Shown piece by piece: positions 1 to 64,000 of a stretch of DNA of 64,000 bases; within the stretch, counting starts at the first letter, position 1; each line of letters opens with the position of its first letter. The stretch spans positions 64,001 to 128,000 of the forward strand of contig JAHQWJ010000080.1 in assembly GCA_029856125.1 (NCBI GenBank). The letters are read 5' to 3'. The translations under genes were made by a program, and so were the position numbers. Under the pieces are notes generated by a model, which searched no databases, was not told where the DNA came from, and saw only the letters and a program-made list of their open reading frames with translations. Source of the DNA: Promethearchaeia archaeon. Its GTDB lineage: Archaea > Asgardarchaeota > Lokiarchaeia > Sigyniarchaeales > SOKP01.

Positions 1-1188
1 AACATTTTAGAGCCTGAGCAATATAGACCCATTTATAGGCCAGTAGGAAATCCAGATGCGATTAAGGCTGCTATAGAAATTTTAAAAACTGCAAAAAATC
101 CATTAATCGTTGCGGGAGGAGGAATTCACGCTTCAGATGCGTCTACCGAGCTTAAAAAATTATCTACAACATACAAAATTCCGTGTGGAACAAGCATAAA
201 CGGTGTTGGTGCTATTGATATTCGTAGTGAAACATATGTTGGGTCGTATCTAGTTGCAAACGCATATCGAAAGGCAGTATCAGAAGCCGATGTGGTTATA
301 TCGTTCGGTGCTAAATGGGATTATACAATCTTGTTCGGAGCTCCACCCATTTGGAACCCAAACGCGAAGATTATTCAAAACGATATCGACCCAGAAATGA
401 TCGGTCGAAATAGAAAAGTTTCTGTTGCTATTATTGGCGACGCTAAGGTCGTAATAAATCAGTTACTAGCAGAAATGGAACAAGCACTCCCTAAAGAAAA
501 AATTTCTGAATGGTCTGAATGGAATTCTTATCTATCAGATCTCAAAAAAAATGACGCTTTAGCTATTCAAAAATTAATGAAATATGATAAGTTGCCTATG
601 AAACCAGAAAGATTTGCATATGAAGTGTTGGATTCATTAAAACACGATTCTCAACTAGTAATTGATGGTGGCGATATAGCCGTCTTCACTTTTGGGTTAA
701 TCAGTAACTTCCCTCGCGATCCAAGAACGCTATATTTCCCATTAACGATGGGACATCTAGGTACGGGTATTCCTCACGCAATAGGTGCCCAAATAGCTAA
801 TCCAGATAAACAAGTTGTTTGCATTAACGGAGATGGTAGTTTTATGTTCAACATTCAGGAGCTTGATACGGCAGTTCGACTAAATTTACCCATCATTATT
901 ATTATTGCTAATAATTGCGCGTGGGGCATGATAAAAAGCAAGCAAAAAGGGGAATTTAAGAAAAGATATTGCGATGTAGATTTACCGCCAACCAATTATG
1001 CAGAAATAGCAAAAGGTTTCGGTTGTTACGGCGAAAAGATAGAAAAACCAGAGGATATTAAGCCTGCTATACAAAGAGCAATAGAATCTAAAAAACCAGC
1101 CGTTCTAGATGTAGATATCGCTTTTGAAACGCCCATTGCGATGAAAGTAATCGGAAATCTTAAGAAAAACCGTGGATTATATGGTTAA
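1..1188 (+). CDS. Thiamine pyrophosphate-dependent enzyme (acetolactate synthase large subunit-like), 5'-truncated by window edge
   Basis: Frame is open from base 1 (KNPLIVAGGG); GDGSF...NN ThDP motif; GHLGTGIPHAIGA. Confidence 0.9.
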   Translation, partial: NILEPEQYRPIYRPVGNPDAIKAAIEILKTAKNPLIVAGGGIHASDASTELKKLSTTYKIPCGTSINGVGAIDIRSETYVGSYLVANAYRKAVSEADVVISFGAKWDYTILFGAPPIWNPNAKIIQNDIDPEMIGRNRKVSVAIIGDAKVVINQLLAEMEQALPKEKISEWSEWNSYLSDLKKNDALAIQKLMKYDKLPMKPERFAYEVLDSLKHDSQLVIDGGDIAVFTFGLISNFPRDPRTLYFPLTMGHLGTGIPHAIGAQIANPDKQVVCINGDGSFMFNIQELDTAVRLNLPIIIIIANNCAWGMIKSKQKGEFKKRYCDVDLPPTNYAEIAKGFGCYGEKIEKPEDIKPAIQRAIESKKPAVLDVDIAFETPIAMKVIGNLKKNRGLYG

Positions 1189-1324
1189 TCTTCTTATATT
1201 CAATTTTCTTAACTCCTTTTTTAATTTTTTATGATTTTTAAATAACATTTAATTCAATGTAGAATAAGGTTAATCTAAAAAACGCTTATAAATTAAATTC
1301 CATAATTCTAAGAGGTAGTATAAA

Positions 1325-2131
1325 CTGTCAGATAATAAATTTTTAAACGGAAAAGTATCTTTAATTACAGGGGCTGGTAGTGGGTTTGGGAGAGAAATGG
1401 CCATAGCTTTTGCTAAAAATGGATCTTCTCTTGTCTTGAACGATATAAATATGGCTGGTCTTGAAGACACGCGTGATTTAATTTTAAAAAACTTTCCTTC
1501 TACATCAATCCTCTTGGCTCAAGCTGACATTTCGAAGATCCAAGAAGTAGAAAGAATGAAAAAGCAAGTATTTGAAAAATTTGATAATGTTTTTATACTG
1601 GTAAACAATGCCGGAATTGACGGAGGTGCTTACAAATCATTATCTGCGTCAGAAGAAATCTATGATAAAGTAATGGGTGTCAATGCTAAAGGAACTTGGA
1701 ATGTAACTAAAACTTTCTTCAGAAAAATGAAAAGCCAAAGGCATTTTCAACCAATTCGAGCTAAAATCATTAATATTGCCAGTTGTGCTGGGACTGCTAA
1801 TGGAATCAACCCAATGTTAGGCATATATAGTGCTAGTAAAGCAACAGTTATCGCCTTCACAAAATTATGGGCTCTAGAGCTCGGCCCTGTTGATATAACA
1901 GTTAATGCAATCTCCCCGGGTGTTTTTCTTACACCTATATATGATAACGATCCGGTTAAAATACGACAGTTTTTAGAAACGAGAGGGGTTAAACTTCCAT
2001 TGGATAGAATTGGAGAATCTAAATGGGTAGCTGACTTAGCAGTATTTTTAGCATCTCCAACAGCTGATTACATCTCTGGACAAAACCTAATTATTGATGG
2101 TGGAATGACAGTTTCAATAAATAAGCTATAA
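1325..2131 (+). CDS. Short-chain dehydrogenase/reductase; probable CTG start
   Basis: TGAGSGFG Rossmann motif lies upstream of the track ATG (1397); NNAG and YSASK motifs; in-frame TAG at 1316-1318; GAGGT SD before CTG at 1325. Confidence 0.85.
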   Translation: MSDNKFLNGKVSLITGAGSGFGREMAIAFAKNGSSLVLNDINMAGLEDTRDLILKNFPSTSILLAQADISKIQEVERMKKQVFEKFDNVFILVNNAGIDGGAYKSLSASEEIYDKVMGVNAKGTWNVTKTFFRKMKSQRHFQPIRAKIINIASCAGTANGINPMLGIYSASKATVIAFTKLWALELGPVDITVNAISPGVFLTPIYDNDPVKIRQFLETRGVKLPLDRIGESKWVADLAVFLASPTADYISGQNLIIDGGMTVSINKL

Positions 2132-2171
2132 TAATCCTCTTATACTTTATAAAGAACAAGAAAGTTTTAAT

Positions 2172-2243
2172 TAAAAAAGAAAGAAAAATAAGTGGTGGTT
2201 TTATTAAGAGTATCAATTATAACACTCTTATAAATATCACCAG
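2172..2243 (-). terminator. Long hairpin plus T-tract after micro-ORF
   Basis: Minus strand TGGTG..TTTATAAGAGT...ACTCTTAATAAAACCACCA then TTATTTTTCTTTCTTTTTT. Confidence 0.65.
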
Positions 2244-2244
2244 T

Positions 2245-2274
2245 TTAGGGTACAGCACCAGGATGGCCAGGCAT
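2245..2274 (-). CDS. Micro-peptide MPGHPGAVP (9 aa)
   Basis: AAAGGAGTGATTAAA-ATG CCT GGC CAT CCT GGT GCT GTA CCC TAA; homologous to three micro-ORFs at 63.0-63.8 kb. Confidence 0.7.
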   Translation of the reverse strand: MPGHPGAVP

Positions 2275-2460
2275 TTTAATCACTCCTTTCAATATTTGAA
2301 AAAATATTTACTCTATTTTTATTTTCGATATAAAAGTGAAATTCAGTTCCCGTTCTTTCTTCACTTATTAGTTCTTCTTAAAATAATTATTTAAACTACG
2401 AAATTAGTACTTAAAAAATTTTTAATAGAAATTTTTGGCAAATTTTTTGGTGTAAGATTG

Positions 2461-3672
2461 TTAAACTAAATCAGAAGGTAAGATCGGATTAATCAAAAGA
2501 TATCGAAAATCTTTAACAGAGGGGAATTCTCCATATTTATTTTTAATGATATTCATTCCGAGGTTATATGTGAAAACATTTTTTGAATATATTGGATCAT
2601 TGAGGCTTTTTATTTGATTTCTTAGGCTAGCTTCACCATAAATCTCAAAATCTTTTCCATATCTAATCAATTCCTCCTCGGTGTAATTATCAATAAGAGC
2701 GTGATAAGCAAAATTATACCAAAAAAGCGTAAGCTTATACCTTACTCTATTTTGCGCAATCATGGCGTCTAGGGAATCTTCTTTTGAAACATCCGGACAA
2801 AACTCGTTTAATCCAATTTCAACTTGTTCTCGATAAGAATAAAGCACATTTATAGCAAGATCTGCTATTCCTTCACTGATTATTAATTTAGGAGAATTAA
2901 GGAGTAAAATTGAGTGTTCGAATTGATTTAATTCCCGATACAATATCAGTTCTTTGACAGAAAATTCCGTATGATGTCCCGGATATCCTTCATGAGCAGT
3001 ATGCATTAGTAAAGTAGTCCAGTACATATTAAATTTCGGATTAAGTTCTAATCGGCTATTATAGTTACCCAAATACCATTCATAGCAAGTCCATTTTATC
3101 TTGTCTTCGTTTTTTTCTTGTGTTAAATCTAACAAAATTTGCTCATTTTCAGGTAAAAGATTTATAAACAACTCCTTTGTTCGCTTCTCTGTGATTTTAA
3201 GTGCTCTTTTAAAAAATTTAAAAACTTTTTCCTCAGGAACTCTACGTTTTAACCTTAATTTTTCGAATCGTTCTTCTAGGCTTCCAGTACCACCGTAAGC
3301 TTCGTTTACTTCTTCCTTTAAATTCTCCAACTCTACCTCTTTAACTGGGTGTAAAACTATATCATATAGGTGTAACAATTGTTCCTCAATAGAAATATTA
3401 TCCTGGTTTAAATTATCTAATGTTGTCCACATAGCAATTAACATCTTTTCTAAGTAGCGCTCGCGTTCTTTATTGAAGCTCTGTGAGTCTAATTTTTCGA
3501 GTAATGATTTAGAGTCGATTAACAGTTTTTTTGGAGAAATAATGGATTCGTTTTCAACAACTTGCTGAAATTTTTCTGGACCGTAATAAAAATCAACATA
3601 TCCTTTGATATGTTTATTGATGCGGAGCGCAAGAAGTAAAAAATCTTCACCAAACTTTGATAATTTTTTCAT
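2461..3672 (-). CDS. DUF885-like zincin metallopeptidase (paralog 1)
   Basis: HEGYPGHH, SEGIA and YNLG motifs typical of DUF885; full-length paralog of 61602..62813. Confidence 0.7.
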   Translation of the reverse strand: MKKLSKFGEDFLLLALRINKHIKGYVDFYYGPEKFQQVVENESIISPKKLLIDSKSLLEKLDSQSFNKERERYLEKMLIAMWTTLDNLNQDNISIEEQLLHLYDIVLHPVKEVELENLKEEVNEAYGGTGSLEERFEKLRLKRRVPEEKVFKFFKRALKITEKRTKELFINLLPENEQILLDLTQEKNEDKIKWTCYEWYLGNYNSRLELNPKFNMYWTTLLMHTAHEGYPGHHTEFSVKELILYRELNQFEHSILLLNSPKLIISEGIADLAINVLYSYREQVEIGLNEFCPDVSKEDSLDAMIAQNRVRYKLTLFWYNFAYHALIDNYTEEELIRYGKDFEIYGEASLRNQIKSLNDPIYSKNVFTYNLGMNIIKNKYGEFPSVKDFRYLLINPILPSDLV

Positions 3673-3795
3673 TTTTTAACCAAATATGTAAAAAGTTGAT
3701 CATTTTACAAGTATTTCCAACTGTTTTTAATGTTTTTAAATAAAAATTATAATTATATTAATTCACTAATCATTTATGGTTCACATTAATAAGAA

Positions 3796-4944
3796 CTATG
3801 TAAAAAACTTAATTTTTGAATCTATAACTATTAAATCTGACTTAGGAGAAAACGGCTTAACAACCTTGGAGTTCAAAATTTCTTCGATATGCCATCCACT
3901 ACCTTTTAAATTAGTATTTAAATTTTCGATTCCTTTTTTGATTGGATTTGGTTTTTCGCAAAATTGATAGAAATGTAGTATTCCGCTTGATTTTTTCATC
4001 AAAAAGCAAGCAATATCAAGAAAATTAATAGATTGTTCTGGTAAATTCATTATAATTCTGTCGATTTTATTTTTTAAATAATTTCCTAATTTGTTATCGT
4101 GATTCAATAGCTTTTTAACATCCATATTATGAGCAATTACCTCTCCTTTCATTTTGTTATTTTCAATATTTTCAAGGAGGTATTTATAGGCAGATGGGTT
4201 AACATCGAAGGCATAAATTTTCGCATCGTTATTTTTTGCTATTTGAATCGAGAATGGGCCAACTCCCGTAAACATATCTACAACAGTTTCTTGTTTTTTG
4301 AAACTACTTGAACTTACACGCTTTCTTTCAAATACTAACCTGGGGGTGAAATAAGTTTTTTTTACATCTAATTTAAATAGGCAGCCGTTTTCTTTATGGA
4401 TCGTTTCTGGATTGTCATCACCATAGATAACTTTTAACTCTTTTAATCTATATCTTCCCTTCACTTCGCTTTTCTTCTCGTAAACTGTCTCCACTGATTT
4501 ATTTACGCTTACCAGCGCTTTAGCTACTTTTTTCTTATAAGATAAGACATTTTTATCGATAATTGTGTTTAGTTGGTCGAATTCAACAATCGCAATCTTT
4601 CCAATAATATCGTAAGATTTTGGAACCAATTCTAAAATATTTTTTGGTAATTCATCAATGAGAGCTTCTTCTATTGAGCGACATTTGTATCTTACTTCAA
4701 AAATTCCCTCAGCACTAACTATATTAAAATTTATCTGATTTGAAATCCCTCCGATTAACGCTTTTACTTTTTCTGCATCATCAATTAGGGGAAAAAGCAC
4801 ATATGGACCCTCGTGTTTAACTTTAATTCTTCTATCGAGGAAGGGTTCATTATGTAATTTTATTTTTAGTAAATTGAGGAATTTCTCAGCAGAATCCTGT
4901 TTAATCTTTACAAATTGTGTTTGGTCCTTATTACTTCTACCCAT
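3796..4944 (-). CDS. trm5: tRNA (guanine37-N1) methyltransferase Trm5/Met10 family
   Basis: SYDIIGKIA, HKENGCLF, DMFTGVGPF, DVNP, IMNLP motifs. Confidence 0.9.
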   Translation of the reverse strand: MGRSNKDQTQFVKIKQDSAEKFLNLLKIKLHNEPFLDRRIKVKHEGPYVLFPLIDDAEKVKALIGGISNQINFNIVSAEGIFEVRYKCRSIEEALIDELPKNILELVPKSYDIIGKIAIVEFDQLNTIIDKNVLSYKKKVAKALVSVNKSVETVYEKKSEVKGRYRLKELKVIYGDDNPETIHKENGCLFKLDVKKTYFTPRLVFERKRVSSSSFKKQETVVDMFTGVGPFSIQIAKNNDAKIYAFDVNPSAYKYLLENIENNKMKGEVIAHNMDVKKLLNHDNKLGNYLKNKIDRIIMNLPEQSINFLDIACFLMKKSSGILHFYQFCEKPNPIKKGIENLNTNLKGSGWHIEEILNSKVVKPFSPKSDLIVIDSKIKFFT

Positions 4945-5368
4945 TTACATCATTAACTTTAAAAATAATTGAAAATCGTTCCTTGGAATTGGTTAAATTC
5001 TTAATAATATTTCTGTCCAGTTCGCTTGAGGATTTAGAACATTTTATTAAAATCGTTCTGTTGCATATAAAATCACTTTTTCGAAAAACTATGTCTTTTT
5101 TACTAAGTAAGGTTAAATTTTTATCGCCAAAACCATAGAAAGAATCAATATCATCCCCCGTTTTTATAATAACTGTGATTTTTTCTCCCTCTATGATCTT
5201 TTTCTTTAGGAGCGGATTTAGATCGTAGCAAGCTTTTGATGCCCCTATTCCTAATATGCACGTTCCATTTCTCGTGAGATAAGTATCCTTAGTTAATTCA
5301 ATGGTCGTGGCATGGGTGCATTGAATTAGTTGGTGGCCTTTTGCGGTAATAGTATCTAATATAGTCAT
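4937..5368 (-). CDS. DUF371 family protein
   Basis: GH.I..TH.TT.E.TKD..LT..G.CI.G and RKSDF motifs. Confidence 0.85.
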   Translation of the reverse strand: MTILDTITAKGHQLIQCTHATTIELTKDTYLTRNGTCILGIGASKACYDLNPLLKKKIIEGEKITVIIKTGDDIDSFYGFGDKNLTLLSKKDIVFRKSDFICNRTILIKCSKSSSELDRNIIKNLTNSKERFSIIFKVNDVNG

Positions 5369-5371
5369 ATC

Positions 5372-7024
5372 CTAATTTTCCTTAAAAAAATGTAAAATAT
5401 CCTTAATTTGACTAAATACAGAAAAATTTGAATTATACGCTTTCTTTAAAATAATGTTCAATCCATGAATGAGATGATTTTCTGGAAATTGTATTGATTC
5501 TTCAAATTGGTTTAGATAAAAATCAGGAATTAGAAGTCCACATTTCTCATAAGTAGCCGAAAATTTATCTACAAACTTTTCTGCTGTTACAATAGAATTT
5601 TGATAGCTACCATCATTTGTCCCATAAGTGGGACTTGTTTCGTATTGCCCCATTGGAAAAGAATTAATTAGCTCATACGGAATAATGCCGTAAATAATAG
5701 AGTAAAATGCTAAATGTATCTGGTTTCTTTTAATTAAATCGTTGTTGTCAATTTCAGCTAACCATTTTATAACCATAGGAGAGGTTTTACCCTTAACATC
5801 TAATTCAGGTAAAATGATAAAATATTTAGCATCTTTAGGCGGACGATAATTATTTAATAATTTCTGTTCATATCGATAAATTAAAGGTCTTTCTATGCTC
5901 TCTTTAGATGAGTAAAGTCTTCCATGGTTTTTATAAATTTTCTCATAAACTTCGAAGAGGGGTTTATTTCTTTTTATTAAACTTGCTGCTTTAACTAAAT
6001 TGGGATGACTACGAATTCTTTGTTCAACTAACTCCCATAAATTGCCTTCTCTAATCGCTTGTCTAATAGTTTTCAATTCTGAGAACGATAAGTATAAATT
6101 GTGCTTAGCAATTAATTGTATCCTCAAATCCTCTTCAAACTTCATAAGCTCGGTTGGTGAATATTTTACACAGATTGGGCAATGGCAAGGGAATTCGTTT
6201 AATTCCTCAAGTTTCTTGGTGCCTGTGGATAAGGTAAAATAACGATTTTCCTTAGCAAACAAGATATATGCAGCCGAATCCATTAAATCACACCCACACG
6301 CTACAGCTAAAGAAAAATATTGTGGTAATCCTAGCCCAAACATGTGAACTGGTTTGTTAGGAATAACATATCGTTTTACAGTTAATAGGATTTGTGTGGT
6401 GAGGTCAAATCTATAATTTAAAAATGCTTTTACAATTCCTCCTACTGCATAGATTCCAAAATCTAATTTGCTCATTTCAATTGTGCTTTCTTTCAACAAT
6501 TCGAAATGCGTTCCTCCGTGTAACGGTCCAAACCAATAGCAATCCTGCCGAGACCTCCTTGAAATATTATCTTTTGCCCTCTCAATGGTTGTATTAACTT
6601 TTACTTTTGCTATTTCGTAATTATCTTCTAATTGTACTGGAATATCTAATATTACAGGGAAGTCTGAACCGATATCTTCTTGAAATCTTTCTATGGTGGT
6701 AGCATCAAGATCAAAAGAGTCTTTGTTATACATATATTGTTGAAACGCACCACTATCTGTTGCAATTATCCCATCGTAATTCAGGTACTCATGGAGTCCT
6801 TTATGGAGAACCTGAGCTCTTAATTTTTCGTTTTTATAAATAATGTATGCGTTGGTAAAAAGGCATTGAGCTCCGAATGTTTTTAGATCTTGTGGTGTGA
6901 TAATATTTCTGGATGGATGTATTACCGGAAATAGATTGGGAGTAATCATCTCTTTACCGTTCAAACTGATTCGTCCTAACCTTGCTAATGCATCAACATC
7001 TTCTATTTCAAACTTCATATTCAT
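5372..7024 (-). CDS. tgtA: Archaeosine tRNA-guanine(15) transglycosylase
   Basis: TNAYI, TDSGAFQ, HMFGLG, DSAAY, CHCPIC, HNLY. Confidence 0.93.
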   Translation of the reverse strand: MNMKFEIEDVDALARLGRISLNGKEMITPNLFPVIHPSRNIITPQDLKTFGAQCLFTNAYIIYKNEKLRAQVLHKGLHEYLNYDGIIATDSGAFQQYMYNKDSFDLDATTIERFQEDIGSDFPVILDIPVQLEDNYEIAKVKVNTTIERAKDNISRRSRQDCYWFGPLHGGTHFELLKESTIEMSKLDFGIYAVGGIVKAFLNYRFDLTTQILLTVKRYVIPNKPVHMFGLGLPQYFSLAVACGCDLMDSAAYILFAKENRYFTLSTGTKKLEELNEFPCHCPICVKYSPTELMKFEEDLRIQLIAKHNLYLSFSELKTIRQAIREGNLWELVEQRIRSHPNLVKAASLIKRNKPLFEVYEKIYKNHGRLYSSKESIERPLIYRYEQKLLNNYRPPKDAKYFIILPELDVKGKTSPMVIKWLAEIDNNDLIKRNQIHLAFYSIIYGIIPYELINSFPMGQYETSPTYGTNDGSYQNSIVTAEKFVDKFSATYEKCGLLIPDFYLNQFEESIQFPENHLIHGLNIILKKAYNSNFSVFSQIKDILHFFKEN

Positions 7025-7044
7025 CCTCTTCTAATCCAGATTTA

Positions 7045-7638
7045 CTAATCAAAAAATTGCTCCAAACGATCCTCTTGAGATAATTTTTCTAACCAATCGA
7101 TTTTTCCAATGATATATTCATTCACATCTACCATCCCTGTAAGAATTTTTGTTATTGTCTTGGTAATTACATCAATACTATTATTTGTAGTATCAATTTC
7201 CAGTATTGGTTTGTTCAATTGTTTATTCAAGAAATAATTTGCAGAGTTTCCTAAAATTTCAGACTGGACGTTTTCTCTAATTTTTTCCTTTTTATAACCC
7301 CTTTCCTTTAACCTGACACATAATTCGTCGGGATCACATCTTAAAATTATAACATAATTGATATATTGCGAGGGTACAATGTCAGAAAAATGGCTTTCGA
7401 TAATTAGATATTCTAGATCTAGTTTATTATAACGTTCTATTAACTTTATTATGTGACGAACCAATTTTTTTTCATTGATCACTGATGTTTCTCTTTCCAT
7501 GTCATATTTTATAATTAACTTCTCTGAAATTGCTAATTCGTTTAAGCTAATTACTTTATATTTAAAGTTGTTTAATATATTTTGTGAAACTGTTGTCTTT
7601 CCGGTTCCAGGAGTTCCAGAAACGATTAAAAATTTCAT
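7045..7638 (-). CDS. Adenylate kinase AK6/Fap7 family
   Basis: GTPGTGKTT, ESH, LRCDP, RGY..EKI.EN..SEI; start moved to the Met at 7638. Confidence 0.9.
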   Translation of the reverse strand: MKFLIVSGTPGTGKTTVSQNILNNFKYKVISLNELAISEKLIIKYDMERETSVINEKKLVRHIIKLIERYNKLDLEYLIIESHFSDIVPSQYINYVIILRCDPDELCVRLKERGYKKEKIRENVQSEILGNSANYFLNKQLNKPILEIDTTNNSIDVITKTITKILTGMVDVNEYIIGKIDWLEKLSQEDRLEQFFD

Positions 7639-7762
7639 GTTTAAATAATTAGAATCATCGGTAAAATATAAAAATAGTAATCTAATAATGAAAAAAAACC
7701 TAAGATGAACCTCGTTTGAAGAAAGATGTATAACAAGAGCATTCATTTAAGATACATTTTAA

Positions 7763-7836
7763 TGGGAAAGGGGGGCTTCGAACCCCCGACCTCACGGTTA
7801 TCAGCCGTGCGCTATACCAGGCTAAGCCACTCTCCC
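7763..7836 (-). tRNA. tRNA-Ile(GAT)
   Basis: Cloverleaf; anticodon arm CACGG-CTGATAA-CCGTG; T-loop TTCGAAG. Confidence 0.95.
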
Positions 7837-7991
7837 GATAAAAAACCTATAATTTTAACGACTTCCACAAATGTTTTAAAAATAAGTTTTTAATATCTCA
7901 CTAAATATTATTTATTTAAAAAATTTTTGTGTTGTTAAGCCTTAAATTTTAATAGAATAAAGAGAATATTTTTTTATATGATAGTGAAAAA

Positions 7992-8432
7992 GTGAACCAA
8001 TTGCCTAAAATATTAAATTATTCAATTATTGGTTTAGAAGATTATCTTATCAGTTTTGAAAATTATTGTTCACCCTGTCAAATTCAAAAATTTTGTAAAT
8101 ACGGCAGGACTGAGCCTTTTACGATAGCGATTAATTGTAGCGATTTAAATAGGGCGAAAGAAAAAATCAAATTTGAGCAGCTCCAAAAATTGCAGAAAAA
8201 AGAAGATGTTTCTGTAACCTATGAGGAATTAGTGAAAAAAGTTAAAATAAACGTTCAGAACATATTTAGTCAGATATGGAAGGATAAAGTTAAAGCACGT
8301 AAAGAAGAAATAAGATGTTTAAATTCAAAGAAAGTAGATTCAATGTTGGTTTCTCAGCAGGGACAAGACTGGTGGCAAGATTTTAACTTTACTATAAAGG
8401 TAATAAACCGTGAATGCGAAAAAATACTTTGA
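7992..8432 (+). CDS. Hypothetical protein with Cys cluster
   Basis: 146 aa ORF, YCSPC....C..C pattern. Confidence 0.65.
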   Translation: MNQLPKILNYSIIGLEDYLISFENYCSPCQIQKFCKYGRTEPFTIAINCSDLNRAKEKIKFEQLQKLQKKEDVSVTYEELVKKVKINVQNIFSQIWKDKVKARKEEIRCLNSKKVDSMLVSQQGQDWWQDFNFTIKVINRECEKIL

Positions 8433-8542
8433 ACTCTTTCTTACGCTTTCTAAAGATCATTATGTACTAAAAAAAAATTAAAATTGAACGATGACTTTTA
8501 AAATGGGTAGTTTTTTTATATTCATTTTTAGATAAATATAAG

Positions 8543-9163
8543 ATGAAAAATTTTTGCTATACATACCAATCAACCTATGCACTCGATAGCGTTTTAGATC
8601 CCTTAGAAGAAATCTGCTCAGAATTTAATAGTTTTGCTCTGATTTTTTTTCAATATTTTAAGTATATATTTGTTATTGTCTTGATTGGTTGTGGAGTTTT
8701 AACCCTTCTAAAATTGAGAGGTTATTATTTCAGATCAAGATCATTTTCTGCTGAAGGAGACTCAAATAAAAAAGATCCATTTAATAAACCGCGTTTAGTT
8801 GTCGGAGCTGTTTATATCTTTATAGGTTTTGGGATTCTTTTTAATTATCTTATATACTTTTTCATATGGCTTTTGGACCCCCTGCCAGATCGCTTTATTT
8901 TTAATCTTCTAAGCCTAATTGATATTGATCCCTTTAATCTAAATAGAATCACTGATATTCACTCGGCTATTTATCCACATGAACAAACATGTTATTACAT
9001 AGTTGCAATGCTTTCTTTTACTAGTACAATTCATTCAACGGTTGCAATATGGTATTTTATCAATAATGTTCGAAATCCTAGAAAAACTATAATTTGGGTG
9101 TTCTCATCAGTTCCAGGAGGAATATTTTTTGGGTTTACAACATTTTTGCCATTCATGCTTTAG
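8543..9163 (+). CDS. Hypothetical membrane protein (~4 TM)
   Basis: Several long hydrophobic segments. Confidence 0.7.
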   Translation: MKNFCYTYQSTYALDSVLDPLEEICSEFNSFALIFFQYFKYIFVIVLIGCGVLTLLKLRGYYFRSRSFSAEGDSNKKDPFNKPRLVVGAVYIFIGFGILFNYLIYFFIWLLDPLPDRFIFNLLSLIDIDPFNLNRITDIHSAIYPHEQTCYYIVAMLSFTSTIHSTVAIWYFINNVRNPRKTIIWVFSSVPGGIFFGFTTFLPFML

Positions 9164-9326
9164 GAACTCTCGGATGGTGAATGGGTTTGATCAAAAGATT
9201 TATATATTCAAGTTACATATAATTATTTTGCATTCAAGTAGTAAATCGATTTTCAGTCACACGAATAAAGATTTATTGAATTTAGTAATATTTTGTGTTA
9301 GTTTACACGGGAAATAATTAAGTTTT

Positions 9327-10247
9327 GTGAAGGTTAATTTCAAAAAAGAGGTTTTTAAAGTGGTAATAAAATCAGAAGTTAGTAACATATCAAGCTTATG
9401 TCCAGAATGTAAAGGTAAGACAATTCCAATTCACGAAAAAGGAGAAATTGTATGTCGTCAATGTGGTTTAGTTATAAGTGAAAGGTTATTAGATATATCA
9501 CATAGCGGTAAGCGAGCATTCACAAAGCAGGAGAAAGATAGAAGAGAGAGGACGGGATCTCCTATTTCAATTCTATTACCTGATATGGGGTTAAGTACTA
9601 TTATTGACAAAAACAACATAAGAAGTCCTGATTTGAAAAGAGCTGCAAAATGGAATTCTCGCATGACGTGGGATAAAAGAAACATGCTAATTGCTACTAC
9701 TGAACTAAAAAGAATCGGGAGCAATTTAAATTTGCCCAACCATATAAAAAAGGCAGCTATTAAATTGTATATTGAAGCGTTTAAGAAAAAATTACTCCGC
9801 GGTAGGTCAATCAACGGTATGGTCGCTGCTTGCTTGTATTTTGCTTGTAGAGAACGAAAAATCCCTAGAACACTTCAAGAAATATTAGATCAAACTTCAG
9901 TCAATGCAAAAAATGTTAGGAGATGTTATAGAACAATAATAAGAGAATTAAATTTAAAAGCACCTTCCACTAACCCTATTTCTCTCATTCCCAGATTTGT
10001 TGCAGAATTAGGATTAGATGCTGAAACTGAACAAGTAACGATCAAGATTTTACAATCTTTTATCTCAAAATATTCAACAAGTGGTAAGGATCCGAAGGGA
10101 TTATGCGCAGGAGCATTATATTTAGTATGCAAAAAGAGAGATAAGAGGATTTCTCAAAAAGATATAGCAAATGTAGTAGGAGTTACCGAAGTTACTTTAC
10201 GCTCTAGGTATAAAGAATTGATTGATAAATTAAATATTGAAATATAA
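9327..10247 (+). CDS. tfb: Transcription initiation factor IIB
   Basis: CPEC..GEIVC..CG Zn ribbon, RERTG, LLRGRS, GKDPKGL, VTEVTLRSRYKE; exact start uncertain (GTG at 9360 possible). Confidence 0.95.
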   Translation: MKVNFKKEVFKVVIKSEVSNISSLCPECKGKTIPIHEKGEIVCRQCGLVISERLLDISHSGKRAFTKQEKDRRERTGSPISILLPDMGLSTIIDKNNIRSPDLKRAAKWNSRMTWDKRNMLIATTELKRIGSNLNLPNHIKKAAIKLYIEAFKKKLLRGRSINGMVAACLYFACRERKIPRTLQEILDQTSVNAKNVRRCYRTIIRELNLKAPSTNPISLIPRFVAELGLDAETEQVTIKILQSFISKYSTSGKDPKGLCAGALYLVCKKRDKRISQKDIANVVGVTEVTLRSRYKELIDKLNIEI

Positions 10248-10253
10248 TTTTTT

Positions 10254-10835
10254 TTAATTTTCTCTTTGTAAAAGTAGTTTAACAAAGTCAGGTAGTGTTA
10301 AGAGATAACTTTGTGCATTAGGTAGTTGTTCTTTAATTTTCATGAAGAGTTGAGAATAATGTTCTGCTCGATCTTTTTGTTTTAATACCTCGTTTCTCGA
10401 TTGTTCCCTTATTGGCTCAACCGGAATTCCCCGTAATACTGATCTCGCGGGAATTGTTAAACCAGGAGGGACCTGGCTATTTTTAATAATGATAGACCCT
10501 TCTCCAATTGAACTTTCTTCATAAATAAGAGTCCCTTCCATAATTTGTATGTAATCTTCCATGAAGCAACCTAGAATTGTAACTCCTGATTCAATTATGC
10601 AATAACGCCCAATATTAATTGAACTTTTTTGAGATCTCGTAAACATCATCGCACCATTAAAAACTGTTGTATACTCACCGATATTAATTTTTGAGTTTTC
10701 AGCTCGAATTATAGAGCCGGGCCAAATAATTGCATTATCATTTACAGTAACATCGCCAATTAAAGTCGCTAGTGGAGATACATAACAATTATCACTAATA
10801 TTAGGGCTTCTTCCATTATATTCAAGTATTACCAT
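10254..10835 (-). CDS. Gamma-carbonic-anhydrase-like left-handed beta-helix protein, Zn histidines absent
   Basis: Hexapeptide repeats, ATLIGDV, RG/AE motif, G.P...IR; no His in the beta-helix. Confidence 0.8.
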   Translation of the reverse strand: MVILEYNGRSPNISDNCYVSPLATLIGDVTVNDNAIIWPGSIIRAENSKINIGEYTTVFNGAMMFTRSQKSSINIGRYCIIESGVTILGCFMEDYIQIMEGTLIYEESSIGEGSIIIKNSQVPPGLTIPARSVLRGIPVEPIREQSRNEVLKQKDRAEHYSQLFMKIKEQLPNAQSYLLTLPDFVKLLLQREN

Positions 10836-10985
10836 TGTTCTTCAACTATGTTTTTATTATTTAGACTGAAAAAAAGGTAAAATTCAAACCATTTAAATTT
10901 AATTAAATTATCAAGTTAAATAATCTCTTTTCTTAATAATGAAAATCTACATCTTCATAAATTCTCGATTTATTAGAAGTTCATT

Positions 10986-11801
10986 TTAATTAAAAATATT
11001 TATAGGATCTCTTGATTCAAAGAAATAAAAATCATCATGAGGAAACTCTAAACTCAGAATGTTATGCATTTTTTTCAAAGCAATAATGTTGCAGTTATAA
11101 AGAGATATTCCTATTAAGTTTAAACGGGATTCTTTAGCATAACTAGCAATTTGATTATCGAAATAACCAGAGATATAACAATCACAATTGTTTTTTAATG
11201 CCTTTCTAAGATAATTTATATTTAATTTATCTTCTCCTACAATACAAATTTTCTTTACTTCTGAATTTAATTCACCTACGAATAAAACTTCTTCAACTTC
11301 TAAATTAGATTTAATCCTTTTAAGTAAATTATCTAAAGTCATAATTTTAGTGTTCTCTGTATAAGAATTTGGGACGCATATTCTTCCTATAGGAACAGAA
11401 TCGCCCCTATTGTTTTTAACATTAAGTGTTTGATCCAATTTTAGATAGAGAGATTCCATAATAGTATCTGAAACACCTCCCTCAGCAGCTATAAAACTTG
11501 AGTTTAAAATAAAAATCAACAAAGGGTATCTGGATAGTAAATTTAACTTATTTATTAATAACTGATTAAAATGAGTGATAGGGTTATTATTGAAGTTGTT
11601 GAGAGAAATTATGAGGTTTATTTTATTCTTTATTGCATAATGAATTGATTCCAAGCTTAAATCAACCGTAAACAATATTTTTTTAATATGTTTCTTACTG
11701 TTGATTTGTCCGTAATATAATCCATAGTATTCAGAATCAATTCTATAAATTTTTGGAGATAATTTGTTTTCAATTATTGATTTAATCTCATTAAAAAACA
11801 T
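10986..11801 (-). CDS. NIF3/YbgI-like protein, metal ligands degenerate
   Basis: GL..G...IKKILFTVD, GGVSD, PIGRI, VKKICIVG; HH motif missing. Confidence 0.75.
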   Translation of the reverse strand: MFFNEIKSIIENKLSPKIYRIDSEYYGLYYGQINSKKHIKKILFTVDLSLESIHYAIKNKINLIISLNNFNNNPITHFNQLLINKLNLLSRYPLLIFILNSSFIAAEGGVSDTIMESLYLKLDQTLNVKNNRGDSVPIGRICVPNSYTENTKIMTLDNLLKRIKSNLEVEEVLFVGELNSEVKKICIVGEDKLNINYLRKALKNNCDCYISGYFDNQIASYAKESRLNLIGISLYNCNIIALKKMHNILSLEFPHDDFYFFESRDPINIFN

Positions 11802-11926
11802 TCAAATCACAACCCACTTGGTAATCTTTGAGATTTAAATAAACTAAAAAAATTAAAAGGCTGTCAAGGTTTTTTAAAGTTCATTATTTTTAATCATTAT
11901 ATAATTATCGTAAGTGAGGTAAGTTA

Positions 11927-12346
11927 TTGTTGAGTAACGATGATTGCATATTTTGTAAAATAATTGCAAAAGAAATTCCTTCAAAAATTTTGTATCAAAA
12001 TAATGATACGATCGCATTTCTAGATATTTTTCCAATATCTCAAGGTCATACTATTGTTATACCAAAAAAACATTATACTAATCTAGAAACCATTCCGATA
12101 AATGAATTATATGAGGTTATAGGAGCTGTCAAAATTGTATCTAACTTGATTTATAAAAATTTGAATATTGATGGATACAACATATTGCAGAATAACCATA
12201 AGGCCGCTGGACAAGTAATTAATCACTTTCATATCCACATAATTCCTAGGAGTAGGGGAGATGGAAAATTCAAATTGATAATCCCTAGAGAACAAGCAAC
12301 TGAAGAAGAGCTCGATCAAACACTAAAAATTATTAGCGATTCATAA
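11927..12346 (+). CDS. HIT family hydrolase
   Basis: DCIFCKI, GHT.VIPK.H, AGQ.I.HFHIHIIPR. Confidence 0.95.
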   Translation: MLSNDDCIFCKIIAKEIPSKILYQNNDTIAFLDIFPISQGHTIVIPKKHYTNLETIPINELYEVIGAVKIVSNLIYKNLNIDGYNILQNNHKAAGQVINHFHIHIIPRSRGDGKFKLIIPREQATEEELDQTLKIISDS

Positions 12347-12414
12347 TATTATGCTTTTTAGTTTAGTTTAAAAGGTTTTTTTTACAATATAAGGCAAAAA
12401 AGATCTTTTTTAGT

Positions 12415-12648
12415 ATGAAGAAGAAATCCATTAAACAAATGAAAAAAACAATTCTAAGCAAAATAAAAGCTTTCTTCTCAGACGAATATGGAGGTAATCT
12501 AATAGAATATGCTCTACTAATTGGATTAGCGTTATTTATTTTCTTTATAATTGTCGGAGTTATGACTTCTTTACTAGACTGGCCTTTAGATTTAGCAAAT
12601 AATTTTTGGGAAGACTTTGGTGCGATACTTAAAAACCAATTTCTTTAA
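12415..12648 (+). CDS. Flp/Fap-like type IV pilin
   Basis: FFSDEYG|GNLIEYALLIG class III signal peptide with Flp E5-Y6 motif and TM helix. Confidence 0.75.
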   Translation: MKKKSIKQMKKTILSKIKAFFSDEYGGNLIEYALLIGLALFIFFIIVGVMTSLLDWPLDLANNFWEDFGAILKNQFL

Positions 12649-12701
12649 ATCAGGAGATTTAAGTTTTTAAATTGTGCAAACGAAAGAAGAATAGATAAAT
12701 T

Positions 12702-13076
12702 TTATTCCTGATCTTTTATAACAAGGTTTTCTATGATCCTAATATCATATTTTTCTGTCCATATATGAATATTCTCCAAAACCAACTTTTTATCGACTTG
12801 AAGAAAATTTATAAAATCATCAAAAGGTATTTTATCAGCGCCTTTAAATAGATTCTTGATTCTTTTGTTAATTATTGCATCATCAGGTGGGAATAATTCT
12901 CTTCTTTTTGCCTTCATTTTATCTATAACATCGTCAAATCTACCGTAATCAAAAAAATGTTCCACAATTCTGCTAATTACTGAAGCAGGAGTACTTCCAA
13001 AAACCCCTACTAATTCTTTTACTTGATTCATACTAATTCGGCTTAAAGTTACCGTTGTTCGTGTAGTTTCGGTCAT
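12702..13076 (-). CDS. Putative ribbon-helix-helix DNA-binding protein
   Basis: RTTVTLS beta ribbon, then helices with STPASVISRIV. Confidence 0.6.
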   Translation of the reverse strand: MTETTRTTVTLSRISMNQVKELVGVFGSTPASVISRIVEHFFDYGRFDDVIDKMKAKRRELFPPDDAIINKRIKNLFKGADKIPFDDFINFLQVDKKLVLENIHIWTEKYDIRIIENLVIKDQE

Positions 13077-13135
13077 TTTAATGTTGGTTTAGCTTTGTTT
13101 CACAAATATAAAATAATTTTGTCGCTTTTAAGTTT

Positions 13136-13170
13136 ATGCTTATTGATGATAATAATGCATCAATAAGCAT
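13136..13170. promoter_or_regulatory. Perfect 13-bp inverted repeat (putative operator)
   Basis: ATGCTTATTGATG-N9-CATCAATAAGCAT directly before TATA-like TTTATATAA, between divergent regulator genes. Confidence 0.6.
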
Positions 13171-13299
13171 CTTTATATAAAACTCGGTACTACTATATAA
13201 TATAACAATACGCACTGTCTCATTAGTGAAAATGTCGAAAAATTGTCGAATTAATTAATATAATAGAGAAAAATAAAATAAAAAATGGAGGAATAAATT

Positions 13300-13554
13300 A
13301 TGGTAAATAAAGTTATAACCAACACCGATTTTAACTCAAAAGGGTATTTGACTCCAATTCAGAGTAATTTGATTAATAAATTACGAAATAACGGACCAAC
13401 TACTCGCAAAGATTTAGTGAAAATATTAAATAGTCCCCGAACCACCATTTATGATAATCTTTTAAAGCTACAAAAAAGAAAACTTATCGAAAAGTTTACA
13501 AGAAACAATGGAATGAGAGGTAGACCGTTAGTTTTTTGGAAAGTAAAAGAGTAA
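13300..13554 (+). CDS. Small winged-helix (TrmB-like) regulator
   Basis: PRTTIYDNLLKL...LIEK...GRP pattern. Confidence 0.8.
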   Translation: MVNKVITNTDFNSKGYLTPIQSNLINKLRNNGPTTRKDLVKILNSPRTTIYDNLLKLQKRKLIEKFTRNNGMRGRPLVFWKVKE

Positions 13555-13613
13555 ATATCAATTTCTTTTTCTTCTTTTTTTAAAAGACAAGAATTAATTA
13601 ATAAAAAACAATA

Positions 13614-13792
13614 ACTCCTATTTTTCCACTGCAAAAAAAAATTAAACAAAGTAAAAAAAATTTTTTGTATATTATAATTAAACAAGCCCCAGTTTCAAAT
13701 TATTTATTCATATTTAAATTATATTATTAATATTTTAATTTTAACTTGATATTTCCTAAGTTATTAACATTTTCCAATGGAAAAATAGGAGT
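13614..13792. other. Candidate replication origin (inverted ORB-like pair flanking an AT-rich DUE)
   Basis: 13614-13635 (minus: TTTGCAGTGGAAAAATAGGAGT) and 13771-13792 (plus: TTTCCAATGGAAAAATAGGAGT) with an AT-rich spacer. Confidence 0.6.
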
Positions 13793-13828
13793 AAATCGGT
13801 TTAAGGATTATTTAAATTCCAAATTTTT

Positions 13829-15619
13829 TTATTTATGAACGTAATAGTACTCGTTGATCCTTTTTTGATAGGTATCTTTTGTACTTCCTATCTTATTAAC
13901 TCGAGGTCTTTTTGTTTCTTTCTCTCTTCTAAAGGTGATTCCCATCATTTTTAAAAATAGATTAAACCCATCTCTTAAATTTAAAGGAGCTAGCGCTCTT
14001 CCTTCTATCCCTGGAGTTCCTTCAAACACTAAAATTGAGTCTGCTATAAAATCTTGCGTGATGATATCGTGTTCTACAACGAACGCTGATTTTTTTAATT
14101 CTTCTATTGACTTTCGTAATAATTGAGCTACAGTTAATCTCATTTCTATATCTAAAAAAGCTGATGGTTCGTCTAATAAATAAATATCGGCTTCAGTAGA
14201 CAGGCAGTCTGCAATTGTTACCCGTTGTAACTCACCACCACTTAGTTCAGATATTTTTCTATCTTTAATATTGTTGAGTTTAAGGCTGTTTATTAATCGT
14301 TTTTTATATGATTGACTAAGATAAGAAGCCATTTTAATTTTCGATAATGTATCAGAAACTAATTTAGATTCATCTATTTTGATATATTGAGGTTTTAAAG
14401 AAATTTTTAGTTTATCTTCTTCAAAATCATCAATTTTATTTGCAATTAAATCAATAAATGTAGACTTTCCAATTCCATTGGGTCCTAGAATTCCTAGAAT
14501 TTCGCCGGCATGGACTTCGCTCCCCGTTATTGTCAAGTGGAAATCACCAAGAGTTTTTTCTAAATTTTCATACGAAAAAATGCTCACACCAGTATCAAAT
14601 GAAGTATCAATTGGAGGTCTTTCGTGAAATTGAATGGGTTCATCCCTAATTCTTACATTTTCATCTTTAATATATCCATTCAAATAGATATTAATTCCTA
14701 CTCGTACACCTTGTGGATGTGATATAATACCATATGCTCCAGGAACCCCATAGAATAAAGATATATAATCACTTAAATAATCTAATATCGCTAAATCATG
14801 TTCTACAACTACTACAGTTTTATTGTCATCAGTAAGGCTTCTGATCAATTTCGCCATATTTATTCTTTCACTAACATCTAGGTAAGAACTAGGCTCATCA
14901 ATAAGATATACATCAGCATCTTTCAAGTAAGCAGCAGCAATTGCTACTCTTTGAACCTCTCCTCCAGAGAGAACAGATAAGTTTCTATCAAGAATTTCAT
15001 TGAGATTTAATTCTTTAACAACATTATCTAAAAGATCATTTACATCGTTCTTTTTTAGGAGATCATAAACTTTACCAACTACATGTTTAGGAATAAGGTT
15101 AATATTTTGAGGTTTATGAACAACGCTTAATTTTTTATCAAATAACTCTAAGAAATACTGTTGTAGTTCTGAACCTTTAAAAAATTTAATAATGGCGTCG
15201 TTATTGGGAGTATCTTCATTAAATTTACCCAAATTCATTTTCAGATCTCCTGAAAGAATCGATAACATCGTACTTTTTCCAATTCCATTTTGACCAATTA
15301 GCCCTAAAACTTTTCCTCTTTTAGGAATGGCCATTCGAAATAAAGAGAATTGATCGGGACCGTATCGATAAGTTATCTGATTTTTCAAGGGATCTGGTAA
15401 GTTAATAATGCTTATCGCATTGAATGGGCATTTTTTTATACAGATGCCGCATCCAGTGCAAAGACTTTCAGTAATTTCAACAGACTTCCCAGTAGAGCTT
15501 AATACTATTGTTTCATCTCCTGTTCTTACCTTAGGGCAGTATTTTATACATGGTTTTTCACCATATGGACTACATTTATCAGGTTTGCAGCGATCCTTAC
15601 TAAGTACGGCGATTCTCAA
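13829..15619 (-). CDS. Ribosome recycling ATPase ABCE1/RLI
   Basis: N-terminal Fe-S cysteines CTGCGICIKKCP; two ABC domains (GQNGIGKS, LSGGE, DEPS). Confidence 0.97.
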   Translation of the reverse strand: MRIAVLSKDRCKPDKCSPYGEKPCIKYCPKVRTGDETIVLSSTGKSVEITESLCTGCGICIKKCPFNAISIINLPDPLKNQITYRYGPDQFSLFRMAIPKRGKVLGLIGQNGIGKSTMLSILSGDLKMNLGKFNEDTPNNDAIIKFFKGSELQQYFLELFDKKLSVVHKPQNINLIPKHVVGKVYDLLKKNDVNDLLDNVVKELNLNEILDRNLSVLSGGEVQRVAIAAAYLKDADVYLIDEPSSYLDVSERINMAKLIRSLTDDNKTVVVVEHDLAILDYLSDYISLFYGVPGAYGIISHPQGVRVGINIYLNGYIKDENVRIRDEPIQFHERPPIDTSFDTGVSIFSYENLEKTLGDFHLTITGSEVHAGEILGILGPNGIGKSTFIDLIANKIDDFEEDKLKISLKPQYIKIDESKLVSDTLSKIKMASYLSQSYKKRLINSLKLNNIKDRKISELSGGELQRVTIADCLSTEADIYLLDEPSAFLDIEMRLTVAQLLRKSIEELKKSAFVVEHDIITQDFIADSILVFEGTPGIEGRALAPLNLRDGFNLFLKMMGITFRREKETKRPRVNKIGSTKDTYQKRINEYYYVHK

Positions 15620-15705
15620 GACTATTACACCACTATTAAAAATGAAAAATGATAAATAATTTTTATGCTTTACTCAGTTAAGGTTTTGTTAAGTAGTGAA
15701 AATAA

Positions 15706-17418
15706 TTGATAAATAAAGCGTTCACTCACTGGCTAGAAGAGACAGTGGAAAAAATATCTAAAAGAAATTTAACAGAGTTAACTTTTTCCACCGGTAAAAC
15801 ACCCTCAGGACATATACACATTGGAATTTTAAGAGAAATAATCATATGCGATGCTTTAAGGAGAATTTTTGAGAAAAAAGGATTTAAAGTCTCTTTTTAT
15901 TTGTTCATGGACGATTTTGATGCTGCTAAAAGATTTCCAGACTATATAGATCCAGAATATCAAAAAAAATATATAGGTAAACCTTTTGCGCTTATCCCCT
16001 GTCCCTTTGACGATTGTGGATGTGAAAGCTACGCTCGCCATTTTGGAAATGAATTAATTTCAACATTCGAATACTTTGGAATAAAAAATGAAATTGTCTG
16101 GACATATGATTTGTACCAAAAAAGAGAAATGCAAGAAAAAATAAGAATTGCTCTTGAGAATACTGATAAAATTAAAGAAATATTAAAAAAATATATATTT
16201 CCCACACTGGATAACGATCGAAAACAGTTATTTATTGATATGCAAAAAACTTGGATACCTGCCATGATTATCTGTGACGAGTGCAATAAAATACAGTATA
16301 AAGCCACGGACGGAACAATTCGGCCAAATAGGGTCATTAAGTATCTAAAAAAAGAACGAGAGGTGTTGTACGAATGCCCTGGATGTGGTCATAAAGGAAA
16401 AAAATCAATTTTCAGCGGTAAATTAAAATTAAATTGGAGAGTCGATTGGCCTGCAAAATGGGCCTTATTTAATGCAACGTGTGAACCTGCTGGTAAAGAT
16501 CATAGCGTAAAAGGAGGGGCATACGACACTGGGATAGAAATTTGTCAAAAAGTTTATGATTATGAAGGTCCAATTAAACTTCCTTATGAATGGTTAAGAT
16601 TAGGGGATAAAGATATGAAGACATCTAAAGGTATTGTTTTTACTCCTAAACAATACATGGAATTAGCCGATCCAGAAATTTACCGAATGTTGATATTGAG
16701 AACAAATCCAATGAAACACATTTCTCTAAGGATGGAAGAAATCCGTCAATATCAGGACTACTACGAAAAAATGGAAAATATTTTTTATGGGGTAGAGGAA
16801 CCTGAATCCAAGGAAGAATACGATTTTTACAAATATTTATATCCTTTGACCAAGGTTATTAATGTTCCAGAGTTTAAACCAATCAGGATTCCTTTAACAT
16901 TATTAACTTTCCTTTCTCAAATGCAGAATATTTTAAAATTAGATAAATTATATGAAAAAGCAATCTCAACTTTAAGAGTTAATAATAACGAAAAAACGAT
17001 TTCAATCAAAGAGTTTAAATTTTTATTAAAAAGAACAGAAAAATGGATTAAAGAAATTGAAAATGAATTAACTAAAATAACGGATCCCAAAATAAAAAGA
17101 AATATTCAGAATAAAATCGAAATTTTTACAATTCCTAAAAAAATTGACAAAAAAATCATCAAAAATTTATCCGATGATCAAATTAACGGCTTAAAAAAAT
17201 TCCGAGAATATTTAGCTGATAACGACGATCTTGATGCCGATTCAATACAAAATAAAATATTTACTATAGCCAAAAAGGAATTAAAAATTCCACCTAAGAA
17301 ATTATTTGAAGCATTTTATCTCGTTCTTTTAGGTTCGAAATCTGGGCCAAGATTAGGACCTTTTATTCAAATGTTAGACAAAAAATGGTTGATGGATAGA
17401 CTAAATCAAATATTATAA
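15706..17418 (+). CDS. lysS: Lysine--tRNA ligase, class I
   Basis: TPSGHIHIG, KLNWRVDWPAKW, EPAGKDH, MKTSKG, GPRLG. Confidence 0.96.
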   Translation: MINKAFTHWLEETVEKISKRNLTELTFSTGKTPSGHIHIGILREIIICDALRRIFEKKGFKVSFYLFMDDFDAAKRFPDYIDPEYQKKYIGKPFALIPCPFDDCGCESYARHFGNELISTFEYFGIKNEIVWTYDLYQKREMQEKIRIALENTDKIKEILKKYIFPTLDNDRKQLFIDMQKTWIPAMIICDECNKIQYKATDGTIRPNRVIKYLKKEREVLYECPGCGHKGKKSIFSGKLKLNWRVDWPAKWALFNATCEPAGKDHSVKGGAYDTGIEICQKVYDYEGPIKLPYEWLRLGDKDMKTSKGIVFTPKQYMELADPEIYRMLILRTNPMKHISLRMEEIRQYQDYYEKMENIFYGVEEPESKEEYDFYKYLYPLTKVINVPEFKPIRIPLTLLTFLSQMQNILKLDKLYEKAISTLRVNNNEKTISIKEFKFLLKRTEKWIKEIENELTKITDPKIKRNIQNKIEIFTIPKKIDKKIIKNLSDDQINGLKKFREYLADNDDLDADSIQNKIFTIAKKELKIPPKKLFEAFYLVLLGSKSGPRLGPFIQMLDKKWLMDRLNQIL

Positions 17419-17439
17419 TAACTAGTTAAAAATAATTCT

Positions 17440-17637
17440 TCAATCAGATTCTTCAGATTTTTGTTTCTTATTTTTAAATTTGTACCATTTCTTCTTTTGC
17501 TTTTTATCTTGTAGAATAGTATAGCATTCAGAACAATAAGTGATACCCTCTTCAATCATTCTTTCACATTTCTTACAGTGCTTATGAGGATAAATATATT
17601 CTACTGATTGTTTTTTGTATCTTTCGTATTTACTCAA
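17440..17637 (-). CDS. DUF2116-like Zn-ribbon protein
   Basis: PHKHCKKC...I.....YCSEC. Confidence 0.75.
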   Translation of the reverse strand: MSKYERYKKQSVEYIYPHKHCKKCERMIEEGITYCSECYTILQDKKQKKKWYKFKNKKQKSEESD

Positions 17638-17681
17638 TATAAATCTCCAATATTGTATTAATTATTTATATAGTCAATAAA

Positions 17682-18941
17682 TTATAACTTTTTCACTCCG
17701 GGAACTATTTTAATTTTAAAAAATTGAGCATTTTTTAATCGATCCCTAGCTTCTAAGGGGTACTCTGGAAAGAGAGATAGGTAATATTCCTCGTTGGTAA
17801 TAATTTTACTCAATTCCTCCTTCCAGCTCAATAGAACAGCATCAATTCTATCCGGTTTTACGAGAGCAAATATCGATCCACCACCACCAGCTCCTGTTAA
17901 TTTTGCAGCAAAAACATCTGAGTTGTACTCAATTAGACGTATCAGAATATTATTAAACAACCCAATTCCATGCAAAAACCCAACATGTCTCATCAAATTA
18001 TTCATAATGGCTGTGTTTTCCTTGAAATAAACTCCTAATTGTTTCCAATCATGTCTCATCAAAGCAAAACGTGATTTCCAAGAAATCTCTGCAAGATTTT
18101 GATAACCCTTTATAATTATGGGATCCCCATTCAAATAACATCTCCTTAATTTTTCATGAACAACTCCACTTTCATGAGTTACGCCTGAAAAACAAATAAT
18201 TATTGGTAAAGTTTTTATATTGTATGTTAAATCGATCCTATCGTATATCGCTAAAGGTTCCAACGAAATTTTCTTATGAAAAACTTTTCCAAAGTAGGAG
18301 CAAAATCCTAACCCACCTCTCGCTATTACATATCGATCTCCATACCCCGCAGTTATTTTGAGATCATGGTCTTCTACCTTAGTCGCTATTTCTGCTAAAA
18401 TGTCTCTGTTTATTGGAAACTCTCCCGTTTTTAGACTTATAAAGTTATTATATAAACCAAAATATTTTGCCAAGCCATACATAATCCCGATTATTATAGC
18501 TGCGCTCCCCCCCAAACCACTTTTTAGAGGGATAGTTGTAATAATTCCAATTTCAAAATTCTCTTTTTCAAATTTTTCCTTAAAAGCGGAATTTGTTTTG
18601 ATTAACCGATAGATACTGGCATAGAAGAGCTTAAATTCCCCCTTTAATTTCTTCATTACATCATTTAAGTTCTTTTCGATCTTTTCTTCTTTTAAAACAC
18701 AAATATTTACTTTACCAGCACCATCTAAATTTGAATAAAATTTTACTGAACCGAGCATTTCCCTCTTTTTTATATAAACAAAAACAGATAGTGGGTTATC
18801 TAATCCATTGATTGCTGCTGAAGGCATCCAAAAATCGCCTTCAACAGCATCTAAAGGATTAATTAAGTTAATTCTTGCTGGGGCTTGAATTAAAATATCA
18901 GGGTTTAATCCTTTTATGAAATCTAAAATTTGTTGTAACAT
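17682..18941 (-). CDS. GHMP-family kinase
   Basis: APARI, IPLKSGLGGSAA, KLTGAGGGG. Confidence 0.9.
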   Translation of the reverse strand: MLQQILDFIKGLNPDILIQAPARINLINPLDAVEGDFWMPSAAINGLDNPLSVFVYIKKREMLGSVKFYSNLDGAGKVNICVLKEEKIEKNLNDVMKKLKGEFKLFYASIYRLIKTNSAFKEKFEKENFEIGIITTIPLKSGLGGSAAIIIGIMYGLAKYFGLYNNFISLKTGEFPINRDILAEIATKVEDHDLKITAGYGDRYVIARGGLGFCSYFGKVFHKKISLEPLAIYDRIDLTYNIKTLPIIICFSGVTHESGVVHEKLRRCYLNGDPIIIKGYQNLAEISWKSRFALMRHDWKQLGVYFKENTAIMNNLMRHVGFLHGIGLFNNILIRLIEYNSDVFAAKLTGAGGGGSIFALVKPDRIDAVLLSWKEELSKIITNEEYYLSLFPEYPLEARDRLKNAQFFKIKIVPGVKKL

Positions 18942-19156
18942 CTAATATCATCCGACATGTTTTCTTGAGCATTATAAATGATAACAAACAATTTTAATTA
19001 TATATATTTTAAAAAGGGTAGTTATTAGTTTTATCTACATCTTAAATCATCTAATTTTTTCAATTTTATTTATGTTTAGTTAGCGTGAAAGCGATCATTC
19101 CACTCTACTAAACAAATATAATAAGTTTTTATAATTATTTTTAAAAAAATATTGAA

Positions 19157-20293
19157 ATGGTTAAGAAGGGTAAATTTAAGTTGTTTTCATTTTTATTGGA
19201 GAGTTATTTAATTTATTATAAAAGCATTAACAAGAATAATAAGCTTATTGCTTTTTCTATTCTTGAATGCGACAATTTCCTTAGAATTCTTAAACCTCTT
19301 AATGAATTTTTATTAAATAAATATCTATTCTATTATTCTATTCAGCTTAATATCCCTCAAAAAAGAAAAACTATAATCATTATATCCTTTATCGGTGAAA
19401 AAAGAAGCAATATTGATAAATTCTTTAATTTGATTAAAGAACAGATTAATAATATTGATAAATCTGTATCGTTTTTAAAAAATCGAAAATTGAAAAGGCA
19501 TTTTTTACATGTCTTGTCAAATAATATAGAGGGAGGAGCAAATTCAATGAAACAACCGAACTTTTTGGTTTTAAAGTATGGTGATAATCTAAAATTTATT
19601 CAAATTCATCAAATAAATTGTGACAACCTAAAAAACCAAATGATTCCCTTACATAGTTTACTGAAAGCCCTTAAAAACTTTAACCAAAAAGGGTATATGG
19701 TTTTTAACGTTAGAACCAATAATCGTCAGAAAATTGTAACCAATGCGTACTTTTTAGACATAAAACATGATGTAGCCTCAAACCCCATTAACATAGATAA
19801 AGAAATAAACCAACTTTATAATTGCGAACTATTCAAGAAATCAAACCCTAATATATCAAGCATTTTTCGTATATTATGGAGAGTAAATGTTTCAGATAAT
19901 TTTTATGCAATAAACAACGATGCTGACATCTTTTTTTCATTAAGTCATTTTAATTTTCAGGATATCTCTAAGTTTAACACTCAATTTGTTAAAAACCTGC
20001 AATTGAACAATTTAAATTATTATCGTCTAAAACCAAATCTTTTCTTTATTGAAGAGAAAATTTTATTTTTAATATTAGAAGATAACAATTTAAAAGACAT
20101 TAAAAAACTACTAGAACGTTTTTTCTCTCAATATTTCATATTCATTTTAATTTTAAATCATAAAGAATATAGAAAATTAATTGAATCTAAAGAAGTAGGT
20201 TTGTTGGATAATTTAAAAATTCTTAACTTTAAAGATTTTGCTATGCTTGATTTCTTAGAGATGAACAAAGAAAATTTATTAAAAAATGCCTAA
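19157..20293 (+). CDS. Hypothetical protein
   Basis: 378 aa ORF, no recognised motif. Confidence 0.65.
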
Positions 20294-20542
20294 ATCGATA
20301 GCGATATCCTGAGCAGAATAATTTGGGTGGAGTTTAATTAAAGCTTTTTTTTCCCCTTTAGGTGTTATGATTGTATTCACTTTGATCACTTTGACATTAT
20401 GTATTTTCTCTATTGCTTGCTTTATCTGGCTTTTATTAGCTTTTTTATTAACGATAAAAACTAACTTGTTTTCCCTCTCGATAATATCGAAGGTTTTTTC
20501 AGTTATCAACGGTCTTTGAATAATCTTATAATAAGTTTCCAA
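20279..20542 (-). CDS. rpl23: 50S ribosomal protein L23
   Basis: [23 protein letters not shown]. Confidence 0.96.
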
Positions 20543-20543
20543 G

Positions 20544-21332
20544 CTAAACTAACACCTCGTACCTTTCTAATTCACTAAAAGCGGACTGAGTCCATAAACT
20601 TAATCGCCCTGGCAACCCTCCAGGTGCTAAATTTGCGATTGACAAGTTTTCAATTTTTATAACATCTAAACCAGGAATATTTCTTGATGCTTTAATTATT
20701 CCGAAATCTTCCTTAATTACGATTAAAACGCTTTTCTTATTTTTATATTTTCGTCCCCGTCTCTTCCCTTTTCCAGCTCTAATTTTTTTTCCTTGTTTTG
20801 CTCGAAACAGATCTTCTGCTAATCCTAGTTCTGTAAGGATTGAATACAGAAATTTAGTTTTTTTAACCGTTTGTATTTTATCATCGATCACTAAAGGAAT
20901 TTCAGGAATATTTTTAATTATATGACCCCGATTTTTTACCCATTCTTGATTACCAGAAGCGGATATCGCAGAAATTATAGATAACTTGTTAATTTTTTTG
21001 TTTAATTTTTTTTCAACAATTTTATCTGTTTTTATTGGGTGAGCTCTTCTCCCTCCCTTTGCAAAAGGGACCCTTCCTACATTTCGAGATGTAGGGAACC
21101 CAGAACCTTTAATACGTGGGGCTCTTGACATTCCATGACCTGTTCCCCAACCTTCAGCGGTATTTCTTAAACCTGCCCTCTTATTTCTTCCTTGAATTTG
21201 TTTATTTCTACTTGAAGAAACTTCACTTGCTAGCTGAATAAGATCCCTTCGAGGCTTTACATTGAATAAATGCGGTATATCAACTAGATTTTTCTTGTTG
21301 CCATCTAGATCATAAACGTTAACTTTTTCCAT
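20544..21332 (-). CDS. rpl4: 50S ribosomal protein L4
   Basis: [35 protein letters not shown]. Confidence 0.96.
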
Positions 21333-21349
21333 AGAATCACAATCTTATA

Positions 21350-22369
21350 TTATTTTCTTTGTTGACTTTCCCTACTAATAAATGTTATCTCAGGTGATTT
21401 AATCGTAAAGGATTTAATAGGTCTTATTGTTTTTCTTATTCTTACTAATCTATTTTTTGGTCCAGGTATAGAGCCGAGTAGAAGAAGATAATCTCCATTA
21501 ATATTTCCATATTTAACAAATCCTCCCTTTGGATTGATTTCTTCTTCATTTTCTCCAATTACCATAATTCTCTTATGATATTCCGTCCTCTGATGAAACC
21601 CTAATTGTCCCGGGCGTGGAACGGTATAAAGTACCCTAGCAGGATGCCAGGGACCAATGCAGGCAACAGCTCTCCTTATTTTGCTATTTTTCCTTGTTAA
21701 TATTTTAACGCCAAATCTTTTCACGGGACCTTGGAATCCCTTTCCCTTTGTGACTGATAATATATCGACTAGCTCTCCTTCGGTTAACATGTCTCTAACT
21801 TTAATTTTTTTTCCTAGTAAATTTAGAGCATAAGCGAATTCATCCTTTGGATTTCCAATTGAATTAAGTTTAATTTCAATAAGATCTGGCTTTTTCCTCG
21901 GTAAAGATGTGAGATGGGGTTGAGTTTGAAAAATTCCTCTAATTTGGCTATTGTAACTAAGCCCGTTTAATAGTTTTTCTTTATTCCCTTCAAAATCATA
22001 TCGTTCTTTAATTGGGAGGGTGATTTTTCGACTAAGATAATCATTCAATTCGGGTGAAAAAATATCTCCTACGATATATCTACCATAATCATCTTCATTA
22101 TACACCCTTATACCAATCAAAATCAGAGGTGGTACTTCAACAACCGTAACAGGTTTCATTAGTTCTTTTCCAAAATAGGGGCTGTTTTTCTGATCTTCTA
22201 TATAAGTAATATGTGTCATACCTGCCTTGAAACCAGCATATCCTAGAAATGTAATATTATCAGACGCATCTAACCAGTGTCTTACCCGACCTTTAGTTTG
22301 TGCAGCTCTTTTTCTTGGAAGAAATGCTAAAGAGCCATGCCTTGGTGCGTGTTTTTTACGGTGTCCCAT
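21350..22369 (-). CDS. rpl3: 50S ribosomal protein L3
   Basis: PRHGSLAFLPRKRA, KAGMTH, TKGKGFQGPVKR, GQLGFHQRTE. Confidence 0.97.
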   Translation of the reverse strand: MGHRKKHAPRHGSLAFLPRKRAAQTKGRVRHWLDASDNITFLGYAGFKAGMTHITYIEDQKNSPYFGKELMKPVTVVEVPPLILIGIRVYNEDDYGRYIVGDIFSPELNDYLSRKITLPIKERYDFEGNKEKLLNGLSYNSQIRGIFQTQPHLTSLPRKKPDLIEIKLNSIGNPKDEFAYALNLLGKKIKVRDMLTEGELVDILSVTKGKGFQGPVKRFGVKILTRKNSKIRRAVACIGPWHPARVLYTVPRPGQLGFHQRTEYHKRIMVIGENEEEINPKGGFVKYGNINGDYLLLLGSIPGPKNRLVRIRKTIRPIKSFTIKSPEITFISRESQQRK

Positions 22370-22500
22370 GAATAATCACTTTAAATATAAAATGTTAAAT
22401 TTATCACAATAAAAAAAGTTTTTCATTCAGAAATAACATTTAATTCCCTTAAATTAATAAATATGGGCTTTTTAAATTTAAATTTAAAATAAATAATTAG

Positions 22501-24678
22501 ATGACATCGAAAATAGATAAGTTAAGCCATTTCCAAGTAAAAGATGCTTTAGACGATAAAGAAGATAAGACATTAATAATAAATTGTTCAATTTGTTCAA
22601 ATTTAGAAGTAGGTAGAAATTTCACAAGTGAATGTATTTACTGTGTACTCAAGAATCTTCATTTAAACAAAAATTTCATAGACCAAACCACTTCGGTAAA
22701 AAGGCGCGAAAACCTGATTAAATATAATCAGCTTTTATCCATATTAGGCTTTTTTAATAAAATTAGTTCTATTAAAAAGATTTGGAAGAAAATAGATAAC
22801 ATTAGAAAAATAAAATGCAAATATCAAGAATTTAATTGTAGGATTGGAACCTTATACAATTTTCCTTTTTCTACTGATTCTAGTCCTATTTATGAACCAA
22901 TTTCGATTTTCAATTCTATTCATGATAAAATAAATGAACTAAAAGTAACAGAAGTCATCAATTTAGATTGTCAAAAATGTATTAAAAAAGTTTTAAGCCT
23001 TTTAGAAAACATATTAGATGTATTAAATAAGCTAGATATCATTCAAAAATACAAACAATTTTCTACAAAAAACAATAGTGTCATAAATTTTTATAACCAT
23101 ATCATATTTGAGACACCCATCACTTCAATAACCAACGAATTCACTAATAATTCTTTTATTACATCAGGAAGTGATTTGATTGAAACATATAGTATCGAAA
23201 AGAATGAAATTTTTCAAATACTAATTTTTGATGTAATTAACGAATACGAGAAACATTATGTTGTTAAATTTTCATTTCAATCTTCTGGAGAAGAAGATTT
23301 TTTTAAAAAGATTGTAAAAGACGCGAAGAACAACTTAAAGCTTCTAGACTCTGATAAGATTATTCCTTTAGAGGAATTAATAAGCTTATATCGGATGAAT
23401 GCTAAACGCTATTTAGCTTCTAAATACAAACTTTCTGAAAACGAAATAGAAAGCATATCATTTGTTTCTGCTTTGCATAAATTAAAAATAGAAAAGATTT
23501 TTCCTTTATTGATAGACGATCAAATTGAAGAAATTTTTTTAGATTCTCCAAAGGAAAAGGTTTATATTAACCACCAGAAATTTGGGCGCTGTAGAACCGA
23601 TATTAAATTAGATATAAAGGATATTGAGAGATTAAAAACATTTCTAAGGTTATACAGTGGAAGAAGACTTGATTTTTCAAATCCGAGCATTAAAATTGTT
23701 ATTAAAAACAAATATTTCTATTGTAGGTTTGCTATCGATGTAGGGCCAGTTCAATTGTACAATTTCGCATTAGATATAAGAAAATTAAATAAAAACATAT
23801 ATACTATTCAAGATTTGTTGAAAAATGGCACTCTTAATCCCACGATTTCTGCTTTTTTATATTTTTTGATTTTAAGGAGGGTCAACATAACGGTTACTGG
23901 CGAAACAGATACCGGAAAAACAACTTTAATTAATGCATTAGATCTATTAACGCCTAAAGAATTTCGAAAAATATATGTAGAAAATATAATTGAATCATTA
24001 AATCAATCACAGTATCAAAGACATCAATTAAAATACCAGGTGGATTCTCTTGAAGAACAAGCAACACATCAAACATCTAAACAAAAACAAATTAAAAATT
24101 TGCTCCATCGTACTCCTGATATTATTTATTTAGGCGAAATATTAACTAAAGAGGAAGCTGAAGCGCTTTTTCACTGTTTAGCAGCAGGTTTAAAAGGTTT
24201 TCAAACAATTCATTCTAACAATATTGATTCGTTTCTAAATAGAATTATACATCACTTCAAGATTCACATTTCGTGTTTAAGTGATTTAGGGCTATTAATT
24301 TTAATGAAGAAGAATCGACAAGGAAGAATTATTGCCTCGATAGTAGAGATGAAAAACAATATAGTTGAAACTAATAAAATTTATAACACTCTTTTCAAGT
24401 TCGACCCTCATCTAAAAAATTGGAGTGCTTTTAAATCTTTGTACGTATCAAATTTAGTAGAACAAATAAGAAAATCCGAGGATATTTCTCAAGATAAATT
24501 CCAATCTTTGTTTGAGCTTTATCAGGATGTCTTTAAAACGCTTCAACAAATCGATAAACTAAATATTTATAAGTTAATCGAATTATTTGATCAACTATCG
24601 TTTTATTCGTTAACAAATGTTAAGACTCTTTGTGTGTTTTGGGAAAATTGGAAAAACTCATGTAGTTTAAATTCATAA
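22501..24678 (+). CDS. Type II/IV secretion (TadA/VirB11-like) ATPase with Cys-rich N-terminus
   Basis: IEEIF, DIRK, GETDTGKTT, PDIIYLGEI, TIH. Confidence 0.85.
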   Translation: MTSKIDKLSHFQVKDALDDKEDKTLIINCSICSNLEVGRNFTSECIYCVLKNLHLNKNFIDQTTSVKRRENLIKYNQLLSILGFFNKISSIKKIWKKIDNIRKIKCKYQEFNCRIGTLYNFPFSTDSSPIYEPISIFNSIHDKINELKVTEVINLDCQKCIKKVLSLLENILDVLNKLDIIQKYKQFSTKNNSVINFYNHIIFETPITSITNEFTNNSFITSGSDLIETYSIEKNEIFQILIFDVINEYEKHYVVKFSFQSSGEEDFFKKIVKDAKNNLKLLDSDKIIPLEELISLYRMNAKRYLASKYKLSENEIESISFVSALHKLKIEKIFPLLIDDQIEEIFLDSPKEKVYINHQKFGRCRTDIKLDIKDIERLKTFLRLYSGRRLDFSNPSIKIVIKNKYFYCRFAIDVGPVQLYNFALDIRKLNKNIYTIQDLLKNGTLNPTISAFLYFLILRRVNITVTGETDTGKTTLINALDLLTPKEFRKIYVENIIESLNQSQYQRHQLKYQVDSLEEQATHQTSKQKQIKNLLHRTPDIIYLGEILTKEEAEALFHCLAAGLKGFQTIHSNNIDSFLNRIIHHFKIHISCLSDLGLLILMKKNRQGRIIASIVEMKNNIVETNKIYNTLFKFDPHLKNWSAFKSLYVSNLVEQIRKSEDISQDKFQSLFELYQDVFKTLQQIDKLNIYKLIELFDQLSFYSLTNVKTLCVFWENWKNSCSLNS

Positions 24679-24694
24679 ATATCTAATATGATAT

Positions 24695-25108
24695 ATGACA
24701 AATCTGTTAGAGAAAGCATTATTGACAGGTTTTGGAATATTTATTCTTCTTATTTTTGTTTCCCTAATTAATCCATTTATGATTAGTATTTCTGAATTTA
24801 ATAGTACTATTAAAAATGATGTAGAGAAGTACAATAACTTTTTTGAGGAAGTAGATACAGCAATTCTTTTTATCATTGAGAATCCTCATTTAAATTATTT
24901 AAATGAAATTGAATACCCAAGAAATTTAAATGTTACATTGACTGAAGATTATGTTAAATATAACTTCTTGATAGAAAGCGAAATACAATGCAAAATCTAT
25001 GAATATGTGAAACCTTTCATTAGTCGTTCATATATTAACCTCTCTTCTTCTCGATACATCTTAAATATTTCATGCAATTATAATTATATTAATATTCAAT
25101 TCATCTAA
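24695..25108 (+). CDS. Pilin-like/membrane-anchored protein
   Basis: N-terminal TNLLE plus hydrophobic helix; in pilus operon. Confidence 0.5.
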   Translation: MTNLLEKALLTGFGIFILLIFVSLINPFMISISEFNSTIKNDVEKYNNFFEEVDTAILFIIENPHLNYLNEIEYPRNLNVTLTEDYVKYNFLIESEIQCKIYEYVKPFISRSYINLSSSRYILNISCNYNYINIQFI

Positions 25109-25128
25109 TTGAGAGTTATAGATATACT

Positions 25129-26646
25129 ATGGATTTTACCAATAGACTGATATTTTTATCTCAAAAAATTCATCCGTATAATATCCCCGGATTCAGATTT
25201 AGAAAATTAGATACCAGATACAAATTAATGTATGAAAAAGAATACAATCTTAATGAGAATGATATTAACAAAGCTAGTTTTATTGTATTTTTAATTTCGT
25301 TCATTTCAATATTCACTACTTCCATTTTTCTATCAATATTCAATCTTGTCCAAATATTTTCTTATTCCTTAATATTCTCCTTATTTTTTTCTTACAGCTT
25401 CAATAATAAGTTTTATAAAGAGATATTAAAGAAGGAGAATCAATTGAATGCCTTTGTTTATGTTATTAGAATTTATTTTTCACTTATACAAAAATCTGTT
25501 GGAAATAGTGCCGATTTAGCTATTAATTTTATCAGACTAATTTCCGACCATAACCTTCCAATTAAGAAAGAATTCAGGAAAATATTAAACAAGATTCAAC
25601 TAGGGCAAAATCCCGAGATATTACTCTCGAATGTTATCACTCCTTCAATAGATTTTAATTCCTATTTAAAAGAATTGTTAATCTCTAATTTTACTTATAA
25701 TGAAACTCTTATCGAAAATTCAGTAGAAAAAAAATTTCGACAATATTTAAGAGAAATTGAGTCAAAATTAAGTGTGTTCTTTTTTATAGGATTATTTTTC
25801 CCTTTGGGTGTGTGTTTTTTAATTTTGTTCCAAAAAATTAATCTTATTTTATTAGTTATAATGTTACCACTTTATTTCATATCAATTAAAACATTAAACA
25901 AGAAATTTCTACGAAATGATTCATTCTTGCTCGGATTGTTAAATAATTATTCGAAGGAAGAAAAAGTTAAATTTCACGAATTCATCTCCTTCTTGAAAAG
26001 TTTTACCTTAAATTTACAGAAAAACTCCTCACCTGAAATTGCATTCATAAATTCATATTCACAAAATAAAAGCCAAATCGTATTAATGGACAGTCCAATA
26101 AAGTCACAAATCACCAATCTTTTAAATTTCTCCTGTTCTTTTGAGGAAATGTTGGAAAACTTACAAATTGAGATAAATTCAATACGATTTAAAATAATAC
26201 TAGATGTTATTGGAAAGTTAGTTAGTAAAAACGCATATGTTTCTCATAAAAAGATCAATGAGTTATTAAATGAAATTTCAAAACATCAAAAACTAGAAAG
26301 GCAGTTAGAAATTATAATTAGAGGAGAAAGGTTTAGGGTATTATTCTTCTTATTCCTACTACCTATCGTAATTGGGGGAATCGGGGGATTATTTCCCATG
26401 TTTAATATTATGATTAACAATATATCCTTCTCAAGTAATATTCACTTATCTTCATTATTAGAACTATTCTTTAGTTATGATTTCGTTGTGATTTTTCTTG
26501 CACTATGGTTTTGCGTCTATACATCCTCTTACTATTTCTTGAAAATCATATCTTACGAAAGAAAGAATATTCTAATTATTACTTCCTGTATAATTTATAT
26601 AATAGCATTTTTCTCAAGTTTTTTTAATGTTCTCAATTATTTTTAA
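25129..26646 (+). CDS. TadB/TadC (T2SS F-like) membrane platform protein
   Basis: Two repeats of TM pairs with GQNPE / NSSPEIAF soluble segments; follows the secretion ATPase. Confidence 0.65.
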   Translation: MDFTNRLIFLSQKIHPYNIPGFRFRKLDTRYKLMYEKEYNLNENDINKASFIVFLISFISIFTTSIFLSIFNLVQIFSYSLIFSLFFSYSFNNKFYKEILKKENQLNAFVYVIRIYFSLIQKSVGNSADLAINFIRLISDHNLPIKKEFRKILNKIQLGQNPEILLSNVITPSIDFNSYLKELLISNFTYNETLIENSVEKKFRQYLREIESKLSVFFFIGLFFPLGVCFLILFQKINLILLVIMLPLYFISIKTLNKKFLRNDSFLLGLLNNYSKEEKVKFHEFISFLKSFTLNLQKNSSPEIAFINSYSQNKSQIVLMDSPIKSQITNLLNFSCSFEEMLENLQIEINSIRFKIILDVIGKLVSKNAYVSHKKINELLNEISKHQKLERQLEIIIRGERFRVLFFLFLLPIVIGGIGGLFPMFNIMINNISFSSNIHLSSLLELFFSYDFVVIFLALWFCVYTSSYYFLKIISYERKNILIITSCIIYIIAFFSSFFNVLNYF

Positions 26647-26663
26647 GAAGAATTTAGTAAGTA

Positions 26664-26960
26664 TTAACCAAAAAAACTGGAATAAAATAATTCAGCTATT
26701 AAAAAAACTCCAATAAATATAATAAAGAATTTAGAATAAGATATTATCGTTTTAAATAATAAATTATCAATGTTAATATTAAACATAAAAATTTCTATTT
26801 CATTTAGAATTTGGAGAAAAGGTATTAACAATATTAAGAAAATTATAATAGAAACAAATAGCGTTGTTGGTTCGGTTGATGTTATGGAATATAGAAAAAT
26901 AAAAATAAAAAGCGATACCAATATGAAGAATTGCAATAGGTTCAAAGTAAAATTCGACAT
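26664..26960 (-). CDS. Small hypothetical membrane protein
   Basis: Three hydrophobic helices. Confidence 0.55.
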   Translation of the reverse strand: MSNFTLNLLQFFILVSLFIFIFLYSITSTEPTTLFVSIIIFLILLIPFLQILNEIEIFMFNINIDNLLFKTIISYSKFFIIFIGVFLIAELFYSSFFG

Positions 26961-27147
26961 AATCCAACTTATATAACAAAAAAACTATTTAAAATTCTAA
27001 GAATATTTTAAGAGATCATGGGATATTGAGATTAAAAAACTAAATATTTATAAGTGACAAGAATTAGGTTTATCTCACATTATGTTTTCGAAAGTTAAAT
27101 TGTATAAAAATCAAATTAACCTAGTAAATATTATATAAAAAAATGAT

Positions 27148-27648
27148 TTGATTATAATTATGAGAAATTTAAAATTAAAGGGATTAAAATACGATAAGGG
27201 GAAATACGATTTATATAATGAAAGATTTGTGTTTTTCCCCCCACAAATAGTTGACATACTATCATCGATATATGGAGAGGGTGTAAAATCTTTACTAGTT
27301 TGGTTAGGTAAAAAAGTTGGGTGGGCGTTGATTCAGAAATGGGACGATAATTTAAAATCAAAAACATTAAACGATTTAGTTAATCAATTTTGCACAATTG
27401 TAAGCAACCATGGATGGGGAATTTTTAATCCAAAACAAATTTCAGACAACTTAATAGTAATTGAACTTCAACATAATATCGCAAACAATTTAAATAACAA
27501 ATCAAAGTATATATGTTATTATATTACGGGATTATTAGCTGGTTTTGGAGAATATGCGCTCTATAAAGTAAATGTTATAGAAAATAATTGTAATATTGAG
27601 GATCCAGGTTTAAATTCATGCGAATTTAGAATCGAGAAAATTCTTTAA
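27148..27648 (+). CDS. V4R domain protein
   Basis: GWG, C...G...G, E..C......CEF. Confidence 0.85.
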   Translation: MIIIMRNLKLKGLKYDKGKYDLYNERFVFFPPQIVDILSSIYGEGVKSLLVWLGKKVGWALIQKWDDNLKSKTLNDLVNQFCTIVSNHGWGIFNPKQISDNLIVIELQHNIANNLNNKSKYICYYITGLLAGFGEYALYKVNVIENNCNIEDPGLNSCEFRIEKIL

Positions 27649-27657
27649 AGAATTAAA

Positions 27658-28044
27658 TCACCAAGGATCCCATTCTTCAGGATTCAGTTCATTAACCTCA
27701 TTATTTTTAAGATCTTTCTCTGTAATTTGAGGTTCTATTTTTACATAGATATTTTCATCTTCACTTATCATTTTGTGTGATTCAAGATCTTCGCGAATTA
27801 AGTCATCAGTTAATGATAATTTATCATCGCCTATTACTACATCTTTAAAAGCAGAAATTAATGACAAAAAATTAAAAAACTCTTCCTTTTTCATTTCCAC
27901 ATTTATAAAATCACTATTTTTTAATAATTTAAGTTTCACCAACCGAACTTCTCCGCTTATTTCTACTGAAGTCAATTCAATATTTTCATTTTTATTTTTT
28001 AACTGAATCTTCCATGAAGTTTCTCTTGTTTTTTCGATTTCCAT
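27658..28044 (-). CDS. Hypothetical protein with acidic tail (PEEWDPW)
   Basis: ORF; likely start MEIEK preceded by GAGTGAGG SD. Confidence 0.65.
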   Translation of the reverse strand: MEIEKTRETSWKIQLKNKNENIELTSVEISGEVRLVKLKLLKNSDFINVEMKKEEFFNFLSLISAFKDVVIGDDKLSLTDDLIREDLESHKMISEDENIYVKIEPQITEKDLKNNEVNELNPEEWDPW

Positions 28045-28181
28045 TAATATAGCCTCACTCTTTAGATAATTAAATATCAATAATTTAATAAAAATTAACC
28101 AATTTAAAATTATTCTTATATAAGTACCGAAGATTTTAATCAAAAAGTAAAAAAAAAGAGGTTCTTATTACTTTTTTTTTA

Positions 28182-28847
28182 TTAGAAAAGATAATTAATT
28201 ATCAAAAAATCATAGGAAATAAAGATTAATACAGCAATTGGAGACCTAATTTGTGCAAAAAATTGAAATTTTTCTCTTTCTTCATTATAAAACAAAGTAA
28301 GTGATTTCATCTGGAGTTTGGTACCTGAATATTTATTTAATTGCGAGAAATCTAAAAACCTATAAAATAATTTCAAAAAGATCCCTCGAGAATATGAAAT
28401 TTTCTCATTTAATGCATGCAACATATTGTAAGGATGAGATTTTGTTAAGAAACGATTGAAAAGGTAATTACATGATACTAGTAATAAAAATAAGATCAAA
28501 AGGTATGAAAAAAAAGAAAAAAACAGATGGAAATCAAAACCTAGAATTGGAAAAGCGAAGAACAAAAAGATAATTAACTTACCATCACTTCCCCCTATTA
28601 ATTTTAAACAGAACAGCAAAAAAGAAAAAGTAAAAGCTAATAAAACGATTAAAGATTTGCAGATCACAAAAATCATCAGGTTAGTATAAAAATTTTGCGC
28701 TTCAATAAGTATAAAGACGAAACCAACAATAAAAAAAAATACAAGACTTTTGTTGGGTATTTTCCTAAACCAGATATCTCTATACATACAGTATAATAGA
28801 ACTATATTTGAATAATAGAAAAAAAACCCATCGATGTTTGGAAGCAA
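28182..28847 (-). CDS. Prepilin peptidase (A24/PibD-like)
   Basis: D...RKIPN and GGSDGK aspartate motifs in a multi-TM protein. Confidence 0.8.
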   Translation of the reverse strand: MLPNIDGFFFYYSNIVLLYCMYRDIWFRKIPNKSLVFFFIVGFVFILIEAQNFYTNLMIFVICKSLIVLLAFTFSFLLFCLKLIGGSDGKLIIFLFFAFPILGFDFHLFFSFFSYLLILFLLLVSCNYLFNRFLTKSHPYNMLHALNEKISYSRGIFLKLFYRFLDFSQLNKYSGTKLQMKSLTLFYNEEREKFQFFAQIRSPIAVLIFISYDFLIINYLF

Positions 28848-28850
28848 TCC

Positions 28851-29144
28851 TTATAAATCGCCTTCCCATATGTCTATAAATGTTTTTAAACTCTTAGCTC
28901 TAATGTTTTCATATTTGTATCTATATATTTTAATCCGCCCAAATATTTTCTCCTGAATTAATTTATAGGATTTTAAATAATCTAAGTGACTTTTAACGCT
29001 TGCGTGATTAAGTTTAGTAAACTTTATAATCTGAGATATTGATAATTCTTGATTTAATGCTAATACTTTTAAGATTTTAATTCTTGCCCGTGACCCTAAT
29101 AAATTTTCAATCTTAAAGTTCTCTTCTGCACCTTTTACTATCAA
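28851..29144 (-). CDS. ArsR-like winged-helix protein
   Basis: GSRARIKILKVL, HLDYL...LIQEK.FGRIKIY. Confidence 0.85.
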   Translation of the reverse strand: MIVKGAEENFKIENLLGSRARIKILKVLALNQELSISQIIKFTKLNHASVKSHLDYLKSYKLIQEKIFGRIKIYRYKYENIRAKSLKTFIDIWEGDL

Positions 29145-30355
29145 ATTTTAATGCCTTTAGTTTCCATTACTTCTAATAATAATTCTTTATACTTTGAAAT
29201 TGGAATATTTTGAACAGTTATTTGAGCTTTTCGGCCTTTAATAGCCTCACTGACGATTTCCATGGTAATTAAATCTTCTTTTTTAAACTCCTGGAGGTAA
29301 TTCCATAGTTGTGAATGAGTCCGTGGTTGAATTCCTAAGCTTTCACATAATATTAAATATGATTCAGTAATTTCACGAACAGATGTATGAATTCTTTTGC
29401 ACTTATCTAAAGCATTTATAATAGCTAATAAAAAAATGATTTTTTGAGTAGACATATATTTTAGTATATCTAGTGTTGAAAAAGGAACTATGTCTTGATT
29501 TGCAAGACGGATTGATTCTATTGTGATGTATTTTAAATTCTGATTTTCAGCGATTTTAGTTGATTTCCAGAGTAAGTTTAATCCATACCTTATATCTCCA
29601 GTCTGATAAACTAAATCCGTAATAATTTGGATTAAGTTATCCGAAAAAATATTATCTTTTAAACTAATTTCTGTTCTATACTTCAATATTTCAAAAAGTT
29701 GTTCTTTACTATAATTGTTGAAATTTATTATATTTCTTTGTAAAGTGCTCATAGTACTAGCATCCAAACCACTTAAACAAGATATATCTCGTGCAATTCC
29801 AATGATAGAAATGTGTCGACTAGTATTGAACGCGTCATCGTTAATTCTTGTAAGTGAATAAATAAGATCCCCCTCCTTACCAATTAAATAACTTAATTCA
29901 TCCAAAACAATTAATAAATGGAGATTTTGATCTTTAATAATATCAACAATAATTTCAAGTAAATCTTGTGGAGAGTATCCTCTTTTTGGAAAAGTATTAT
30001 TGAGTGCTCGAACAATTTTGATTAATACTTTATAGCTAGTTCTTTCTTTCCGACAATTAATATGAACATACTTAATGTCTCCTGATCTTTTTTGAGCTGC
30101 GTTTACTAACATTTCTCCAAAGAGCTTAATTGTAACTGTTTTTCCTATTCCAGTTTTCCCAATTATCAATATTTTTCGTGAAATTGAATTCGGATTTGTT
30201 ACGAGCACTAAAAATAGTTGAGATAGCAGTGACAACTCTTTTTCACGATGCGGTAGCCTTTTAGGAACATAATTGTTATCGAGTTTACTTTCCTTTTTGA
30301 ACAACGATGGTTTTTTTAATAAATCTTCAAAGTAATCTATTGTCATGAAGGACAT
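29141..30355 (-). CDS. cdc6: Orc1/Cdc6 replication initiator
   Basis: YVP.RLPHRE, GKTGIGKT, INCR, VLDE, GDIR, C-terminal wHTH. Confidence 0.95.
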   Translation of the reverse strand: MSFMTIDYFEDLLKKPSLFKKESKLDNNYVPKRLPHREKELSLLSQLFLVLVTNPNSISRKILIIGKTGIGKTVTIKLFGEMLVNAAQKRSGDIKYVHINCRKERTSYKVLIKIVRALNNTFPKRGYSPQDLLEIIVDIIKDQNLHLLIVLDELSYLIGKEGDLIYSLTRINDDAFNTSRHISIIGIARDISCLSGLDASTMSTLQRNIINFNNYSKEQLFEILKYRTEISLKDNIFSDNLIQIITDLVYQTGDIRYGLNLLWKSTKIAENQNLKYITIESIRLANQDIVPFSTLDILKYMSTQKIIFLLAIINALDKCKRIHTSVREITESYLILCESLGIQPRTHSQLWNYLQEFKKEDLITMEIVSEAIKGRKAQITVQNIPISKYKELLLEVMETKGIKI

Positions 30356-30614
30356 CTGATAAAATGATATTAGAAGTTAGAAAATCATAATATATAATGA
30401 AATACAGAGTACTAATTTTTTATTATTATAATGAATTATTAACCATTTTAGTTCTCAAGTTCCTCTCTGGAGAGTATACCATTGTTCGTGCTATTAATAA
30501 TTATCACTTCTTTGCGTCAATTAAAAGCGTTATTCTTTTTTGTCGGTTGGAAGATTGCATCCTTGTAATTATATTGTAAAAGTTAGTTCTATAATTCCCC
30601 ATTCGATTTTTGTT

Positions 30615-31829
30615 TTAAAACTTAAATGTGATATCTCTAATTAATTTAAAACCTGCTTTTTTGTATTTATATACTTTTAAACAAATTGATGTAAAAAGAG
30701 AAGTTAAAATTGAAAGGAGACAAATATTAAGAAAATAGAACGAGCTATAATTTCTGGGATATTGAAAATTTTGAATTTGAAAGGATAGACATATCGTTCT
30801 ATTCTCTAAATAACTAGTTCCGTTAAATATAACATCTACATAAAATATTTTGTCATCCTCTTTAAAGTTGAAAATAGACGGCAATATATTGATATTAACG
30901 AATCCCGTTTGATTAGTCTTCAATGTCTCCTCGTATTCGATGGTTGAATTACTATAAATAATAATTTTTAAACTCTCATTTTCAAGCGGTTTTTTGTTTG
31001 TATTAAAATAGTAGTAAAATAGCTGAATTTTAAGCAAGCTACCTTCTTCTGTATTATCTACCAAATTAGTAATTTCTACATAAACAGGGATTTTTTTTAC
31101 ATATACTTCATATGAGAATGTTGTATCCAAATAGTACGAGTTGTTTTTAATAATAAACGATACATTATTTCTTCCTAAACCTAAGTGCTTAACCGTTGAA
31201 ATGTTGAAAGAAAGCATTCCATCTTTATCTGTTGTGAAAATAGTTTGATAGATAATCTCTTCATTATTCCTTATTATACATTGCAGTGTTTCATTTTCTA
31301 AACAAAAACTCGTATTTCCATTGTAGAAGTTTGCATTAAACAAGTTAGATTCTCCATATATTAAGTCACTTTTAAAATTGGTTAATTCACAATCAACAGC
31401 ACGTTTAGTAATATTAATTGTTATAATTTCTTTATATGTTGTTCCAACTTCGTTAGAATTGAAATCTTCGTGGTAATTAAACATTTTTATGTAAATTCTA
31501 CAGGGGTAATTTGTAAGTGTTAAGTTTAAGAATTGAATATTAATCGTCCAATTTTTCTGTGAAATACCGATTGTGTAGTAATTAGAAGAATTCCAAAGGA
31601 TTGTATCAAAAATATTAGTAATCTGAATTTGAACATAGGAAACTTCAAACCCTGAGTCATAATATAACTCCCAGGATCCATTTAGATAAATATTCTCATT
31701 ATTATAATATGTATTTTTATCGGATACTAGCAGAGTATTACTACATGAAAATCCTAAAACCGTTTTGGGAATAAGCATTATTCCTAACATAAAATATAGG
31801 AAAAGAACCGCTTTTATTTTTTTTTTCAC
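30615..31829 (-). CDS. Secreted, C-terminally membrane-anchored surface protein
   Basis: N-terminal signal peptide, beta-rich body with many N-x-S/T sequons, C-terminal TM. Confidence 0.75.
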   Translation of the reverse strand: MKKKIKAVLFLYFMLGIMLIPKTVLGFSCSNTLLVSDKNTYYNNENIYLNGSWELYYDSGFEVSYVQIQITNIFDTILWNSSNYYTIGISQKNWTINIQFLNLTLTNYPCRIYIKMFNYHEDFNSNEVGTTYKEIITINITKRAVDCELTNFKSDLIYGESNLFNANFYNGNTSFCLENETLQCIIRNNEEIIYQTIFTTDKDGMLSFNISTVKHLGLGRNNVSFIIKNNSYYLDTTFSYEVYVKKIPVYVEITNLVDNTEEGSLLKIQLFYYYFNTNKKPLENESLKIIIYSNSTIEYEETLKTNQTGFVNINILPSIFNFKEDDKIFYVDVIFNGTSYLENRTICLSFQIQNFQYPRNYSSFYFLNICLLSILTSLFTSICLKVYKYKKAGFKLIRDITFKF

Positions 31830-31929
31830 ATCAATTATATCTATTAAAATATAAAAACTCAGATAATTCCAAAAAACATTTATTTTGTCAAAGATTTAAA
31901 TTCAAAACTAAGAAATTTGTTATTGTTGA

Positions 31930-32136
31930 ATGAAAGTGGGAAAAGTAAGAACCCTATTGATAAAGAAAGTCTCAAAAGAATTAATAAGTAAATATCCAGA
32001 TGTATTCACCACTGATTTTGAAAAAAATAAAATATTATTGGATAAATATTCTGAAGTAGATTCAAAACATCTTAGAAATCGAATTTCAGGATATGTTGTT
32101 AACTTAATGAAGATAAAAATTAGAGACCAAACCTAA
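31930..32136 (+). CDS. rps17e: 30S ribosomal protein S17e
   Basis: GKVRT, FTTDFEKNK, SKHLRNRISGY. Confidence 0.96.
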   Translation: MKVGKVRTLLIKKVSKELISKYPDVFTTDFEKNKILLDKYSEVDSKHLRNRISGYVVNLMKIKIRDQT

Positions 32137-32174
32137 TAACTGAATTTATAAGATTAAAATAAAGAAGAAATCAC

Positions 32175-32561
32175 GTGGTCTATATTAAAGAAGACGCAAA
32201 AGTAATGGCAGATCTTTTAAAATCGGGCCATAAAATGTTAAGTTTATCTTGTCCTATCTGTAATAATCCAATTTTTCAGCAAAAAAGTGGAACTACTTTT
32301 TGTGCAATATGTAATAGGGAAGTATTATTAGTTGATAAAGACTCTAATAAGAACGATGTAGATATTAAACCAACTATAAACAATCCCCTCGAAATTACAA
32401 ATTTAAACAGTGAAATAAATTCTGTTCTTATTGAAAAGATTAATTGGATTGCTCATAAACTAGAAAATGAAACTCAATTACACATTATTAATGAATACTT
32501 AGAGCTTATACTTAATCTTTTGAATATTCTTGAAAAGCTTAAGAGTCTCAAGTTGTCATAG
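32175..32561 (+). CDS. UPF0148 / Sjogren autoantigen p27 Zn-finger protein
   Basis: MADLLKSG.KML...CP.C..P.F......FC..C. Confidence 0.88.
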   Translation: MVYIKEDAKVMADLLKSGHKMLSLSCPICNNPIFQQKSGTTFCAICNREVLLVDKDSNKNDVDIKPTINNPLEITNLNSEINSVLIEKINWIAHKLENETQLHIINEYLELILNLLNILEKLKSLKLS

Positions 32562-32590
32562 GAACATAAATATAAAATATCTCACCTTAG

Positions 32591-32690
32591 TGCTTCTGCC
32601 GGGATTTGAACCCGGGTCACGAGGGTGAGAGCCTCGCATGCCAAACCCTTTCTTTCATAAGAAAGTTTGGCCGGACTACACTACAGAAGC
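32591..32690 (-). tRNA. tRNA-Glu(CTC) with 25-nt D-loop intron (21/22; 32642-32666)
   Basis: Cloverleaf after removing the intron; BHB-like GGCC-AAA / GGTT-TGG. Confidence 0.9.
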
Positions 32691-32826
32691 AGACTTATTA
32701 TTAAAATTTAATATTTTATTAAACCTTAAATTAATTTTAAACTTAATTAAAAAACACACATTTATAGTGAATAATGCAATTCAGTCGTAATCTATAACAT
32801 TATAGCCCAACACAAGGCAAACGAAA

Positions 32827-33849
32827 TTAGCATTCCTTTGGTATGAAAATTGGTTTAAGTAAATTAACATAATGGTCTCTAATAGAATATTCAGCTATGT
32901 TCGTTGCTAATGAAATTAATTTTTGAGTTAAGACGGTTTTTTGATTGAATTCCTTAGATAGCAATTTATCTGCTAGATAAATAATAGCTCCCGTTAAAAT
33001 AAAAGGGTTTCGTCCACCGCGCTCCCATTTATTTAAACCTGCTAAAATCGATCTGCATTTGCTGGTCAGCTTACACTTATAATCTTCTTTGGACCAAACA
33101 CTACCTTTTTTTTCTAACCTTATCTCCAATTCTTTATAATTTATAATATTATCGATCAATCTATTTAAGTAATCCTCACTACTATGGGGTATCGCATCAT
33201 TATTTAAATGATTTTTATACCTTATTCCATCTCTTAAAATCAATCTTGGATTAACACGGTGCCCAAAACTTTGAAAAGCATTTGAAATTTCGTTAATAGT
33301 AATTGGAGCATTATGGTACTCTTTACGAACTGAATAGAATATGCAAAAAGCAATCAAGGAGATGTTATTGATAACGCTCTCTTCATTCTTAATTATTTTT
33401 TTATAGTAATATGCCGAATTATTTCTAATATTCTTATTCAAGTTTAAATAAATTGAAATTTTGTTTAAAATATTAAAAATCCTGTATTCAGTTTCATGGT
33501 TTTTAATCCTTAAAAATTGTGAATAGTTTTTTTTTAATCTTCTATACAGTTTTTGCTCATCGGGGGGTAATAATTTACCCGTTTTATCCTTTAAATATTT
33601 TGAATTCTCATAGTCTATAAAAGTCCCTAAACCCCCAATATAATCCGTTCTTTCTCCTAAAGCAACATATTGTTTATTCAAATTACTCTTCGTATCAACA
33701 TTGTTGAAAATATATGACGATTCTTTATAGAGATTATCTAATACTAACCCACAATCCTTACATGTTATTTCGAAAGAATTCGTCATAACTGGACCACCAC
33801 ATTCAGAACATTTTTCTTCTTCTATACTTTCTTTTGTATTAATTTCCAT
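32827..33849 (-). CDS. Divergent TFB/TFIIB-like paralog
   Basis: CSECGG...TCKDCGLV Zn ribbon, cyclin-like repeats, GRNP, IAEYSIRDHY. Confidence 0.8.
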   Translation of the reverse strand: MEINTKESIEEEKCSECGGPVMTNSFEITCKDCGLVLDNLYKESSYIFNNVDTKSNLNKQYVALGERTDYIGGLGTFIDYENSKYLKDKTGKLLPPDEQKLYRRLKKNYSQFLRIKNHETEYRIFNILNKISIYLNLNKNIRNNSAYYYKKIIKNEESVINNISLIAFCIFYSVRKEYHNAPITINEISNAFQSFGHRVNPRLILRDGIRYKNHLNNDAIPHSSEDYLNRLIDNIINYKELEIRLEKKGSVWSKEDYKCKLTSKCRSILAGLNKWERGGRNPFILTGAIIYLADKLLSKEFNQKTVLTQKLISLATNIAEYSIRDHYVNLLKPIFIPKEC

Positions 33850-34589
33850 TCTATCACCTAAAAGACAAGGAATATAAAGTACTAGAAAAATCAGGCTTTT
33901 ATCTCAATTTTGTAGATTGTATGTCACTTAAAGTAGAATAATTTGTCATTGGAATTCATAAAATCATTTTAGAGCCAGACTGAGAGATAATTGGAACTAA
34001 AAAAGAAGAGCTATTTTTATCCAATAATTCTAAATAAAATTTTATGAGATATTGATATCCTAAATTGAAATATCAATAAAGGAGAAATTAAAACGAATAA
34101 AACTCAAGGAAAACATCAAAGGAAAATAGCTATTTCTTCATCCCATCTTGATTTACTGGAAAAATTTTTTAAAAAATCAATCTAATTATTAAAGGAAAGA
34201 GAGATATAATGTATTCTGATATTATTAACCTTATTTCAAGAGAAAATTATAGCGGAAAATTATACAATGAAATCAAGTTATGGTGTAACTTCAATAGTAG
34301 GCAATGGAAATATTTTGCGTCTATCCAGGACCTTCTGGGCGGAGTAATTAAAAATAGTGTCCAAAATTCTTTTATTATTGCATTTCGATCAAATTTACTT
34401 TTTAAGATAAAAAATGTAGTAAAATCAAGCTCCTATATGCTTGAGAAATGAAAACTGAAATAAAGTTATAAATGCTTAATTATATTAATATTTAATAATA
34501 TTATTTTATAAAGACCAGAGAGATATATATAGTAATAAAAATGTATTTAACGGTCAATAAAATAGTTTTAGATTAATGAGGTTCTTTCT

Positions 34590-35270
34590 ATGGTTCGTTG
34601 GACTGCAGATCATAATATTTACATAAAAATTCTTTACTGGGGTATGGGAGGCTCTGGAAAAACAACGATAGTAGACACACTATACCGACTTACAAAGGAA
34701 CAGAAAAAAGATATTACACCAACTGGAAATCTAACTAAAATATCGATGGCAAGCGGTTCTACTTTATATTTCGATCGAGGAATTTTTCAATCAACTAAAC
34801 AGAACAAAGTATATTACCATGTTTATACTGTTGCTGGGCAAAGTAGATTCTCTCCATTAAGAAAAAAAATTTTCAAGGGTACTGATGGTGTGATTTTCGT
34901 AGTTGATTCTCAAACTCACTTCTTTGAAGATAATATTGAATCTTTAAAGGAATTAAAAAATATTACTAGGGGTAAGTTAATTAAAGAAATTCCGCTTATT
35001 ACTATGCTAAATAAGCAAGATCTTAATGAAACTATCGGAGAAGAAGATTTTAAGCAAGTCCTCAAAGAAGAAAAGCTCTGGTATGAACCAGATCACGAGT
35101 TATATATATGGAATCCTATAATTTATAAATCTTGTGCATTATACGAAAAGAAATTGGACATATATAGAAGTTTCACTGAATGCGCGAGAAGAACTGGATT
35201 ATATCAGATATATGGTGATGGAAAAGCACCAGTTGGTGATAATTTCAGTAGAGACATCCCTAAGTTTTAA
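34590..35270 (+). CDS. MglA-like small GTPase
   Basis: KILYWGMGGSGKTT, TLYFD, TVAGQ, GTDGVIFVVDS, NKQD. Confidence 0.88.
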   Translation: MVRWTADHNIYIKILYWGMGGSGKTTIVDTLYRLTKEQKKDITPTGNLTKISMASGSTLYFDRGIFQSTKQNKVYYHVYTVAGQSRFSPLRKKIFKGTDGVIFVVDSQTHFFEDNIESLKELKNITRGKLIKEIPLITMLNKQDLNETIGEEDFKQVLKEEKLWYEPDHELYIWNPIIYKSCALYEKKLDIYRSFTECARRTGLYQIYGDGKAPVGDNFSRDIPKF

Positions 35271-35652
35271 GCTTTCTTATAGATTTTTAACCATTTCAAT
35301 ACGGAAATAATTATTACAATATTTTAATGAATTTGAATCTCTTTAAGATAGACAATACTTAGTAGCTACTAATGGTTTAGGCTTATTGAATAAATTAATA
35401 ATAACCTTTGAAGAACCTTAAGTGAATAAATAAAATAAAATTCATTATTTATTAGGAGTTCCCTACGGTTATAAAAATTCTATGAAAATAACTAATATAC
35501 ATGACCTATAAAAAATAGGAATGAAATATTATAGTTACATTGAGGATTATAAAAACCAATAAATTCTAAATATCGATTTAGTTTAATAATTTATATAAAT
35601 TCTTGATCATTTTATATAATACTAAAGAATATCATCTTATGTGTAAATAGAA

Positions 35653-35829
35653 ATGGGAGTATATAATAGCATCAAGGAACAACTACCAAAACAATTTTCA
35701 ATATTTCAGTTAATTGGTATACTAGGAGTAGACGCGCAGGAAGTTAGAAAAGTTCGAAATTTGTTAAAACAATTTCATAAACAAGGATTTATTAAAAGAC
35801 TTTCTAAAAACATGTATGAAAAAATTTAG
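35653..35829 (+). CDS. Small (58 aa) winged-helix-like protein, absent from ORF track
   Basis: MGVYNSIKEQLPKQFSIFQLIGILGVDAQEVRKVRNLLKQFHKQGFIKRLSKNMYEKI. Confidence 0.65.
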   Translation: MGVYNSIKEQLPKQFSIFQLIGILGVDAQEVRKVRNLLKQFHKQGFIKRLSKNMYEKI

Positions 35830-35838
35830 AATTTTTTT

Positions 35839-36432
35839 TTAATTTGTTATACTCATTTTTAATGTTAATTCTGGAAATATGAATGTTATAACACGATTAA
35901 ATGCATCTAGTATCCCTTTTCCTTCAGTGGCAACCGTTTTATTAGCAGAAATATATTTAAATTGATTTATATTTATTTTCATTACAAATTCATGATATTT
36001 AATTTCTTGTTTTGATTCAAAATCAGATTTATTTAATGAAATCACCATTGGTAAATTATATAATTCATTTTTGAACATTGTTTTAAGCTCATTCCACGAT
36101 CTCAAATTGTGATGTAAGCAATTGGCTCTTGAATCAGCAACAAAAATCACTGCATCTACTCCATTCAGAGTTGCTGGTCTGGTGCTTGCATAAAAATCTT
36201 GTCCAGTAGCAGAATATATTAAAAATTTTAAGCTCCATTCAGAACCTTTAAACTGCAAGACACCAAAATCAAATAACAAAGTTCTACCAACAGTGCTATC
36301 AATTGAGTTTAATGTATCTTCCTTATTAAAATAAGAGAATAAGTGTTTTATTGAGGTTGTTTTTCCTGACATAGCGGGTCCATAGTAAACGATCTTAACT
36401 TGTAATATTTTATTCTCATAATCATATATCAC
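35839..36432 (-). CDS. MglA-like small GTPase
   Basis: KIVYYGPAMSGKTT, RTLLFDF, ATGQ, GVDAVIFVADS, NKSD. Confidence 0.9.
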   Translation of the reverse strand: MIYDYENKILQVKIVYYGPAMSGKTTSIKHLFSYFNKEDTLNSIDSTVGRTLLFDFGVLQFKGSEWSLKFLIYSATGQDFYASTRPATLNGVDAVIFVADSRANCLHHNLRSWNELKTMFKNELYNLPMVISLNKSDFESKQEIKYHEFVMKININQFKYISANKTVATEGKGILDAFNRVITFIFPELTLKMSITN

Positions 36433-36438
36433 TGCTAT

Positions 36439-37335
36439 TCACCCCCATAACGATTGCATACTATCTAGAGCATTAACTTTTTTCCCATTCTCAATTAATG
36501 ACGAAAAATCTTCCCCCCATTCTTTACATATAAATGACGTTATTCTCTCGATATGCGCGTAATCATAATCTATAGTTTCCATAAGCGTTTTACTCCCAAT
36601 TTTTGTATTAATTTCAATATTATTTAATAAATTTAACCTAGAAAAAATAAAAAAAGCTCTCTTAGACCCAGAATAAAAATTTTGTATCTCCTTTTTAAAA
36701 ATATTACGTTTCAATTCTTCCTTTTCAACATTAAAATCCAGTAGCATCTTAAGTAATTCTTTATCAACATCTTCAGATTTAACTTTCTCAAATAGAACCC
36801 GCTTCATTTTTGTTATAGATTTTTCAGTATCTTGAGATATTTTTTGTAAGACTTCTTTTTCAAAATTAAGATCGAGTAACTTCCAATTAAACCCAATAAA
36901 ATCTATTGAAACAGAATTTGAAAAGAAACTAATACTTAAGAAAAGATTAATTTTCTTTTTAACGCTATTAATAAATTTTTGAATTTTTTCCTTTTGTGCT
37001 GGTATTTCAATTCCAATTAACCAAGAATTAAAGTTTTCAAATTGGTTTAAAGCCTTAAGTGCAACAGTTGTCGGACATCTTATATGTGTTCGCTGTGAGT
37101 TATAATCCATATTTTCATTCATAATTAAATTTGTATATTCAATATCTGAAATAAAATCAGTGTAGAATACTAACTCTTTACGAAAATGAATTAAGTCCGA
37201 TAGATCTATTATAAAATTATTAACTTCTTCCGCCTCATCACCATATACAATTATTGGTATTCTATTTAACAGGCTATATAGAATTAATGATGTATCTGGT
37301 GCTTTCAGTCTTTCTAGGAATTTAAAAAAACTCAT
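36439..37335 (-). CDS. Hypothetical protein, possibly DENN/folliculin-C-like
   Basis: LYSLLNRIPIIVYG...LSDLI...WLIGI resembles the cDENN core; sits in roadblock-GTPase operon. Confidence 0.45.
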   Translation of the reverse strand: MSFFKFLERLKAPDTSLILYSLLNRIPIIVYGDEAEEVNNFIIDLSDLIHFRKELVFYTDFISDIEYTNLIMNENMDYNSQRTHIRCPTTVALKALNQFENFNSWLIGIEIPAQKEKIQKFINSVKKKINLFLSISFFSNSVSIDFIGFNWKLLDLNFEKEVLQKISQDTEKSITKMKRVLFEKVKSEDVDKELLKMLLDFNVEKEELKRNIFKKEIQNFYSGSKRAFFIFSRLNLLNNIEINTKIGSKTLMETIDYDYAHIERITSFICKEWGEDFSSLIENGKKVNALDSMQSLWG

Positions 37336-37347
37336 TTTTTCACCTAA

Positions 37348-38352
37348 CTATTTAATAACGAATTCCCCAAGCATACTTTTAATATCAAATACATTCTGAT
37401 TCTGAATTTCAGACGCTTGTTTGATGAGATTACGTATTTTTCTCGAAAATTGAGGAAGAATTAGCCTTATTAAGCCCAGTTTTTGTCTGGATTTCCCTAT
37501 CTCAGTACTAAATATGGCTTTTCCCAAACCGTGAATAAATTGAAACTTGTTTTCACAATCTAATAAAATGCTATCTGCGTTCATCTTTTTTAGTAACCAA
37601 GCACATCGATTTGCAGTTTGGAAAAGCGAATAGCTCATCGCGGAAATATTATCTAAATTTTCTCCCTTATTCTCGGTTTCTTTTAAAATTTTAGATGCTA
37701 TAAACCCCCCCTCTATAGTAACATAAGCAAATTTTAAATCAGGAATTGCAATAGAGAAGTTATTTAAAACTTTTCTTAGTTCCATTGAGATACTTTCTGA
37801 AAGATTTAATGAAAATGAGGATACTCTAAAGTTTACATTCTCATTCTCTTTCACATTAAAACCCTCAATTATACTTTGAATCCGATGATCATCAAACTGA
37901 ACTAAAGGAGGCTTAAACGATTCACCAGAAGTAATTAATGTAGTTTTTATCTTCTTTAAGCACTCGTTGGTTTGTAAAAAAATACCGCCTAAATTGGTGT
38001 TAGGCTGTGCAGTTATAGCAATAAAAAATTCGTGCTTATTGTCGATTATCCCTTGTTGTTGTAGAATTCTATTTAAAGAATAATGTATTGGGCTATTGAG
38101 AGGAGCGATTAAAATTTTTGCTTTTTTTCCTTCTATTAAGATGTACTTCAAATCATTTGGATGTAAATGTATTCCTACATTAAAAATAGCGCTTGTTGCA
38201 GAACTAACATTGAAAATCTCATCCTTAGAAAACCAAACTCCTGCGGATTGAATTGGATTTCCGTCTCTTTGAGTTAAAACTGCATTTTCTACTCCTTTCA
38301 ATTGTTTAATTTGATCGAGATGAATACCAATTTTTTCCTTTAAATCCATCAT
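37348..38352 (-). CDS. Tandem roadblock/LC7 (MglB-like) protein
   Basis: GVENAVL.QRDG.PI...ILIEG...NLGGI; second repeat VTIEGGFIAS...ISAMS...KLGLIRL. Confidence 0.85.
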   Translation of the reverse strand: MMDLKEKIGIHLDQIKQLKGVENAVLTQRDGNPIQSAGVWFSKDEIFNVSSATSAIFNVGIHLHPNDLKYILIEGKKAKILIAPLNSPIHYSLNRILQQQGIIDNKHEFFIAITAQPNTNLGGIFLQTNECLKKIKTTLITSGESFKPPLVQFDDHRIQSIIEGFNVKENENVNFRVSSFSLNLSESISMELRKVLNNFSIAIPDLKFAYVTIEGGFIASKILKETENKGENLDNISAMSYSLFQTANRCAWLLKKMNADSILLDCENKFQFIHGLGKAIFSTEIGKSRQKLGLIRLILPQFSRKIRNLIKQASEIQNQNVFDIKSMLGEFVIK

Positions 38353-38497
38353 TTTTCGGTCAGCTCCTTTATTATTGTGTTATTTTTTAGTCTCAACATA
38401 GATTTTTAAACTACGATTTTTTGTAGAGGAGTCCTTTGAAAAATTAGCAAAATGAAAAAATTTAAAATGAATCTTACTTATATAATAGTATAACAAA

Positions 38498-38570
38498 TCG
38501 CATCTCTACCGGTGTGAGCTTGGATTACGGTACGATACCGTTAGATGAAGAGTCATTTCATTGATGCGAT
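38498..38570 (+). other. Structured rRNA leader (5' ETS)
   Basis: ATCGCATC...GATGCGAT closing stem with inner ACGGTA/TACCGT hairpin, downstream of TATA-like TATATAA. Confidence 0.5.
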
Positions 38571-38704
38571 ATAAAAAATGTAGTTATAATTTAATCAGTT
38601 ATAACTGAAGGAAGTTTAATTAAGAATCCTAATGTAAGTGAGAATTTGAGAAAAAAAAAAAATTCCAAATTTAAGTAATAACTATGTTATTGCGACAAAT
38701 AATT

Positions 38705-40198
<1,494 letters not shown>

Positions 40199-40266
40199 TT
40201 TTTAAATATTTTAATACTTTCTAATTTTACAAGGGTTCTTAGTTAACTTTTAATCTTTTTCTATTA

Positions 40267-40368
40267 GGGCCTGTAGATCAGTAGCAGATCGCTTGACGCA
40301 CAATAAACTATTCGTTTAGTGCAAGAGTTGCACTCAAGAGGTCACGGGTTCAATTCCCGTCAGGTCCA
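40267..40368 (+). tRNA. tRNA-Ala(TGC) with 30-nt intron at 32/33 (40298-40327)
   Basis: BHB CTTG-ACG-CAC / GTG-CAAG-AGT; splicing restores CTTGA-CTTGCAC-TCAAG. Confidence 0.9.
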
Positions 40369-40696
40369 CTTAATATGCGCTAAAATCAAAAAGTAAAAAA
40401 CTATCTATCAAAATAAAACCGTGCAACTAGCAGTTAATAAATAAAAAATTCTAACTTCTTAATAAATTCAAATAGAATAGAAAAAAATCAGAAATTTTTT
40501 TAAAATACATTATATTTTATAAATTAATTATATGACGTTAAAAAGTTATTTTTTACTGATTTTATTATTTATCTTTCAAATAGATTTGAGCCCAGAGCAA
40601 CAAAGTTTTAATTTTATTTTAGTACTTTTAGGGATATTGTTGCTGATAATAATCTTAGTCTATATTTTGTTGACTTCCAAGCAAGAATAATCCGTC

Positions 40697-41908
40697 TTAT
40701 TTAGCAGTAACAATTTTAATTATATCATTATGTTTTAATTCATAGTTTTCTCCTAACCTTCTCTTTGTTCTAGCATCGATCCCAAAAATAAAGTGATCTG
40801 CTAAATCAGTATGGATTTTTTCTCTAACAAAATCTCTTAACAATGTACCTTTCTTTACCAAAAATGCGTCTGGTAAAATATTCCCTTTATTATCTGAAAA
40901 TTTATTAATATCAGATATTGGGTAAACACAAATTTGGTTTAATATTGAAAATACCGTAAAATTTAGTACTGCTTGAACACCTGTTTCATTAAAACGATTA
41001 ATGATCTTCTCTTGAATGCTTTTTAATCCTTCCAATTCATTATGATTGAATCCTTCATTATTTAAAATTCTAAAACTATCCGAACCAGGTATGTATTCGA
41101 TTTTCTTTTCTTGGTGATAAGTTTTTAGATAAAATTCTGCCAAAGCGCTACAAGGTATTATTTTCTCAGTATATTTTTTCTTCAATTTAGTGAAGTTTTC
41201 CATCCCATTTTCTCTATCAATTTTATTTGCTACGACGATGATAGGTTTTGATTTCTCTCTTAAAATTTTAGAAAAATTTAAAAGATCTTTATCTAACCAT
41301 AATGATGGATTTATATCTTCTAAATCAGGGGTTTTTAGAGCCTGATTGATTTGTTTTCTATTAATCTTTATACCAGAAAGTCTTTTATAAAGTTCCTCGA
41401 TAAAATTTTTTTTTTCCCGTGCGTGTGATTTCAGGAATTTATCCCAATCCTCTCTTTCTAATATCTGTTTAAACCACAGATTAATCTCTTTTTCAAGAAA
41501 TAAAATGTCATCGTAAGGATCATTTTCACCCATTTTTATTCTTTTACCCGTCTCATCTAAAGATCCACTAATGTCGATTATATGAATAAGAGCATCTGCT
41601 CTAATTAAATCGTTAAGGAATTGATTTCCTAACCCTTTTCCTTTATGGGCATCTGGAACCAATCCCGCTACATCGAGTACATTAACAGGAATAAAACGAT
41701 TTCCATTAACACAGTAAGAATTTTTTGGATTATCGTCAACATTCAAATCTTGGCAAACACACTTCGTTTTTATATACGCTACCCCTTTATTTGGTTCTAT
41801 CGTAGTAAAAGGTAACTCACTCACTTTAGCATTAGTTAAACAAGCAGCATTTAAAAAAGTCGACTTGCCTGCACTTGGTTTTCCAACTATACCTATTAAA
41901 AAAGTCAT
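40697..41908 (-). CDS. ychF: YchF/Ola1 ribosome-binding ATPase
   Basis: [42 protein letters not shown] tail. Confidence 0.93.
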
Positions 41909-41940
41909 TAATGAGTAAAAGAATTTTATTGTCTTAAAAA

Positions 41941-43707
41941 TTATTTGTGTTTTTCCTGATCGGTGTACAACTTCTTGATGTATATATCAAATTCGCAATT
42001 TTCATCTCCATTAATGACATCCACTAAATCGCTATTAAGTGAAGGATCTAAATCATCAATTTCTTTAGGACATATATCATTTTCATTTTTAAGCTTATTT
42101 CTAAAGGACTTTATATGCAAAATAGCTTTAAATATCAAAACTTTAATCTTACCATAATTATGAATTACTGGATTATTAGATTTATGAGCGTCTAACAACA
42201 TTAAATCGGAATTCTTTTGTTGTTTATCTAAAATCTCCTCGTTTTTTCTATATATCTCTGAAACTGTTAGAGGGTTCCGTTTTATGTAAGGAATTCCAAG
42301 TAGAAACGGTTCCTTTATTGAATTCACCCGGATAATACATTGCCCTTCATCTAATATAGATAAGTAACTTTTCTTTTCAAATTCTAAATTTAAAAGTTCA
42401 CACATGATGTCTTTTTCTATATGATTTTTGAAAGTTACCACTACTCCATTATTCGCTAATATCTCCTTACTAATATTTGGGCGAGTTGCTATAGTTATTA
42501 AACATTCTCCTGTACCTCTCTGCAATAGAGCAATGTCTTCTAAATAACTCGTCAATTTTGACTTTTTGGTTAAACCTTGAGGGGCAAAATACTGAGCATC
42601 TTCAATTATAGTGATATGATTTATTCCATCATAATTAATTGCACCCCTCGTTAAATTCCTATCCCATAAATACTTTAAAACCATGTTTAAGAAGAATAGC
42701 GCATCTTCCTTTTCGCCTCCAAGCCGGATAATAGAACTCAAGTCTAATATAACTTTCTTATTAAAGAGTTGTGATACTGTGAGTTTAGAATTCGAATCGA
42801 ATACAGCTCTCATTGGTCCAACAGCGAATCTCCTAATTCTATTATTTAAACTAATGAGAGTTTGTTTTAGCATAGGAATTTTATCTCTTTCGTTTTTTAA
42901 ATAAGCACTACTACATTCTTGAAATCCTTCCCAACTCCTGAAGTCTTTGTTTTCACACACTTGTGTAAGGATATCAATTAAAACTCTTTCCATTTGAGGT
43001 GAATATTCAGCTTTATCGTCTAAAAATTGACCACTTCTAATTATATCAAAAATTCTTTCAGCATGGATCTTTGGATTAGCTCCCAAGGGATCGAATAAAT
43101 TTATCGAAAAATTTTCACCTGGCCAAAGAATTATTAAGTCCTTTATGTTTTCTTGCAAAAAGTGATACTCTCCCTTAAATTCTACTAAAAAAAAAGGTTT
43201 TTTAAATTGTTTCATAATATTAATGAGAAAATTTTGCACAAAATTGCTTTTTCCCGTACCTGTTGAACCACAAATAAACATATGTTTTTCAAGGTCATTG
43301 AATGATAATAAAAAATTGCATTTCTTAGAGGTTCCTTTTACTATTCTTCCAATTTTAATAGATCCATCCTTTGAAACTTTACTTGAAGGAATCTCTAATT
43401 CTATTAATGATTTGTCAATCTTGAAGCAATTTAGTAAATATAGGATGGCGGAACAACAGAAGATAATAACAGTAATATTAAAACTAAATACTTCAGTAAT
43501 ATAATATGTAAAGTTTTCTAACACGTAATCAGAATCTTGTAAAAGAAACAAAGGAAACTCGGACAATAAAAAAAAGATTGTGACGAAAAATCCCACTAAT
43601 ATAAAGGATTTAATCTTGAAGGAATTATAACCTCTTTTCTTATAGAAATAATACGCTAAGTTTGTTATGAGGCATATTGATGTTAAAATAAAAAAACTAC
43701 TAACCAT
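41941..43707 (-). CDS. Membrane-anchored HerA/DUF87 (VirD4/CedB-like) ATPase
   Basis: Three N-terminal TM, KHMFICGSTGTGKS, FKGEY, IIEDAQ, RP. Confidence 0.8.
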   Translation of the reverse strand: MVSSFFILTSICLITNLAYYFYKKRGYNSFKIKSFILVGFFVTIFFLLSEFPLFLLQDSDYVLENFTYYITEVFSFNITVIIFCCSAILYLLNCFKIDKSLIELEIPSSKVSKDGSIKIGRIVKGTSKKCNFLLSFNDLEKHMFICGSTGTGKSNFVQNFLINIMKQFKKPFFLVEFKGEYHFLQENIKDLIILWPGENFSINLFDPLGANPKIHAERIFDIIRSGQFLDDKAEYSPQMERVLIDILTQVCENKDFRSWEGFQECSSAYLKNERDKIPMLKQTLISLNNRIRRFAVGPMRAVFDSNSKLTVSQLFNKKVILDLSSIIRLGGEKEDALFFLNMVLKYLWDRNLTRGAINYDGINHITIIEDAQYFAPQGLTKKSKLTSYLEDIALLQRGTGECLITIATRPNISKEILANNGVVVTFKNHIEKDIMCELLNLEFEKKSYLSILDEGQCIIRVNSIKEPFLLGIPYIKRNPLTVSEIYRKNEEILDKQQKNSDLMLLDAHKSNNPVIHNYGKIKVLIFKAILHIKSFRNKLKNENDICPKEIDDLDPSLNSDLVDVINGDENCEFDIYIKKLYTDQEKHK

Positions 43708-44039
43708 TTAAAATTTATTTGATAAAGAAGTTTTAAACTACACATACTTTTATTTTGATTAATAAAAATTCGTAAAAAATTCAACAAAATTATTAAATAA
43801 AATCAGATATCACTTGAATTGTTTTTTTATAGCAAAAATTTTGCCGGCTATTAATTCGGGTAAACAGTTTTTTATTTAACTGCTAAATTCTAATGTTTTT
43901 AAGCCTCATTAAAACTTTTCATCTTAGAAACTATGATAAAATTTATTTTTCGAAAAGTTTTTTAGTTTTATGACTTAGAGATCATTATATAATTAATAAA
44001 TAATAACAAAGTAAAATATCGAAATAAAGTGATTAAAAT

Positions 44040-45641
44040 ATGGCACAGTTATCTGGGGTACCTATCCTAATCTTAAAAGAAGGTGCAGAAAGAAAACAAG
44101 GAAAGGATGCCCAAAGAAATAATATAGCTGCAGCTAAAGCGGTAGCAGAAGCTGTAAGAACCACCCTAGGCCCAAAAGGAATGGATAAAATGCTCGTTGA
44201 TTCACTAGGAGATGTTACAATTACAAACGACGGAGCAACGATTCTTGATACAATTGATGTCGAACATCCCGCCGCAAAAATGATTGTAGAGGTTGCTAAA
44301 ACGCAAGATGATAAAGTTGGAGATGGAACAACCACAAGCGTAATCATCGCTGGAGAATTATTAAATCTTGCTGAAGAACTAATAGAACAAGGTGTACACC
44401 CATCCATTATTTTCAGAGGTTATCGAAAAGCTTTAGTAAAAGCTAAGCAAATATTACAAGATTTAGCAATAAAAGTTGAGAGCAATGACACTCAAACCCT
44501 AATAAAAGTAGCAGAGACCTCAATGAATAGCAAATTGATTGCGGGTGTTAAAAATCATTTTGCTGATATCGCAGTTAGAGCTGTAAGTCAAGTTAAAGAG
44601 GAAAGAGGCGGAAATATATTAATAGATTTAGATCAAATTCAAATTATCAAAAAAGCGGGAAAAAGCTTACTAGATACAAATTTGATCGAGGGGATCATTG
44701 TAGATAAAGAAATCGTACATCCTATGATGCCAAAATCTCTTAGAAACGCGAAGATTGCATTAATCAGCTCTTCTCTTGAGGTGGAAAAAACTGAATTTGA
44801 TGCTGAAATTAGAATACAAACACCTGATCAAATAAATAAGTTCCTCGAAGAAGAATCTAATATGTTAAAGTCTCGAGTAAATAAACTTAAGGATGTGGGT
44901 GCAAATGTTGTTTTTTGTCAGAAAGGCATTGACGACAAAGCTCAAAACTATCTCGCTCAAGAAAATATTATTACCATACGTAGAGTGAAACGTTCTGATA
45001 TGGAAAAACTTGCTCGAGCTACAAATGCAAAAATAATAAACAATATATTTGAAGTTACAAGCGACGATTTAGGAAAGGCTGGGAAAGTAGAAGAAAAGAA
45101 AATTGGTGATGATAATATGATTTTCGTTTCAGAATGTACCAATCCTAAAGCAGTTAGTATTTTAATAAGAGCAGGCATTGAACATGTAGTAGATGAGGCA
45201 GAAAGAATGCTTCATGATGCATTATCTGTAGTAAGGGCGGCGATTGAAAACCCATATATATTACCCGGTGGCGGTGCTTCTGAAATCGAGCTCGCTAAGC
45301 GTTTGAGGCCTTATGCACAGTCAATTGGTGGAAGAGAACAATTAGCAATCGAAGTTTATGCTAACGCCTTGGAAATTATCCCGAAAACTTTGGTTGAAAA
45401 TGCGGGTTATAACCCTGTTGATTTGATAGTTGAATTACGCTCAAAACACGAATCAGAATCTGGAAACTCATATGGAATAAATATGCGTTTAGGGAAACCG
45501 GATAATATGGAAAACCTGGGTATTATCGAGCCATTGATGATATTATCTCAAGCTATTCAATCAGCTACAGAAGTAGCTTCAATGATTTTAAAAATAGACG
45601 ATGTAATTGCTGCTTCCGGACTTTCAAAGGGTCACGATTAA
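44040..45641 (+). CDS. ths: Thermosome (group II chaperonin) subunit
   Basis: [37 protein letters not shown]. Confidence 0.97.
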
Positions 45642-45693
45642 TAATCAAATTTCTTTTTCTTATTCTTTTTTTTCTAAAATTTAAAAATATATA

Positions 45694-46155
45694 CTAAAAG
45701 TTGTTTATCCTCTTAAATTCAGCTCCCCAAGAGAATTTAGAGAGAATTAGATCGGCATATTCACTATAATTTGTAATATACAATGCTGCTGCCAACGCCT
45801 CAGCTGAACTTAATTTTTCCCACTTACCATAATTTACAGGATTTGACGCGATTAAAGAAGGTAATTTCCTGCTATTCCGTAAATTGATATTTTTAAGATC
45901 AAAAATTTTTTTCCAAGAGCAATCTACAACCATAAGCCCATAGTTTTCAACAATAGTTCGATCGTTAATGTTTATGGCTTTTTTGGATAGAGGATTAAGA
46001 ATAAGAGAATTACGGCTTTTTCCTTTAATGTCAGAAACAATTTCTAAAATACCGAATTTCTTTAATTTTAGAGCTGTGCACTTTTTTCTGTCACACTCAT
46101 TAAGGTGAAGACACACTATCTTTGGAATGGAATCCTTTGAACTCTGTTTAGTCAT
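45694..46155 (-). CDS. tsr3: 16S rRNA aminocarboxypropyltransferase Tsr3
   Basis: CDRKKCT, DCSW, LPSLIASNPVNYG, LSSAEA, FSWG. Confidence 0.93.
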   Translation of the reverse strand: MTKQSSKDSIPKIVCLHLNECDRKKCTALKLKKFGILEIVSDIKGKSRNSLILNPLSKKAININDRTIVENYGLMVVDCSWKKIFDLKNINLRNSRKLPSLIASNPVNYGKWEKLSSAEALAAALYITNYSEYADLILSKFSWGAEFKRINNF

Positions 46156-47146
46156 ACTTGAAACTTGTAAGGACGTTAACTGACTTAATAAAATTATCAG
46201 TGATTTTTTCTGAGCCTATTATTTTCATTATAGAAAATATTATGTTCCTTGATTCACACATAATTGGAATACCTCCATATGAAAGTGTAAACAACGCTAC
46301 AAAAGATATTTCTTCAGCATTGAGAGTTCCTTCTACTTCTGAAAATTTCAATCTTCCGGAAGGACTAGTTATAATACCGAAGAAATTCTCAGGATCTTGC
46401 CCAGATATCGCAATATAACATAATAAATCTCCGATCGAGCTTCCTTCAGATTCCTCTTTCATTTTCTGAAAAGCAACATTAGCACTTGCAGAAAAGGCTT
46501 CTACAGAAATCTCTAGCTTCTGACCACTAACTTCTCTTGCATCTAAAGTTAACCCTGTTGGACTCACTAGACTGTATCTTATAAAAATAGGATTCTGAAT
46601 CGAATCCAGAATGTAACTTATCGCGGGTAAGAGGTTAGTCTGGTCAAATTTTTCTGGTGCATAAGAAATGAAAGGAACTTCAGATCCCATACCAAAGAGG
46701 TAAACTGCACTTCGTACTTTGTTTGAAAATTCTTCAAAATCTCTATCTGTTTCATTATTATTACCAAAAAACTCTCCAAGTTTTTGTTTTATATAATACA
46801 TAGAGCTTGCTAGATTATCAGCATCTAAAGGCCATTCTTTCCGATAATCGTGAACTATAGTTAGCAGAGTTTCATTAATCCTAATTGTTATTAAACAAAC
46901 TTTGTCAAAAAATGTAAAGGAAATAACTTGATCTTTAATATTTAGGTCTTCCCAACTTTCTTCGCTTGCTGAGAACGCTGCTGAAGCCAAACTTGTAATT
47001 TGGTTAGGATTAATCTCAATCTCGCTTTTTCTCCCAATTTTTGCGATAGAAAGCCCATTTAAATCACAAAGTATCACTAAAATTGTACCTTGAGATGCCC
47101 TTAAGATTGAAGTTAAATACTTTATTAAAGAATCTCTCACACTCAT
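46148..47146 (-). CDS. Tandem roadblock-like protein
   Basis: LCDLNGLSIA...ITSLASA and LVSPTGLTL...FSASAN repeats. Confidence 0.7.
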   Translation of the reverse strand: MSVRDSLIKYLTSILRASQGTILVILCDLNGLSIAKIGRKSEIEINPNQITSLASAAFSASEESWEDLNIKDQVISFTFFDKVCLITIRINETLLTIVHDYRKEWPLDADNLASSMYYIKQKLGEFFGNNNETDRDFEEFSNKVRSAVYLFGMGSEVPFISYAPEKFDQTNLLPAISYILDSIQNPIFIRYSLVSPTGLTLDAREVSGQKLEISVEAFSASANVAFQKMKEESEGSSIGDLLCYIAISGQDPENFFGIITSPSGRLKFSEVEGTLNAEEISFVALFTLSYGGIPIMCESRNIIFSIMKIIGSEKITDNFIKSVNVLTSFKYD

Positions 47147-47341
47147 AAAAAAACCATACCTTTTCTATCTTTCCCATTTATTCTTTCTGCTTTAATAACA
47201 ATAATATTAATTCTTAAATATTTCTCATTTTTAATTTTATCCATCAATCTTTTCTCAAATAAATTACCGAAATGAACTAAAAAATTTATTTAATGTTTCC
47301 CACTTTTAATACTAAAATCATTACATTTTTTTTCTCTGAAA

Positions 47342-47426
47342 GCGGGAGTTGCCAAGTCTGGTCTACGGCGCTGGACTTAGAATCCAGTCTCAGAGGAGTT
47401 CGGGGGTTCAAATCCCTCCTCCCGCA
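47342..47426 (+). tRNA. tRNA-Leu(TAG) copy 1
   Basis: 85-nt cloverleaf, CTGGA-CTTAGAA-TCCAG, long variable arm. Confidence 0.95.
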
Positions 47427-47542
47427 TTTAATTTATTGAATTTCAGATAATTTTTTATTTATGTTAGACTCTTTCGCTAAGTGTTTGTGATCAATAAAAG
47501 TAAGAAAAAATAGAAATTGAAAGTTAAAAAGGTATTTACTTC

Positions 47543-48211
47543 CTAGCTTCCTTCTTGATGACCATCTATCTCGTTTTTACTGATATCTTTACTTTCTATC
47601 TCATCTAAGTTTTTCCTAACTGTAATCATACTCTCGCCTAAATCATTAGCAACGTCTTGGATAGTTCTGCCTAAATCGTAATACTGTGTTTTTATCCATT
47701 CCAGTTTTCCCTCGTGAGTATTTCCTATAATTAACTGCGTTTTCTTCAATCTTACTTTTCTTGCTTTACTAGACAGCAGTTCATCATCGATTTCTTGTAA
47801 TTTTCCTGATCTTCTAGTTTTTAGCAATTTTGAAGATTTAAGATTTTCTGATCTTTTAACTTCTATTTTTCGTTCTAAATATTCCAATTTCTCTAATGCT
47901 TCATCTCTAATTGTATTCTCGGCTCCACACTTAGCACAAATTATTTCTTCTAATTTAATTACTGCTCCACACGTTCTACAGTTATAAATCTTCTTGTACA
48001 ATACATGCTTCCTTTTTTGGATGATTGACACTGCAAATAGTGTTCCCATTATAAGTAAAAAGATTAGAAATGCAATTACAGGTATTATTGTTAAGAGCTC
48101 TTTAGATCCTCCTGTTAAGTATAAAATATCATCTAATCCCCATATAAGAAAGAATAACCCTACTGCTAAAAATAATAAACCTCTCAATATGAGCTTAAAT
48201 TCTGGTTTCAT
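47543..48211 (-). CDS. Membrane protein with 2 TM, double-CxxC Zn ribbon and C-terminal HTH (copy A)
   Basis: CRTCG...CAKCG; RTIQDVANDLGESMITVRKNL; start set at MKPEF by comparison with the paralog. Confidence 0.8.
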   Translation of the reverse strand: MKPEFKLILRGLLFLAVGLFFLIWGLDDILYLTGGSKELLTIIPVIAFLIFLLIMGTLFAVSIIQKRKHVLYKKIYNCRTCGAVIKLEEIICAKCGAENTIRDEALEKLEYLERKIEVKRSENLKSSKLLKTRRSGKLQEIDDELLSSKARKVRLKKTQLIIGNTHEGKLEWIKTQYYDLGRTIQDVANDLGESMITVRKNLDEIESKDISKNEIDGHQEGS

Positions 48212-48412
48212 TCTATTTAACGCCACGTTTATTTTAAGTCATTTTGCAATAATAACCCCTATTACTTAAAAAGTTCGTTATCAGCGCCATAGATAGTATT
48301 AAATACTGAATCTTTAGCAGAGTCAAATTATTTGAGTTTGAGTTGATTTCTAATAATTCTCAATCTTTCCCTCTTTAAATACTAAAACAATTACAATATT
48401 TGTCAGTTTAAT

Positions 48413-48497
48413 GCGGGAATTGCCAAGTCTGGTCTACGGCGCTGGACTTAGAATCCAGTCTCAGAGGAGTTCGAGGGTTCAAATCCCTCTTCCCGCA
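48413..48497 (+). tRNA. tRNA-Leu(TAG) copy 2
   Basis: Full cloverleaf, acceptor GCGGGAA/TTCCCGC. Confidence 0.93.
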
Positions 48498-48607
48498 TTT
48501 AGTTTATTGAATTTAAGATAATTTTTTATTTATGTTAGACTCTCTTTCTAATTGTTTGAGATCAATAAAAGTTAAAAAAATTAGAAATTGAAAATAAAAA
48601 AAGGTAT

Positions 48608-50974
48608 TTACTTCTTAAACTTCCTTTTGGTAAGGATTAGAGTTACTGCCAAAGTTACTCCAATAAGAGCGATTATATTAAATCCGGGGATTTCTGGTTG
48701 AGAAGGAATACTTTTTATAACAATTACTTCTTTGCTCCCAATATTACCGGCTCCATCTTCAGCGTTAAAAGTAATAGAAATCTCTCCCTGAGGAACACTA
48801 TCCCAACCCCCTTGATCTATTGTACCGTTTAAACTAGTAAATGTAAAACTTCCTGCAACTCCTTCTATTGTGTACCAAGTAGAGACTAAATTCTCTTCAA
48901 TAATTGAAATATTAAACTCTGGGGATGTGCTTCCGAATGTAACATCTTGAATTGGGGAGTTTATTACGATATTTGGAGCAATTAAATCTTTCAAAATATC
49001 GACATCCTTGAAACCAACATATCCTAAAGAGTCGTTAGCGTAAAATCTCAAAGTAATTATCTCAGTTCCTTTAGTCTCCCATACTATCTGATTCAGAGTT
49101 CCAGTTAATCCCGAAGAAGTATAATTTGTTAATCCTCCATCTATTGTATACCAAGTAGCATTTATTGGAGAAAGATCATTAACAGTAATATTAAAATCAG
49201 GGGCACTAAATCCGATTACTTCGTTCAAAGTTGGTGAATTAATTGTAATCTGTGGTGTATCATAAGATTTCATCACTTGTACAGTTTCAGAGCCAATGAA
49301 TCCTCTTGAATCGTTCACATAAAAGGTTAAATCTATTTGTCCAACCCCCGCTTCATTCCATTCTATTGAATCGATTACACCGCTCAACCCGATAAAGGTA
49401 ATATTAGTATTACCGTTATCAAATGTATACCAGGAGCTATTTATCATTCCTCTACTTACTGAAATACTAAAACTGGGACTTGATTCAAATGTATCGTCTT
49501 GATTTGGAGAGTTAATCAATATCTGCGGTGAATCCCACCAAATTGGCAAAAAATCGTAATCTCCCGAATGAACATTAAATGGTGTATCACCAATTCCATC
49601 CTCGTTCGCATCCACACCTGAATAAGATGACCAGTAATTTCCAATAGAAGAACTATTCCATTCATTAAATCCACCCGAGTCTCTTCCCGGGGAAAGTGAT
49701 GCATAAATAAAATAATTTGCAAAAATCAAATTATTATTTCCAGTAACATAAATTTCAGAGCCATAAGGACCACCTGCATCATCCTTAAAAATATTATGTG
49801 AAATATTGTTAAAACTTGATGAACCCATGGTAATTCCGTATGCTCCATTATGATGAACTTCATTATTTGAAATGTTGTTATAATTTGATGAACCAAGACC
49901 GACTCCAGTGCCCCCATTATTATGAATTATATTATTTAATACCTTGTTATAGTTTGTAGTTGCGACCCCACCATTTAGGAAAAAACCAGAACCAGCATTA
50001 AAACTAATTGTATTATTCAAGAACATTACATAGCTACTACTGGCAATAGTCACACCAGTATTATCATTATATGATACGGTGTTACCTATCATTACACTAT
50101 AATCACACCGTACCAAATTAAATGCGTAAAGTTCCCCGTAATTTATGGTATTATTTACAATTTTAACATAATCAGAATCTAATACGTACAATCCAATTCC
50201 TCCGTCTCTACTCTCAATAATCGTATTTCTAAAGATTTTCGAATCGGCGCCATCGTCTATCCTTATGCCATACAAATTTTCTTTTAGTAAATTGTCAGTA
50301 ATAGTATGATTAACACCTTTAAGGTCCATTCCATAAGTATTTGATATCATTGTATTATTATAAATTGTAATATTTTTAGTAGGATTGATAGATGATATAG
50401 ATTGTACTGCATGATTTCCATTCTTTATAATATTTTTAGAAACGGTATTGTAGAAACTATTCGCATAAAAATATATACCAATATTAAAATAACCAAGAAT
50501 GGTATTATTTAGAATTAGGTTGTTATCTGAATTATCTAACCGCACGCCGTGCCAATTATCGTATAGTGTGTTATTCTCAATTGTTCCGTTCCCAACACCT
50601 ATCAAACTGATACCTGCATTTCCAAAGCTACTTCCTGTATTCCAAATTGTACAATTTCTGATTTCAAAATATACATCAGAATTTTGTATAATAATACCGC
50701 TTCCTGAGCCTCCCGCATCAATGATCAAATCGCTTATAATGTATGGGGAGATGGAAATTCCCGCTCCAGTGCAGTTTCCTTCAGCGTAAAAGGATGCCCA
50801 ACCAGTATTACCAATTATTTGAAACGGCGGTGAAATTTTACTATTTTTTGGATATTTAACCATCATAGTATCTGAATTAAATTTATCACTTAATTGCAAA
50901 TTGAACGTCAAACTTAAGCTTAGAAATATTATGAAAGCAAAAATTAAGTAATGATTGTGATTCTCTCTTCTCAT
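48608..50974 (-). CDS. Surface protein: NosD/right-handed beta-helix, 3 Ig-like repeats, Loki-CTERM-type anchor
   Basis: Signal peptide, PbH1 repeats, GNYWS.Y.G.D...DGIGD.P, P.I.INSP...WYT.D repeats, IPGF-TM-KRKFKK. Confidence 0.85.
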   Translation of the reverse strand: MRRENHNHYLIFAFIIFLSLSLTFNLQLSDKFNSDTMMVKYPKNSKISPPFQIIGNTGWASFYAEGNCTGAGISISPYIISDLIIDAGGSGSGIIIQNSDVYFEIRNCTIWNTGSSFGNAGISLIGVGNGTIENNTLYDNWHGVRLDNSDNNLILNNTILGYFNIGIYFYANSFYNTVSKNIIKNGNHAVQSISSINPTKNITIYNNTMISNTYGMDLKGVNHTITDNLLKENLYGIRIDDGADSKIFRNTIIESRDGGIGLYVLDSDYVKIVNNTINYGELYAFNLVRCDYSVMIGNTVSYNDNTGVTIASSSYVMFLNNTISFNAGSGFFLNGGVATTNYNKVLNNIIHNNGGTGVGLGSSNYNNISNNEVHHNGAYGITMGSSSFNNISHNIFKDDAGGPYGSEIYVTGNNNLIFANYFIYASLSPGRDSGGFNEWNSSSIGNYWSSYSGVDANEDGIGDTPFNVHSGDYDFLPIWWDSPQILINSPNQDDTFESSPSFSISVSRGMINSSWYTFDNGNTNITFIGLSGVIDSIEWNEAGVGQIDLTFYVNDSRGFIGSETVQVMKSYDTPQITINSPTLNEVIGFSAPDFNITVNDLSPINATWYTIDGGLTNYTSSGLTGTLNQIVWETKGTEIITLRFYANDSLGYVGFKDVDILKDLIAPNIVINSPIQDVTFGSTSPEFNISIIEENLVSTWYTIEGVAGSFTFTSLNGTIDQGGWDSVPQGEISITFNAEDGAGNIGSKEVIVIKSIPSQPEIPGFNIIALIGVTLAVTLILTKRKFKK

Positions 50975-51278
50975 TTTAATCCTCTGGACTTTTAGTTATT
51001 GTTGTTAGCTTCACTTTTAAAATCTGTGGTTTTAATGAAATATTTAAAATTTACTAAATACACCGCATTACTTTTTAAAACTTTTACGAAAATACATCAA
51101 TTATTATCGTTCCCCCTCCAGAAATTTCTCACATAACAAAATTTAACATCCCTCTTCCCGCATTTAATTTATTGAATTTCAGATAATTTTTTATTTATGT
51201 TAGACTCTTTCGCTAAGTGTTTGTGATCAATAAAAGTAAGAAAAAATAGAAATTGAAAGTTAAAAAGGTATTTACTTC

Positions 51279-51947
51279 CTAGCTTCCTTCTTGATGACCA
51301 TCTATCTCGTTTTTACTGATATCTTTACTTTCTATCTCATCTAAGTTTTTCCTAACGGTAATCATACTCTCATCTAAATCATCAGCAATATCTTGGATAG
51401 TTCTGCCTAAATCGTAATACTGTGTTTTTATCCATTCCAGTTTTCCCTCGTGAGTATTTCCTATAATTAACTGCGTTTTCTTCAAACTTACTTTTCTTGC
51501 TTTACTAGACAGCAGTTCGTCATTTAAATCTTGCAATTTTTCTGATCTTCTAGTTTTTAGCATTTTTGAAGATTTAAGATTTTCTGATCTTTTAACTTCT
51601 ATTTTTCGTTCTAAATCTTCCAATTTATCTAACGCTTCGGATCTAATTGTGTTCTCGGCTCCACACTTGGCGCAGATTTTTTCTTCCATTTTAATTAACG
51701 CTCCACACGCCGTACAGTTAATGATCTTCTTGTACAATATATTCCTGCGTCTACTGATGATTACCGCTACACCCACTATTCCAAATATTAAAAAATAAAT
51801 AATTGTCACAATTGTAACTATAACTATTAAATCCTCTATAGTACCTCCTGTTAAGTATAAAATACCATCTAATCCCCATATAAGAAAGAATAACCCTGCT
51901 GCTAAAAATAATAAACCTCTCAATATGAGCTTAAATTCTGGTTTCAT
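51279..51947 (-). CDS. Membrane Zn-ribbon/HTH protein (copy A')
   Basis: Paralog of 47543..48211. Confidence 0.8.
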   Translation of the reverse strand: MKPEFKLILRGLLFLAAGLFFLIWGLDGILYLTGGTIEDLIVIVTIVTIIYFLIFGIVGVAVIISRRRNILYKKIINCTACGALIKMEEKICAKCGAENTIRSEALDKLEDLERKIEVKRSENLKSSKMLKTRRSEKLQDLNDELLSSKARKVSLKKTQLIIGNTHEGKLEWIKTQYYDLGRTIQDIADDLDESMITVRKNLDEIESKDISKNEIDGHQEGS

Positions 51948-52149
51948 TCTATTTAGCGCCCCATTTAATTTAAGTCATTTTGCAATAATAAACCCCTATT
52001 ACTTAAAAAGTTCGTTATCAGCGCCATAGATAGTATTAAATTCTGAATCTTTAGCAGAGTCAACTTGTTTGAGTTTGAGTTGATTTCTAATAATTCTCAA
52101 TCTTTCCAACTTTAAATACTAAATCAATTACAATATTTGTTATCTTAAT

Positions 52150-52234
52150 GCGGGAATTGCCAAGTCTGGTCTACGGCGCTGGACTTAGAATCCAGTCTCA
52201 GAGGAGTTCGAGGGTTCAAATCCCTCTTCCCGCA
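52150..52234 (+). tRNA. tRNA-Leu(TAG) copy 3
   Basis: Same sequence as copy 2. Confidence 0.93.
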
Positions 52235-52395
52235 TTTAATTCACGATGATAAACATAGTATATTTTTAATAAGGTAATCATTTCTAATTCTATTATAAAA
52301 AAATTTAAAATCTAACAATAATTAGAAAGTTATATTTAGAATCGTTTTTATTCAATTCTAAGAATCAGTTTGATATAAATTTAAAATATTAGTAA

Positions 52396-52497
52396 GCTCT
52401 CGTAGTGTAGTCCGGCCAATCTTTCCTAAAAGGAAAGGGCTTGGCATGCTAGGCTTTCACCCTGGTGACCCGGGTTCGAATCCCGGCGAGAGCACCA
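52396..52497 (+). tRNA. tRNA-Glu(TTC) with 24-nt D-loop intron (52420-52443), encoded CCA
   Basis: BHB-like GGCC-AAT-CTTTCCT / AGGAAAG-GGCT-TGG; anticodon loop CTTTCAC. Confidence 0.9.
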
Positions 52498-52533
52498 CTA
52501 GAAATTAGTGTAAAGCATTGGAAAATTACCAAA

Positions 52534-52641
52534 GCCTCGATAGCTCAGCTAGGTAGAGCACCCGGCTGTTAACCGGGCGGTCGCATGTTCGATTTCCCAT
52601 CGAAAAATCCTCTTCGTGGGACGAAAACCATGCTCGGGGCG
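52534..52641 (+). tRNA. tRNA-Asn(GTT) with 34-nt T-loop intron (59/60; 52594-52627)
   Basis: BHB TTCG-ATT-TCCCA / TGGGA-CGAA-AAC; anticodon loop CTGTTAA. Confidence 0.92.
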
Positions 52642-52737
52642 TACTTCCTTATCTTTTTTAGAGACATAGCCCTTTCCAATCTCTAATTTCAACGGGGGCT
52701 TTAATTAGTTTTCTTTATTTTATTTCGGGAAGAGAAT

Positions 52738-53661
52738 TTATTTGTATATATATGGATAATTCTTTTTTGATTCTTCTTTTCCTTTTTCCGTTAAGAGTAT
52801 TGTTCTATTATTGTGTTCACCGTCTATTGAGATCAATCCCTTTGCAATTAACTTCTGAATATTTTTTCTAGTATTTCGTGTATTTACTCCTACATTTTCA
52901 GCTAGAATTTTAGTCTGCACCCTTTTTCCCTCATCTATAAGTTTATTAATTTGATATAGATATTTCTTCCATGCTTCTCTATAAGCAGTTTTATATTCTC
53001 TACTCTCTTGCAAGTCTTTTGTTTGAAGTTTGATTTCTAATTCTTGGGCAATTTTCAATACTTTCTTATATAAATTTTTCTGAGTTTTAAATTTATAATT
53101 TTTTAAATATTCCAATTCCCTTATGATTAAATGTAAAATTTGAATAATTCTTGAGTTATATTCCGCTATTGGCGTTCCTTCTAAGTTTAAGTATTCATCA
53201 ATTTTGAATTCTAATATACTTTTATTAGATTTTAAATTTTTAATATGATAAGAGACGAATTTAATTTTGTTGATTTCAAAATCAATATCAAGTTCATAAG
53301 ATATTTCGAAATCAGTAGCAATGAATTCTTCTTCCTCCTCCAAAAATTCGCTATCATCCTCAACATAAAATATATATTTACGTAATTTAGAGATAATAAA
53401 ATTAATACTTAATTTTTTAGAATTATATCTATAAGAAATGTCTTTGTAGGCTCCCAAATTTATAGTATTTCAATTCAATAAAAGAGGTGCTTTTAGGTTC
53501 GATGTAACCGTCTGTTTTAATAATAGTAAAAATCTAAATAAATTACTCTTTCCACTATTATTTGGTCCCAAAATTATGTTTATTTTTTTAAAATTGAAAT
53601 TCAATTCTTTGAATGATTTAAAATTCATTACTGAGAGTTTTTTAATTTGCATTACAACCAC
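52738..53661 (-). pseudogene. AAA_15/OLD-like ATPase N-terminus fused to wHTH, interrupted by an in-frame TGA
   Basis: NFKSF, GPNNSGKS; ORFs 53470..53661 and 52738..53457 share a frame and read PLLLN*NTINLGAYKDI. Confidence 0.7.
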
Positions 53662-53887
53662 AGTTAGATTTCTTAAAATAATAAGATCGACTTATGTATT
53701 AAAATCATCTATTCCTTTAAATTTAAACTCATTTATGAAGACTTTGGATGTATTATTGCTTATGAAGATAAAAACTCTCTAAGAATTTTTTGATTATTTT
53801 CTATTAACAAAATTAACTTGATTTATTTAATAAACTGTTGAATACAATATACCGAAAAATTCACTAAAAATGAGAATTAAGTTAAAC

Positions 53888-54412
53888 CTAAGTTTGGTTT
53901 GCGTAAAAAATGAGCCATTTTGCTATAGCTTGAAACGATTCGTTGACGTTTATATTTTCTTTAGATGAGGTGAAAACGCATTGATTGCATTTAGCTTTTT
54001 GAGCGTAATCGTTTGCTATTTCGAAGTCAACTTCGTGATTAGGCAGGTCCCACTTCATCCCCATTAGTATAATTGGCACAAAACCTGCTTTTTGGCGAAT
54101 TATTTTCAACCATATTGGGATGTCTCTAAATGTGTCGTAATCCGTGATATCAAAACAAATTAGACCACCGCTTGCGCCTTTACAATAGTCTGGTAAAAGC
54201 TCTCGGAATCTTTTTTCTCCGGCAAAATCCCATAATTGCATTTTTACGGATTCGCCTGTGTCTAGTATTTCTGCCTTAGTATGAAACCCAGCGCCTATCG
54301 TCATTTTATAACCGTCTTCAAATTTACCCGTGCAATATCGAGTCACCATTGCGGTTTTTCCTACTCCGCCGGCTCCAGCAACGATCACCTTAAAAATCCA
54401 TGAACTCATCAT
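53888..54412 (-). CDS. Rab-like small GTPase
   Basis: FKVIVAGAGGVGKT, YKMTIG, LWDFAG, xKxD, TSSK...NV.E.F. Confidence 0.9.
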   Translation of the reverse strand: MMSSWIFKVIVAGAGGVGKTAMVTRYCTGKFEDGYKMTIGAGFHTKAEILDTGESVKMQLWDFAGEKRFRELLPDYCKGASGGLICFDITDYDTFRDIPIWLKIIRQKAGFVPIILMGMKWDLPNHEVDFEIANDYAQKAKCNQCVFTSSKENINVNESFQAIAKWLIFYANQT

Positions 54413-54619
54413 TTTTTATAGCATAAATCGTTTATTTTGAATCCTAAAAAGAATTTGTTTGTTTAACAATTTTAATCGCAATTACATTTTGTATAAAACT
54501 TCACATTTTTAAAATTATTTAAAACTAAAATAAAAAAAGGTTTTTATAAGATTTAGGTCTATTATTTTTTAGTATTGTTTTTTTATATGTTTTAATAATA
54601 AAGGTTGTGAAAAAAGAGT

Positions 54620-54961
54620 ATTAAAGACGACGATATTTGTGCGATATGTAGTTTTCCGAAAGACCTATGTATATGCGATAGTTTAAGCGCAGATGAACAA
54701 CAAATTATTATTTCTAACGATCGACGTAAATGGGGGAAGATAGTTTCAGTAATCACATTCGAAGGGAACATAGATGCGAATTTAAAAGATATTCTTACGA
54801 AAGCTAAGAAAAAATGTGCTTCTGGGGGGGTTCTGAGAGGTAAAGGAATCGAACTTCAAGGTGAGCACAAATTCAAACTGAAAAAATTTCTAATAGATTT
54901 AGGATTCCCCGAGGAAAATATTATCATTCAAGATCGTATGATAAGGAAACGGCGATATTAA
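54620..54961 (+). CDS. Translation initiation factor aIF1 (SUI1); no canonical start codon
   Basis: ICAICSFPKDLCIC Zn knuckle, RRKWGKIVS, KKKCASGG, IELQGEH; missing from the ORF track. Confidence 0.9.
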   Translation: MKDDDICAICSFPKDLCICDSLSADEQQIIISNDRRKWGKIVSVITFEGNIDANLKDILTKAKKKCASGGVLRGKGIELQGEHKFKLKKFLIDLGFPEENIIIQDRMIRKRRY

Positions 54962-55029
54962 CGATACTTTAAAAGTTAGACGTTCATTTGCTTTTTTTTT
55001 AATTTTCGTAATTTCAAAAAAAAATAAAA

Positions 55030-55482
55030 TTGGATTCAATGAGTTCGATCTTTTACCAGGTTATTTTTGAAGGTGTTAAAGAGGATTCGAGCGATTCGTA
55101 CTCGCTAACCTTTAAAGACATATTTAGTGACAATCAAATTCAAATTTCTTCTCAATTTTTTACCACTTTGAGAGTTTCGAGTCAGAAAGAGTCTAATGTA
55201 GTCCATTTTCAAAATATAAAAGAGGTAATAAAAATTGGGAATCCTTCCAGTAAAATCGAGATCAATTATTATATCGCTATTCTCTATACAAATTTGAATG
55301 ATGGAAAGAAAGAAGGCTTTTTAGTAGGAAATGTAAAAAATATGGGAGATATGTTGATAGGTGAGTGGCCATATAATGAAGAAAATGTGTCCAATTCAGA
55401 AGATCTCTATTTACAAAAATTGGATTTGCTTACAAATAGTAGTAAATTTGATAACATTTGTGTAATTTATCCTTTGAAATAA
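55030..55482 (+). CDS. Hypothetical protein
   Basis: 150 aa ORF, no recognised motif. Confidence 0.65.
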   Translation: MDSMSSIFYQVIFEGVKEDSSDSYSLTFKDIFSDNQIQISSQFFTTLRVSSQKESNVVHFQNIKEVIKIGNPSSKIEINYYIAILYTNLNDGKKEGFLVGNVKNMGDMLIGEWPYNEENVSNSEDLYLQKLDLLTNSSKFDNICVIYPLK

Positions 55483-55501
55483 AGAAATAGGATAATAAAG
55501 G

Positions 55502-56437
55502 TTAGAAGAAATTATCTTCTTTCTCTTTTAGAAAATTAAAAATTTCTTGATAGTTCGGCATTCCAGTTCTTGCACCTAATTTTTGTATTTTTAATGAGGC
55601 TGCTGCGTTGGCAAACCTACAGGATTTTTCTAAATCCCAACCTTTAATCCAATAAGCCAAAGAAAATGCACCATTAAACGTATCTCCAGCACCAGTAGTG
55701 TCAATTATATTGTCTATATTATATGTTGGTATCCTTTTTTGAAAATCTTTGGTTGTTATTAATACGCCATTACTTCCTAATGTAATAATTACAATAGGTA
55801 TCCCTTTTTTCACTAAAATTTCAGCCGCTTTTTCAGGTTTATTACTATTTGTTATTGATTTTGCTCCCTCTTTATTTGGAAGTACTACATCAGCTTTTAA
55901 AAGCACATTTTTTATGTTATTCCATCCTCTTAGGGCAATTTGGGATTCTAAATCTATACTAATTTTAACATTATTTTTTTTTGCAATTTCGAGGGCTTTT
56001 TCGGTCACTTTTTGATGAATAATTGTAGTGTGTAAGAGTTTAGAATCTGCTATGTAAGATTCACTTATATCATTGGGTTCTATTTTAGTTGTATACATGT
56101 GAGGAGACTGAATTATTGTCTTTTCTCCTTTAGCTACAAATATGAAATTAACAGGAGTTTTTTTGTTCGTTATTTTCTTAAGATACGTTGTATCTACATT
56201 TTCTTTGATAAAATCATCAATTAAGAGCTCACCGTATGAATCATCTCCAACTGCACCTATAAACCCGCTAAAACCGCCTAATCTAGCAACCGCTACCAAA
56301 TAATTTGCGGTAACTCCCCCGGAGAAATAATTCTCACTTAACGCATCAATCTTCTCATCCGGTTTTGGAAAATGGGGTACTTCAGCAACCCAATCTAGAA
56401 CTACTTCTCCTAATCCAACAATATTTATGTGTTTCAT
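55502..56437 (-). CDS. PfkB family carbohydrate kinase
   Basis: GG..AN..VA.ARLG, G.VGDD.YG, DTTGAGDTFNG. Confidence 0.93.
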   Translation of the reverse strand: MKHINIVGLGEVVLDWVAEVPHFPKPDEKIDALSENYFSGGVTANYLVAVARLGGFSGFIGAVGDDSYGELLIDDFIKENVDTTYLKKITNKKTPVNFIFVAKGEKTIIQSPHMYTTKIEPNDISESYIADSKLLHTTIIHQKVTEKALEIAKKNNVKISIDLESQIALRGWNNIKNVLLKADVVLPNKEGAKSITNSNKPEKAAEILVKKGIPIVIITLGSNGVLITTKDFQKRIPTYNIDNIIDTTGAGDTFNGAFSLAYWIKGWDLEKSCRFANAAASLKIQKLGARTGMPNYQEIFNFLKEKEDNFF

Positions 56438-56526
56438 AGTTCTTTTTAATATGTTAGAATCTTTTATCTAATTATAATATAGGGGACTAGAAACAAAAAG
56501 ATGTAGATGGTTTTATTGTTATGATA

Positions 56527-58242
56527 TTAAGTCATAATTTCTTTTATTCGATTCGCTAAATCATCATCAACATTAATGTCTTGAAAGTTTGAAGCCACTA
56601 TTTCATAAGCGTCACTATAATCATTAAATTTTACTCGACCTTTAATCATAATGTCTCTACCAATGATACTAGAAGATAACTTTTTCAACAATTTTTCATA
56701 ATCGGGAGTGTCTTTAACCTTTACAATTAGCTCTGCTTTTTCTCCAACTAATTTCTCGGCTGCTTCTCCAATAAATGTCGCTCTAATTTTTCCACTCTCA
56801 TCTTCAAGAATATGACTAGTAATCATTGTGAGTTTTTTATCGCCTGCTTTATCACATGTACAATTATCTATTTTTTTTCTACATTCGGAACAAGCTTCGT
56901 AAAATCTGATATTTTTTAATTCATTAGATAACACACCTTTAATTTCAAAAAAACCAGAGCTTTGAATAGTGTTAATATCTGTAAAATTTCCTGAAAAATT
57001 ATTTTGTTTGAAATTTTTCGATGGTTCTGATACTTTAATATTTTCAATCTTTAAATCTATTTTTTCTATACTTGAGTCATTGGCAATAGTTACTTCGTTT
57101 TTCTGCGAATAATTATTAAATCTCAGTTCAACATCTTTCAACAAAACACCGTCTCCGTTCTTTAGGGAGTTTGAAAGTTCATCTGCTCTATCCCGCCAGG
57201 CTGTAACCCTTATAGCATCAGTAGTATCACTCACATTGAACCCTAATAATGAAATGTCCTCGCCAGATTTTAAAGTTATTTTTCTTAAGTCATCTATTGC
57301 AGAAATTATTCCTTGAAAAGATATGTAACCTTTTTGGTTTTGAAGTGTATCGATAGTATCAATTACTTTTTCCTCAAACTTTACAGCTTTGTCTTTTTTC
57401 GTAATTTGTGTCCATGAAGTAGCGTGTAAATCTATTTGCCCTTCAGTATAATTACTTTTTCTAGGATTTAAGCTACTGAGAGAAATGAAATCACCTATTT
57501 CAATGTTTTCTATTTTATTGATATCCTCGTTCCAAAAACTTATTCTAGTTTTACCTGATGAATCTCGGACAGATAACGAGCTCACTCTTCCATTTTTCCC
57601 GTCCTTCCGAGTGAATTCGCGAACCGGGGAACGATTCATTACTTTTCCTTCAATTGATAGAGATCCTAATTTTTCGCTAATCTCATTTATTAGTTTAAAT
57701 TCTTCCTTTATTTTTGGGTATTTTTTATAATCAACATCCTCAGGGGCTAAAATTATTTTACTAAATCTTCCAATGTGAATCTCTATTCCCCCATATCTTC
57801 CCTGTTTTGCATTACCATTCAAAATTTTAACGATTTCATTTTTCTCAAATCGTTCATCTTTAAAAACATTTACCTGATCGTCCCATAATACAATTCGAAT
57901 ATCTCCTGTATTATCATTTAATTTGAAAGCTCCCACATATCCGACTTCTCCATTGTTCTTATTGAAACTACTAAGATTGAAAATATCCTTAATCCTACCA
58001 ACTAATACAATATTTTTCATGTTCAAGGTGATGTCAGAAATGTTTAATTCGATCTCATTCAAAAGCTCTTGATTTTCGCTTGAAACTTCTACTCCTAGTT
58101 CTTTAGCAATTACAAATAATGCCCCTTCGTCTGAAATTAAGCCCTTTAATTCCTCTTTTTTCTCTTCCACTAAAGTTTGTATCTCCTTTTTAGAAAGTCC
58201 AGTATCTTCAATAATTTTATTAATATACGCCTCAGTTTTCAT
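56527..58242 (-). CDS. rpa: Replication protein A large subunit (multi-OB plus Zn finger)
   Basis: Repeated D.TG.IR..LW OB folds, YEACSECRKK Zn site. Confidence 0.92.
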   Translation of the reverse strand: MKTEAYINKIIEDTGLSKKEIQTLVEEKKEELKGLISDEGALFVIAKELGVEVSSENQELLNEIELNISDITLNMKNIVLVGRIKDIFNLSSFNKNNGEVGYVGAFKLNDNTGDIRIVLWDDQVNVFKDERFEKNEIVKILNGNAKQGRYGGIEIHIGRFSKIILAPEDVDYKKYPKIKEEFKLINEISEKLGSLSIEGKVMNRSPVREFTRKDGKNGRVSSLSVRDSSGKTRISFWNEDINKIENIEIGDFISLSSLNPRKSNYTEGQIDLHATSWTQITKKDKAVKFEEKVIDTIDTLQNQKGYISFQGIISAIDDLRKITLKSGEDISLLGFNVSDTTDAIRVTAWRDRADELSNSLKNGDGVLLKDVELRFNNYSQKNEVTIANDSSIEKIDLKIENIKVSEPSKNFKQNNFSGNFTDINTIQSSGFFEIKGVLSNELKNIRFYEACSECRKKIDNCTCDKAGDKKLTMITSHILEDESGKIRATFIGEAAEKLVGEKAELIVKVKDTPDYEKLLKKLSSSIIGRDIMIKGRVKFNDYSDAYEIVASNFQDINVDDDLANRIKEIMT

Positions 58243-58415
58243 TTATCTCACTTTTTTGTTTAGTTTTCCTTATCCAAAGATAAAATTAGCATTTATACTT
58301 TAAAAATGAAATTATTTAATACTTAATTAATCACTATTTTTAAACAAAAAGAGTATATCATATTGGTAATTTGTTATTGATAATTTAAATCAAATGTCAT
58401 GTTTTTGTCGCAATT

Positions 58416-59159
58416 ATGAATAAATTCAGGATCATTCCAGTTATTGATATTTTAAATTCTCAAGCTGTACACGCAATTAAAGGAGAACGAGAAAAATATA
58501 AACCCTTGAAATCAGTTTTAATTAATGATAGCAACCCAACACGAATTGTATTAACATTAAAAAAAAAGTATTTATTCAACGATTTTTATATTGCAGATTT
58601 GGATGCTATACTTCAAAGAAAGCCTAATATCACAATCCTTTCAAAAATACTTGATATTCCTGAGGTTGAGATCATGATTGACCCCGGAATAATAACCAAT
58701 AAGGATGTAGAAAAATATTTTAACCTTAATCTAAAATCGTTGATTTTGGGATTAGAAACCTTAAGAGACCTAAAAGTTATTACAGAGTGTTTAGAACTGT
58801 TTGATATTAACAAGATTATAGTAAGTATTGATATGTACAACGAAGTAATTCAAACTAATATAAAGGAATTTAGAAGTCAAGATATACTTGAAATCATTTC
58901 CAAAATTGAAGATTTAGGCGTAGTTAATATAATTTTACTTGATCTCTTTAAAGTTGGACAGAAAATAGGAGGAATTTCCGCACTTTATTTAAAGATAAGA
59001 GAACAATTTAATGGCGAAATATTTGTTGGAGGTGGAATAAAAGACATCCAAGATATTAAGGGTTATAAAAGTAATAACTTCTCGGGAGTTCTGATTGGGA
59101 CTGCTTTACACGATGGTTCTATAAAAATCGAAGAACTAAGAAGTTTTCTCAAAAGTTAA
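58416..59159 (+). CDS. HisA/HisF-related TIM barrel protein
   Basis: IIPVIDI...AVHA..G.RE.Y.P, YIADLDAI, VGGGI, GTALH. Confidence 0.85.
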   Translation: MNKFRIIPVIDILNSQAVHAIKGEREKYKPLKSVLINDSNPTRIVLTLKKKYLFNDFYIADLDAILQRKPNITILSKILDIPEVEIMIDPGIITNKDVEKYFNLNLKSLILGLETLRDLKVITECLELFDINKIIVSIDMYNEVIQTNIKEFRSQDILEIISKIEDLGVVNIILLDLFKVGQKIGGISALYLKIREQFNGEIFVGGGIKDIQDIKGYKSNNFSGVLIGTALHDGSIKIEELRSFLKS

Positions 59160-59686
59160 TCAATAAAAATAACACCCGAGCCTGAAACATTTAAAGATTT
59201 CTTACATACGGGGCAAGCGTGCTTTACTCTAACCCAATCGGTTATGTGTTCCTTATGGGCCTTCGCTTCGCAAATTGGACAGCCAGCCACTTCGTCAAAT
59301 ATTTCAATATTCTTTCCACACACTGCACACTTGGTTTTTGATACCGTAGAAATCCGTATAACTTCTTTTTTTATATCGAGCACAACATTATCTGTGTTTT
59401 CAGCTGTAGGATTAATTTGTTTCAATTCGGTCCGGGTATCAACACAAAAAATGGTTCCCTCGCTATCATCTTTACGATTCCCAATCCAAACCACTTTACC
59501 CTTGAAATAACTAGATCCCTCGTTTTCTAACGAGAGGCTTAACTTTCGATCTTCCATCACATATGTTTGAATTACTTTGGTATATTTCAACCCATCTAAA
59601 TTTGTGGATATTTGTTTAACCACTTCAAATGGTTCTCTGAATACTTCATTTGTTATGTCGACTTTCGTGATTTCTTTCGGGGACAT
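59156..59686 (-). CDS. Protein with C-terminal RING-like Zn finger
   Basis: CAVC-x12-CPIC-x4-HKEH-x3-W-x6-CPVC. Confidence 0.75.
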   Translation of the reverse strand: MSPKEITKVDITNEVFREPFEVVKQISTNLDGLKYTKVIQTYVMEDRKLSLSLENEGSSYFKGKVVWIGNRKDDSEGTIFCVDTRTELKQINPTAENTDNVVLDIKKEVIRISTVSKTKCAVCGKNIEIFDEVAGCPICEAKAHKEHITDWVRVKHACPVCKKSLNVSGSGVIFID

Positions 59687-59893
59687 AATAATTCATCGTT
59701 TTTTTGATATTTAATAATAATTATTTAATTTAAATTTTTATATCCTTTTCTTCCTTTTACTTTTCTTATCAAATTTTAAATATCCTAAAATAAAAGAGAA
59801 TTTATAGCTTGAAGTATAAAAGATCTAGTATTAGAACAATCTAGTTGGATAATTTGGTTGATTAAAATTAATTCATATAATAAGTGATCGATT

Positions 59894-60628
59894 ATGCGAG
59901 AACGTATCAGATTACTTGTAAGCCCTAAATCATTAGAAGAAGCTAAAGTTGTAGTTCAGCAAAAAGATGTAGACTATATTGATTGTAAGAACCCGGTTGA
60001 AGGTTCTTTAGGGGCTAATTTTCCGTGGATTATAAAGAAGATGAAGAATTTAATACCTCAAAACAGTTCTCAATTATTAAGTGCAACAATAGGAGACTTC
60101 CCAAATTTACCTGGATCAGCTTCTTTGGCCGCTCTTGGCGCTGCCGCATCCGGAGCTGATATTATTAAAATAGGACTTAAAGAATCAACGACAGAGGATG
60201 ATTGCGTCTACTTAATGAAAGGTGTCGTGAAAGCTGTAAAGAGCTATAATGCAAATATAAAAGTTGTAGTGGCCGGTTACGCAGACAGAATAAGGATGAA
60301 CACATCACCAGATTTTTTATTACTCCCGAAAATAGCAGCCAAATCTGGAGCCGATATAGTGATGCTTGATACTTTCATCAAAGATAGAAAAGGTTTATTT
60401 GACTTTTTAAGCGTTGAACAATTAAAGCTTTTTAAAAATAAAGCGAAAAAACTCAATCTAGAAGTCGCTTTAGCGGGATATTTAATGAAAGACTCCCTAC
60501 CAATGGTAAAAAAAATAATGCCCGATATTATTGGCGTAAGGAGTATCGTATGTGAAGGATATGACAGGAATAATGGGATTATTAGAGGACATCTCATAGA
60601 AGAGTTAAAAGCTGAATTATATGCCTAA
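59894..60628 (+). CDS. mfnB: 4-HFC-P synthase (methanofuran biosynthesis)
   Basis: LLVSP, DCKNP.EGSLGANFPW, SATIGD, KIGL, MLDT..KD. Confidence 0.9.
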   Translation: MRERIRLLVSPKSLEEAKVVVQQKDVDYIDCKNPVEGSLGANFPWIIKKMKNLIPQNSSQLLSATIGDFPNLPGSASLAALGAAASGADIIKIGLKESTTEDDCVYLMKGVVKAVKSYNANIKVVVAGYADRIRMNTSPDFLLLPKIAAKSGADIVMLDTFIKDRKGLFDFLSVEQLKLFKNKAKKLNLEVALAGYLMKDSLPMVKKIMPDIIGVRSIVCEGYDRNNGIIRGHLIEELKAELYA

Positions 60629-60721
60629 AACTTTAAAAAATAAATACTACGAATAACTAAATCCTCATATTTTTAGTTCATTTTAATAACATTAATTTGG
60701 TTACTCTGATGACTTGATATT

Positions 60722-61552
60722 ATGTACGAAAAGGAATTAGGAATAATTGGTGTTGGTAAAATTGGTTCTGCTCTCTTAAAAAGAATAATTTCTACTAATA
60801 CGATCGAGAGGAAAAAAATTATTATTTTTGATGTAGATGAAGAGAAATTGCACGATCTATCAAAAAGCTTAGATGTAGATTGTGCTAATAGTAATACCGA
60901 TTTAGTTAATTCATCTAAACATGTTTTAATTGCTGTTATCCCTCAAGTAATGGATATTGTTTTGAGAGAAATAGAACCTGCAATATCTGTACAGCATGTA
61001 ATAATATCTATTGCAGCAGGAGTTTCTTTTACTCATATAACTAAAATTATTACTAAACCTGTATCATTAATACGAATAATGACGAACACTCCAGCTCTTG
61101 TAGGCGAGGCAGCTACAGCGATAGCTCGTAACGAAAATGTCAAAGAATACCAACTAGAATTCGTTAAAGAAATATTCAATTCTGTAGGGATGGTAGTAGA
61201 ATTAGAAGAAAGACATTTAGACGCAGTAACTGGTTTATCTGGAAGCGGTCCTGCTTATATATTTATAATTATTGAAGCTTTAGCCGATGGGGGTGTAAAA
61301 ATGGGCTTACCTAGGGCTATTGCCCTAAAACTAGCAGCTCAAACCCTTTTAGGTTCTGCAAAACTTCTATTGGAAACTAACATACACCCCGCAGCACTGA
61401 AAGATATGGTAGCAACTCCAGGAGGGACGACTATAACTGCAATACACGAACTTGAATCTGCAAAAATAAGAGCAACACTAATCAGAGCGGTGGAAGCAGC
61501 TACATTAAAATCCAAATCGTTAAATTCAGCAAAAACAAATAATAATCAATAA
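60722..61552 (+). CDS. proC: Pyrroline-5-carboxylate reductase
   Basis: GIIGVGKIG, ISIAAG, RIM.NTPA, GLSGSGPAY, TPGGTTI. Confidence 0.95.
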   Translation: MYEKELGIIGVGKIGSALLKRIISTNTIERKKIIIFDVDEEKLHDLSKSLDVDCANSNTDLVNSSKHVLIAVIPQVMDIVLREIEPAISVQHVIISIAAGVSFTHITKIITKPVSLIRIMTNTPALVGEAATAIARNENVKEYQLEFVKEIFNSVGMVVELEERHLDAVTGLSGSGPAYIFIIIEALADGGVKMGLPRAIALKLAAQTLLGSAKLLLETNIHPAALKDMVATPGGTTITAIHELESAKIRATLIRAVEAATLKSKSLNSAKTNNNQ

Positions 61553-61601
61553 TTAGTTTTAAAAAACTTCTTATACAAGATTTTCTTGTTATCTGTTAGA
61601 A

Positions 61602-62813
61602 ATGGTAAAAATATCCAAGTTTGGAGAAGATTTTTTACTACTGGCACTCAGAATTGACAAACATATTAAAGGATATGTTGATTTTTATATTGGTCCAGAA
61701 AAACTCCGGCAAATTGTAGATCGTGAATCTCTAACAGCTCCAAACACGTTATTAAATGACTCCACCAATTTAATAAAACAAGTGGGAGCTCAAGGTTACG
61801 ACAAAGAACGCGAACGGTATATCGAAAAGTTATTAGTAGCTATGAAAACCTCAATAGAAATTTTAAAAGGTTCTGAAATTTCTATTAAAGATCAATTTTT
61901 AAAACTTTATGATGTAGATTTACAACCTGCTAAAGAAGCGGAGTTGGATAATGTAAAGGAAGAGATTGATGAAGCTTACAAAGGATCTGGAAGCTTAGAA
62001 GAACGCATGAATAAATTAAGAATTACTCGTAAAGTTCCTGAATCAAAGGTTTTTAAATTCTTTAAAAAAGCAGTTGACATAACAGAAAAAAAAACTAATG
62101 AATTATTCATCGATCTATTACCAAAAAATGAAAGAATAATTATAGATATAGTAAAAAATAATAATTCAAGCGAAAAAGTAAAATGGAGCTGCTATAATTG
62201 GTACTTGGGTAAATATGTTAGTCGAATTGAGGTTAATCCTAAATACCAAATGTATTGGACTGCTTTATTAACATTTTCCTCTCATGAAACATATCCTGGA
62301 CATCATACTGAGTTTGCTATAAAGGAAGAGAGGCTTTATCGCAAGTTAAACCAATTTGAACATTCCATCTTAATTCTCCATTCGCCAAAATTAGTGATTT
62401 CTGAGGGAATCGCCAAAAAAGCAATTTCTATACTCTTTTCAAATCAAGAAGTAGCAGAAATTGGGTTAAATGAATTTTGTTCAGATCCATTAAAAGAGGC
62501 CTCTCTTGAAGAGTTGGAGCTACAAGATATAGTAAAAGTCAAAATTCCTCTTTTTTGGTACAATTTTGCATATCATGCTTTAGTTGATAAGTATAATAAG
62601 AAAGAACTAATGCGATATGGAAAAAATTTTGAAATTTTTAGTGATGAAGATTTGATTACAGGAATAGAAAGAATGTCAAATCCCGCACATTCAAGTAACG
62701 CTTTTATGTATTACCTTGGAATTAATATTTTACAGAAATATGGAGATGTTCCTTCATTAAAAGACTTTCGAAATTTACTCGTTAATCCAATTTTACCATC
62801 TGATTTAATTTAA
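61602..62813 (+). CDS. DUF885-like zincin metallopeptidase (paralog 2)
   Basis: HETYPGHH, SEGIA, YYLG; paralog of 2461..3672. Confidence 0.7.
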   Translation: MVKISKFGEDFLLLALRIDKHIKGYVDFYIGPEKLRQIVDRESLTAPNTLLNDSTNLIKQVGAQGYDKERERYIEKLLVAMKTSIEILKGSEISIKDQFLKLYDVDLQPAKEAELDNVKEEIDEAYKGSGSLEERMNKLRITRKVPESKVFKFFKKAVDITEKKTNELFIDLLPKNERIIIDIVKNNNSSEKVKWSCYNWYLGKYVSRIEVNPKYQMYWTALLTFSSHETYPGHHTEFAIKEERLYRKLNQFEHSILILHSPKLVISEGIAKKAISILFSNQEVAEIGLNEFCSDPLKEASLEELELQDIVKVKIPLFWYNFAYHALVDKYNKKELMRYGKNFEIFSDEDLITGIERMSNPAHSSNAFMYYLGINILQKYGDVPSLKDFRNLLVNPILPSDLI

Positions 62814-63017
62814 CACTATTCTTATAGCCCTTTTAAAGTTTGATGGTTACAAAAGAGTATTTTTAAGTTTCTGAATAAGGGAATTTACTAATTTTTATTG
62901 CAGTTTAAATAAACTATTTGAAATTATAATGTGTAATAAGAAGAAGTGTTTTAGATTCGTATTCGAACTTCTAAGAATAGGTTAAAAACATTTAAATTTA
63001 TATATAAGGTGAAAAAA

Positions 63018-63047
63018 ATGCCTGGTCAAGCTGGCGGGATACCCTAA
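63018..63047 (+). CDS. Micro-peptide MPGQAGGIP (9 aa)
   Basis: AAGGTGA SD, ATG CCT GGT CAA GCT GGC GGG ATA CCC TAA, hairpin and T-tract. Confidence 0.7.
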   Translation: MPGQAGGIP

Positions 63048-63049
63048 AC

Positions 63050-63122
63050 TGGTGCTGTTTATAAGAGTAATTTACTCGAGTGCTCTTTATAAACCCACCA
63101 TTTATTTTTCTTCCTTTTTTTT
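63050..63122 (+). terminator. Hairpin plus T-tract
   Basis: TGGTG.GTTTATAAGAG...CTCTTTATAAAC.CACCA then TTTATTTTTCTTCCTTTTTT. Confidence 0.65.
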
Positions 63123-63380
63123 AGGGCTTTAAATAAATTTTTTGAATTAATATTTTGATTTAAAAATTTTAAAATTTAAAGTAATTAAAATTAAAGCCTT
63201 AAATAGGATTAACAGATTAACTAATTCTTACTGTTCACTTTTCATTTTGTTAGGAGTTTATATAATCTTTTTCAAATTATAAATTGATTAAGAAAATGGT
63301 TCTGAATGTTTCTATTCAGCTTTAAAACTATAAATTAACTAAGTTAAGCATATTGCACTTATAATTAAAAGTGAGATAAA

Positions 63381-63413
63381 ATGCCTGGTGAATCAGACTC
63401 TATTCCAAAATAG
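63381..63413 (+). CDS. Micro-peptide MPGESDSIPK (10 aa)
   Basis: GTGAG SD-like, ATG CCT GGT GAA TCA GAC TCT ATT CCA AAA TAG, GATGTTT/AAACATC hairpin and T-tract. Confidence 0.6.
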   Translation: MPGESDSIPK

Positions 63414-63752
63414 ATGTTTTATATATAAACATCATATACTTCCTTTTTTTTCTTTAAAATTTATAATTTTTTTTACAATTAATTTCTAACCAAAATGTAC
63501 ACTGAATGGTCTAATTGGTTTACTTTAATTTTTATTATATCCAATTTATGTAAATAATTTAATAATTTTTGGCGGTTACAAAGGAGGATATTTAAATCCT
63601 AAAACTTGTTGACTGTGTAAATTTTATTGAAGTTTAAATAAACTTTTTAAAATTAGAATGTGTAAGAGAAAAAAGTGATTTGGATTCGTAATCCAAATTT
63701 GACTTCTAAGTATAGGTTAAAAACATTTAAATTTATATATAAGGTGGTTAAA

Positions 63753-63782
63753 ATGCCTGGTCAAGCTGGCGGTATACCCTAA
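63753..63782 (+). CDS. Micro-peptide MPGQAGGIP (9 aa), second copy
   Basis: AAGGTGG SD, one synonymous change (GGG>GGT) relative to the 63018 copy, hairpin and T-tract. Confidence 0.7.
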   Translation: MPGQAGGIP

Positions 63783-64000
63783 ACTGGTGTTTTTTATAAG
63801 AGCACTCCAAGATAGTGTTTTTATAAAAGTATCATATATTTTCTTTTCTTTTTCCTTTAAAATTAATTGTTTCTTGATTGTTTATTGTTAGAGTAAATGT
63901 TTTGATTTCAGGTTTATATGTGTTAAATATTTCATATACTTCCTTTTCTTTTTCGCTTTTGCAAAAAGCATACACTGAACGCCCTAATTGATTCATGCTT

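Follow-up and report, generated by a model that had tools for sequence, protein, structure and literature searches.

What is a metallopeptidase gene doing beside a series of genes that would encode peptides of only nine or ten residues? The question is raised by a window of 64,000 nucleotides, the whole stretch of DNA that was analyzed, which is part of contig C84 of a 3.7-Mb genome. The initial annotation had placed the host among the Asgard archaea, and it does belong to the Lokiarchaeia (Promethearchaeota). A 403-aa protein, assigned from Pfam, model fold, and conserved residues to the gluzincin peptidases with a DUF885 fold, is encoded at 61602-62813 on the forward strand. Three micro-ORFs follow it on the same strand and start exactly where they had first been located: 63018-63047 (MPGQAGGIP, with a Shine-Dalgarno [SD] site at 63006-63012), 63381-63413 (MPGESDSIPK, with one residue after Pro9), and 63753-63782, which encodes the same peptide as the first. 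Near the other end of the window, the minus strand encodes a further peptidase of 403 aa at 2461-3672, a paralogue with 60% identity. It is followed by the fourth family member that had been proposed there, MPGHPGAVP (2274-2245, minus strand), in a unit spanning 2170-2395 that has its own TATA box, SD site, hairpin, and T-tract. One further ORF of 403 aa (40697-41908) was rejected as a paralogue, since Pfam identifies it as an Obg-like GTPase. The genes directly upstream of the peptidase, mfnB (4-HFC-P synthase) and proC (59894-61552), and the convergent kinase-like gene downstream of the cassette look like housekeeping neighbors. Contig C84 also carries two tRNA-like genes, seemingly with introns, at 44867-44998 and 129965-130085.

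Each micro-gene is organized as a complete unit, with its own TATA box, SD-like site, stop codon at or one residue past Pro9, hairpin, and T-tract. The TATA boxes, an element absent from the initial annotation, lie about 115-125 nt upstream of all four ORFs, at 62904-62911, 63257-63264, 63633-63640, and 2395 on the minus strand; the box AGTTTAAATA is kept at -110 to -140 in about 67 micro-gene units. Folding places a hairpin and T-tract, which may serve as terminator or 3' protection, at 63050-63123, 63414-63455, and 63785-63860. The SD-like site, stop, hairpin, and T-tract that had been attributed to every unit are present, with the reservation that unit 2 is weak: its match to the host 16S tail (GATCACCTCC, at window position 40187) is only GTGA, compared with AGGTGA in unit 1 and AGGTG in unit 3, and its short hairpin has only six AT-rich pairs. 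Units 1 and 3 derive from a 735-nt duplication. Their ORFs differ by a single synonymous base, as had been noticed (97% identity), but the accompanying statement that their flanks have clearly diverged holds only farther out, with 78% identity over 150 nt upstream and 73% over 70 nt downstream; over the nearest 50 nt upstream the identity is 92%, and this pair alone is therefore weak evidence. At 63924-63993 on the forward strand, repeat families D5 and D11 mark what is probably left of another copy of unit 2, with its terminator and the flank beyond but without the ORF; no ORF was found past the window end. The layout is not that of a leader peptide or attenuator, since the units lie downstream of the peptidase, each with a separate terminator, and the gene beyond them is convergent. 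Peptides of the MPGQAGGIP type also occur behind peptidase orthologues in four other genomes.

Could such short ORFs be genes? A scan of this genome for intergenic ORFs of 7 to 16 aa with an SD site and a T-tract, in which proline was not required, returned 32 candidates. Seven of these start with M-P, and all 7 carry Pro at position 9; the genome has seven peptide genes. Genus-wide, the DNA pattern gave 97 matches, versus 7 with a reversed-pattern control. The peptidase-linked set from relatives comprises 69 distinct ORFs encoding 65 peptides of the form M-P-G-x5-P, with ATG (63), TTG (4), or GTG (2) as start codon; 66 end right after Pro9 and three have one extra residue. Positions 4 to 8 are hypervariable between fixed ends, as in a precursor with a variable core. 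The codons of Pro2 and Pro9 vary almost wholly at the third position. The test of synonymous against nonsynonymous change that had been recommended came out on the coding side rather than that of an RNA or DNA motif, with 91 differences between close pairs at codon position 3 versus 34 and 37 at the other two. All 63 matches of the 30-nt class are stop free and keep this length, although the pattern search used no open-frame filter; column shuffles place a stop in an expected 5.6 of 69. Fixed length, stop-free frames, alternative starts, and wobble-confined variation point to coding with a diversifying core. The micro-ORFs thus behave as coding genes, which would be translated into peptides of 9-10 residues and have escaped annotation. 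One could still propose that the units are noncoding RNAs or DNA repeats in which the ORF is incidental, given the strong 3' hairpin of each unit (median z about -2) and the GC-rich 30-nt core within AT-rich DNA. These same codon patterns and the fusion of the same peptide tail to signal peptides elsewhere argue against that proposal, which we find scarcely credible. Rfam covariance models gave no match up to an E value of 1 in 62800-64000. At one locus without a peptidase (L062, G003:C174:1053-1082), codon 6 of the peptide gene is an in-frame TGA, and this copy is likely a pseudogene.

The enzyme was initially described as a DUF885-like metallopeptidase, and its predicted fold and intact catalytic residues agree with this description. 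The two paralogues score 19.9 and 17.1 bits against Pfam DUF885 (PF05960; E = 6.6e-4), below the gathering score of 32.4 bits. The model (pLDDT 75) matches the DUF885 structures 3iuk (Z = 17.4, rmsd 4.5, 354 residues aligned), 3u24 (Z = 16.5), and 3o0y (Z = 14.7; Foldseek E = 2.5e-5), followed by M3, M32, ACE, and MATCAP. It is thus a DUF885 protein only by fold, not by Pfam score. The likeness to M32 carboxypeptidases is likewise one of fold (Z = 11-12), as Pfam and NCBIfam gave no match to them; the family profile had no match among PDB sequences. H228, E229, H234, H235, E268, and Y370 are invariant in the 103 homologues scored. They include the gluzincin His-Glu, His, and downstream Glu (the third ligand), spaced as HExxxxH(H) rather than as the canonical HExxH. 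We found no hydrophobic, signal, or membrane segment in the sequence, and the M3, M32, and ACE-type fold matches act on short peptides. The protein is probably an active cytoplasmic peptidase, and to judge from its fold it may act on short peptides as well. It occurs in 37 of 135 family genomes, in two genera, with up to 10 paralogues per genome, and more distant relatives are common among bacteria and in other groups of Asgard archaea. A record titled as an actinobacterial Nanopelagicaceae MAG (L031, L038, and L055) contains a 92%-identical peptidase and is placed in the same archaeal genus, and its title is probably mistaken.

The association between enzyme and peptides can be followed along the peptidase family. 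Counting micro-ORFs within 1.15 kb downstream of a homologue, we found them at 40 of 41 loci with at least 55% identity, at 3/3 with 45 to 55%, at 10/23 with 33 to 45%, and at 0/31 below 33%. The downstream scan of homologues that the initial annotation had called for thus finds the linkage kept across two genera, and at many unrelated chromosomal sites, with one to three micro-genes beside each of the 40 close homologues that have them. The tree separates a co-oriented clade, a convergent clade (35 to 41% identity) whose peptides begin with M-P-H, and a peptide-less clade; both peptide-carrying clades are from Lokiarchaeia. The last of the three, also from Lokiarchaeia, and the distant homologues (<33%, mostly metagenomic) yielded no micro-ORF when filtered for the Lokiarchaeia pattern; other peptide types beside distant homologues would escape this filter. 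These cases indicate that association with peptides is not an intrinsic property of the enzyme family. Only 1 of 41 close peptidases lacks a peptide, and peptide genes often persist after loss of the peptidase, as at L063, L069, L085, and position 44634 of contig C84. At the latter site, outside the window, an intact peptide gene converges on a truncated peptidase remnant (44472-44663, about 45 homologous residues); here the peptide gene has outlasted a deletion of the enzyme. Three relatives (L068, L072, and L076) have a peptide gene converging on one or two 455-aa unknown proteins, accompanied by a stand-alone PEP-utilizer mobile domain and a PPDK-type ATP-binding protein, a split phosphotransferase-like set. 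The peptide-less clade lies behind a SAM methyltransferase gene and divergent from a B12-radical SAM gene (L258-L260 and L430). In three sister-genus genomes (L258-L260), a peptidase gene and an MFS gene share a contig, but about 10 kb of DNA with unrelated genes and without a peptide gene separates them, and we do not regard the two as a cluster.

The genus-wide search also revealed family peptides away from any peptidase, many of them upstream of an MFS transporter gene and head-to-head with the gene of a 1,200-aa protein. This protein is present in 118 of the 135 family genomes, and most of its close homologues have a head-to-head peptide gene. The genome studied here has this core locus on contig C25, with the 1,200-aa protein divergent from a peptide gene that precedes the transporter; the D-x-I-P-K end of the peptide of micro-ORF 2 resembles the peptide encoded there. 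Two further peptide genes converge, one on a second MFS gene and the other on the truncated peptidase remnant. Contigs C25 and C136 (L266:7512 and L267:5423) carry core-type peptide genes that are nearly identical, one encoding a final Lys and the other not; the C136 copy adjoins the second MFS gene and a remnant, 41 residues long, of the gene for the 1,200-aa protein. Neither Pfam (28 members), NCBIfam, nor Foldseek gave a name for the large protein. Its predicted model, which is unreliable at residues 840 to 958, matches zinc peptidases with middling scores at residues 15 to 268 (Z = 7-8), with LREAY in place of HExxH; the rest consists of several wHTH/RAM modules of the Lrp type (NirDL, Z = 13.9). 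An Atlas match to AsnC-type regulators (0.81) is a lead only. The fold thus suggests a regulator-like protein. A complex prediction for the N-terminal domain of one homologue and its 38-aa precursor scored 0.01, which counts neither way.

Does the peptide leave the cell? Beside distant homologues of the 1,200-aa protein, the Gly-rich, Pro-ended tail forms the end of precursors of 36 to 48 aa that have a signal-like hydrophobic stretch. Two to four of these precursors sometimes form an array, and the tail is also repeated in multicore precursors. An MFS homologue lies within 6 kb of 42 of the 51 leaderless loci but of none of the 23 signal-peptide loci, with the caveat that the 6-kb cutoff and the peptide filters were chosen after the data were seen. 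Eight genomes contain loci of both kinds. A common tail that is leaderless with an MFS transporter and borne by a signal peptide without one suggests that the peptide is probably exported, and these two alternative routes are the best support for it. The genome also encodes five Opp/Dpp-type ATPase pairs.

Two comparisons tie the peptidase cassettes to the core locus. The peptidase is present in 23 of 43 genomes with only leaderless loci and in 0 of 11 with only signal-peptide loci, and core and peptidase-linked peptides share 29 identities within genomes versus 19 across genomes (P < 1e-4); the genomes are kin, so both tests are inflated and P values overstated. In one genome, core and peptidase-linked peptides have identical last four residues while codons and flanks differ. 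From these sequence comparisons, we regard the peptidase-peptide pair as a satellite of a family-wide Lokiarchaeia core locus. In the simplest reading, the cassettes would make extra variants of the core signal and supply an enzyme acting on them. The peptidase/precursor pair proposed at the outset thus survives as a linkage but not as a self-contained system, since the same peptide family occurs at the core locus and in signal-peptide precursors.

We favor, with a probability of roughly 0.55, a reading in which the peptides are exported signals and the peptidase is dedicated to trimming or destroying them. The micro-ORFs would be stand-alone genes for short linear peptides, extra and diversified members of the core-locus family, recognized mainly via the Gly-rich stretch and the C-terminal Pro. 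Synthesized without a leader, and probably losing their Met under the general methionine-aminopeptidase rule, they would be exported by the MFS transporter, as gene context suggests, and might re-enter through Opp/Dpp-type importers. Inside the cell, they could bind the 1,200-aa Lrp-type protein at its zinc-less zincin domain and thereby alter transcription. The DUF885-fold enzyme would be a cytoplasmic oligo- or carboxypeptidase dedicated to these peptides, most likely cutting their C-terminal end to trim or destroy them, with each paralogue traveling with its own variants. The cut is proposed by analogy with PepO, a quenching peptidase that degrades the SHP peptides of streptococci (PMC4873490). 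More broadly, the odds seem evenly balanced that Lokiarchaeia have evolved a peptide communication system independently. Its strain-specific signals would be leaderless with MFS export, borne by a signal peptide, or contained in multicore precursors; a single chain combining a dead zincin with Lrp modules would be the receptor; and an expandable set of peptidase-peptide cassettes would serve to edit, quench, or jam the signal. That most genomes with a core locus lack the peptidase (37/135 have one) counts against our preferred reading.

Part of the evidence would fit a different relation between the neighbors, in which the peptides would inhibit or regulate the cognate peptidase encoded next to them, following a Rap-Phr or antidote logic. 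We consider this, the main alternative, rather unlikely, also in its detailed form, in which poorly cleavable, Pro-ended product mimics would occupy the cleft and the real substrate would be another, such as the core signal. That up to 10 enzyme paralogues in a genome each have their own peptides speaks for it, and the asymmetry by which peptide genes outlive the enzyme while almost no close enzyme is without a peptide fits it equally well. The variable orientation, which shows that the linkage does not serve cotranscription, is also in its favor. Angiotensin 1-7 ends in Pro, and Pro-ended peptides inhibit ACE. An M32 enzyme that cut ACE2 substrates left Ang 1-7 untouched (PMC7044196). Yet one enzyme is often paired with two or three quite different peptides, and the family is present in many peptidase-free genomes, so that inhibition cannot be its original role. 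If the linkage involved no direct contact at all, the enzyme being a general oligopeptidase that shares one regulon with the peptide genes and was duplicated along with them, the separate promoter and terminator of every peptide gene and the existence of peptide-less enzyme clades would be readily understood. The pairing has nevertheless persisted in two clades, whether co-oriented or convergent, and at many chromosomal sites unrelated to one another, which makes this explanation very improbable.

The enzyme might instead tailor the peptide, by trimming, transpeptidation or cyclization, or nonhydrolytic chemistry, and the result would be a product for export, for instance an antimicrobial, as in a minimal RiPP pathway. 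A core that is hypervariable while its ends are fixed would suit such a product, and MFS export recalls microcin C. In other genera, genes for B12-radical SAM enzymes, YcaO (with Cys-containing multicore precursors), or ThiF and a methyltransferase lie between peptide and transporter. Two such loci (L427 and L428) encode three-core Cys precursors with short Arg-containing linkers beside a YcaO gene and an MFS gene, a candidate azoline-containing RiPP; in six others (L423-L426, L273, and L429), B12-binding/radical-SAM or ThiF and methyltransferase genes separate the giant protein from the MFS gene. The product of some core loci may therefore be modified rather than a plain linear signal, so modified products would exist within the peptide family in other genera. 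That the peptidase fills the place of these radical-SAM, YcaO, or ThiF enzymes seems doubtful to us, and tailoring as its general role improbable. The peptidase loci lack a leader, a follower, and an ATP-dependent ligase; a follower after the core Pro of the MSDIN/POPB or cyanobactin type is precluded by the stop directly after Pro9 in 66/69 ORFs. Position 2, moreover, may be Phe, Tyr, Ile, or Asn besides Pro across the family, the signal-peptide forms have no adjoining tailoring gene in the stretches read, and the enzyme retains the standard hydrolytic His-Glu/His/Glu set. The missing follower and ligase and the inconstant Pro2 disfavor cyclization and weaken the initial idea of a Pro-bounded, cyclized peptide.

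If the broader reading of an independent peptide communication system is true, this would be the first defined peptide signaling circuit in Asgard archaea. These archaea are close relatives of eukaryotes, and the molecular basis of archaeal cell-to-cell signaling is barely known. Work on Haloferax from 2025 notes how little is known of such signaling and characterizes the signal it studied no further than as a small molecule (PMC12240190). Defined ligands, an exporter, a candidate receptor, and a peptidase would make archaeal signaling testable without cultures, using synthetic 8- to 10-mers and purified proteins. A literature search, in which few subscription papers were covered, found no published account of the cassette or the core locus, and none of an established DUF885 substrate. 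The link between peptidase cassette and core locus and the split between MFS and signal peptide are, as far as we can tell, added by this analysis. The larger system of giant regulator-like protein, exporter, and peptide looks like an unpublished one that resembles a chemical signaling language. It would give a DUF885-fold enzyme its first concrete substrate hypothesis and reveal a class of genes wholly overlooked by annotation, with 7 in this genome and about 18 in another.

How does the system compare with known ones? The enzyme shares the gluzincin fold of the DUF885 structures (3iuk, 3u24, and 3o0y), M32, M3, ACE/ACE2, and MATCAP (330 to 367 residues aligned, Z = 17.4 to 10), and has the metal ligands of the DUF885/M32/M3/ACE group, but it is shorter (400 versus 550-600 aa), only 8 to 15% identical, and under the Pfam cutoff. 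The wHTH and RAM modules of the 1,200-aa partner are those of Lrp/AsnC and NirDL/AhbAB; here, in contrast, several are joined in one chain behind a peptidase-like domain, and the gene lies outside the window. Microcin C likewise has a very short leaderless precursor, an MFS exporter, and a peptidase, and some core loci share tailoring genes with archaeal YcaO and radical-SAM RiPP clusters (PMC12144867). Unlike these systems, the loci of the window have no adenylating or other tailoring enzyme, many peptide variants occur per genome, and the partner is a giant regulator-like protein. With the RRNPP systems (Rgg-SHP, PlcR-PapR, and Rap-Phr), the likeness is in the tiny peptide gene beside a cytoplasmic protein that is a regulator to judge from its fold, in the proposed export, in the many diversified variants, and in a zinc peptidase by which the signal could be terminated. 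The differences are the archaeal host, the candidate MFS exporter, the peptidase physically paired with extra peptide genes, and a candidate receptor made of a zinc-less zincin and Lrp modules, with no TPR match by Pfam over 28 members or among the fold matches outside residues 840-958. In the RopB-SIP system of Streptococcus pyogenes, an eight-residue leaderless peptide is secreted, reimported, and bound by an intracellular regulator (PMC6565748). The two are unrelated in sequence and fold, and SIP has neither a paired peptidase array nor a signal-peptide form. The short leaderless peptide is nevertheless common to both, and secretion, reimport, and regulator binding are what we propose for the Asgard system. 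By analogy, then, and with no part found to be homologous, this system may work as the RRNPP systems do, with leaderless RopB-SIP as its closest counterpart.
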